A stretch of DNA of 64,000 nt. Source: Eledone cirrhosa. Taxonomy: Eukaryota. Position 1 is the first letter of the stretch; each line of letters begins with the position of its first letter. Under the pieces are notes generated by a model. It was given only the letters and a program-made list of their open reading frames with translations. It was not told where the DNA came from and ran no database searches. This document shows, piece by piece, positions 1 through 64,000 of the stretch. The stretch is taken from NCBI GenBank assembly GCA_964016885.1, contig OZ024745.1, positions 66,526,001-66,590,000 of the forward strand, written 5' to 3'. Made by a program: the position numbers and the translations under genes.

Positions 1-87
1 TTTTCATCCTTACGGGGTCAATAAAATGAAGTACCAGTAATGTACTGGGTAATTGCTGGCCTTGTGCCAAAAGTAGAAACAATTATT
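1..87 (+). mobile_element. 3' part of tRNA-derived SINE (family A), cut by window edge
   Basis: TTTCATCCTTACGGGGTC...AAGTACCAGT...GCTGGCCTTGTGCCAAAAGTAGAAACAATTATT matches many other copies in the window. Confidence 0.85.
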
Positions 88-1455
88 TACATGAATGCTG
101 CTCTGAACGTATTTTCCCTGTTATGTGACGAAAATATATATGTACCAACAGTAAACCTAACAGATAATGATATTAACAAAATAATAATACAAAATATGAA
201 AAATCATAAATTTCTCGTGCTAATAAGTTATCCTTTCAATTCCTGGTGATGTAAATTGTCAGATAAGAAACTCTATTTCAAATCAGTTTTTCTGAAGTTT
301 TTGTAATGTTTATCTTCTTCCTCATGGCTCCTTCTAAAGTCATTGAACAATTTTAAGTAGATTGATTTATTATCTAACTGACTATTCTGCCAATAAACTT
401 GTTTCTAAATAGTTTTCTCTGAAATGCTAACAATGATCTTTTAAAGTATTGTTCTCATATATCTAAACTTCTAAATCACTGAACAAAAATAGTAAAGCTG
501 TTTATCGTTATCAAACAATCCATTTACATCTACTGTAGACACAAAAGTTTTGAAGATCACCCTTACATGAAGATAAATTCTGTCTTTGTTTACTTATATT
601 TATTTGGGTCACAAAGACAAATTGAAAACTGAATGTAATAAGTCAACAAGAAAAACATACAAAGAAGTGCAGCTAAGATCAATGTTATCTTCATCTTAGC
701 TAACCTAACCACCAAATGTTATTAATAATACAACGTTTGCAGCTTATATTTCACAATAATATATAGAGGTGAACTACCAAGCACAGATTTTCATTACTTT
801 CCTATGATTTTATCTTTACATTGCAAACATTTTTGAAAATTCTTTGTATACCATTAATGGAAATAGCCATGACTATGTAATTTTAACTTTTCCAAATTAT
901 CAGTTTTGATGCTTTAAACTTCAGAATCTATTATGTGGTAAATATAAGATCACATTCTACTTATAAAATATGTGGAATAATATTAAAAAACACTAATTAA
1001 AAAAAAAAAATTATGGACATGGCAGATACCAATATATATGTTAGCAAGTTAAAGTAATAATTTTACATATCAAACTGAACATAATCAAGGAAAATGGTAG
1101 AGATGGCTTCACCTTCTTCATAAGTGATTTATAACTAAAATATAGTTATAACAATAGTATATAAATTTAACTTTGTAATCCCAAAACAAAAACACTCCTA
1201 TTATGAACACCATTTTTATATTTGCACAATTCCTCAAGATGAAAATATAACTAGCTTGTGTATATTAACATATAAACAGAACCATGGCTGTGGGGTTGAG
1301 AATTTTGTTTCTTAAGCACATGGTTTTAATCACACTGCATGGTACACTGGGCCAGTGTTTTATGCTGTACCATCAGGTTAATTAATACATTATGGGCAAA
1401 TTTGAGTAAAGAAAATTTGTGCACAAGCATAAAATTCTCATTGTATATATATATA

Positions 1456-2335
<880 letters not shown>

Positions 2336-2680
2336 GGAGGCACATGGCTTAGTGGTTAGAGCATTGGCCTTGCAATTGAAAGGTTGTGAGTTCAATTCTC
2401 AGACCGGGTGATGTGTTGTTTCCTTGAGCAAGACACTTTATTTCACATTGCTCCAGTTTACTCAGCTGTAGAAATGAGATGTTAGGGACTGGGGTCCCTA
2501 TCATTCCACTGCAAAGTGGTCGTGGAGGTGCCACGGCAAAAAGCACCCACCACTCACTGTAAATGAGGTTGGTGTTAGGAAGGGCATCCAGCTGTAGAAA
2601 TCAAGCGAGAATCAGTTCCCGTCCCATCCTTGCAAGCAGGGAAAAAGCGGACGTAAAATGAAATGAAATGATGAAATGAT
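2336..2680 (+). mobile_element. tRNA-derived SINE (family B) with RTE-derived 3' tail
   Basis: A-box TGGCTTAGTGG, B-box GTTCAATTC, central CCTTGAGCAAGACACTT; 2519-2610 is nearly identical to the 3' UTR of the adjacent RTE; ends GGACGTAAAATGAAATGA. Confidence 0.85.
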
Positions 2681-3220
2681 ATATATTTATATATATTTAT
2701 AAAGAGTCAGGACCCCAACGGCTGAGCTCCGGCCGTTTCGACAGCTAGATCCGAATGCTTGTGTGTTATGGTCCATCTGGTTTCTTACCACACTTTCTTC
2801 TTTCTTTGTTATATATATACTTAATAATTCAAGGGTAAGAAATTATCTAAACGAAGGTATCCACACATGTGTGTTGAAGATTGATTCCTACCGATGGTTA
2901 GAATCAATCTACTAACAACTTTACTCTCAGAACTTCTTATGCCATGGCACCTATATAATCGTACAAACACACATATATGGATACCTTTGTCTAGACAATT
3001 GTGTTTTGAATTACTGTTACTACTGCTCCTAATAAAAATTCTTAAATTTTATATAAGCAGAGCTGAATTTAGATTCTAATAGTGACTATCTTTTGCAATT
3101 TGGTTAACTTATACTTTTGTCAGACAAGACAATAATTAATTTTCTGTATTAATCAATATTTTAATACACACACACACACACACATACACACCACACACAC
3201 ATACACACACACACATACAC

Positions 3221-3277
<57 letters not shown>

Positions 3278-6200
3278 TGTTTGTGTGTATATATGTATGT
3301 GTGTGCATGTGTGAGGCTACTTGCATGTGGGTTTGTGTGTATGTGTGCATTAGAGGGATCTGTTTATGTTTACAGTGTTCTGAAACTTGAGTTTTTTTTA
3401 TGTCCTTTAATTTAGAAGTAGCCCAAATAGAAATGGATAAAATAAATGCTAGGTAAATCTTCATGTAATCAGCTAAAATCCATAAATAGAATGTCCCTGC
3501 ATAGACACAGTCCTATGATTAAAGCCAGTAACATAATGATAGAATAATAACATAAACAAATTAGAAATGATCAAATGAGGAGACATCTACATTGTATTGG
3601 ATTGATTCTGATAGAAACAGTAACCAAATTGCTTTTCATCACTGGTTACTAACTTTAAAACAGGACACTCTGGACAATGTTATCGTAGATATACTAAAAG
3701 ATAGGACCATCACATCTAGGAAGCATCTGATCATAAGTTAGCACACTCAGGGCTGATTTGGTCTACAAAACAACATCAAATGTTCAAATAACAAAAAAAA
3801 AGAAATTTAGTCTTCTTACAAACATAGTTAAAATAGGTTTGGTATTTACCGGAGAGGAACTATATCAGAGAGTGATCAAAAAGTAGAGAGAGATGAGTTA
3901 ACGAGATATGCTATTTAGTGAAACTTTGTTCTATGTCCCTTAAGTATAAACAAAGACTTCATGAAAAATATTTGTATATCTACATTTTTCATCCCAGAAA
4001 GCATAACAAACATTAAATTGAAACATTCATAACCAGTTGCTGCAATTATATATTTGCTCTTTCATATAACATTTTATTCTTCACAGACATCTATTAATAA
4101 ATGTTAATTATGTATCGGCATTTGATTTCATAATAATAAGCTTCAGGTGTCTCATTTAGCATTTAGATCTATCATTCTAAACTTGGTATGCCTTTTACTA
4201 CTGTTCATTTTCATTATATCTCTATACCATTACACACTTCTAGATAGACAGGGATATAATGATATGTTGTTTTTAGAATCTTTTTTGATTTATCTTATCT
4301 TTCAAATTATACAGCCAACAATTACCTAAGTTTTTATTTTGTGATTTGTTGTAGATCCTGCCAAACAAAATTTCATTTATAAGAAGAAGTAATATTCTCC
4401 TCACTAAATTCAGAAATATCTTTAAACTCTCTTAATTCCACTCCAGTATACATTATATCACATAGGTAACAGAACGTATCTTATCTATGAAATCTGTGAC
4501 ATTTAGTTCTTAATTGCCTCTATTGTTTATTTAGATTTATCTCTATTTGTAGTAGGCTCTCATTCTGCCCTTACCCTTATATTTAGTATGCATAATTTTA
4601 ATCTATATAATCAAAGATTATATCAATTAAACAAAAAAAAATGAAAAAGAAAATAAGACGAAACAGTAAGCAAAAGACAAAATATCTAATTAACTTTTAT
4701 AACAGAACAAATAATTTTTCTCATACATGTAGGAATATAATTAATCTAAGTAGTTATTGCAGAAATGTTATCTCAGAATATACTCAACATATTTCTCTGT
4801 TTTTCTGCAGATCTAAATCAATATACAGTGTAACACCTGTTACATGCTAGAAGAGAACTGTTTGTTGGTAAATTCAAAATATATCAATTAACTCATGTGT
4901 AAAAAAATATAAATAAAATCCTAAAGATAAGATTAAAGGTTCAATCAACTTTTACTTGTGTATTAATTATTTTTCTATTCCTTTTACATTCTAACTATTA
5001 TGCTTTGATAACAACTACCACTATCACTGAATATATTACACAGTTATCAGAAATTACGTGCCATATCTAGTGACTCACTCGAGTGGTTCACAGGCTTTAT
5101 TTCATGGTTAATTCTAATGGGGAATATATAGTCTCTCAAAATTTCAACCAAATCTCTCTTAATTCCCACCCTACCAATTGAAATAAAGGACACATTAGAT
5201 GGCATAGTGCTAGATGCAAAGCTCCTGACAAACATATTGGATAGTTATGGCTGGAATACCTTTTATCAGAGGTATATTTGATAAAAACAAACTTGAAGCA
5301 ATTCTCGTATTTAAAATCATGACTTTCAGTTGGCCTGACTGATTTAACTATCATTCCAACTTGTACTGAATACACAGTATAGAGTTCATATAAAGCAGCA
5401 TGTTCAATGTCAGACTTGTAAACTTTAGAGTAGTAATATTTCCATCAAAATCTTTAAAAAGAACCAATTATCCAATTATCAATAAATATTTGTTTAGTGT
5501 ATTTTGTTTTTGAAATAACTTCAATTCAAGGGGACCTATGCTTAATATTTATAATGTTTATGCCTGGCATTTGGCCTCTGTAGTTCTATTATATCACTTG
5601 ACTTTAAAAAGTCTTTTCGACAACTCCTCTGTACTACTTGATAACTTAATTGACACAGGAACTGCCAAACCAGCTCCATCATACCAATTTTTATCCGGTT
5701 GTATTGCAGGAAAATCTTTTACATCTTTTATATCTTTATTCATACAAAATGAATTGCATATGTAATTTTTCTTTCTTTTCCTCATTTACTTTTTGAGGTT
5801 TTATTGTTATCTGAATCATCAGAGACACAGAATGAATACATTTTCCGTTTCAACTTTTTTCCTGCATTAAATCTATTTCATACTGAATAAGATCAATACT
5901 AGTGCCATTCATTCGATTATCATATATATCTCAATTCTTTGGCTTTGCCACGCCACATCGTTTTGGTACCATTTTCGATATTATATTGAACATTATACCA
6001 ATGAATTAATATTAAATTAATAATACCTGTGAAAATACAGCCACCTAGTTGTTTAATAGATAAAAGACTGATCCATAGTTCAAACTTTCAAAGCTCTAAG
6101 ATCAAAGTACAAGTTAATGCATTGTATTTCTGAGTTGACTGGTCAATATAGAGTTGATGTTCTTAAACATCTGCTGAAATTATTGATACTGCAGCATTCA

Positions 6201-6576
6201 AAGTTTTAGAATTTTTCCAACATTGGGTTATTATTTTATTGTAATTTCTTATAACCTGCTAAAATAGGAGCTATATATATATATATATTTCATAGTCGGT
6301 TAAAAGGTGAAATGGCTTCCATTTATAAGTCAGGAAAATCTCTGAATTTGCAGGCTCACCTACCCTTGTTAGAATAGCAAGTAGAATAAGACTACTCCTC
6401 AAACATATATATATGTAAATATAAGAATGTTTCAAAATAATTAACAACAAATATTGTTAGTGAAAAAAGGGAAAGAATATGGTGATAGATTCAAACATTA
6501 CTACAGCCACGGTATTGTGACCATAACTTTATTTATTCTAGTTGGATGTCTCTGAAATTTTCTATGCAACGTTCAA

Positions 6577-6797
6577 TGAGAGAGAGAGAGTGGGAGATAG
6601 AGAAAGACAGATGGGGGAGGCAGATAGAGAGTGTTGGAGAGGTAGTGAGAAAGAGAGTGGGAGAGAGAGAGTGGGAGAGGCAGAGAAGGATTGAGAGAGA
6701 GTGGAAGAAAGAGACATTGAGGGAGATGGTGAGAAAAATTGAGGGAAAGAGAAAGAGGGATTGAGAGCGGGAAAGTGATTAAGAGAGAGAGAGGGAA
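6577..6797. repeat. Degenerate (GA)n purine-rich microsatellite
   Basis: Direct inspection. Confidence 0.9.
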
Positions 6798-7084
6798 ATA
6801 TTGTTTCATTTATATATATAACTTGATTCAATTTAGATATTTCCCTTGTTAGTCGATGTCTGTGCATGATAAATTTGAATAAGATATTTGATGTGGAACA
6901 TTAAACCCTATGTTCAAGTGGTAACCATTGGATTTAATATCATGAATCCAGCAAAATGACCTATATATAAAATTAGCTTCTATTCTAATGAATTGTATTG
7001 TATTGGCTTCCAGCTATTACTTCCAACATATCTTAACTCATTTGTGGGAGCAAGCAAAACAGTCATCAAATATACATTAGTCTC

Positions 7085-9340
7085 ATTCCTTACAATTAAG
7101 TTATCTACTTAGCCATTGTAGATAATTTCCTCACCCATCGTCCCACTAACATTGTTAACTAGGTCATTTAGCCAACAAAATGTGTCAACAACCTGTAGGT
7201 AGACTCCTAGGCAGTTGAAGGAATTTTTTTCACACTTGATCTCAGTGTTTATTTCACCCCATATATCTGCTGCTTACAAAGCCTATGTTCTCTATCAACC
7301 TGTCTATAATCCCATTAGCTATCATGTGTATCTAAAGATTACACCATAATGTGCACTTTCTGCTTGTACCTTTGAGACATGTCCAAACAAGTCCAAGTAC
7401 TTGACAGTATCAAGTTTCTATCCTCCTTCTCATATTTCGAGTTCTTAATCTTCATCTTTGCCAAGCTAACTGTAAGCCTCTTGGCTACAGATTCCTACTC
7501 ACTGTCTCTAAGTTTGATTCCAGCTAAAAATATACAAATGTAAAGATGTGTAGCAAAGTCATTAAAATTTCAAACAACTAAGTGCAGTGGCCATATTCGA
7601 TTACTAGCTGTGTGTATTCTCCATAGACTTGACAGATAAGTAATATCACTTATGTCTATTTAGTTGCAATATACTTCTAAGCAGCATGCATCACCTGATT
7701 CAATATGCAAGTGACTAACTCACCTACTTCAGTAGTTGATTTCAGCATCTCAGCATTTATCTCTGACAGTTCAGCAGATGGTCTATTTTCAATTCTCTGA
7801 ATGCTTCTTTGACCCTGTAACTGTCAACTTTGATAGCAGACTCCTTTGTTAAGTCTACTTCGGGGACTCCCTCTTCCTTCTACATATTCTCCATGCTCAA
7901 TCTTTCATGTTTCCAATTCTCATTATTCAGTTGGTAAGTGTGCTGGTGATTTTTCAAAACATGTTTCTCTAACGATTCACTGATTGTCACTGACATACTG
8001 CTTTCAAATGTAGAACACCTTATGCCTCTGATCTTGATATCACAGAACACTGTCAAACTCCTTTCAGCTTTTTGCATTCAATTTAACTCTGCCATCTAAC
8101 TTCTGAGTTTCAACACCCTGTAGGATGAATAACAAAACTCACAAAGGGTGGAGGAACTCATGGGAGTCAATACCCATCCAACAGTGTGTACATATGTATA
8201 TATTGTGTTCAGTTGTGTGTAAATATGTATGTTAATTTATGCATATGCAGAGCTGTAGTAGATTTCACTGGTTGGCACTGGATGGTCTTTTGTGGCATCT
8301 CCCTGTGTACCAGTGTTTGTTCAACATGCCACTCAGTGAATTGATGACATGCAGTATATGCTCATTCTAGCTGAGCACCTAGCCTCTCACTTTGAATGCT
8401 GACCTGTGTGATGAAACGATTCAGCCAACACGCCATGTCTCTGATATGGCTATCATTAGATAGTCTAGCAGAACAAGTCAGATTTAGAGGTGTAAGCCCC
8501 GATAAAAATCCTGCATGTCTCATAGTAAGCAGTAGTTCATGCAATTATCAGTTTAATTAGATGACTTCAGTGTCGTGAACACCAGTGGATTTAGAGATGA
8601 TTGATTATTAATTCGACAATGGGTTGGAGAAATCTATGAGTATGTAGGGGGCGGGGGTGGGGGGCTGCATATATTTTAGCCATTAGAAAAAGCAGAAGCT
8701 TCACCTTTCATGGAGGGATGACTCAAGAAGAAGTACTAGCTTCTCATTTTGCTACATGATAATGCTTGCTACTCCCATTTTTCCAAATTTTGTTTGCCCC
8801 AGCCATAGATCTCATCAGTGGTTTGCAGTAGGTTGTCCCATAGGAACTTTGAATTATCTTCTATGTGAATGGTATCTACCTTCTCCTTCATATTGGACAC
8901 ATCATGTAAAGCATTTATGAACTTATATTGAACAGAAAGATCTTTTAGCTTCCATATCTTCATTCTACAGATTTTACTGCATTTCTCATTTCCTCTAGTT
9001 TCTGTTCTCACAGATAACTAACTTATGTTGGGGGTGGTTAGATTCTTCTCTAAGGATGAACTTAGCGTTCATAAGCATCTGTCTATCCTATATTCTAATG
9101 AGCAAGATGGCTGTCCATTTGCATCCCAGATTTCTAAGAGCTTTGATTCCTCTAAGTTTCTCAAGCCATATCCATAGACACCATACTATTCAAGGGAGCT
9201 AGCCTTGTGTTGATCAATATATCCATTGAACTATATACCAGGATTATGAAGTTGTCATCTATTATAGAAGTTAGCTGTAAGATGTCCTCATAGAAACAGT
9301 ATTTTTCTTCTTTACTTAATAAAGAAGAGATAAATATTGT
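7085..9340 (-). mobile_element. Old, fragmented RTE LINE (endonuclease and RT remnants) with internal insertions
   Basis: Degenerate peptides EEKYCFYEDILQL (9161-9340), KIWKLKD...LLQTTDEIYGW (8769-9011), LTVSLAKMK (~7460-7490), LQVVDTFC (~7175-7200); many stops and frameshifts. Confidence 0.65.
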
Positions 9341-9391
9341 CATCAATAAAGAAGAGATAAACATTGTCATTATATTGCTTATGACTATTCT

Positions 9392-9812
9392 CATCATCAT
9401 CATCGTTTTTACACCCACTTTTCCACGCCGGCACGGGTTGGACGGGTCAGTCGCAGCATGGTATTTCTCCACATGTCACAATCCTTTGCCATCTCCTCTG
9501 TGAGACTCAGTGATTTGAGGTCAACTCTCACAACCTCTGCCCAGGTCTTTTTGTGTCTGCCCATACCACAACTTCCTTCCACTGGCATTTCCTCGAACTT
9601 CTTCACCCATTGGTCATTGTCCATGCACATCACATGTCAAACCAATGCAGTCTTCACTCCTGCAAACTACCTAGGATTCTTCTTAAACCCAGCTTCTCTT
9701 TCAACTTGTCCAAGCTCTGCCTCTATCTCTCACATTTACATTGCACATTCAATGGTGCATGGTTGCTTCATTTCTCTCCAGTCTACACATGTTGACTGCA
9801 CTTGATAATTCT
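9392..9812 (-). mobile_element. RTE LINE 3' fragment
   Basis: VEGSCGMGRHKKTWAEVVRVDL...DMWR; ends AAAACGATGATGATGATG. Confidence 0.88.
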
Positions 9813-12800
9813 ATAATGTACCCTAATTACCTGAGTTGCCCTATCTACCCATTTCTCAGCTATTAAAATGTCTACATCTGCCCACTTAATATTTCCTACC
9901 AAGAAGAACATATATCTATACTACACACAGTACCTCTACTTGCATCTGATAAAGCAATTCCACAATTTCCCATATTTACCTAAAAAATTTGAAAGTCATT
10001 TTCTTTTTGTAGCAGCTTTCTGTACCTGAATTTTGTTGAGGGGTTCTCGTACAGGGCTATGGTGTGTAGCATAACATATATGCAAATGAATAGATGCATA
10101 TAGCTCACAGAATACTGTAAGATTTCACACAGTATAAACCTACATTCAGTATCTTCTAATTCCACCCAGCCCCTACTCCCTCATCCCCCACCACACACAC
10201 AACTATGGAGATTATTGCACTTATTTTAAGAATATATACCTTTTCAAGCAGACAAGTAAACCTATGAACTCAAAGGAATGGTTGGAAATCCTCCAAGAAA
10301 TAATGCCAAGCCTCTCAGTGCTAAGCTAATAAATCAAAGAAGCTCTTGATAATCATTAGATTTCTGCTGCCTTGATGGAATTGTTTTTTTCAGAATGAAA
10401 ATATATAATTATTGACTGCTTTTCACATAGACATATCGTTCCAATATTTGTGGAGTGCTGATTCGGTGAATGCATACAATCTTAAACATTTTTTCAGCTA
10501 AAAATCTATAGTTTGTCAGACATTTAACATGAACTTCAAAAATATGTTCCTGTTCACAAAACATCTAAATAACTTCCCTACATTCATCTGCAAAAAGAAT
10601 TTCCTAGGTTAAGGAAGTAACATTTACTTAAAAACTAAATATAAAATAATGAAACAAAAATCAAATATTAGAAGGAAGATATATGTACAATTATATAAAA
10701 TATATTTAAAATATCATTTTATTCTAAAGACACATATTCAAGGTCAGTTACTAATATACTACTGCATTGTTTGTATATATTTCATAGTTTGTTTCTGATA
10801 ACAGTATAGACATTATATATTGTTGTAGTTGTTTAGTATAGATCAACTCGGAAAAGCAACTAAAACCATATCAGTTGTGATCATTTTTCTTTTAAAGCGT
10901 ATCTAGAACTACATTAGTAAACGTGTTCTTACTTTTTTAAGACAGTAGAATGTGATTTAAGTGCTGCTATTAGCTGGGCAAATGACTATCTAGACACTCC
11001 CTTGATGGCTGTAAATGACATTTGTTTTATATTCCAAAGTATATATTTTCGATTTTTCTTCTTTACTTGGACCTCTTTTATTTCTGTTTCTCCTATGTGA
11101 TCCTGTCTCTATTTTTATATACCTGACAAAGGGCTTAAGCCCGATACATCAAGCTTTCTTTCCCCTCTTCCATATAAAGTGTGAAATGAATAAGACATTT
11201 TGTATCTCTGTTTGTTGTCTCCTTGAAGTATATCTAAACATTATAGCAGTTGCACTTCAAAAGAGCTGCTGAACTGTTTATGTCCTTATTTCAATTTAAG
11301 GAGATTGAAACCTTTCTAGACTATGTCTAATCTTATATCTTATGGATGTCCATGATAACATTCAATTTAGTCCTGCATATATCAAATTCTCATTGTTTTG
11401 TTGATGCCAGTGTTGCTGTACTTAATCTTCAGATTAGTCTAGCTTGACCAAACCAATGATCAACAGAATTCCAGCCGTAACCATCCCATCATAGTGTATC
11501 TGCGTTTATATTATTCACTGTGCCCTTCTTTTAAGAGATTAAGGTAGCATTTGAGGGTTGTCTGGCTATTATTTCTAACATGCTTAGTAATAAGCTTCTT
11601 TGCAATTCCTTGTTCATCCTGTTGATGATGTTGACAATGAGAACAAATCAGTGATGACACTTCTTGTATTCCTAATCATCAAACTCATCATCATCATCAT
11701 CATTTTAATGACTTTTTCCTGTTAGTAAGGGTTGGATGGGTTTACATAGACCAATTCAATACTGAAGCAGAGCCAGTGATCTACCAGACAAGCCAGAGAT
11801 TTGTGTCTTAATTTATTAATGGATTTACTACTTCTGGAATTTAGTATATCCTTTTTAAAATGTAACGTTTGATTAAGAGGCACTTGAAAGCTAGAATTAT
11901 ATCCTTTTAAAACAATTCTAAAATCTCCTCTCTTATCATCTAAAATTTTCCTCAAATGTGATCTGACAATATAATTAAATAAGAATATATATATAATTCT
12001 TGGGAAAATGTATGTAGTGTTCTCAAATAATGTTAGAGTTCAATGAATAAGATATTTCAATAAAATCAGTGTATTAACAATGTGCCATTGCACTGACAGA
12101 AAATATTTATTATATAAATTATTAAAACTAAATATTTGAAGTGCTTAATTCCACAGCTTTACCTCATTAGTTGAAACGTATTTTAGTTCTCTCTACATTT
12201 CACACCTCAGGTTTTCATAAAACAATTATCAGTTGTATACCAAGAAGGATCCAATCTGCTTAGCAACTTTTACTATAAAGACATTTAATGCATGCATGAG
12301 TTCCCCAGACAACATACAATCTGTGACATAGTTTTGTTTGATCATTGAATCAACATACATTTAATATTATACTTAAGGCATTCAGTTAACAAACTTCTGT
12401 AGATAAAAGTTGAAACATCTTGTTGTGAAATACTTCTTTATTGAATTCTTAACAGAAATTAGTACATTATTTGAATACATTACATATACGTTTTGAAGAA
12501 CTATATTTTTATTTAATTTTTATTTAAGATGATGTTTGATGAAAATTACTCTTACGTCATAAGAGAATAGATGCAGAATTTCAAACTCCTTTATGAGGAA
12601 AGCATTTTATTTTTAAGACTTTCTTAATTGAAAGTCATCTTTTAAAAATGATATGATAATATTGCAGAATTAATTACATTTATATCTTTTACAGCAGGAT
12701 ATTAATTCCTCTGAAGATGATTTCATTTCTTTGCTATATTCCCTTATAACTCTTTGAAGTATGTCAGTAAGATTTTAAAATTTCCTTTTTTTTTATGGTT

Positions 12801-14234
12801 AAACAATTGTAACTATTCTGTTTCCTAACATTTTTACTGGTGTAATAAATTGAATTTATTTAAATTCGTCAATTTTACTGCAGACAGTTAAATTCTGTTG
12901 CATCATTATTGCAACTCTGTTGCATCATTATTTTTCAGCAAACTGGAAACACATTTCACTATATTAAAATACTCATGAAATTTTGCTTTCATCATCAATA
13001 TTTAAGCTAATATTTAGAAAGACCTTTTCTCCATAACATATTTCTAATGAAACACACAGCATTTCAATTAATTGATGAAGAATTGTGAGGGATTTACTAA
13101 AGATATTAATTATTTCATTACTAAGTTAGTAAATTAATATCTGGTTCTTTTATAAAATTATGTTGGAAAAATTTAAATTAAATAAAAAACCTTTGAAATG
13201 GTTGATTTTATTTTATAAATCCCGTGGCAGTTTTGGGTAGATGAGTATCAAAAGGAATTAAGTAGAGTGCACCATACTAAAGAAACTCAAGGATCATATG
13301 GCAATATTCAACCAAGTACTTGAAATGTTTTGCTCAGCCCAAGGCCATGTAACACAAGCTGCCACACACTGGGATTGAACTCAAAACCAAATAATTCCAA
13401 ATCAACAACATAAATACACAGCCATATGATTATTATTTCAATATAATTTTGTATTCTTTCATCTCTTTCTACCATAATCTGTTCATATATCTTCAGCAGG
13501 CACATAGACATTGATTTTTATGTGTTTATTGTATTTGTCTACACCAAACAACTCTTGTTGATTCTGATCTAATGTTAAAATTATATCTCGCTTGATGTCT
13601 TATGTAATACTATGGCATATATTCTTAATGACGAACTTGTCCTTAATCCTATTTAACATTCCACAGAAGTATTATAATCTCTTGGTTTTAAAGAATTATG
13701 AATTCATGTGTGTGTGTGTGTGCTTGCATGCTTGTTTGTGTGTTTGCATGCTTGTGTGTGTGTAATTGTGCATTTGTCTGCGTGTGTGTATGTATGTCTA
13801 TGTGTGTATGGTGGTTGATTCTGGTTATTTTTCTATACAGATATTCTCGATAATCTTTACATACTTGCCAGCTTTCATATCCAATAGTAATGCATAATAA
13901 GCTGTTCTGCTAATTTTCTTTTTATTGGGAATATCCTTTCCTAGATGCCATGTTATATTTGATCTTTATCTAATATTTTCTGCACCAAGACCTAGCCTGG
14001 TCTTAGCCTCATCTCACAACTACAGAATCCATTCTAATACGATTTATATGTGATAATAACGAAACTTCTATTCAAGGGAATTAGGATAGAAAATCTATCC
14101 CTTCAACTTGTTAAAAGTATACTATAAACTGTTTAACTTACATTCTTATATTTAAATTATGTGACTTAATCAGATCTTATCTTTTCTATTTGACAACTTT
14201 ATATTCTGCAGTTTATTATATTCTATTGATTCAA

Positions 14235-14293
<59 letters not shown>

Positions 14294-14295
14294 CA

Positions 14296-14832
14296 TAGAG
14301 GTGGCCCAAAAGTCACACAGGGGTCGCAACTGTTTATAATTTTTTTTATTTTATAATATTTCTCCTTTCTTTTCAGGAATTATATGAACTACGCCTGGGA
14401 AATTAATTCTGGAAGAATACAGCACCGAGCAACGCACTCAAGTTGTGAAATTCTTCTACCAAAATCAGGGGATGATAATTCAGACCCAGAGAGCATATCG
14501 GCGACACTATCGAGTGAGAGATGCTCCTAGTGACAGTGCGATTAGGAAATTGGTTAATCGTTTCGAAGAGCAAGGAGTAGTAAGTAATCAATAGAGAAAT
14601 CAGGGAAGTGGTACCTGAAACTCTTGCAGCTGTTATGGAGCACGTTATGGAAAGCGCACGGTTGAGTGAAACCGAAAAAGATGTAATTTTTCATAAGTAA
14701 TGTAGATGTGTGACAAGGATTGATGAGTGCAAAGTAATTTCCATTATCTCCTTTAATATTTAATAAATCAATCTGTACAATTCAGAAAGTTAACAAAAAC
14801 TAAAACCCCTGTGTGACGTTTGGGCCACCCTG
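14296..14832 (+). mobile_element. Internally deleted Tc1/mariner-superfamily transposon (DUF4817-like N-terminus)
   Basis: TIRs GGTGGCCCAAAAGTCACACAGGGG / CCCCTGTGTGACGTTTGGGCCACCCTG, TA at right end; peptide YSTEQRTQVVKFFYQN...TQRAYRRHYRVRDAPSDSAIRKLVNRFEEQG joined to a C-terminal remnant. Confidence 0.88.
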
Positions 14833-15289
14833 TATATATATATATATATATATGCGTGAAATTAATAAACATTCGTTGTACTGCCTCTCTGTTTTGTTCC
14901 TGTTCAAATTTTTCCATTATATATATATATGCTAGTATGTGAAGTAAGTGTTTTCTTTATTCTTTTGGATGAAGATTCCAGATTCCCACCTATTATTAAA
15001 CCCCTAAATACAACATCAAAATGACGTTTGAATGATCTACAAAAGCGAGGAATGCACAAAATCTATTCTACATAAATATGTGACACAAAACATATTAAAC
15101 AAAGATCGTCGCCATTTCAAACACTAACATTATGAATTTCTCAAACTTAAATCCAGGAGATTGGCATATACTCTAGGTGTTCTGATAACCAGCACATCTA
15201 AAGGAATCTGCTTCTATATAACCAAAGCAAGATATATTCAAAACCACTCTTCGTACAAATGCGAAGTAATGACAGTTAGGGTTATATAT

Positions 15290-15485
15290 GCACAATGCCA
15301 GTCATTTGAAGGGGAGAAAAACGTCGATTAAATCGACTCCAGTGTGTAACTGGTGGTTTATTTTATCGACTCCGTAAGAATTGAAAAGCAAAGCTAACCT
15401 CGGCGGGATTTAAACTCAGAATGTACATGCCATAACTTTGTTCTGTAAAGCATGTTGTCGGATGTTCTACCGATGCTGCCAATCC
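15290..15485 (-). mobile_element. SINE family A, diverged copy
   Basis: Reverse complement of CTGAGTTTAAATCCCGCCGAGGTTAGCTTTGCTTTTC...GTCGATAAAAT. Confidence 0.8.
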
Positions 15486-17050
15486 ATATATTTTAGAAAG
15501 TAAGCAAAATCAGAGTCACGATATTATAAAAAATGTGACACACTTTTTCAGGACATAAATAACAATTACTAATCCATAACAGTGTTACAAGAGAAAATGA
15601 CCCTACGGAAGACAGTTTGATAGGGAGTGAAACCATCAATACTTGGAGCAATAGACACAGACAATTCAGTTATACGAGTGGGCGAGCATATTCCGTGATT
15701 TTATCTTTTTTTTAGTGTTATATTTCTTAAGTATTTTATTAGAGACAGACTAAATTAATCTATTTCAGCAAAAACACAGCAAGTTTAATAAACTGATAAA
15801 CATAATCCCATTTAATTTGGAGGTGACACATGTGTATAAGTGAATGAATGACAGGATAAGTATCTACTCCAACCAGCATGTAACATCACCCGTCGCTAGA
15901 GTCATAACAACTGAGTAGCTTTATCTAAACTGCATTAGATTAAGAGAGACATTAAATGGTATAAATATATATTCAAAAGAACTAACTCCCAAACCTCTGG
16001 GAAATATATGCGAAATGTGATGGAGTTTTGAAAGAAAACCACCCAGGCGTTATTATTAAAGAAATAAAATCCAAAATCCGAAGAAAATAGTGGAAGTATG
16101 TTATGTAGTATAGGCATTGCATTTCAATATTCATTGGGGATGTGGACACTGTCGTTTCGAGCAAAAATACTTTCATTCTCTGAGGGAAAATATGCTTCTT
16201 TGTAGAATAACATTCTTCGAATAGTTATGATTCTCATCTTCCTGCATCAATCTAATTCATCTGAATTTACTAAATTCCATTGTTACTGAAGATTGAGTTT
16301 AGAAAGAATAATTTGTTTCAATGTACGTTGAATTTAGACGTGTGGTCTGTTGCCTTTGGCATATACATTGTCATATCATTATTTTCGTGTCCAACTTGAA
16401 AGAATCATACAGCCTAGATGGTTGTCAGTTATATTATTTTGTGAAATTGCCCAATGAAACTGTTATTTTTGTTGTTTTATTTTGTTTTATTTTGTTTTAT
16501 TTTGTTTTATTTTGTTTTAGAGAGGAAGTAATCAAGAGTGAAAGTACGACGATATTTCTGAATATCTTATTTTTAAGGAGATATATTTATATCTTCTTCC
16601 GCCTGCCTGAACAAACAGACAGCTTTACGCGCAAGTCAATATTGATATATTGATTTGTGTAATTTTACTTTAGAATATTAAATCTATACATCTTAACAGT
16701 TGAACATTGCAGAAGGAGTGGATGAAATATATCCATAACTGAAGTGTCAGTAACCCTCTGTAAATATTAGATTACTTGTAGGAACCTTAAGATATTATAT
16801 ACCGTATAATGTATGTAAAATTGTAATAAAAAATACAAAAGTTGCATTAAGATAAATAAGTGTATTGAATCATCAATGGAACCACGAGGTTCTTGATTTG
16901 TTAAAACCAGAAGTTATCCCACACGTTTCACACCACACGTCTTTTCTGCTACGTTAAAGGTAGAGTTTTCACTTATCCTGAAGATCGGCACTTAAGAAGA
17001 ATCTATGATGACGTTACTCAATTTTAAGTTAGGTAAAATATTGAGCTTAA

Positions 17051-17200
17051 GCGGCGAATTCGCAGAGTTGTTAGAACGTTGTAGAGGCGTCTGTCTGCGC
17101 TCTGAATATTCAAATTCTGCCGAGGTCAATTTCGATTTTCATCCTGTCGAGGTTGATAAAAAATATTCCAGAGCTGGTGTTGATTCTTCCTCTATATCGA
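17051..17200 (+). mobile_element. SINE family A, diverged copy
   Basis: GCGGCGAATTCGCAGAGTTGTTAGA...TTCAAATTCTGCCGAGGTCAATTTCGATTTTCATCC. Confidence 0.75.
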
Positions 17201-19418
17201 CTTGACACGTCCCCTGTATCACTCAGCCGATTTCTTCTAAAGAATAAGAGAAGGGTAAAGTTCCGACCTAAAGAGAGAAGGGCTCTATCAGGTTTGACCC
17301 ATGTTATAGGTCCATACATACAAAATATTGATGAAGTTTCTTGAAATCAACTGTCACTTTCAATATTTACATTACGTTCTACGTCCTCAGACATGACTGA
17401 TTACCTATAGAATAAGGGCTCCAGATGACAATTGAGTACAGAACAAGTATTCTTGCTAATTATACCTGAGTTAACTGTATTACTACTTTCTATATATACA
17501 TTGGGATAGGGTAGTTAAGAATTAATGTAATAGTTTTCTAAGCTGGAAGATGTTCATGAATTGATATGAAATTGACATCGTATGATAAGTCATTAGAATT
17601 AAGATAAGATGTAACTGGGTTCCCAATATCACAGCCCGTGTTTTCTTTCTGCTTGTATAACTTTTGTAATCATTACAATATTTATGGTAACATATGTTTA
17701 GCTGTATTAGGTAAATCATGACAATGATATTGGGAAGTATGATTTTATAGAATATTAATCTTTTCAACAACAATAGATAATAAAACATATTTTGTTGTTC
17801 ATTTAGAAACTAATATTACCGTTTATTTGTGTTAAGAATATACCTTTGGATTATGCAAAACCAACATTCTAAAGAGGGAAATCTACATATTCATTAAAAA
17901 AACCTAAAGGCAGATTTCACGGTAATTAGCGATGATTTGCGTAAGCAAAAGTTCTACAGTAAATTTAATGAGTTTGAATAATATCGTAATCCGTGGGGAG
18001 CAGGCAAATCTATCGTTTCAGAATTGAGCATTTGTCTGAGAGAAAACAAATTAAAATATTTATTTTCTCTCACACCAAGTGGAAAAGCTTTTTCCTCCTA
18101 AATGAAGTCTCACATCTGAATCACCAGATACCTCTTCTTCCAACATCATATAGATTTATCAAAATCGTTTATTACTGCTGAAAGTGTTTTCTACTGATAA
18201 ATGGCTGCCAGAACTTAAGGCCTTATTCTCTCTATTATCATCATGAATATGCGAAATATACCACTAGAATCTATGCATCTTTTATTACTTTGTCGCTTAA
18301 ATATTGTATTATTGCATTGGACATTGCTGATAATTAAGCTGGATCTTAGCAGGATGTGAACACAAAAATGCATATAACAAAATTAGATGTTTTCATTCAA
18401 TAGAATAAAAAAAAAACTTCCTTTAGCATTTAATTATGGACAGCATTATTGCTGGATAATCAAGGATTTTCATTCCTTATGCTTAAAGCATTTAAAAGAT
18501 ACTGTACTTTTACAAATAAAAACAACTGATATTAACATTTATGCATCATAATGTTCATTAATAAATTTCCAGTTAAATGTTTACGAATAGTATTTTGATT
18601 CATTTAAATACCATTACCACTGCAACATTAATTACTGTGAAAGTGTAACAAGTTGAATAACGTAAACCGCTATCTGAAGGGGAACAAGATAGTCATGGCT
18701 TAAATGTTGTTGATCCTAGTGTTGTCTGGTCAAAATCTTTCAGTATAGACGCCCATGACTCTCCTGCAATGAAATATTGGCTGTGGAGATAGGCATCACA
18801 CTGAAAATAGCTCCAGTTTTTGAATGAAGCTTCTGGTTTGTCACAGATTTTACGTCAGTCTCTAAAGCTTTCTTTAAAGATTGAAACGTTTCGTGTCAAA
18901 GTAGAGGGGAAGAGGTAAAGATCAGTAAGATATTTTGAATTAAAAACGTGTTTGATCTATAGATCCACAATTGTTAGAATTTGCTATTATTGGCATATTT
19001 CAATTATGCCATTAACAGAAGTATCACTAGACCATAAAATAAAGCTGACCTATTGCTTTCTTGCATAATAACAAACTGTTATAAGAAAGCTCGAATGAGG
19101 TTTCTGTGTAGCAGGAAGTAACAATAGAAATAAATGGCTGTAATATTTAAACAAACAGATTCACAAGAGGCAATTAGCCATAATATAAAGAATGCAGAGG
19201 CACAATTAACTTTATAATACTCCCTTGATAATGTGATTCTTCTTGATATATTTGCATTAATGTGAATAAACAAGCAGTCATACGTATGTATTTGTGTTTC
19301 CAGAGTTCGAGTATTTGCGTCTTTATATAGCTGTGTGTGATCTGTCATTACGCATGTAGCTACACACACAATGCGCACATATACATAATACACACACGTA
19401 TGTGTGTGTACATGTATA

Positions 19419-19486
<68 letters not shown>

Positions 19487-19654
19487 CGTGAGGTAAATTG
19501 ATCATCGTACATCTTTTTAGTAAACAAATGTTTCACCACGCTGTGAAAAATGCATGCCTGGTCCCATAACTCCTCTCCAGGTCTGACTACAGCAGATTCT
19601 TCCAGAGAAGAAGAGAAAGTGAGAGAATGGGAGTGAAAAAGAAATATAGAGGAA

Positions 19655-19815
19655 GAATCGACCCGAGTACTAGACTGGTACTTTTTTCTATCGACATCGA
19701 ACGAGTGAAAGGCACAGTTGACTTCGGCGGCATTTGAACTCAGAGAGCAGCAAGCCGAAACTAATAGTGCAATGCATTCTATTTGACGTTTTAACGACTC
19801 TGCAAATTCGCTGCC
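19655..19815 (-). mobile_element. SINE family A, diverged copy
   Basis: Reverse complement of CTGAGTTCAAATGCCGCCGAAGTCAACTGTGCCTTTCA...AAGTACCAGT. Confidence 0.8.
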
Positions 19816-20329
19816 TGCTGTGAACATTAGAAACTGCTTAAGCCACGTGTTTTTTTCTTTTGCCAGACAAAGTCAACGTGTACAGCACATGTTTCTCTTC
19901 ATTAGGGAAAGGTCACTAATCCTTCAATTCAGAAACTCTCCAATCTCGAGAGACACTCTTGTTATATTTGTCTATCTAAACAACATATCACTTATTAAAC
20001 ACATTTGACACTACAAATTCTCTTTCGATAGACCTTAAAAATGTCATAACATTTAATTACCTACTTCTATTTTATACATAACATATTACAAAATCAATAA
20101 CGGTAATAACCTACTACCTTAAAACAGGTACAAAAGCAACAAAACTATTTCAGACAGACACTTCAAATTTCCACACCAACAAAATCACAACACGAGAAGT
20201 GTTAATATAAGCGTACATCGCGTCCTTCATCTATCACAGCTTCACCGTTGTGCCCTGTCCCCATTCGTGCCTCACCAAATTGGAACGCCTGCTCTTTAAC
20301 TTCTTGTGAAAGGGACAGGTTCCATTGGT

Positions 20330-21160
20330 TAGGCTGCTGCCAATATCCTGTACGTGGAGAGCTGGGTATGCACTGAGGCTACGACGCATATTCAGATATT
20401 TTTAAACGGTAAACATGTGTGGTCGCCGTTTGTGAGTCAGGCCTTTCTGCAGCACGTCTCTTTGACTGAGCTGCAGACTTGACTCAAGAAGAGACCGAGA
20501 CTGGGTGCCTTGGCATCTGGAATGTTGCAAGGCGTTCACTGCCCTCTACCAGACGGGCAATGTGGTCAGTAGAAATTCCACTCTTGGATTGTATAGAGGA
20601 TTATTTTGGGGCAAGCGTGACGACGCCCTAGGAGAAGCTCTGGGCACCGATGAAATCGAATTGACCAGTCTGTTCCAGCGGAATTTTGATTCGAGGACAA
20701 TGGTTATCTTCCAGAAATCCCTCGCTTGGCAGTACTACCGGGGACTCTGCCGGTTCGAGATAAACTCTACAGGTACGGAAGTGTGTCCTGTGTCCGTGTA
20801 TTACTGACTTGTGAAGTTATGTCGAACAGCTGTTATTGCATTATTGCGTATAAGATGGATCCAGCTATCGACCGAGTTCATAGTGAAGATCGACCCACCG
20901 TCTTCTTTTGGCTGGGAAGGGCAGGCAGTTTTCCTGTCTGATGGCCGTAGCTAAAGAGGTTGTGTGGTGGACCATGTTGAAAAGACTGAAGGCAGACACT
21001 TTTCTCTTCAGCCAGTCCCTCATCAACTTTTTCAAGTTTCACTTGGAAAGGAAGGGAGGGGGGATAGGGAAACGTTGTCCTTTAGTACATTTAGCAATAA
21101 GGCGAATGTGGCGAGAACGGCCCGTGTGAATGGGCCTACTATGACTGTGTGCTTGTAGAA
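20330..21160 (+). mobile_element. Degenerate Tx1/L1-like LINE ORF2 C-terminus (zf-RVT-like region)
   Basis: GC-richer block; frameshifted peptides FQKSLAWQYYRG/TLPVRDKLYRYGS..C and MAVAKEVVWW...LINFFKFHLERK, followed by a T-rich 3' region. Confidence 0.7.
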
Positions 21161-21460
21161 TGGCTGATTTGTAAAGGAGATGGGTTACGTCCTTGGATTC
21201 TCTCGAAACAGGGGTGGTTCAGGATTGGTGGGGTACCTGAATCATCCCTGGGTGGTTCTTCCTCAAGTGGGGAATTTTAATTGTTGAATTCTTTCCTTTG
21301 TTGTTGTTGTTTTTATGTATCTAGTTTTACTCGATTTTTTGTAAACTCCCACTGTCCCTTTATTGTTATTTCTCATAACAACTTTGGTTTCGTACTATTT
21401 TTAGGAAGATTTATATGTAATTTATATATATAATTCATATGTTCTACATGGTTTAATGTG

Positions 21461-22830
21461 CAGGTGATTGGCAGAGTTGTTAGAGCATCGGACAAACGTG
21501 TAGCATTATTTGGTCCGGCTCTTTTCATTCTCGGTTAAAATTCCACCGAGATCAACATTCATCTTTCAAGATCGATAAAACGAAGTAACATTACGTAACT
21601 GAATCGACATATATAATATTTAACGCCCCTCACCCACACAAATTGCTCTTAATTAGAAATAATAATCACTATAAAGGAAGAAGATGGAGTAATTGTTAGA
21701 ATGCTGGATGGATTACAATGTGGCATTAAGTTATCGGTCTTTATGTTGTGTAGTCGATGTTGCTTATATATTTCCGAGGGGTGGATAACATATATTTCCA
21801 GTTAAAAACCGGCTACATTTCTCGACTTGGGTTTATATGCTATCATTATTGCCTTTCATCCGTACGGGGCTCGATAAAATAAAGCACCAGTAATGCACTG
21901 CAATAATTGTTGGCCTTGTGCCAAAAGAAGAAACAATTATTACAAGAGAGGTTGATGGGATGGATTGGCAGTATCGGTAGAGCGTCGAACAACATGCTTT
22001 GTGGCATAGAGGTACGGCCTTTTACTTTTTGTTTTCAAATCTCACCGAGGTTAGTTTTGCCTTTCATCCTTATGGGGTAATAAAATAAGGTACCCGTAAC
22101 GCATTTGGGTCGATTTAATCGAAATCATTATTACAAGGTCGGACGCCATGCTTTGCAGCACAGTTACGTCCCTTTACGGACTGAGTTCAAATCCCGCCGA
22201 GGTTAACTTTGCCTTTCATCCTTACGGGGTCGATAAAATAAAGTACCAGTTATACTCTGGGATAATTGCTGGCCTTGTGCCTAAAGTAGAAACAATTATT
22301 ACAAGGGAAGTGAGGGTGATCGAATTTTAGAATCGTTAGACCATCGGCCAAAAGGATTGCAGTATTTAGTTACTTTCTTTTTATATCTGAGTTGAAATCA
22401 AACGTCTACCTTGCCTTTCATCCTTCTGGGGTCGATGAAATAAAATACCAGTTAAGTACTATGTTCGATATAATCGATTTTCATTTCCCCCCAAAATTTG
22501 ATGGTTTTGGGCTAGAAATAGTACAAGGGAGATAGACGAAGGTGGATTGGTAGACGAATTAGAGAGTAAGATAAATGTATTGTGGTGTTTGTTATAGCTC
22601 TTTATGTTTTGAATACAAAAACTGCCGAGGTCAACTTTGTCTTTCATTCTTCCGAGGTCGATGAAATAAAGTTAAGTTCTGGGGGTTGATATAACTGGCT
22701 TTCCCCTTCCCACAAACTGCTGACCATGTGCCTATTTTAGAAATAATTACTATATGCCTCGGGGTATTCTCTTCTCTCCCTTGATGTTTTTATTCGGAAT
22801 CACTTTATTGTACACTTTGCCTTTCATCCC
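21461..22830 (+). mobile_element. Head-to-tail cluster of about 7-8 SINE family A copies and fragments
   Basis: Recurrent TTGCCTTTCATCC...GTCGATAAAAT cores at ~21550, 21850, 22060, 22210, 22410, 22640 and 22820, all on the + strand. Confidence 0.88.
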
Positions 22831-24126
22831 AGGATCGTAAAATATGAGTATATGGTATTTCTTTATTATTGAAATGCGATACAGAATCCATTTCTTGTCA
22901 CCATATTTCTACACAGTTGCTCTTTAAATTTTATTTACAGGTTATTTATAGTTTATTAATATTCCAAATCTTTTGTGTGTTACTCTATACATCTGAAACC
23001 TGTTGTAGCTCCATTAAGCTCTTAAAACCAAGGATTTTACGATATTTCTGTTGAAAGCACATGCCTCGAAATTCATTGTTGTATTAACAGCAAATCTTTC
23101 TTCATACACTTTTAGTGTGTTAAAAAAGAAGAGATTTGTAGAATTGGAATTAGCAGAAATACAATATTTCCAGAAGTACATGAGATTGCCAAAAACTTTG
23201 TTATAAGGATCACCAAACATCAAAATTTACCTCAATAAAGCAGGTAGACTGACTAGGACAACATGGAAGTAGACAGCTGAAATGATGAGGGCTAAAGGAA
23301 GGACAAAAAGTTTCAGGATCAAACTGGACGGAAGGACAAGAATGAGAAAGAGAAAGATCTACCATACTGGCACTAGAGCTAACTCTATTCTGCAATATTC
23401 CTGGGCACGTTTGTGTCACTACTGTTGGTTTACAGACTCATAAAAGAGCGAAGCAACTTTGAGTTTCTTCATTGTTTAATTACAATTATAAAAGAATATT
23501 ACACCAAGCCATACTCGATTACGATTGACTGCAGAGAGAGAGAAAGGGGACGGAGAGAGAAGTAGAGGGAGGGAGAAAGAGAGAGATACGAATGATTATA
23601 ATAGCAGTGATTTTTCCAGACAAATTCTAATTTTAATATAATAGTTTCAATATAATTCTAGCTTGTTCATTGTTTTATACATGAGATGTGTATTAATGAA
23701 TCAAGAAAATTTGCATATTGAAACAAACTGATTTTCTAGAGCAGAACGTCTTATTCCTCTTAAATAAGATAACCATGTGGGAGACTTTAATTCAAGTCAA
23801 CTAGTTAATTAACAAAACAGTAACAAAATCCCATTAATGACAAACTAACTAAGAATATAATTTTTTTTTTAATGTATGATTCGAATATTTGAATTTTGTA
23901 ATAGTTAAAGTTTCTAATAAAATTGCCCCGGGTGATTTGTTATTGATTCTTCAGTTTATTCAGTTTATTCGCTTCTGATCTCAAAGATTTAGCCATTTGT
24001 TAAAGGAAGGTTAGTATTCTTTTATATCAGTGTCTGTGACACTGATTTGGTGTCAGGGGTTGAAACTTAACTACTAGAATGTTATTCCCCGCTTAAACGA
24101 AGAGCATTGAAATATTCACCCAAAAC

Positions 24127-24369
24127 CGCTTATATATATATATATATATGAAATATATGAAATATAAGGGTCCATATTTAGGGTCCATATTGGGACACAT
24201 AAGGGTCCAGAATTTAGGGTCCATATTGGGACACATTTTAATGGCTAACGCTTATATATATATATATATATGAAATATATGAAATATAAGGGTCCATATT
24301 TAGGGTCCATATTGGGACACATAAGGGTCCAGAATTTAGGGTCCATATTGGGACACATTTTAATGGCTA
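24127..24369. repeat. 122-bp tandem duplication with internal TTTAGGGTCCATATTGGGACACAT subrepeats
   Basis: Units start at 24127 and 24249 and are essentially identical. Confidence 0.92.
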
Positions 24370-25044
24370 GATATAGAAACCCCAGAGTTACCTCCCCGCA
24401 TGCATTAACTCCCCTTAGCCACACACACACTTCCGGTATTCAATGGCGTCTCTCGAAACGTAACAACCTCCTGTATCGAACTAAGGAACACCAGACTACG
24501 ATCTCTAACTGGATTGTCGTGGATTATGTGAAAGGCATATAATCGAAATATACACTCCCTTGACCATGAAAATGCCGAAGTACATGAATTACGTGACATC
24601 CCTGCGTTGTGCATCTCCAATACTTATAACACTTTTAATGCTTGCACTATCTTTAATGTTTATAATATTTCTCCACACACAGACTACATCAATCATATAA
24701 AAACTTTGCCACCAGATCTACCAACCTAACACTCTTATTTACCTACCTAAGTGCCTCTACCACACATATCTCTCTGCCACACTATATAAACAAGACGCAC
24801 ATGCGTGCCACACATATAACATTTGCACTATATAACCACTTATCTTCATGTTGTACTTTAACCTATATCTTTGATTTTTGATTGTACCTATTAATATAAA
24901 TGTAATCTCGAAGTGTGTACTGCCACTCTAAATTTTGTAATGAATGTTGACCCACAATGTTTGAATATGTATCAATGTTTGAATATGTATTGGTATGTCT
25001 CTCGGCTGAAAAGGAGGTCATATAACTGTCCATGCATTAATAAA

Positions 25045-25092
25045 TTGCTCCGAAGAATCCAAACCTCGGTTTGGAGGAAACAGCTGTAAGCA
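25045..25092 (+). ncRNA. Type I hammerhead ribozyme motif (U4C core variant)
   Basis: stem I TGCT/AGCA; CCGAAGA; stem II TCCAAACC/GGTTTGGA; GAAA; palindromic stem III CAGCTG; GTA cleavage triplet. Confidence 0.75.
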
Positions 25093-25569
25093 CAATAATG
25101 TTTTGAACAGTTCTTTGATTCTTATATTTCATATAACTGCTCTGTAAATCATCTGATGTTTTTACATTGAGCTACTTAACTTACTGGTAATAAGGTAGTA
25201 ATACATTACTGCCTACCACTATTTAGGGTGTGTGTAAAATACTTACAACTGCTTAAGGTTTTGTGTTTACATAACCATAAATAGTATAACTAATACTATA
25301 TATATATATATATATTATATATAGGAAAAGAGTCAGGACTCCGACGGCAGAATTCAAGCCGTTTCGACGGCTATTTCTTGAGCTCTGCCATCGGGGTGCT
25401 GCCTCTTTTCCTATTACCCACTCTACTACCCAAAGTATCGAGTACTCTGGTGCGTTATGGTACACCTGCTTCCTTACCACACTTCCTTCGTTATATAAAT
25501 AAATATATATATATATAGATATATATATATATAAAGAAGAAATTAAAAGATGGTTAAAAAAGTTCCATA

Positions 25570-25639
25570 TATTTTATTATGCGCATTTCGAAAACAACAT
25601 CATCCTGGGACAAAAATTGTGTTCTCATCAGATAAAATA
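25570..25639 (-). ncRNA. Type I hammerhead ribozyme in the 3' pseudo-LTR of PLE-1
   Basis: Minus strand TATTTTAT-CTGATGA-GAAC...TTTC-GAAA-TGCGCA-TA-ATAAAATA: canonical core, 8-bp stem I, palindromic stem III. Confidence 0.88.
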
Positions 25640-25974
25640 AGGTAACATGATATGAGGCCTAAAAACACTGTGAAGAAGAAAGTGTTCAGTCAACATATGA
25701 CAAAAATATAAGAGAAGAGAAAAAATAGGAAAAATGAAGAAAAGGAAAGAAGAAGGAAAAAGAAATAGAAGAGGAAAAAAAGAAAGAAGGACGATAGAGA
25801 AAGAGAAAGAGAGATACTTTTGATCGGGAACGCTGTCAAAAATGAAAAACAGCTGTGAATAACGGCTAAAAAAAAAATAAATAAATAAACAAATTGATGA
25901 GGTGAATGTGCTAATATTACAAATATTAGATGTCTAGAATATATAAACTGGGTATATTATTTAATATTGAGTTT

Positions 25975-26092
25975 ACGATCTGAGTTCAAATCCCGCCGAG
26001 GTTGACTTTGCCTTTCATCCTTACGGGGTCGATAAAATAAAGTACCAGTAATGCACTGGGTAATTGCTGGCCTTGTGCCTAAAGTAGAAACA
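25975..26092 (+). mobile_element. 5'-truncated young SINE A with 19-bp TSD, inserted into the PLE-1 3' region
   Basis: ATTATTTAATATTGAGTTT duplicated at 25956-25974 and 26093-26111. Confidence 0.9.
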
Positions 26093-26464
26093 ATTATTTA
26101 ATATTGAGTTTGAATACTAAAAATTGGATTAAGAAGTGAAATAAAATTATTTTATTTTAAATAAAATAAAATAATATAAAATAAAATAAAATAGTCTATC
26201 TATGTCAAAATTATTTCATTTCATTTTATTTTATTTTATTTTATTTTATTTTATTTAAGGTTTGAACGAAAATCTTTTTTTTATTAAGGTTTGAACGAAA
26301 AAATTAACATCAATAGAGAAAGAAGGTGAAAGGCTTATAATGCAGAGAAATACGTGAGTAATAATGCATATAATGAAATATGTGAGAAAAAATGTGTGAA
26401 AAGTTATGTGTAAAAATATATGTGTAAAAAATTAACCGTTATTCGTAGAATAAGTTATAGGACA

Positions 26465-28181
26465 TTAGCTGTATACTTTGTGAAAGGTCTTAAAAGATTT
26501 ATGAATACAGAGACCAAATAAGTCCGTGCGTCTATTTATTAAAAAGTTGAAATTCGAGATAATGGTAAATTTTTCAGCTAGACATAAATTACAAACACTA
26601 GATATGGAAGCGTTGGAGTAAGGTAAAGCGTTGCAAATTTTACGCCCTGAAATTTCATAATTAATGTTTTTGTCTTTTAAAGACCAAAGAGGTTCTGAGA
26701 GTGCAGTGCTGGTCATTTTAAGTGGATATTTAAATGTAGAAGAATGTTTATAGAGTCTTGCTTTAAAAGAAGTAGAAGTAGAGCCAATGTAGGTATAGGT
26801 ATTGGTACTAATTACCACTTTACATTCGTATATTAGGTTTTTATCGAGACAGAAATTACTAAGAGGACAATTAGTTCTAATTTACGATTAAGATTATTAA
26901 CAGAGTTATTTACCAGTGGCCAAGGATTATTTATAATAGGAACTGGAGTGGTGGAATTAGCTAAAGGAGGTGTTAAAGTTTCCTGATTTACATTACTATT
27001 AGAAGCATTCCTCAAAGATATGGTTGACGTCGTATTTATATTTATGTTATTTTGCCTAGAGTTTACATTGACGTCGAGTCTTAGAGTGTTATTATTATGA
27101 CTCTCCTCGTTGGATGCATATGAGTTATTATTTAATATTTTAGAATTATGTCTTGAGATAATTTTGAAAAGTTGGAAGTAGTAAATATTTAATATGCTTA
27201 TTAAACATCTTGCTATAAATATGTGAAGCCCTAAAAATAATTTAGGGATATTACTAATAAGTGAAAGAGAGAAGGGAGCGTTGTACCAAAGGATATTTTT
27301 ATATCTAGGTCTCCTCTTTATGTTACTGATATGCTTATAACTAGCTACATTACTATACGTTCTGCCAAGATTAGTTTCCTTAGTGTATTTAATTTTGTCT
27401 TGATATCCAGCCCTAGATAACGCATTATTATAATAGTTGGCATTAGCATCGAAGATATGTTTATTAGAGGATAAATTAGAAATTCTTTTTTCAACACTTC
27501 TAGCTATAGCAGTTTTAACATTATTAGGGTGGTTTGATTTAAAGTTAACATAATTTAGGTTCTCATTATCCTTATGGTATGGGTAATATAGGCCAGTATC
27601 TAGATTAAGGGATATATCGAGGAAATTTGCTAATTTATCATTATTCTCAAATTCTATTTTTAGGTTAAGATGCTTAAATAGTTCAAGTATATTAAGGTTT
27701 ACTTTGTTACAATTTAAGACAGTAAAAAGAGCATCATCACGATATATTCCACCGCGAAGTTGAGGAATTTTCCGATTTAAAGAGTTCAAGATGAAAATTC
27801 CAACCAAGTCTGTCAATTGCGCTGAATCCGACGAACCCATGGTGATGTCAAAAATGTTGGAAGTATCAGCTCTTGTCCAATATTCATTGTTAAATTCCAG
27901 GATGGTTTTCCTTGCGGTGAGAATGATGTTCAATTCATCAGTAGTGATGTCCGAGTATTTAGACGCATATGAGAGAGCCTTGTTAAGGAGTGAAGGAGAA
28001 ATAGAAGAGTAATAGCTAGCAATGTCTAACTGAATAAATTTTAGTTTGTTTTTATTATTCAGGTCATTGAACCATTCTATCACATCAAAAGTACCCGACC
28101 ATAAATTTAATTGAGAATTAGAGCAAACCTGTGGGATAATTCTATCCAAGATGGATTTACTAACAATCCCCAGGTCGGATT
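26465..28181 (-). mobile_element. PLE-1: 5'-truncated Penelope-like retroelement, RT plus C-terminal GIY-YIG (probably Nematis-like clade), frameshifted
   Basis: RT motifs FIQLDIASYYSSI, FDITMGSSDSAQLTDLVG, GGIYRDD, FLDISLNL, SNHP (ORF 26833..28149); endonuclease YIGST..FKARLYKH..TALS..W.LK..CNLCLAEK..INRR..C.H (ORF 26465..26818); HHR-bearing pLTR downstream; clade call is from motif recall. Confidence 0.93.
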
Positions 28182-28327
28182 TATATATACTCCAGTTCTA
28201 CCAACTGTTGAGTGCTACTTTACTGATATATGCATAGTTTTATTGTTCTACGATATTACTATATATTACTATATATTAAATGAACTATACATATCTATAG
28301 ATACAAATATAGATATATACATACATA

Positions 28328-28918
28328 CAGGGTGTCCCATTTATACTGAGTTTGGTTCAATGAAATAGTTAATAACGTTAACAGATTCAGAGCCTAATAA
28401 TATCAAATACGGAGAAAGCAAACATGTTAAAACAAAAATCCTTACCTACCCACTTTAATGTCCCTATTGCAGTTTCATTAGGAAAATAACGGTACTCTGA
28501 ATGGAATATTGTGAGAAATCCTAAATCATCAGGAGACTTTCTCCGTCCAGAAATAAAATTCAAGAGAAGAATTCGAATGAAAGAGCTATCACGTGACAAG
28601 TGACCAGCAGGAGGGCAACATAGTGGACTATAGTAGGCAACGTGCTACTAGAAAGTAGTCCGATTCCACCAAATGTTTACTCTATCATAAGGGAGTGTAT
28701 TATATATGAAATGAAGGAGTATACATATCTCTACACGCGTATAGATACAAGTATAGATATATACAAGGTGTTCAACGTATACTGAGTTTAGGTCGATCAC
28801 ATAGTTAATAAAATTAACGGATTCAGAGCCTAATAATATCAAATATGGAAAAAGCAAACATGTTAAGAAAAAAATCTTTACCAACTCACTTTAATGCTGC
28901 AGCTTCATTAGCGAAATA
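28328..28918 (+). mobile_element. Two direct-orientation copies of a Tc1/mariner-like terminus (MITE remnant)
   Basis: TA-CAGGGTGT start at 28328 and TA-CAAGGTGT at ~28764; about 150 bp homologous (GATTCAGAGCCTAATAATATCAAATA...). Confidence 0.6.
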
Positions 28919-29033
28919 TTTATATATATATAAATATATATATATACACACATATATATATGAATATATATACACACACACATATATATATATGTATATA
29001 TATACACACACACACATATATATATGTATATGC

Positions 29034-29070
<37 letters not shown>

Positions 29071-29085
29071 TATATGCATATATAT

Positions 29086-29148
<63 letters not shown>

Positions 29149-29320
29149 TATATATATATATATATTGTTATACTTTGGGAGGGTCATGTTGCCAATAAGA
29201 AACACACGCACCAGTTGCTTTCACTTCAATTTAATTTAATATATATTTATAAATTTACAAATTTATAAATTTCTGGTTGGTTGGTTGGTTCCACAACCAG
29301 ATAGTTGTTTATATATATAT

Positions 29321-29365
29321 AGTCATAGTTCTTTCGTCACACACTCTGTGACCTCTTCAGTGACT
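29321..29365 (-). ncRNA. Minimal type I hammerhead ribozyme (left arm of palindrome)
   Basis: Mirror copy of 29490..29534. Confidence 0.85.
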
Positions 29366-29489
29366 GGGGATTTCTTTCTTCGTTTCTGTGCCTTTCCTTT
29401 CTTCTATCCTACGCCATTTTGTTTTTATACAAACAAAATGGCGTAGGATAGAAGAAAGGAAAGGCACAGAAACGAAGAAAGAAATCCCC

Positions 29490-29534
29490 AGTCACTGAAG
29501 AGGTCACAGAGTGTGTGACGAAAGAACTATGACT
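29490..29534 (+). ncRNA. Minimal type I hammerhead ribozyme (right arm of palindrome)
   Basis: AGTCA-CTGAAGA-G-GTCACA(GAGTG)TGTGAC-GAAA-GAAC-TA-TGACT; one extra nt after A9; very short stem III. Confidence 0.85.
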
Positions 29535-29747
29535 ATATATATATAAACAACTATCTGGTTGTGGAACCAACCAACCAACCAGAAATTTATAAATTTGTAA
29601 ATTTATAAATATATATTAAATTAAATTGAAGTGAAAGCAACTGGTGCGTGTGTTTCTTATTGGCAACATGACCCTCCCAAAGTATAACAATATCGGTTTC
29701 AACACACGATTTCAGATAAAGAATCTTGCTAAACAAATTCAGAAACG

Positions 29748-29784
<37 letters not shown>

Positions 29785-29903
29785 GGAGGTGGGTTTTATT
29801 ATAGCACAATAAAGCAATAGAAATATCGGATAAGTAGCACTCAACAGTTTATAGGACTGGAGTATAAATAATATAAAATCAAAGTGGTTAAAAGAGTTCC
29901 ATG

Positions 29904-29974
29904 TATTTTATTATGCGCATTTCAAAAACAAATATCATCATGGCATGATATTTGCGTTCTCATTAGATAAAATA
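29904..29974 (-). ncRNA. Hammerhead motif with core mutation (CTAATGA), probably inactive
   Basis: Mirror of 30076..30146 with a G5A change. Confidence 0.7.
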
Positions 29975-30075
29975 GGGAGACATGATATGAAGTTTAAAAA
30001 AACACTTGCGAGCATACGTTGATTTATCACTTCACTGCTCGCAAGTGTTTTTTTAAGCTTCATATCATGTCTCCC

Positions 30076-30146
30076 TATTTTATCTGATGAGAACGCAAAT
30101 ATCATCCCATGATGATATTTGTTTTTGAAATGCGCATAATAAAATA
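30076..30146 (+). ncRNA. Type I hammerhead ribozyme
   Basis: TATTTTAT-CTGATGA-GAACGCAAATATCATC(CCAT)GATGATATTTGTTTTT-GAAA-TGCGCA-TA-ATAAAATA. Confidence 0.88.
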
Positions 30147-30178
30147 CATGGAACTCTTTTAACCATCTTTGATTTTAT

Positions 30179-30238
<60 letters not shown>

Positions 30239-30249
30239 AATATATATAT

Positions 30250-30288
<39 letters not shown>

Positions 30289-30887
30289 AATATATATATA
30301 TATACATATAATATATATATATATAATATATATATATGTATATATATATATGTGTGTGTGTGTATGTGTATGTAAGTATGTATTATATATATTTACATAT
30401 ATATATAATAATAATTCGGAAACAGCATGGGTTTCACAGCTAGTACCGTTTGTATCTCAGTGTACTCAATAGGTAATGTTAAGTAAATCCCGGAGTAGAC
30501 AGATAGTTAATTAACAAGCGAGTAAAATATCGGCTATTAGAAAAATCCAGTCTCCAATCGCTGTACCTATAGAATGGTAGCATTCGGCTCTAGTCTCCAA
30601 GTCCCATGGCGAGAAATAGTGCGGCAGTAACAATGGTAGTGCCCCAAATCTTTCCGGACATTAAATCCAACAGCCGATTAGACAGCGAAATAGAGTTAGT
30701 GCGCTGGTTAGAGTTTGAAGTGTAGATATGTCGATCTACCACGTGCGTAAACCGGTCAATTTCACATGTACGATTCAATAGGTGAGTGAGAGAGAAATAT
30801 ATAACAGATATTGAAGCATATATTAAACAGAACAATAAAAGTATGTGAACATTTGTTCAACTTACTCTCATTATTAATCTGCTAGTT

Positions 30888-30971
30888 TAACTTTGCCTTT
30901 CATCCTTACGGGGTCGATAACATAAAGCACCAGTAATACACTGGGATAATTGCTGGCCAAAAGTAGAAACA
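30888..30971 (+). mobile_element. 5'-truncated SINE A with 18-bp TSD
   Basis: ATTATTAATCTGC(T/A)AGTT at 30870-30887 and 30972-30989. Confidence 0.85.
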
Positions 30972-31052
30972 ATTATTAATCTGCAAGTTGGGAGGAAATA
31001 AGTTGATGGAACCAGGATGGGCTTCATAGCTAGTACTGGTTGCATCTCAGCG

Positions 31053-31435
31053 TACTTTCTTTGGTTAACTCCATATATACATACTCGCTAAACACACATA
31101 CACACACACAATATATATATTTATATATATATATGAATGAAAATAGACCGAGAAACGGGACTGTCCATCATCAGTGGTCTGATGACTATCATTGGTATTT
31201 CTTCGCATTAAAGACCAGATACCTCAAAGTCAGTGCGAGCAATAACTAAAATAAGTTATTGGGACAGAGCGAATTGGATGGGGAAAGTAAACAAACAACA
31301 TAGTAGTAATGCAACGTAAAGTGAGGAAAAGAGAGACAAGTCAATGATACTTGTGGACTTAAGTCCGAACAAATCAATATATATATATATATATATATGT
31401 ATAGTGTGTGTCTATGGAGTTAACCAAAGAAAGTA
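31053..31435. mobile_element. MITE-like segment bounded by 23-bp perfect inverted repeats
   Basis: TACTTTCTTTGGTTAACTCCATA / TATGGAGTTAACCAAAGAAAGTA. Confidence 0.55.
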
Positions 31436-31523
31436 AATACTGCCAAGTAAAAACATGTTTAAGCTCAATGTGTTCATGTCATTTTAAATAGAAATTTAAA
31501 AGAGATGCTGTTAGAATACAACA

Positions 31524-32569
31524 GAACATATACCACACATTGAGATGACACATTAGATTTCTTATACCATCTAATAGCTTTACAAATTTCTCAATACATG
31601 TTATTAAACTAATGTTTATGTTATTACAATTTAATGAAAGAATAATATATATTGAGTATAACGAAGCATTATTAAATATTGTACAGGGTGGTCTGAAGCC
31701 TTGTCATCCGTTGCCACATATTGCTTTAACTTTCATTATTTTTTGTTTTAATAATATAATATATAATAACATTAATTATAATATGTAATAATAATAATAT
31801 AATTTTCAATTTCAGAGCTCCTACAGTTTGGAAGAGAGGCTGCTTGCAAGTATATGGACACATGATCGTGTGCACTCTGGCAAGAGCATGGAGGATGTGC
31901 GACATGACTTCACAGCAAGATTCGGCAAACCAGTTTCTCCGAAGAGGACGATACTGCGATGGGAACATAAACTGTTTCTCATTACTTTTTGGTAGGGGCT
32001 GACAAGACTTTCGGACCACCCTGTATATCTTCAAAAACATTATAAACGAGTAACAGCGGTGTCCGCAAGCCCAAACGATAAACAAATGGTTGTACCTTCG
32101 TAGCACAACATGAAAATGATTTAATGTGGAAGCATATAAAGCACTTAAACTAGATATATTACTGGATTAAGGTAAAAGTAAAAATAAAGGCTAAAACTAA
32201 AATAAATCTTTAAATATTTTCATAGTTTGTGAGGCTTTTTCAATAAAATAAATAATTAAAACATTTTTAAATGATTACGAAATAAAGGTAGGAACTCATA
32301 CTTAAGCAAATTTAGTGGGGAGGAAATATATTAAATGTACATACTTAAATATATACATCACGCGTACATATATATACATTTGTATTGCTGTATTGCTTCT
32401 GAGTAGGTGCAATATTTAATAATGATTTGTTACACTCAATATATATTACTCTCTGCTTTACTAAATTGCAATAACATAAGAATTTGTTGAATAACATCTA
32501 TTAAAATATTTGTAAAGCTATTAAATAATTTAAGGAATCTATTCTGTCATCTCAATGTGTTATATATTC
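31524..32569. mobile_element. Old fold-back/DNA element with about 160-bp diverged inverted arms
   Basis: 31524-31684 vs 32407-32569 reverse-complement homology (e.g. ACACATTGAGATGACA / TGTCATCTCAATGTGT). Confidence 0.7.
31684..32023 (+). mobile_element. Internally deleted Tc1/mariner-superfamily element (DUF4817-like N-terminus), nested in the fold-back element
   Basis: TA-CAGGGTGGTCTGAAGCCTTGTCA...TGACAAGACTTTCGGACCACCCTG-TA; peptide YSLEERLLASIW...VRHDFTARFGKPVSPKRTILRWEHKLF. Confidence 0.9.
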
Positions 32570-34327
32570 GTTATATAATTTTTACAAATTTCACTCGATG
32601 GATATCGATTGAGTATAATTGAGATACATTAATATTAGAAACAAACTTCTTGAATATAAAGTTCAGGATAGGACGCAAATCCAATAAGCCTTTCTTTTCC
32701 ATTTGCCTACTCGACAAATAATTCAAAAGCAACTATCGAAGATTAAAGTTTGTAGTTACTTCTATTCATTCAAATTAACTTATATACAATTTACTTTAAG
32801 CCATGTAGTCACAATTCCGAATTGACGTCTACGACTCAGCTTTCGAACTTCAGGTACAAAAGGTGGCTCAGATGTATTGAGAGAAACGGAGGTATCACAC
32901 TGAGTAGAATCAGTAGAAACCTACACTGATGGCAATTGAAACATTTCTGGCGTTCCAGAAGTCGCTGGAAATTGATGTGACATAACATCAGGTACATCAA
33001 TTATGAACACTTCAGTTGACTTGAAGCTTCAGAAAGCGGCCAATATGTTGTCCCTTTGCTTCAAAGCACCAATAAACTGTTGATTTGTTGCGTACTTTTA
33101 GTAATCATGTATCTTGCTTAGTTTCATGTGCCTTACAAAAAGTGATCTTGGCGAAGCAAATCATATAGGCCGATGGCAAGAATAAAAAATATCCTAGCAA
33201 ATCTGAATGTAATGATTGACTCAAGCAAGAATTCTCATTGAATCGAAATTTCAGCGGGGGAAAGAAAGACAGAACCCGGTGGCAATTGATAGTGACACAA
33301 CGAAAAAGAGAGATCATTTCACGAAATGAACTAATTTCATAAAAAATTAATTTTCTTGCTAGGAGGAAGAAGTCAATGTTATTTTAGTAGGTTTCATCAT
33401 CAAGGCAGTACAGTTAAAGAACAATGTAGAAAAGTATTACGACAATCGTAGCCAAAACTAATTATCATAATTACGCCGAAGTATATATCTTTTGTGAAAT
33501 TAATTCTTAATTTCTTAAAATTAATTACTCCTCCTTTTGTGAGTTCCCACCATTTGTCACAAGCATCTTGTTTTCTTTCTTCAAATAAAAAAGAAAATTT
33601 CAGTTCGCTGAGAATTTCATGCAGAGTTAAGCTTTCCCTTTCATGCTTTCACGTTGGATAAATATAATACTACTCAAATGAGAGGGATTAATTTGTCTCC
33701 CACACGGGATGCCTTACGTTGCGGTATTTGTTCCAGCCTATTGTAATCCGAGTTCAAATTCCGCTGTTGCCTATAAAGTCACTATGAAATAGTTTGATGT
33801 CGCAACATGCATCTACTCTTCTTAACTAAGACTGAGACAATAATGTGCTGTCAAGAAGGTTTTACATTGTTAAAGTGATGATTTTTGCGTATTAATAAGG
33901 CACATTAATGAGCAGAACTTATTAGTATGCTATTATATGTGACATGCGGCGAATTGGCAACGTCGTTAAAACGTCAGATAGATTAATTTGCGTTGTACGT
34001 TTCCGCACTCTGAGCCTAAATCTCATCAAGGTCAACTTTGCTTTCATCCACTCGAGGTCAATAAAAAAAATATAATGAGTCGATTTTTTTTCTCTATCTC
34101 TTTCTTACTTCTATTCTCTCACTTACTATCCTTCTCTGGAAGAAATCTGTATACAAACCTGAAGGAGAGATGGGCTACGCCAGGTTTACAAATGCCCTAG
34201 AATCGCCGTATGTCAATTTGGCGCGTACCGACTCTCGGGAGATACGGGACCAAGGAGCATGCATAACTGATTATATTCTGGAATTTCTCAATGGTGTTTT
34301 ATTGTCAGATCTAGTAATTATAATATA

Positions 34328-34524
34328 CGCGAGTCAGCTGAACAGTTCATAGGCTGACAAAGATACCTCGGGGAATGACTAAGTGAGGTTTATTTTTCAA
34401 CATAGTCCATGGGCAAAAACAATGCATTTATTAATAAGAAGAGTTAAAATTAATGCATGCAAGACTTCACAGGTATAGCATCACTTCGTCAGAGTCAGTC
34501 TATGAACTTTTCATCCGACTTTCA
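34328..34524. mobile_element. About 200-bp mariner-type MITE
   Basis: TIRs AGTCAGCTGAACAGTTCATAGGCTGAC / GTCAGTCTATGAACTTTTCATCCGACT, TA flanks. Confidence 0.7.
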
Positions 34525-36190
34525 TATACTGAATTTTCACGGTAATGCACTGGTGTCGAATTAATCAACTTCTCCCTCCCCCAAATTGTTGACCTTGTGC
34601 TTAAATCAGAAACCAATATTCATTTCGAACATAGGTAGTACTTCTCGTATTAATAGCACTGGTAAGTGATTAAAGCGACCCTCATACATAACTTATAGAC
34701 ACCATTGGAATAAAAACATTGTTTGGTGCTGGTTGGATTTGAACGCATAACATTTGATACATTACAAATCAACTCGGAGTATTTTATTCAGCATTCCATC
34801 GCCTGTTTATCTGTATAAGATATATAAACACAAGAAGCATACATTCAATTTGAAAGTACATATCCACTCATGAAATATTCTCCATTTTCTGTCCTTTGCG
34901 TTCAGATATTTCATTTCTTCTTCTTTCTTCCTTTTTTTCTTTTTATATTTCTTCTTCCCCTTCTTATACTATTCCCAGCTACCTTCCGGTTGTTTATCAC
35001 TTCTCTTTCATCTCTCTTGTTATCCACTTTCTTTTATCAATCTGCTGCTGCACACAGGAGATTAGACACCCATTAGTCTTTGACAAGCTACAATATTGAT
35101 GACAACTTAAGATTACTACCTCAAGGCCTCTTTTGGCAAAATCAACATGACCCATTGATAAGGTTCTGGCAGTAGCTTTAGTTTGTAATACAGGGGAGAT
35201 CTGTCTTCAAAAATATCTTCTGATAATATCCATCATTCGGGATACAACAGCATCTTGTTACTATGCAAATTTAGTACTTTTTCTTCAGTGTTATTAAACT
35301 AGTCACCTTTTCGTATCTTTTCTTCTCATAGTACTTAACTAGCTTTCATATCTACTACGAAGAAGGCTACTGATTCTGTCTGGTAAAGACTTAAATTTCA
35401 AATACTTTCTTATTTGATTTAACTATATTTTATTCAGCTGCTTCTTCCTATACAATTCTTACTTATCCTCTTCAGTCATCACCTAATTGCATATTTAATG
35501 TTGCTGTTCGACATTATCTCATTTCCGCTATCTGTTATAAGTGTATTCTACATGTACGTTTCTTCATTCATCACGGCTACATTTTTCTTCTTCATTGGCA
35601 TTGCATTTTGCTCTTATTTTTCCATACCATCGGTTCCCAAATCCATTAAGATTTTAGAGAAATATAACTGTTACAATTATCAATGTTACAATAAGTGTGA
35701 TTGCCAAAAACTACATTAACCCTAATTATCTATACGTGCTCTCCAGTTTTTGCGTGTTCTTTTATGACTATGAGGTTTCTTTGGCACAATGCCATATTTT
35801 CTTTTGGATTATAATAGCGTATCCAAAATAATACTCCACTTATCAGACATGCTAATATGTCTGAAATATTTGACTGATTATTAATAAACTATTTTACTTC
35901 TGAAATATGCTAGTAGTTCCCAATCATACTCCTATACATGTGTGTGTGTCTAAAATGTTTGTGTCACAATCATAAGGTACCTGGTTCGATCCAAATATAT
36001 GGCACGCGTAAAAGATGTACCTTCCTCCAACCAATATCTTTTTTATATTTATAGATGGTAACTCGGTGGGGTTCACCATATATGAAGGGTGTCTCAAAAA
36101 GACAGCTATGTACTTGAATGTCAAATATCATCTATGTTTATTAGAAAAATTCTTATATACCTTCGTGTGGTTTGGGAAAAATCTGTGTTC

Positions 36191-36252
<62 letters not shown>

Positions 36253-36432
36253 TAATACAAGGACGATTTGTTGAGCCTTCATTACGTTTATTGATGGGTG
36301 ACGCATGTTTCGCTATTGGTCAGCTCAAGGTTCGATCTGTATCGACCTGGCCAGACTCTGGAATCAGAAACTGTCGTACTTCTGTTGTAGTAATGACAGA
36401 ATGAATATATAAGGCATATATATATATATATA

Positions 36433-36574
36433 TATAATACAAGTAAATATAAATTAATATATATGATGAAACACAAATACCAACATATCTGTGTTTATAT
36501 TGTACAATATAAACACAGATATGTTGGTATTTGTGTTTCATCATATATATTAATTTATATTTACTTGTATTATA
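36433..36574. repeat. 142-bp perfect palindrome with no spacer
   Basis: Centre TTGTACAA at 36500-36507; ORF translations on the two strands are identical over this span. Confidence 0.95.
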
Positions 36575-36646
36575 CGGCTCAGAAATATTTTTTTTCTTTG
36601 AGCTATTTCACTGTAAAGGAATGCTTGGGTTTTGAACTCAATACAC

Positions 36647-36694
<48 letters not shown>

Positions 36695-36885
36695 GGTTTG
36701 AAGGTTCACCACTGGATTGAGCTGGTCATTCCGTATGGTCAATCTTGATGTAATAATATGGAGAGTACTCAACGTAAAGCAGCTCAACCGTCTTCGTTTG
36801 TGTAGTTGGTGGTGCGAGTACGGAGTTAAATATTACAATAAAATAACAGGAGGCTGGACTTGTGTAAATCCTTGAAAGGTTTATT

Positions 36886-36943
36886 ATACTATGATCATTT
36901 CAATGACCGGGTCCCGTATGAATCCGGTGATATCATCAGGTAT
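36886..36943 (-). ncRNA. Type I hammerhead ribozyme
   Basis: ATAC-CTGATGA-TATCACCGG...CCGGTCATT-GAAA-TGATCA-TA-GTAT; palindromic stem III; base of stem II imperfect. Confidence 0.78.
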
Positions 36944-37151
36944 TCGAAATATAATAAATGAATGTAACAGATAAAATCCATGGGGCTGAATATCATAGAC
37001 CCGAGGACGACCGACCATCTAGCATCTTCCACTTTAGCCGTTCTCGAGGGCGACCGGCTAAAGTGGAAGATGCTAGATGGTCGGTCGTCCTCGGGTCTAT
37101 GATTTTCAGCCCAATGGATTTTATCTGCTACATTCATTTATTATATTTCGA

Positions 37152-37209
37152 ATACCTGATGATATCACCGGATTCATACGGAACCCGGTCATTGGAATGA
37201 TCATAGTAT
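37152..37209 (+). ncRNA. Hammerhead motif with GAAA>GGAA mutation, probably inactive
   Basis: Mirror of 36886..36943. Confidence 0.65.
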
Positions 37210-37320
37210 AATAAACCTTGCAAGGATTTACCCAAGTCCAGCCTCCTGTTATTTTATTGTTATATATATATATATATATATATAGTAATCTGTTATTTTA
37301 ATAAATATATATATATACTC

Positions 37321-37365
<45 letters not shown>

Positions 37366-38020
37366 TATGTAATTTATTTTAGCTACGTGGTGAATCTTGT
37401 TACTCTAGAATTTTACCCGTTCATTCACAAGATCACCAGACATGACTAATGATCCTGTGAGTGCAGAGCTGATAGTTCAGAGCAGCAAGACCCACCGCGC
37501 AGTCAAAATAAATTTTCTCTGGTCAGAGGTAACAGCCATAGAAATTTAACTAATTTTAACTGGTCAGTGGGAGCCAGGTGAGCAATGTGGAAATGGTTGT
37601 GATGGGGTTAGTGAAAAGGTTGATGGAATTGACATGGTGGATGTATACAATTACACATGTACATAAATATACATACATACGAACAAACATACCTACACAT
37701 ACAAACATCTTAATCCACATATGCAGGTGTTTACATATATGTCAATACGCACATACACACACACACACACACAGACACACACACGCACATATATATATAT
37801 ACTCGAAAACACAACTATGTTTATAAGACATTAAAGGAAATATATCAAATATATTTCTAAAGGTATAACAAATTATAAAGATTATATATAGAGAATTGGA
37901 TGTTGAAACGGCAAGAGCTTAGTCGTCGAGATCCGACTCTTTATATATAGCAATAATCAACTACCCCAATATCGAGCATTCACTTGAGTAATGTTCTAAC
38001 TAGTTTAAAACTTTTTCTAC

Positions 38021-38086
<66 letters not shown>

Positions 38087-38131
38087 CGTAAAATAAGAAA
38101 ATTATAAAATTAACTTACTTACTAAAATATC

Positions 38132-38213
38132 ACTTCCAACTAATTAGTTTCTAGAATGGAGTAAATATATTTTCCGAAGAAGATATTAAGAAACATTCCA
38201 TCGTCAGGGAAGT
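38132..38213 (-). ncRNA. Type I hammerhead, array copy 1
   Basis: ACTTCC-CTGACGA-TGGAATG...CATTCTA-GAAA-CTAATTAG-TT-GGAAGT. Confidence 0.85.
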
Positions 38214-38653
38214 CTATTCTCGTCTAAGTTTCCAGGCAAAGCGGGGACTCTGGAAACTTATTAAAAAATAATTCAGTGGATAGGAAATAGCAAAGCGTGG
38301 ACTGAATTCCTAGCCATTGAGAAAATCACTGCCTCTGCGTCAGTGGCAAATTCAAAAAGAATCAATCACGTGACATCGAGGTCAATCAGTGGAAAGTGGT
38401 TTGCTAATAAGACAGCGGCCTGCCTACTACCATAGCAGCAGTCATGGCCAATATTGCTCGACAAATAATTTGGAGATAATTATAAAGAATTAATATCTAG
38501 TAACATATATATACATACAGATGCATATCAATGCTAGCAAATATATAGGTTTTGTCTTAGTAACATTTTGGTTCAATGCATGGGGTTGCAGAACAATAAT
38601 ATGAGAGACGTAAAATAAGAAAATTATAAAATTAACTTACTTACTAAAATATC

Positions 38654-38735
38654 ACTTCCAACTAATCAGTTTCTGGAATGGAGTAAACATATTTTCCGAA
38701 GAAGATATTAAGAAACATTCCGTCGTCAGGGAAGT
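38654..38735 (-). ncRNA. Type I hammerhead, array copy 2
   Basis: ACTTCC-CTGACGA-CGGAATG...CATTCCA-GAAA-CTGATTAG-TT-GGAAGT. Confidence 0.85.
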
Positions 38736-39175
38736 CTATTCTCGTCTAAGTTTCCAGGCAAAGCGGGGACTCTGGAAACTTATTAAAAAATAATTCAGTG
38801 GATAGGAAATAGCAAAGCGTGGACTGAATTCCTAGCCATTGAGAAAATCACTGCCTCTGCGTCGGTGGCAAATTCAAAAAGAATCAATCACGTGACATCG
38901 AGGTCAATCAGGGGAAAGTGGTTTGCTAATAAGACAGCGGCCTGCCTACTACCATAGCAGCAGTCATGGCCAATATTGCTCGACAAATAATTTGGAGATA
39001 ATTATAAAGAATTAATATCTAGTAACAAATATATACATACAGATGCATATCAATGCTAGCAAATATATAGGTTTTGTCTTAGTACTATTGTGGTTCAATG
39101 CATGGGGTTGCAGAACAATAATATGAGAGACGTAAAATAAGAAAATTATAAAATTAACTTACTTACTAAAATATC

Positions 39176-39256
39176 ACTTCCAACTAATTAGTTTCTGGAA
39201 TGGAGTAAATATATTTTCCGAAAAGATATAAAGAAACATTCCGTCGTCAGGGAAGT
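39176..39256 (-). ncRNA. Type I hammerhead, array copy 3
   Basis: Same motif, stem III CTAATTAG. Confidence 0.85.
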
Positions 39257-39295
39257 CTATTCTCGTCTAAGTTTCCAGGCAAAGCGGGGACTCTG

Positions 39296-39409
<114 letters not shown>

Positions 39410-39410
39410 G

Positions 39411-39847
<437 letters not shown>

Positions 39848-39887
39848 AATATATCACAAATCGTGTGTCACACCTCTATTTTCTTTT

Positions 39888-39984
<97 letters not shown>

Positions 39985-40257
39985 ATATGTATGTGTGTGT
40001 ATTTATGTATTTATGTTCCTGTCCGTTTTTCTATGTAGACGCAAATACTCTTATGTGAGAAAGTATCCGTCTACGTACTTTTTAGTATATGCGCGTAGTT
40101 GAGTGTGTGTATGTTTACGTCCTGGATATTTATATTTTTATATATATATATATTTCTTTTCCCCTTTTTCCTTTTCGCCCGTTTTTTTCAGCCTCACTTT
40201 CATATTTCCTATATTTTGTTTTCAAATACATATTTAATAAATATGCCATCTTTTTTA

Positions 40258-40316
40258 TTCATTCTGAGGACTGAAGACAGACACAACATGTCTTCAAGAA
40301 ACCACTGGTAAATGAA
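40258..40316 (+). ncRNA. Type I hammerhead ribozyme
   Basis: TTCATT-CTGAGGA-C-TGAAGACA(9 nt)TGTCTTCA-A-GAAA-CCACTGG-TA-AATGAA. Confidence 0.82.
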
Positions 40317-40510
40317 ATAATTATCTTATGTTTTTTATTACATAACTAATCAACTCTGTAACCTACATAGAGCACTCTTTTTTCCTGTACCTTTCTGACG
40401 GAAATACTTCATTTATATATATATATATTCTCACACACACATAACACCCATACACATACATAATATGCATAAGGTAAGTATATACGTTCAACAATCTGGC
40501 AGAAAGGTAT

Positions 40511-40553
40511 ACGTTGCTGACGATAGCTAATAAGCTTGAAACTAGTACAGCGT
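40511..40553 (+). ncRNA. Minimal type I hammerhead upstream of PLE-2
   Basis: ACGTTG-CTGACGA-TAGCTAATAAGCTT-GAAA-CTAG-TA-CAGCGT; same family as the 48-kb array. Confidence 0.88.
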
Positions 40554-40819
40554 TCCTTTGTCAGTGTTGAACAAACGAGCAACGATGGTTGCTAGACACT
40601 ACGGCGTAATACGGGATGTTTGTTTGCAAACACACCGAACATTATAATAAATGTTCGGTGAATCCATACGTACATATATATATGTGTGCATGTATGTATA
40701 TATATATACATACTACTGTACGTCTGTATACATATATGTATGTACGTGTACATACTTAAATTTATATAAAATTCATATAAAATTTATATAAAATATATAT
40801 ATATATATAGTAATAATAA

Positions 40820-42280
40820 ATTTTAAGACTAATATCCAAGGAGGGATCGATAAGGATAGATATATAAAAGATGTTAGATAGAATTATACCTGAAATTAGA
40901 AGCTTGGCCCCTCTGGCACTGTGGAACAATTCTTTCCCGGTGATTGATTGGTTCAATGACATAGGCAACAAGGAACATTGCCGTTTTATCCAATTCGACA
41001 TATATATAATTACTACTCCTCCATCACTTTACCTCCGTAAGTCGGTGATTAATTTCGACGACTCTATTTGGATAAAAGAATCTAACAGTCCCCCATTCGA
41101 CGTGAGTATTGGCGCCAGCGATTCGGCGGAGGTTACTGATCTTATCAGCCTTTTCCTTCTTTTCTCTATCAAGGAAGAATTCCCTAATATGGGCGGTGGT
41201 TTGTACCGTTATGACAGTCTTTTGACCATGACACGCGCGGCCCACGCGCTTGCGACAGGTTCAGAAAAGAACTCACAGCCTTCATTAAAGGCTTCAATCT
41301 CTCCATACAGGTTGAAGCCAACCTCTCGGTCGTTAATTACCTCGACTTTACCCTCAATTTGTCGAATGGTTTGCACTACCCGCATAGAAAGCCGAATGAT
41401 ACGCTTTATTACATAAGTGAGCATTCTAACCACCCTGCCAGCATAACCAAGAACCTGGTACGAAACGTTTCCTTGAGGCTTTCCTTTCTATCTACAAACG
41501 AGCATATTTTCACCGACCATTCCACATATTACAATGAAGCTCTTACTCGGAGTGGATTTGTCGATAAGGTAGCATATATAAGGTTAAGCATAGACCAAGG
41601 AAAAATAGATCCCGACGCATTATATGGTATAACCCAGCATATTATATGGAAGTGGCCACACCATTAACTAAAATCTTTCTCTCCCTTATTAAGAAGCATT
41701 TTCCCTCAGCACATAAATATAATAACATTTTCAATAGAAAATCCCATTAAAATATCTTACTCTACGACTCCTAACCTAGCACATAACATCACTGCTTAAA
41801 ATTTAGCTAAATTACCTAGCCGTAGGAACACGTGCAACCCGGTAGCTAGTACTAACTGTAATTGCAGTAATCAGATTGGCTGCCCTCTATCCAGGAAATG
41901 CCTCTCCAGTAACATTGTCTACAAATGTAACGTCCCATAGGGCCTACATAGGGTTAACCGCCAATAGATTCAAGCAGCGTCTTTAGATACACCCCCATTC
42001 TTTCTTAAGCCTTTAAGAAGGAATATGGCGTCACTTTCAGCTTATATCTGGAATCTAAAAGACAACCACACACAATATAAGTTTACACTGGCAGATCCTA
42101 GCTAAAGGCTAGATCGTATAACGGAAAACACCATGTGATCTTTGCGCCGCTGAAACCCTGGAAATACTCTACGACAATGACCACATCTTGAACAAAAAAT
42201 TGGACGCAATTTCGGCTTGTAAACATAAATTGCATAAAACTTTCCTGTATTACAGCGCCACATTATACCCTAACGGATAG
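40820..42280 (+). mobile_element. PLE-2: decayed Penelope-like retroelement, RT plus GIY-YIG (same clade as PLE-1)
   Basis: LDRIIP..LW.N...VIDWF..FIQFDI, FDVSIGASDSAEVTDL, GGLYRYD (YRDD mutated), SNHP; then NCNC...CPL...CL.SNIVYKC, YIGLTANRFKQR, LSAYIWNLKD, CDLCAAE...LNKK...CKHK; many frameshifts. Confidence 0.92.
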
Positions 42281-43219
42281 TAGGAACAATACGCGGTTAA
42301 TTTACGTCTTGATGTGGTAGCTAAGTATATTTTATGTTTATACCATTACTTATTTGTATAGGTAAGTATATATTACCTGTATGTTTTGTGAAGGTACGTA
42401 TACTTTCTCGTACGTATATTGGCTTGTATTTGTTATAGGTGTATATATCATATTATATATATACACTTTTTATGTATATGTGTACTTTATGTTTTGGTTG
42501 ACGGACGTTTAGTGAACATATGTGTATTTAGCTGTAGGTACGTGTGTGGGTGCGTTATATGCGCATATATGTGTGTATATTTATATACGTTTATATAATT
42601 ATATGTATACATATACGCACACACATATTTTTTTATGTGTATTTTGCGTATACGTTCTATGTGTACGTGTACAGATTTCGCCCGGGTTTATGTAAGTGTG
42701 CGCATGTTTATGTGTACGTGCTTGTTTTTGCACGCATGGCGGGTGTGTTCGCGTTTCCATGTGTATGTACGTATATGGATGCGTGTATGTATATATTTAA
42801 TTATTGTTGATTCCAATAACCTTTGGCATTTTTGTTCTACTAATTTATTTACATTATTATTAACTCTGAAGCCGAGAATCACTCTGTTTCCTAAATAGAA
42901 TATTAGTCTACGACTTCATTTATACCATAAACGTGGTTTTGTCTTTGCGTGTAATTGTTCTCAATGATACACATAATGACGTATTATCTTCGCTTTTTTC
43001 CGATCTTTGCCATGGAACGTTTTCACGAACCAAAATATCGTCTTCCTGTTTTCCTTCGGTTGCAACATTTTTCGAAATATTTACTTCTGCGTTCACAGAT
43101 TGATTTTTTTTAGTTCCAGAAGATCCCGTTAAGGAGCGATTCTTTGCTTAAACTTTAATCTGTTATTTTAATAAATATATATATATATATAAAAAAGTTA
43201 GTACAGCATAATCGAAGCG

Positions 43220-43298
<79 letters not shown>

Positions 43299-43306
<8 letters not shown>

Positions 43307-44241
43307 ATACTTTGGGAGGGTCATGTTGCCAATAAGAAACACACACACCAGTTGCTTTCACTCCAGTTTATTATAAATTAAATTATAAATTAAAAAAAAA
43401 GATTATAAATTTTTAAAAAATTTTAAATATATAGATTTCCGGTTGGTTGGTTGGTTCCACAACCGGACGGTTGTTCATATATTGTCATAGTTCTTTCGTC
43501 ACACATTCTGTGACCTATTCAGTGATTGGGGATTCTTTTCTTTGTTTTGTGCCTCTCCTTTGTTCTGTCCTACGCCATCAAGTTTTTCTTAGTTTGCGCA
43601 TGTGTTACATCCGGGTGTCTGTGTGTTTTTATTTGTTTATTTATTTGTTTATTTACATGTTACTGGTTGGTTGTTTGTTCTATATGTGTGTGTTTTCATT
43701 TTGTCCTTAATTGTAAGTTGTGGTGTTGCTATTCCATTCATGTTTTCTATTTAATTTTGGTCGGATTTCATTTATGTTTATTGGCTCTGTGATTTGTCTA
43801 AACATTGCGTCTTTTCTGTGCGTAGATTTTATTTTTATTTCTATGTTCTCTAATTTGCCCTTATGTTCTATTTTAGCATCTTGGTGGAGTACTGATGATT
43901 CTTTTCTATCTTGAAGCTCTCGCCAGTGTTAATTTAATCGTTCTCCTATACTACGAGCTGTCTCACCTATGTACACTATATTCTTATCTTTATATTGTCC
44001 TTCAGTACATCTTATGCTATATACTATGTTTATAGTTTTACAGTTAATATGGGGGCTAAGTTTACAGATTATGCATTTCTTGTCTATACAGGGAGGTCTT
44101 TGAAAAGGGTATGTATTACTAATAAGTGTTTTATGGAGGTACCTGCTCTTTCCACTATCTTAATATTTAGTTTAAGTTTATTTAAATATTAAGATAGTAG
44201 AAAGACGAGGTACCTCCATAAAACACTTATTGGTAATGCAT
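43299..44241 (-). mobile_element. PLE-3: 3' fragment of a Neptune-like PLE (Cys-rich linker, GIY-YIG, pLTR) with a fold-back at its 5' break
   Basis: Manual translation of 44170->43707: KIVERAGTSIKHLL / PFQRPPCIDKKCIICK...NCKTINIVYSIRC...YIGETARSIGERLN*H...RQITE...LNRKHEW; not in the ORF track because of stops; clade call is from motif recall. Confidence 0.9.
43484..43525 (-). ncRNA. Hammerhead motif in the PLE-3 pLTR with core mutation (CTGAATA)
   Basis: TCA-CTGAATA-G-GTCACA(GAATG)TGTGAC-GAAA-GAAC-TA-TGA; homolog of 29490..29534. Confidence 0.72.
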
Positions 44242-44608
44242 CCTACGTTTGGAGGAATGGGGCGCATGCATGGGATAAAATGCGTATATTGTATGACTAG
44301 CCTAGGGCGCGAAATAATTTGGCGTAGGTGCTGATAGTACCCCACACCAATAACCGATCTCGGATATTCTGCTAAGGTCATAGTCACAGCCCTTTCCCCT
44401 CTCACTAAGACATTAAAATAGCAAATGGTTTGTAACAGCGGCAAGAAGCAAATTACAGCCTCGAAGGAGTTGCTAATATATTTTACTGGATAGCAATCAA
44501 CTTATTCAATGGAAAGAGTTTTTGTTAATATTTTCGTTATTTTACATGATTTTTCCATGCTGCTTGGCGAGAAGGAATTTTGTTTGAGCATCATTTTATT
44601 GGCAGTAG

Positions 44609-44748
44609 CGGTAGAGGGTCGTCCCTTTACGATCTGAGTTCAAATCCTGCCGAGGTTGACTTTGCCTTTCATCCTTACGGGGTCGATAAAATAAAGTACC
44701 AGTAATGCACTGGGTATTTGCTGGCCTTGTGCCTAAAGTAGAAACCAT
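44609..44748 (+). mobile_element. SINE family A, young subfamily
   Basis: Near identity to the copies at 25975 and 22150. Confidence 0.88.
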
Positions 44749-45544
44749 TTTAAATAGATTGTTTTCAAAGTATGTATGTATATGAGAGTGCGTATACCCA
44801 CATTTATCTATGGAATAGCTGTCTTTTATCAATCAGGCAAGGCTGTGTAACCATACAACATCTTTAGTAAAATGTGAGCAAGTGGTCTTTACGTAGGTGT
44901 CTTCTAAAGTGGGAAGAATATGATATGCTTCCATTATCTCAAATAATTGATTTTACTATATTTGTGTATTTTTTCTTTGAATTTCTAATAATTTCATTTT
45001 ACACTCCTGTCTCAGAACGTCAGCTTTAGGTAATAAATTAACCAAAATATGTAATGAATTACTGAAAATGTTAGAAATGCAACAACGTTTGTGTTTTCTC
45101 TTCTAGTTTTTATTTGTTTTCTTGTCTTTCGCGCAATAATTAGATTATTTCAAAACACTTCTAATTATTTCAAAACCGTATGAACTGCAATGTAACTCCG
45201 GGCTCCATCATTTCAGTAGAAGCCGATCCAGAAGACTCCGCTTGCCAAGACCATCGTTTACTTCCATGCGGCCTGAAGGTCTGACTATTCATATCCTATT
45301 ATTGGTTTTGTATTTTTTGTCACTTACCAAAAGGATCTCACCCAACCTCAGATTCCCTTTCCTGTCACTCTTCAATTATGATGGTTCTTAATCTCCAAAT
45401 AGAAGCGCTTTACTAAGAATTTAACCAAGATATTTATTCATTTGGTAATTGTCTGTAATCCATGTGCTGTAATCCATATCATCACTAAAGGCTGCTGCAC
45501 ACATGAGTTAAATCTCCTACCCCCCCCCCCCCTACCTCCTCCAA

Positions 45545-46230
45545 GAAACTAGCAGCGTATACCCACCAAAGGTTGCAGTAAGTCCCATTCCAAAAAAGGG
45601 ACACTTTTTTAACGCTGCCGACTATTACTCTATTGTACTCATTTCCAATATTTCATAGGTAATGAAGACAGCAGTTCACAATAACATTTTCCAACAGCAT
45701 GAAACTTAATGATCAACAAAACTATTTCAACTGGAGATCTACGTGTCTTTACCATTTACCAGTGGACTTTCACTTTAGAGAAATTTGGTAAAACAACAAT
45801 GTTGTTGATCTCAACACCAGCAAAGGTTTTGGACGTGTCTGGTATACGAATTTTCTCAAACTACCCACTTATGTGCTCCATCCATGGATCAGATCACACT
45901 ATAACAACTTGTATTGACGATTCTCTCTTACGTATTTTATGCAAGCCGGTGTGTTGCAGGGTTACGTTTTGTCTCTCATACTCTTCGATATTCCATTAAA
46001 GAAGAGACATAAAATTGTGTGTTCAAATCAAGTCGACCTCACTTTTGGTATTGCTTCTCTGAATCTAATGAAGATAGTAACCCTTTTGGTAGCAAACAAA
46101 TTGACGTTGGTCCAAGGTCTATGATAAAATTATTCATTTTACAGTGTCTATATTTATCTAAACATTCCATCATAACTTCGCATGAGAAACCTTGTTATCT
46201 TATGTTCCTAACACTTGCTTAATAACGGGA
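45545..46230 (+). mobile_element. Degenerate CR1/Jockey-group LINE RT fragment
   Basis: PIPKKG..., STGDL, MQAGVLQGYVLSLILF (GVPQGSxLSP-like) across frameshifts. Confidence 0.7.
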
Positions 46231-46840
46231 AATTTAATATTTTAGTAAACTCCTCCAAATTCTTGATATTTGAATCTCATTAGAAATGTGGTAATGAAAG
46301 AGTAACGTTAAAATGTTAGTCTAACAGACTGCTTCATTTTAAAATCTGCGCAGTACTGAAGGCAGTTATTTCCTTTTCAGTATGTATCTTAAATAGATAT
46401 CACACAGTATTTAAAAAAAATTAAAACTACAATTTAAAGTTTCTCGAATATCTTGGAATAGTTTACTAGTCGTGAGGAATTATAAGAGATGCCAGACTTA
46501 TGGAACTTAAATCTTATTAAATACAGAATAAACTGCATTTCACATGATTTATGATTCAACAGTCTATATTATTATATATATTGCTTTAAATACTTATAGG
46601 AGTATTTAGCCAAATCGGATTGCTTGAAGAAGTTTAATTCTTTAGTGAACTACAAATGCAGATGAATTTAATGCCATTAACACCATCATTTGTTTCGTCA
46701 TATATTCCGCGCAGAAATAATGTCTATAGACATGTTATTCGAATTGCATTTAAAAGGTATGTCGAATATATATATGTATAGTGGGTGTGTGTATGTATAT
46801 GAATGTGTGAGTGTGCATGCACATATATGTGTATGTATGC

Positions 46841-46913
<73 letters not shown>

Positions 46914-47163
46914 TGCGTGTGCGTAAGCATGTAAATATATATATATTGATAGTCGATCGACTTTCGTCAAAACAGACCGAGGAAACAATGTTTCCATTGG
47001 GCTTTCCAATTGCTAATACTATCTATCGGTCGCAACTCCAGGTAAAAGGAGCAAAGAGAAGTAAAGTTTCTTGCCCAAGGACATAACGCATCACCCGGTA
47101 TGGGAATCGAATTCACGACAACGCGATATATATATATATATATATGTAAGTATGCGCCTGCGG

Positions 47164-47266
<103 letters not shown>

Positions 47267-47444
47267 TGTTTGTGTGTGTGTATGTGCATGTATGAATATC
47301 TGAATATACGATTTTATTGATCTGTCTATATTGCTGCCATTATCCGTAGTTTTTGCACTAAATGTATCAATAAAGACAGCTGGACATGAATGTATATTCA
47401 TATTATGTGCACACATTCTGCAGTTGTTGTCATTAATTTATTGG

Positions 47445-47960
47445 GTATTCGAGTGGCACAATAATTTCAAAGACGACCCTAAGAGCGGAAGTCCTTTAAT
47501 GAGCAGGACTGAGGCCTGCGCTGAGTGTATGAGGCATGTGGTGCGTAGCGACTTTTGGTTGGCTGTTTAACTGATCGCAAGTGAGCTGGGCATAAAACCA
47601 GGACAGCGTTTGGAAGGTTATCATGGACGATTTGGGCATGCGGAAGAACTCCGCGAAGATGTTGCCGAAGCTGCTGAACGCTGACCAGAAGGAGCGGCGT
47701 ATGCAAGTTTGTCAGGACATCGTCAAGCGTCTTGAAACCGAACCAGACCTGTCGGGGGAAAGTAATCACCTGTGATGAATCATGGATCTTCAAGAACGAT
47801 CCTGAGACCAAGAACCAGAACATCCAGCGAACCCTGACGACGGAGCTGCAGAGAAGGATGGAAAAGACATGAGGGGCGTTATCTTGAAGGGGAAACTTGT
47901 AGTTTGGATTTGAAATATTATTTTTGCGACCCCAATCCTGTTTCTTTTCTGACACACTGC

Positions 47961-47961
<1 letters not shown>
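47445..47961 (+). mobile_element. Mariner-type transposase remnant with right terminus
   Basis: VFEWH..FK..DDPKSGSP...IASELGI...DLGMRK.SAKMLPKLLNADQKERRMQVC...KVITCDESWIF..DPETK.Q; ends TTCTGACACACTGCG-TA. Confidence 0.9.
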
Positions 47962-48010
<49 letters not shown>

Positions 48011-48275
48011 GGAAAAAATGAAACGAAATTTCATTTCTCATTCTGAGCACGGCTGTTATTTAAATATAAGTATGTATACGTACATACATATATGTATACT
48101 GACTTACAGTAGTATGTATATATATATATACATACATGCACACATATATATATGTATGTATGGATATACCGAACATTTATTATAATGCTCGGTGTGTTTG
48201 TAAACAAATATCCCGAATTAAGCCGGACAGTGTTTAGCAACCATCGTTGCCCTTTCGTTCAACAATGACAAAGCA

Positions 48276-48318
48276 ACGATGTACTAGTTTCAAGCTTATT
48301 AGCTATCGTCAGCACCGT
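48276..48318 (-). ncRNA. Minimal type I hammerhead, array copy 1
   Basis: ACGGTG-CTGACGA-TAGCTAATAAGCTT-GAAA-CTAG-TA-CATCGT. Confidence 0.88.
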
Positions 48319-48705
48319 ATACCTTCCTGCCAGATGATTGAACGTCTGAAAGTATGTACTTTCCTTATACATATTTACGGCTGAGCAGCCTAATTTGCAT
48401 ATCGAGTGAGTTAATCGGCCGGGCGCACCGAACACGATAAATGGAAAAAATGAAACGAAATTTCATTTCTCATTCTTAGTACGGCTGTCATTTAAATATA
48501 AGTATGTATACGTACATACATATATGTATACTGACGTACAGTAGTATGTATATATATATACATACATGCACATATATATATATGTACGTATGGATATACC
48601 GAACATTTATTATAATGCTCGGTGTGTTTGTAAACAAATATCCCGAATTAAGCCGGACAGTGTTTAGCAACCATCGTTGCCCTTTTGTTCAACAATGACA
48701 AAGGA

Positions 48706-48748
48706 ACGATGTACTAGTTTCAAGCTTATTAGCTATCGTCAGCACCGT
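48706..48748 (-). ncRNA. Minimal type I hammerhead, array copy 2
   Basis: Identical motif 430 bp away. Confidence 0.88.
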
Positions 48749-49082
48749 ATACCTTCCTGCCAGATGATTGAACGTCTGAAAGTATGTACTTTCCTTATAC
48801 ATATTTACGGCTGAGCAGCCTAATTTGCATATCGAGTGAGTTAATCGGCCGGGCGCACCGAACACGATAAATGGAAAAAATGAAACGAAATTTCATTTCT
48901 CATTCTTAGTACGGCTGTTATTTAAATATAAGTATGTATACGTACATACATATATGTATACTGACGTAGAGTAGTATGTATATACCGAACATTTATTATA
49001 ATGCTCGGTGTGTTTGTAAACAAATATCCCGAATTAAGCCGCACAGTGTTTAGCAACCATCGTTTCCCGTTTGTTCAACACT

Positions 49083-49151
<69 letters not shown>

Positions 49152-49826
49152 ATGTGTGTGTAAGTGTGTATATCCATATATATATATATATATATATATG
49201 CATTACATATATCTGTCGCATGTGGTTGACAAGCGTTTTGTTGCTCATAAAATTCCTCTTTAAATCTCTAATTTCATTGTTTAAAAACAGTTTCACATTT
49301 TCTTAAAGGAAAGTTTATATCTATGAATGTTTGTAAGGCCTAATTTGATAAGAGGTTCTTTATTTTCTGATAATTCTCGTATATATTTTAATACTCTAAA
49401 TTCTTTTTTCCAGATGCGTTTGTTAAAACTTCCGAACCAACCTGGAAAAAGAATTTTCTAACTGCAAGCTAAATACTATTTATCGTATTTCGATATCGTA
49501 TATGCCTCAAATATATTTTTTCCACGTGCGTGTGTTGAAAGTTTAATTCACCGTCTAAGTAGAAATGTATTATTATTTTTACTTAAAATCAGAATCAGCG
49601 TAGCAAAAATATTTACTAACTAGTTTTTTGTTATATATTTATTTAATCGCTATTAATTTATTTAAAATCGGCAATTCTCCTTATTTATTCATTTAAAATT
49701 CGAGGCATATAAATACTAAAAACTTATTATTTTCACTTATTTTATTTATTTATTTGAATTTGAAATATGGATATAACTAATGTATTTTAAGAGGAGAGGA
49801 GAAAAATATTTATTTAATATCTTTCG

Positions 49827-49909
<83 letters not shown>

Positions 49910-52275
49910 TGTGTGTGTGTGCGTGTGTGCGTGTGTGTGCGCATGTATGTGTTCGTGTGTGTGTGTTCACATGTGTGTGCATGCATAGAGAAAATCTTAT
50001 CATTCTTCGATATCTCCCGAACTTTCACTATCTAACCTTGCCTATTTCATTCTCTCCCTGAATCTCTCTTTCCTTGTGTTTCCCTTCCAGTTATCTCCAT
50101 TCTCCCCTCTCTCCTGTTCCCTAGTTTTCTTTTTCTCGTTATCTCCTTGTCTCCCTATAAAATTACGTCTCATAAGATTTATATGATTCCCAACGAAAAG
50201 GACCACATTAAGGAAAACAATGCATATAAAAAAACCAATGAAATTGGAAAACTGATAAATTAGAGGCAATGCTTAAAGCCTGGAATCTGACCGATGGTTA
50301 CCGCCAAATTGCGGGGTCACTGAACGCTACTGCCTTTTGAGAACAATGTCACAAATAAATAGAAAAAACGAAATTTTTCGCACCTATACCATTATATAGC
50401 TCCACATGTAATTGCTGAGTTATATCCCGAAGAAGGAAGAGACTAAAGAAAATGAATATTGTCAGGACGGGTCCACGAAGACCCGGAGGGACGTGAGAGC
50501 CGTCGCCAATCAGGTAGCCTGCAACACAGGCAATGGCATTGTAAACAAGCCAAGTGAATACAATGACAATTCTAGAACACGGCAAAGGTAAAACAAGGAG
50601 CCGTTAGGTGTACCCTGATAAAAAAGATGGAAAACTGTTAATGCCAAGACAAAAGAGAAGTAGAAGAAACAGCCACTGGAAAAAAGAAAAACTCAACTAC
50701 TCTGTAACTTGGGACCAACTTGCATGGAGAAGAAGAGATAGGATGTAGATTCGCTCATCCCAGACCCTATGTATGCCGCGATCAACCTGCTTATCCCAAA
50801 TACTCCAACCGAAAGCAGCACGGGCAAACAATACTTCTTCTTGAGTCATCCCTCAATGGAATATGAAGCATTTACATTTGCCTTTTCTAATTGTTAGAAT
50901 ATATGCGGCATGCCACACCTTCATACTTATTGATTTCTCCACTAACTGGAGCAAAATAACTCACAAGAAATATGCTGATATTGCACATAGAGCCTCGATG
51001 AAAATGAGACAGTATACAAATCAGTACAGATTGTAGAAGCGGAGCAACAATATTTTTTAGACATAGCAAAAAAGATTGTATGAGGATTGAGTTGGCTACA
51101 TCAGATACATACTTAAAATCAAGACCACCACAAATAAAGAACCCAGGGTGGCCACCACTGACATCCATCCAAATACCATATCTGCGGTCTCTGCTGATAC
51201 ACAAACTGTCACACCTGTGCTACTGATAAATATCAGAGTCCTGGTAAAACTTATTATATTAATACCTTACAGCGATCTGTTGATGTGTAATAATATTAAG
51301 TTTATATATGCAAAATATCTGTACAAATATCGCTTTATCATTTTGTACATCGATTGGAGTTGAAAAGGCATTTCAGTAATACATCTGAATATTAATAATA
51401 TGCTGAGAATTTAGATTTTCTATGTTTTCTATTAATTGTTAATTCAGCAAAGGAAGAAGAATCTACAGAGCAGATTAAGTTGCTAGAAATAGCAGCCAAA
51501 CTTTTACAGTGTCTTAAAAATTAAAGGCACATGTGTCAATAGAAATTTATATATACAAATAGGAGTGGAAACGAATAGAATGCTTTTGATTATAGCTCTA
51601 CTCGATAAAGGCTGATCTGGTGTTAAACAAAATAACTAGTATCAAATAATTAATGATATCATGTATCAAGAAATATTAAGATAAATATGTTGACATATGC
51701 ATTATGAAAAACAAAGCTGCAATTCTAATTCATAACCAATATTCTCGTCTAGTTTTGTGTAAAAACAGGTTAAAGTTCAACGACTTCTTCATCTATCTAT
51801 ATTCATTGAAACCGTAGATCTATCTTAAGCACGATTCTACTTATAGCGATATATGACCAAATCAATAATGAAAGCACTCAATTCGTTGATGTTACCTTGA
51901 CACGCCATCTTAATCTACTTACATAGTCTGCTGTATATGAATCATAGTAATGAAAACGGTACAGTGTTGTTGACATAAGCAATAGCCCATGATATATGTC
52001 ACTAAAACAGCTCTTGTATTTTGTTATTAATATTAAACTAGCGGGATCAAACCAAAATAATATATTTCTATCGTAATAGATTGTGAAAAATACTGTTCTC
52101 ATCACTTATATAATATTTAGAATTTCTGATCATTTTTCATAGAATCTGGCAATCATATAATTTCGGATCGATGTGATAGACTAAAACCCCTTCTTGTGAG
52201 TAAAATGTATAAAAAGTATCATTTTTACTGTCCAAATTTGATTACCTAACATTATAAAATAGTGTTAAAATAGTG

Positions 52276-52492
52276 GTTTCTTATATAAGCACAAGGCCAG
52301 CAATTTTGGGGGAGGGCAAAGTCGATTAAATCGACCCCAGTGCGTGACTGGTACTTTATTTTATCGACCCCGTAAGGATGAAAGGCAAAGTTAACCTCGG
52401 CGGGATTTGAACTCAGATCATAAAGGGCCGTAACTCTATACTGCAAAGCATGGCGTCCGACCTTCTACCGATACTGCCAGTCCACCACCCTC
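52276..52492 (-). mobile_element. Full-length SINE family A with 19-bp TSD
   Basis: A-box-like TGGCAGTATCGG, B-box GTTCAAATCC; AAATAGTGTTAAAATAGTG at 52257-52275 and 52493-52511. Confidence 0.92.
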
Positions 52493-53424
52493 AAATAGTG
52501 TTAAAATAGTGCTATGTGATTCATAAGAAACCGCTCTCTTTCTTTCACCTCATATTGATCTTTGATGAGTAGTTAGTAGTTTAATTTAAACCATTCAGAT
52601 TAAATTTGACGTCCAAATGTATTTAAGGATCGTATTGGTATACCAATTTCCACGTAACAAATTGAATATGATAAAAATGGAAATATACCAATTGACTTCT
52701 CATTATCTTAAACTGAAATTTGATTTGTGGTTTTAGCATTTTAAACTTCAATAAAATATGTCCCAAGCTAATTAGCTTGAAAAGCAGCCAATAAATGAAG
52801 TTGTAAAGTGATTACGATTCAATAAAATCGGTTCGTAGAACACAGCTATTTTCCTCTCACATTATATTACATTAAACATTCTAATCATAAAAGTTTAGAC
52901 ACTTGTGAAAAAGTGTGAATGTTAACATGGCTATAACCATCACCACATCTCATCATAATTGATAAATAGGTCCCTTGCTTTTCCTAGCATTTATTGAATT
53001 TGGTTCAAAAGGTCAGAATTTAATTGTTGAAGAGTTGAACTCTTGCGTTAGTTTTGCACGTTCCTTAACAGATATGGCTTGAAATATTAACGGAAATGAC
53101 TAACAGTTCACTTATTCAGCTGAAAGCACAAATACACACACAGAGACACGCTCACGCGCGCACATACGCATACACGCCCCCACGCACGCACGCACAGAAT
53201 ATTCACCCTTAATGGTACTGTCCGGTCATCAAATTTAACGTCGAGATTTTACGCATCTTTCTCTGTCTCTCACTTCATATATAAATATATAAATTTGTTT
53301 ACCCAGCCAGCGGAATAGCCCCTATGTCACTCAATGAGACATAAGATTTTCAGCTGCACCTGCCATTCATAGTGGTTATATCGTACATGAATTCTCAACC
53401 ACTTCTACATCGCTTCACCGGTAG

Positions 53425-53508
<84 letters not shown>

Positions 53509-55120
53509 AATGAATATATAAGAAGACAAGTTTTCAACTTTTTTTTATTAGATAATCTCCTGTTATACGTATTTCCGTGATGTCCACCAATTGTTACGTA
53601 ATGAAAATGTTAATTGTAATTTAAGCGGAAGCATGTTATAAGTAAACAATCTTGATGATATGAAGACAGACGGAACTCCGATGTTGCTAGTTACACATTC
53701 AGTCCCTATATGGTACAAGAATCATTGTTTTCTCTTTCCGTGTTGGTGGACGTCCTGTGAATGTAGTGATCTATTCGAAACCGCTTTCAACTCTTTACTA
53801 TGCTTTTGCAAATGTTTTCTGTCCTACGTCTCGATTAATGGGAATTCTGACAGACATATCTTTAACAGTCCACTCATCATTCGCAAGACGCTTGTGATAA
53901 CAAATTCGAATGTTGACACCACGATCATCAACTTGGACTTCGCTAATTAAACAATTCTTTCTTTTCTAGTTGGTTGAATGGCTGACTCTTATCAGATTTA
54001 TAGTTTTGGTTTGTCTCTCTTATTAATATGGTATCCATTTAAATGATGTTATGGGTGGGGATATGTCCATTTATAGTTAATTTAGGCATAATGCTTTAGT
54101 AAATAATATAGTTTATAAAGTGCAAAATATGGAATATAAATATATAGGGATGGGAGAGTTTACAACACATAGGTTGAAACAACGTAGGAATACACAGAAT
54201 GGTCATCAACTAGGTAGAAATGTGATATATCTGGAATAATTGATATGTAGATGCCTCCAGGTCATTTGACAGACGGCTACCATATTTTATGCTGAAGGAT
54301 CTTTGTCTGATATGTAACACATGTCAAACATCAGTACAGAAATTAGGAGAAAAGATATTAACACAAAATATTCTAACACTAAAACTTGTTACAGTGATTG
54401 TTTTCATCTTCACCTAATGAATATGAAAATAAGTTGAAAACTCAATGATTGGTTTTGTAAAGAATTTTTCACAGATGTCAGCTTCTAAAATAAATAGGTA
54501 AATAAATACAGCAAAATAAGAATAAATGAAACAATCATTAATTGAATGCAAAGAAACATATTTGGGGAAAGATAACCGTATTCGTTTTCTCGAAAATGAA
54601 AAAAATGTTACTCATTCCTGCATTTATTTATGGAGAAATCAATATACCATGTAAACAGTGTTCTTAAAGTACCGAGGCAAGAAGCCGAAGAGATAGGACC
54701 TGGAAAGAATCACAATCAATCAATACAAGCATTAATGGCTACGGTCGTATGAAAGCTTTCTATGTCTGGAAATAAAAAAATAAAATTCGGTTTCCAAGAA
54801 GGTTTTACGCAGATGTGCTAAAGGAGAAATGGACTGTTTTTTATTTTTTATTTTTTAGTTTTTTTTTTAGGTTCTGCATCTTCCTTGAAGAAACATAACT
54901 GGAAATGAAAGTTTAGTTTGCTGTTAAAATATCTCGGACATATAAGCCTGCGATCTTCTGGGAAAGTTCGTAAAAATCTCTGTTCTAGATCAGAGGAGTT
55001 TGAGCTTATCCTTGATTGTAATTCGTTTTTCCTTTTACAGGATTTTCAAGGTTTTCCATTTCCTTTTCCATGGGTTTTTTTGCCTTCAAACGCTACGATG
55101 ATCAATTTCAGTTTCCATAT

Positions 55121-55196
<76 letters not shown>

Positions 55197-55201
<5 letters not shown>

Positions 55202-55295
55202 TGTAATAAACAACATAAAACAATTATTCCATTTACCAAGACAGACGAGCTCCACATAGACGTCTGAAATCGCTCATCAGAATGAAATTTTATTT
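55197..55295 (-). mobile_element. Decayed copy of the pLTR/hammerhead family seen at 40258
   Basis: TTCATT-CTGATGA...TGG-TA-AATGGAATAATT...TTTATTACATAACTA aligns with 40258-40348; GAAA lost. Confidence 0.6.
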
Positions 55296-55413
55296 GATAT
55301 GGATGTAAGATATGAATTTAAAAACAAAGGCTAACACAATTGAAAGAGAGGCTGATATATAATATTAAAAAAAATTAAATAACGGGAAAAAATAGAACGT
55401 AATGTAATGGGGT

Positions 55414-55503
<90 letters not shown>

Positions 55504-56257
55504 CACGGCATTGATAGAAATCAGAGAAAGACGGTTTATCACTTGAATAAAAAAAAGAAAATATACGAAAATCGGACGTAAAGTAATGATGAATACATTT
55601 ATAATGCGGCGATAAGGTTTCGATATCAACTATGAATTTATTCTTCACTTAAATGCTCCAGGAAACTTCCATAAATATTTAGATCTAATTCTTTCCCTAC
55701 ATGGTTTGATTCAATACTCATGCGTAAAATGGGACTTGGTCCTCACTAACATAACTCTCATTCAGCATTGTTTGCCTAGAAATAAATGGTGGGTAATTAA
55801 TCAACGTCAGTTGAACAAGTTGTGAATAAACGATGCGTAAATTATCTGACAATAAAAATATAGCTATTTGGCCACCATAGGTAATTTTGGCAAACGGTTA
55901 ATCTAATAAAGGTATTTATAAACCCAATTGCTAAAATCCGGCTTTCGATGTTGTAGCCGACGATATGTAATCTTTCCATCGGGTGTGATGATAGTCTACC
56001 GCTGGTAAGCTTCTCAGAAAAAAAAACATTACAAGAGATTTTTTAATTTAATGAATACAAAGTAATTCTCATTAAAGCAGTCCAACTTGAATATAAATAA
56101 CTATTAATTACTTTTCGAATGGTTTTCCTCGGTAAAATGCCGGTCATTTATTTAATGATAAATTGTTATATATTTACGCATTTCGGTATATCCTTATTCA
56201 TTTGCAGGTTTAATATATTGAATAGTCGCATTTAATTACACGCACGCACGCACATAC

Positions 56258-56361
<104 letters not shown>

Positions 56362-56362
56362 G

Positions 56363-56402
<40 letters not shown>

Positions 56403-58089
56403 GAAAGAGAGAGAAAGAGAGAGAGAGTGTGTTTGTGCTGAGATTTTACAAATCGTATCCTTCCACAGTAGTCTTGTTTCTCTTTCTTGGAAAACTAATT
56501 ATGTGTCATTTAACGTATGTATATCATTGACAGAATCTATCTCTGATTAGAATTAACTCTAATGATGTTAGACGATTTTTCTGAATAATGTCCTTCTCTT
56601 CCTATATATTCCTACACATTAAGTACAAATAATGTACAAAATGAATTAACTATAATTTGTTCAAACGTTGCTTTACACAACTCATAGACAATTATATTCT
56701 TGAACTTACAAATTACAGGATATCAAAATATATTCAAACGACAAATGTCTAGACCGAAACACTTGCTCGAGAAATTTGGTTTTAGTTTGCGGCGAAACTG
56801 ATATTTAAAGGCTAAACATTTATTAAATTACTCCATCATATTGCCCTTCATTGTTTCTCTTACTAATCTATAAATTAAAGGAGACTAGTATAGAGGAACT
56901 GCTTTTTTATACTCTTTTCCACGTTTGTGGTGCAATCTTCTGAGCGGATTATTTAGAACGAAAACAATTTGATTTCTTAAATATTCATGAAATTACAGCG
57001 GGAAATATCTAAGGTTAAAACCAAGTTAATGAGGATATGTGATCAGCAAAATTATTTTTATTTAGATCTATTTAGGTACAATGTGACTAACTTATATTTT
57101 ATTTAGAAGGTCACATTGTATAAATATTTTGCTAAATAAATTATATGGGGTACGCTAACAAAAAGTCAGCAGTCCTAAATATTTTGTGCGGGTCTTACCT
57201 GGATATCATCATCGCAACTACCTGCATTCATTAACAACGACAATACATATTAGGTCATACGGCGTCAAAGATATTACTGGAAAAATAGTTGTTCTCCCAT
57301 TCTTTCTGATATGATTCACATTTTGCTTAGTCTAAGTGCGTTGTCTGGTCCTGAAAGCCTGCAATTGAGTTTAATACTGACGTAGAAGACGATATTAATG
57401 TTTTCGATGTGTGCTAGATTTATAGAGCGTAATAACGTGCAATCCAGCTCATTATATCATATGGTAGCTACATGTCTGCTCAGAAAATAGTATGTTATTA
57501 GACCTTTCCATCGTAAATAAAATGTATATTTGTATCGAATATTATACAGCTGATGGTTTGATCATATAAGGTACATTTGATTAGATGAGATGATTCGCAC
57601 ATAAATAATTGAAGGTTTGATATGGAGTTAACTTTATTCCAGTGTTCTACAGTGATATTTGTAGCCGCTATACAAAACAAAGCAGAATTCCTCTGGAAGT
57701 GGCGGGATATATATGTTGTTCATTCTACCAGATATTTCTCCATTCAATTCCTTTCACTAGCGAACTGATGCGCACAATTAGATAGACATACAATTTCTCT
57801 GGTTATTTGCGCGTTCGTATGTTTTAAGCACGTAGTCAAACCACAGAATCCTAATGCAGTTAATCAAGATGACTCTCATTTTGCTTCCCCAGTACTATAC
57901 TTCAGCAAATGCTCATTCTTCTATGCATGATATCACACAATTCTTACCAATACTAGAGAAATGAAATGTAATAATCAAGATTACCGCAGAGTATTTCTCT
58001 GCATATTATGCTACCTAGAAATGCCAAGTTTCCGCATATATATCTAAATTACTAAGAATTATGTAGCATTATATAAAAGCAATCGATAA

Positions 58090-58268
58090 GGCGGTGGATT
58101 GGCAGTATCAGTAGAACGTCGGACGCCATGCCTTGCAGCATAGAGTTACGCTCTTTACAGTCTGAGTGCAAATCTCGCCGAGGCTAACTTTGCTTTTCAT
58201 CCTTACGGGGTCGATAAAATGAAGTACCAGTAATGCACTGGTATAATTGCTAGCCTTGTGCCAAAAGT
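58090..58268 (+). mobile_element. SINE family A
   Basis: GGCGGTGGATTGGCAGTATC...CCTTACGGGGTCGATAAAAT...CCTTGTGCCAAAAGTA. Confidence 0.9.
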
Positions 58269-61218
58269 ACACAAAAGTATGTGAAGGCAATCGGTAAAAG
58301 GAGAATGGAATTGGCATTGTTGTAACATTTTGATCATAACACTACCCAATCGAGGCTGATTCAGGGCTACATATCAACTGTTGACACCCCATTCTTTATC
58401 CCATTCTTTATTATTTTGTATGGCATATTGTAATTGTTCTAATTCCTTTGTTGTAACTAATATGTATGTAATAGATAAGGAAACAGAGTAACAAAGAGAA
58501 AATGTATTAGGTTTATATTTTTCAGCTGATAGTGTTAGCTCCGTATTGCTTTGGTCGTTTCAGCCTTACATTTATAACTGATATATTTCTCTATAAAACA
58601 CAGGGATAATTTTCCCGAGGAAAGAAATAATAAATTATTCTTATCATTTTAAAATGAATTGGGCTATCATTGAACCTAAGTAACTGTTTTTACGTTTTAG
58701 TTTTCGTTAGTTATAGATTACTATCTTTATAAGTCTATATTTCTTTTCCCATGTCCTAATCTTTGAAAGATTTGGAATGTCAAATACCTTTAAAATACCT
58801 TCCAAAATTGTTTTATGTTTTGCATCACCAACGTTTTAATGATTCCAATATGTGGACATTTCTACCTGTTGCAATTACAAAGTTGTGGCTTCCTCTTAAA
58901 ATCATCGTACAACCAATTCCAAACAATTATCAAAACATGAACGATTGTTTCTTCCGAAATTGTTTTGCAAATTATATTAAATAACAGACACACCCGCTGA
59001 TTCACTTAGTGAATATTCCATTGCCGCTGTCTTCACCAATGACAACAAAAATGTCGTTATATCATCTTAGGCACTCTCATCAGCCATATCATTCACGTTA
59101 AATGAGCTATTGCGACGCAAGTAACGAGATTTTCAATATTATACATTATATAGTCATCACATATTTATCTATACATTTATCTTAGCCTTTTCAAACACAT
59201 CACTAATTCATTTCTTCATTTTGAATTAAAATATGAAAGTATATTAATATCATAACCCTTTTGAAGCTGCCTTTGAATATTAACCCGGCAATCACATGCA
59301 GTTATGTTTATATACGAACGCAGCTGATAATATTTCTACAGAATATTACTCTAACACACTTGATTTGATAATTGAAAATATTTGTAATTAATTTGATTAA
59401 GTTGTGATATATATATATCTTTATAAATAAATATCTATGTCATATTTATCCTTTAACTTTAGCTTTAGCACTGACGAATGGGTTAATTATTTCTATGAAA
59501 ACGAATTTGATTGGAGAAATTCGCCATTTTGCTGTGTACACTCAGTATCACTTACTAGTATTTGAGTTTGGCAATATTGAAGGGCTATAATTGCTCACTT
59601 ACATAGTATGTGTATAACTTTAATATATTGTTGAACAAGTTATTTATATCAGCAATCAGTTCCATGTTATAAAAAAATCTTAAAGATATTTTGATATTCA
59701 GCTCGCCTATGATACATAGCATTTTCATATATCCCGGTAAAACTTGCTTTTAGGGAGACCACACTATTTTCTTTATATAACCTTTAATCGTTGTTTAATT
59801 TGACGTTCTGCAATAATAAAGAAATATAATTAAAATGCATGATAATATGTAAAGAAGGAAATATATTTGAAAGCTTTATAGAGTTTCTTTTCTTGGTTTA
59901 GTGTGGACGATGGGAATGCGCTGTTGGCGTCTATAAAATCTCAGAATTTGGTGAAAGTTACATAATTAATCTTTTTCCCGAAGTGCTGCAAGTTAACAAC
60001 AGCATGAAAATTATATTTAGGCATTTAATTCCATGTGGATAATGTTCTGGGAAGACAAGACTATTTAGGTTAGATCCTATGAAATAGACATAATATATTG
60101 ATGAGAGAAGAGGTGATGCTTGAGTCACGAATGTCTGAGGGGGAGTTCAAGAGACCAGTCATTTCTGAGCAACAGAGGCTAATGTATTAACAGTAAATGT
60201 GGCAGAACAAGAACATAGCAGATGTGTTGGTTAGGTGTTGGCATGTCAATGATGGGAGATATTTTTGTATGTGGTAACACCACTGTCCCGGTGTGAGATG
60301 AATGTCAATTATATCCTCATTACTTTCCCAATTTCAATGCTACTTAGCTAGCTTACCAATGGGCCTCAGCGCGGCGGTTCAGGATTTTGGAAATATCATC
60401 ATATGATTTTCATATTGTACCTTACCTTCTTGAAGATAAAGGAAGAACACCTTTCGAACCGTAGTCTAAGATAAACCGAATGTGGAATTGCCATGTGCAT
60501 TTGATAATAGGTATTCTCAATTAGAAATCATCTGGTCTCTAAAAGTAAATATAACAGCAACAAAAACAACAGAAAAATATATATTAACGACAACAAGGTT
60601 AATGATGTTACATTTTGTTAAACAATTCTAGTGAATCCATGTCGTATTCATGGAAGAAATGTAACTAATCTGTATTTAGAAAAAGTCCAATATGCGTAAC
60701 AAATATACACTCTTCGTATGAATAGTACATAATATACGAATAAAATATTTCAAGTGCATTAATTAATGCCAAAGGGATATGTGTTTGTATTGGAAACAAA
60801 TTGTTTGCATATCTATTAAACCTTTTAAAAAGTGTTTGATATCTAATAATAAAAAAAGCATTTAATTTGAAAACGTTTCCTGCAAATTTATTTTTATCTT
60901 AATTTTAAATGATACATATCCTGTATCGCCTATGCTTCGTAAAAATACGAATCTGCACATGAAAGTGCTTTCTCCCCGGCGTAGGTCTGGGTATTGTTAT
61001 TTAATGGAGAACCATCAGTGTTAATGCAGGCATTACAATCCGAACGCTGGCAGACGAAACAGATACACTAACACATACGATAATCTACAAGTTCAAGAAT
61101 CCACCGCACTAAACTATTTCTTTATTTATAGACCATGAACGGATGGAAGGCAAAGTTGATCTTATTCTAACAATTTTACTAAATCACCGCTATACTAATA
61201 CATGCGCACAACACACAT

Positions 61219-61286
<68 letters not shown>

Positions 61287-61333
61287 CTAAATATATATAT
61301 ATATGTATATATGTATATATATATATATATATA

Positions 61334-61419
<86 letters not shown>

Positions 61420-62284
61420 TGTGCGTGTGGGTGGGAAATAGAAAGAGAAGACATATTAGCAATCAGTTTTACAAAGCCTTAAATGTTGAAAAAATTTATA
61501 ATCCGGAGATTAATCGGAATGCTTCATGACAAATTGACATCAACAACAAAGGAACACAGCAGCCGATCAATTTCTATTTGCTTTCATCTCGTCATGTGAG
61601 AAATATACTTGCGTCTATGCAGGAAAACACGTATCTATACAAAATCTAAGATATTCCCTTGAAATATATCTTCCCAGCTAAATATAGCTACAGTTTCCTA
61701 TAGAATTAGTTCTTTTTTTGGCCCGAATTGCCGGAGTCTTTATCATTCGATCTGACATAACCTCCTTAATGTCCGAGATAAAATGACTTGATAAAAATGT
61801 TTCATCGAATAGTTTCTGTCTGAGTAGAAAATATTCCAATAAATTGCTCTCCTATGATTCTTTTCACTTACCAAATATGATATACTTTATATTAAGTAAT
61901 ATCTGAATTCATTTCTGTGCGTTCTAATTATATTTACGTTGGCTATATTTCGATTAACAATTTAAAATCTTTTTTTCTTTATCAGTGATCGAAGCATTCT
62001 TGGCGTTTCTCAATTGTATAATGCGTCCTGTTGCAACGGATTGATTTTCTTATTGGTAATTGTCACAGTACAGCTAAAGATCAAAATCGCTCCCCGCTAT
62101 ATATTTTTTTATTTATGGACCCGTAATTTCTGATGGAGTTATAAAGGCACCATATGTCAATATGGCATTTTTGGAGGCATTCTTAAACCTGGCGGAGTCC
62201 ATCTCCTCTCCAGATATCAACAAAAATTTAGAGTGAGAAAAGGAAGTGAGAAATGAGAAAGAGATATAGAGGAAAAATCCTTGC

Positions 62285-62412
62285 GAGTACTAGACAGGTA
62301 CTTTTTTTATCGACCTCGAAAAGATGAAAAGCAAAACTGACCTCCGTGTGCCAGAACGAATACCGCAAAGCATTGTGCTCGAAGTTCTAACGACTATGCC
62401 AATCCACAGCCT
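62285..62412 (-). mobile_element. SINE family A, diverged and deleted copy
   Basis: Reverse complement of GGATTGGCATAGTCGTTAGA...GAGGTCAGTTTTGCTTTTCATC..GTCGATAAAAAAAGTACC. Confidence 0.7.
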
Positions 62413-64000
62413 TCTCCGATATTACATGTTCATCAAATAACATTTCATGGTTGTCTTTCATACCTTTCTTAAACAGAATTAATCATTAATATAATGATTT
62501 TATCACATCACTATATTTGTTATTTTACTTTATTATGATTCCCTAGCATACTATATTAAATACGTTAGTGACTACTTTGCTATTTGTTCTTTCTGCAGTG
62601 GGAAACTCTCTCTATCAGCCCTATTATTTCCCATATTGGTGTTTGATTTCACGAATATATTACCATATTGTCAATTATAAACTGCTTCGTGAAGGCTGTT
62701 TTATGTGACTAACATTCCTGCGAGAGTATAAGCGATCGTTAAATGGATATGGGATCAAACGTGATGCAATTATACATGGTCATTTAAATATTTTGGACTT
62801 TATTAGTTTATCCATCTTTCGAGTAATTAAATTCCTTAATCATCATAAAAATATGCAAATATTATTAGATCTCAGGATATGAACATTCGCTGAATTAATA
62901 TTTAAGATTTCGAATTTAATTACAGAATTTTCTCATACACAAGTGTTTAAATTGTGAGCGTCCGTTATCATGTTAACCGAGTCTTCACACTCTAATCTCC
63001 AGGTATATAACTGTATATTTACAGTTATATATTAACAGATCATATCGTTTTCATAGGAAATGGCGTACCAGGTAATTACAAGAAGAGTATGCATATAGCT
63101 GCATATAATCTGATATTTAAGGTTAAGAATTTCGCGTTACACCCACGGCATTCTAGGTTCAACCCAACTGCATGATACATGCAGGTGATTGATAATTTTA
63201 TGATTGGCTGGGCTGATGTCTGTCATTTTGGGTTGTTAGTATATTATAGATATGTACCACAAAATATAACGGCATAAACACTAAAGCAAAAACGAACTCC
63301 TCAATATAGAATATAACTTGGATCACAATTCCACACCACTTCCTACGTCACTCATAAAATCCACAAAGACGTCCTCTCAAACACCAAATTGATTAACTCC
63401 AGAAGAGATATTCTGAATCTATAAGCTTAATCTTGACGTCATCAGCGTTAATTTCAGAAGTACGACTGGAAGATGGAACCGACACAGAACCCCCTACATG
63501 CATCATGCTGGGCCTTGTGAAAGAGACAATAATTTCAAGGGTAGATTTATCCAGTTCGAACAATCCTTTATGGAAAAGAGCCGGGGAAAATTCAATTTAC
63601 TTCTCCCGTTTCATCTGCAAGCTTAATGGCTAGCAATACCATTCCCATCATAAGATGTACCCTAGACAGGGCACTACTTTACCGTCCCCCGAAGCACTAC
63701 TGGGAGCTTTGACTTAGCGAGGGGTTGCACATATCACAGCAATCTGCAACATCTATCAACAAAAAATTCAACCTACAATTGTGCTGTCACCTTATAAACA
63801 CCGTGGTAATCTAGCTAAAGCTTCCGTCACCAAACAAATCGCAAGAAGCAGCCTAGCTCCACCAAGCCTTCCGTATGTGCAGTGAGCATATCACTAACCC
63901 TTAAACCGGCATAGCAATACAACTTCTGCCTCCAGTGTATAGACCAGATAAACGTCTCTGAGTATCTTTATATCAGCCTCACACAAGCAGAGAATTAGCA

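Follow-up and report, generated by a model that had tools for sequence, protein, structure and literature searches.

An array of hammerhead-bearing units between (TA)n tracts

The window, the whole stretch of 64,000 nt that was analysed, sits on contig C5 of a 3.0-Gb assembly. At 48005-49086 it carries 2.5 copies of a 430-bp non-coding unit (Table 1). TRF detected a period of 430 with 97% matches starting at 48005, and the array was extended to 49086 by alignment. The unit is numbered on the minus (ribozyme) strand, q1 being the first base 3′ of the predicted cleavage site. The array is truncated at q12 at its 5′ end and its 3′ end is at what we call the long (L) site. Its units mismatch at 6/375 and 8/275 aligned positions, and the longest ORF inside it is 64 aa long and of low complexity. 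A check for a target-site duplication found (TA)n on either flank. An earlier note on this DNA had reported the array and had placed its start, 49086, at 11 nt from the next cleavage site; we confirm both the 430-bp array, with two complete type I hammerheads, and the arithmetic.

Table 1. Features of the array and of the PLE-2 region. Positions are those of the window; q numbers refer to the unit.
Feature	Position	Strand	Remarks
Single non-inverted insertion, 2.5 units	48005..49086	-	q12-430, q1-430, q1-275
Unit segment q12-430	49086-48712	-	44-nt deletion inside
Unit segment q1-430	48711-48282	-	
Unit segment q1-275	48281-48005	-	
Full unit, cleavage site to cleavage site	48282..48711	-	430 nt, 36% GC
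Type I hammerhead, copy 1	48706..48748	-	C3 48742, predicted cleavage after 48712; descriptor
Type I hammerhead, copy 2	48276..48318	-	C3 48312, predicted cleavage after 48282; descriptor
'Tail' q223-275	48437..48490	-	In the full unit, between the inferred RT start sites S (~q222) and L (q275)
Octamer ATGCAAAT	48393..48400, also 48823-48830	-	80-88 nt upstream of hammerhead core
(TA)n target tract, array 3′ end	47962..48007	.	TRF
(TA)n tract, array 5′ end	49086..49129	.	TRF
Independent 5′-truncated family copy	40462..40767	+	~q337-430 + q1-~216, S-type end, U-G subfamily
Third hammerhead	40511-40553	+	C3 40517, predicted cleavage after 40547; descriptor
Inverted PLE-2 tail	40808..40866	-	Left boundary of PLE-2 insertion, not unit sequence
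PLE-2 body	40866..43182	+	5′-truncated, broken Hydra-clade Penelope-like element (RT, CxCX5C linker, GIY-YIG)
PLE-2's own 3′ pLTR	~42890-43182	+	

The whole unit folds better than shuffles (z -5.2), and its tail contains a hairpin at q243-260. The octamer is a putative promoter element, judged by its sequence. It is kept upstream of the hammerhead region in two diverged relatives of the unit (L026:220-583 and L027:164-477, 60-76% identity). Newt satellite 2 reportedly has an snRNA-type promoter with an octamer. Left of the array, at 47400-47960 (+), lies a broken transposase fragment, which we take from its motifs to be mariner-like.

Predicted hammerhead ribozymes

In copy 1, stem I has 6 bp with a G-U pair and is extended through an internal loop. 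It is followed by CUGACGA, by a stem II of 4 bp with an AAUA loop and a U-U mismatch beneath, and by GAAA; stem III is short and palindromic and the triplet is GUA. The descriptor gave 0 matches in 20,000 dinucleotide shuffles of the unit. Rfam reported no hammerhead in the whole window or in a 141-nt region, and the fold of the isolated 66-nt motif is no better than that of shuffles (z -0.84). Because the minimum-energy fold of the motif as a monomer differs from the active fold, folding predictions suggest that a dimer is likely to be needed for the active hammerhead; an inactive monomer fold is expected for motifs of this kind (PMC4209133). From its sequence, the motif is predicted to be a canonical retrozyme-type hammerhead.

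A pairing-preserving swap in stem I, which the earlier note had pointed out, is real and represents a split of the whole family into two haplotypes. Among 154 hammerheads the pair is U-G in 94, G-U in 43, A-U in five and C-G in three, and it is unpaired in nine. The two sides of the cleavage site show tight linkage of their stem I alleles (94 + 43 concordant, 4 discordant). The swap is likely to be one historical event and not independent covariation. Subfamily changes are found at positions where hammerheads tolerate them, namely N7, loop 2, the 10.1/11.1 mismatch, H17 and the stem I wobble.

Other hammerheads and repeats are found nearby. PLE-1, a second Hydra-like Penelope-like element (PLE) with its own minimal hammerhead (C3 25631), occupies 25578-28250 (-) and 29802-30188 of the window, and a palindromic pLTR copy related to it lies at 29863-30188 (hammerhead 30084). 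A palindromic insertion at 29077-29782, related to 43225-43587, has a hammerhead on each arm (29495 +, 29360 -); further palindromes lie at 36433-36574, 36827-37268 (hammerhead 36939), 39350-40014 and 44111-44241. PLE-type insertions have piled up in the TA tracts of the 40-43 kb region, where a third hammerhead family (40214-40428 (+), C3 40264) is stacked just upstream of the unit copy at 40462-40767. A recent tandem duplication covers 38077-39298 (period ~522 bp, 98% identity). In the loci sampled below, hammerheads also occur in a second tandem family, of period 310 bp (L104:250-2000; L118), which has a similar canonical motif with a U-U mismatch and a palindromic stem III, and a head-to-head inversion.

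Copy number and insertion footprint

A 25-mer from the unit (q4-28) has 11,912 exact matches in the genome (control 0), and there are ~12,000 or more unit copies genome-wide. Natural units measure 420-464 bp. The sample consisted of the first 100 of the 11,912 matches listed, all in the first 44 Mb of contig C1, and the end map comprises 115 arms from 69 position-sampled loci. Arms of <79% identity were left out, and the number fell from 119 to 115 by removal of two arms at locus edges and two of a duplicated segment.

In 99 of the 115 arms the 3′ end lies beside (TA)n at one of two positions inside the unit that are 53 nt apart: 50 at a site S (q209-222) and 49 at L (q262-275). These sites lie 222 (S) and 275 nt (L) downstream of the predicted cleavage site; the remaining 16 ends are elsewhere and fit neither. 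(TA)n follows 44 of the 49 L ends. The 69 loci contain 34 head-to-head inverted pairs. Both ends are at defined sites in 27 of them, and the combination is L+S in 26, S+S in one and L+L in none (p=4e-7). The family is dispersed and multicopy, with 5′ truncation and fixed 3′ ends, and comprises thousands of scattered insertions of 1-3 units, of which this locus is an ordinary example.

Two-site ends, a one-sided tail and L+S inversions are the tail signature of PLEs, that is, a Penelope insertion footprint. The PLE-type features present are a tail at one end, 5′ truncation, head-to-head inversion and a (TA)n target. Alongside these, the unit has the marks of a non-LTR retrozyme: tandem repeats of 150-450 bp, two consecutive complete hammerheads, no coding sequence and a GC content <50%. 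Two parts of the earlier note thus stand. The unit is retrozyme-like, showing every defining feature of a non-LTR retrozyme that could be tested, and it is tied to PLE machinery by its footprint.

Long arrays with higher-order repeats (see below) would also be accommodated if the unit were a satellite with an incidental hammerhead, spreading and expanding as DNA. This leaves unexplained why 3′ ends are fixed at two sites and why (TA)n is the target, as well as the 5′ truncation, the L+S inversions and the thousands of dispersed 1-3-unit insertions. The end map largely refutes DNA-level spread, and we consider this account highly improbable. We conclude instead, with a probability of roughly 80%, that the array represents a single insertion of a non-LTR retrozyme, non-coding and high in copy number, which is likely copied in trans by the RT and endonuclease of a Hydra-clade PLE. 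The S/L design and the (TA)n target, which the unit has in common with the autonomous PLE-2 family, make mobilization by a Hydra-type PLE likely.

The predicted cleavage site does not set insertion ends

The earlier note had suggested that the array was copied from a self-cleaved RNA. The sampled 5′ ends are scattered and random with respect to the GUA site: four of the 115 lie at q1-15, that is, within 15 nt downstream of the cleavage site, against 4.0 expected for a uniform distribution (p=1.0), and the suggestion falls. Genome-wide, 18 exact 5′ breaks were found at q1, of which 16 are real and two are small deletions. At the control position q420, 11 nt upstream of the cleavage site, there are 18 (denominator 9,752), and at q12 there are 25 (unnormalized); both are raw counts. 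Six 3′ ends were counted at the cleavage site, and none of the 115 sampled arms has a 3′ end within 10 nt of it. In 96 of the 100 exact matches in the sampled loci the hammerhead lies directly upstream, so that the sequence is continuous across the cleavage site. A true break accounts for one of the remaining four; the other three retain hammerhead sequence.

Thus the template ran uninterrupted through the cleavage junction, and the cleavage site has no role in setting insertion ends. Since the 5′ breaks show no pile-up at the cleavage site, the q12 start of the array is an ordinary truncation. A cleaved monomer primed at q275 would require two exact template jumps to yield the 1,082 nt of the array.

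A separate group of 5′ ends falls at q392-402, the 5′ strand of hammerhead stem I (9/115 arms). Exact breaks at q398 number 44, against the 18 given above, and of 20 inspected, 15 are real and five are internal variants. The possible hot spot is thereby reduced to an approximately two-fold excess, which perhaps reflects RT pausing at stem I.

PLE-2 is a neighbour of the array and not the parent of the unit

The earlier note had proposed that the unit could be a PLE pLTR caught becoming retrozyme-like. The homology upstream of PLE-2 that had suggested this is genuine and slightly longer than had been stated (40462-40767, 88.9% over 316 columns). This copy is separated from PLE-2 by a TA tract, and since the segment at 40808-40866 is an inverted PLE-2 tail, the copy lies outside the PLE-2 insertion. 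The unit is present in 0/29 other PLE-2 copies within ~1.5 kb, and the pLTR and 89-nt tail that PLE-2 itself possesses are unrelated to it (local score in the shuffle range). A tree groups the two array units as sisters (support 0.966) and places the adjacent copy, a member of a different subfamily, 97th of 118 in distance from the array. The family is also mature, which is at odds with an element caught in transition.

Adjacency to PLE-2 is not unique to this locus, being seen at four of 100 sampled ends and in 29 cases genome-wide, the latter matched on only 9 unit bases. A 23-mer from the PLE-2 tail has 15,677 matches, of which only these 29 adjoin a unit-like end. In these cases the ends of the two elements face each other with a TA tract of varying length between them, as expected from a common insertion target. 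Adjacency thus reflects the common target and is compatible with a helper without identifying one. An origin of the array from the linear self-cleaved RNA of a PLE-2 pLTR that is becoming a retrozyme would agree with the adjoining copy, with the recurrence of end-to-end adjacency, with the array start 11 nt from the cleavage site, and with the 25 exact breaks at q12, an unnormalized count. Given the 0/29 copies, the separate pLTR and tail, the 29/15,677 tails, the different subfamily of the adjacent copy and the lack of a pile-up at the cleavage site, that origin is scarcely tenable. PLE-2 is a neighbour of the array.

The pLTR of the PLE-2 family ends at an S site and, 89 nt further, at an L site, also into (TA)n; in full-length copies the L site continues into the 5′ UTR. 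A natural 607-aa frame (L037, with a copy in L035) has a C-terminal GIY-YIG, the CxCX5C linker, DKT and CxxC/CxH, and from a reading of these motifs, not from a tree, the family is placed in the Hydra clade. Pfam gave nothing useful for the PLE proteins. A fold resembling a type I hammerhead is also conserved in the pLTR of this family. It has CAGAAGA for CUGANGA (A at position 4), GCA/UGC closes its stem III, its triplet is CUU, and it is found in >20 motif copies. It is damaged by a deletion in the window (43117-43160 (+)) and intact in L034, L048, L052 and L057; its sequence is possibly an unusual variant of the hammerhead core.

The PLE-2 family is only one candidate helper. Several further PLE families, which have RT or EN frames as well as hammerheads of their own, are present in the sampled loci. 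Comparison of the unit with the ends of PLE-1 and PLE-2 detected no similarity, and no ORF-attached copy was seen among the diverged relatives of the unit.

Alternatively, the unit might be the pLTR of an autonomous PLE yet to be discovered, and the copies its truncated 3′ ends. The footprint of the copies is identical to that of autonomous PLEs, retrozyme-pLTR homology is described in Xenopus (bioRxiv 10.64898/2026.07.22.740005), and a rare parent may escape a scoring of genome matches that covered the best 40 candidates. However, arms span up to eight units without an ORF, no upstream flank is common to the 119 arms, and no ORF-attached copy was found when 20 of the 44 breaks immediately 5′ of the hammerhead were inspected. 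Among the first 100 of 273 variant matches listed, no alternative sequence recurred beyond the L site: the unit resumes or (TA)n follows, whereas the PLE-2 L site leads into a 5′ UTR. The unit hammerhead is, moreover, canonical and not of the minimal pLTR type. We regard such a parent as unlikely and retain the reading of a retrozyme copied in trans.

Template and proposed life cycle

In the life cycle that we propose, a PLE endonuclease would cut the (TA)n target and each target strand would prime reverse transcription inside the RNA, one at S and the other at L. The template would be an RNA continuous across the cleavage junction and not a linear cleaved monomer. It could be a ligated monomer circle, with rolling reverse transcription, or an uncut multimeric transcript. 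The two cDNAs would join at their truncated ends, and long arrays would grow later by DNA-level block duplication. The ribozyme would then serve RNA processing or circle formation and not the insertion ends.

With regard to the template, we lean slightly towards the circle and put the uncut transcript close to, but below, even odds. Rolling reverse transcription of a monomer circle is the model in PMC7229834; in vitro, unprocessed RNA was the main substrate (PMC11167929). Divergence is 2.7% between adjacent units, 3.0% between opposite arms and 7.0% between loci. At family-polymorphic sites, adjacent units differ at 0.16 per 100 nt (32 pairs), opposite arms at 0.42 (28 pairs) and units of different loci at 2.98 (11,307 pairs). 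One young insertion of 8+3 units has five variable columns among seven full units. The low divergence within insertions indicates that each derives from one haplotype, which fits rolling reverse transcription of a circle and also an uncut transcript whose source array is young and homogeneous.

Satellite-like arrays of 12 to ~35 units lie at C1:132,714,980-132,731,187, C1:149,818,392-149,823,793 and C2:203,505,001-203,518,534. The two on C1 have higher-order repeats, and the ends of the satellite-like arrays are still S-/L-type into (TA)n. The higher-order repeats of long arrays comprise duplicated 5-unit blocks, 5-7-unit blocks and an A-B-A-B pattern. Single rolling-circle products are ruled out for three of the longer arrays by this higher-order duplication, which implies growth after insertion.

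More tentatively, and at somewhat less than even odds, we speculate that the footprint reflects a dimeric PLE enzyme that primes both strands of a cut (TA)n tract on one circular retrozyme RNA, each strand at a different one of the two fixed sites, and rolls round it. If so, the family would be direct evidence, at the genome level, for the circle-plus-PLE life cycle proposed for animal retrozymes, in a unit without recognisable PLE sequence, and q200-280 would be a minimal cis signal for trans-mobilization by PLEs.

Comparison with known systems

The unit family is a non-LTR retrozyme, a kind of element already known, to which the quantitative footprint is a useful addition. Metazoan non-LTR retrozymes form circles and are proposed to be mobilized by PLEs that coexist in the genome (PMC7229834, Cervera and de la Pena 2020). 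Like the present family they consist of tandem 150-450-bp non-coding units with GC <50% and a canonical type I hammerhead, and the axolotl HHR_Amex2 has the same U-U mismatch at the base of stem II (PMC7229834). Cleavage and circles were demonstrated in that study, whereas the hammerhead is predicted from sequence here. In the parts of that paper covered, insertion ends are not mapped; here they reveal two RT start sites inside the unit, inversions of the L+S kind and (TA)n targeting.

Li, Clavereau and Pollet (2026 preprint, 10.64898/2026.07.22.740005) describe animal retrozymes as non-autonomous derivatives of PLEs. The array agrees with their definition of an active retrozyme, as predicted from its sequence, and they report cleavage in only one of nine tested elements. 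In the sections of the preprint that we drew on, their case is built on co-occurrence and pLTR homology, mostly in vertebrates. In contrast, a PLE-type footprint is described here for a unit in which no pLTR homology was found. The words 'tail' and 'initiation' do not occur in the preprint text, and in the literature outside subscription journals and preprint supplements we found no paper that maps retrozyme insertion ends. Mobilization of animal retrozymes by PLEs previously rested on co-occurrence and pLTR homology; the present family adds footprint evidence, namely two fixed internal start sites and a near-strict pairing of one site per arm. It also makes possible a clean in vitro test of circular versus linear template and of which Hydra enzyme is used.

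For the candidate helpers, the closest relatives are in the Hydra clade (PMC8557442). The PLE-2 family matches that clade in its C-terminal GIY-YIG, CxCX5C, DKT, and CxxC + CxH near the end, as well as in (TA)n targets and a length of <3 kb; its hammerhead-like motif has CAGAAGA rather than CUGANGA. This likeness concerns the neighbour PLE-2 and the candidate helpers, not the unit.

The insertions themselves resemble those of EN+ PLEs. In an anole PLE the tail is bounded by two internal sites at which reverse transcription begins, and cleavage by the hammerhead is not required in vitro (PMC11167929). The tail is often at one end only (PMC8557442; PMC3846280), inversions occur, and the Hydra clade targets (TA)n (PMC8557442). 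The present family likewise has two start sites downstream of the hammerhead that bound a one-ended tail, together with 5′ truncation, head-to-head inversion, AT-rich targets and a cleavage site that is not an end. Unlike EN+ PLEs the unit has no ORF, forms a closed tandem repeat and has a tail of 53 nt, compared with 30-40 nt typically. The near-strict pairing of one site per arm is counted here, and the L+S combination in 26/27 inverted pairs is a constraint for models of PLE integration.
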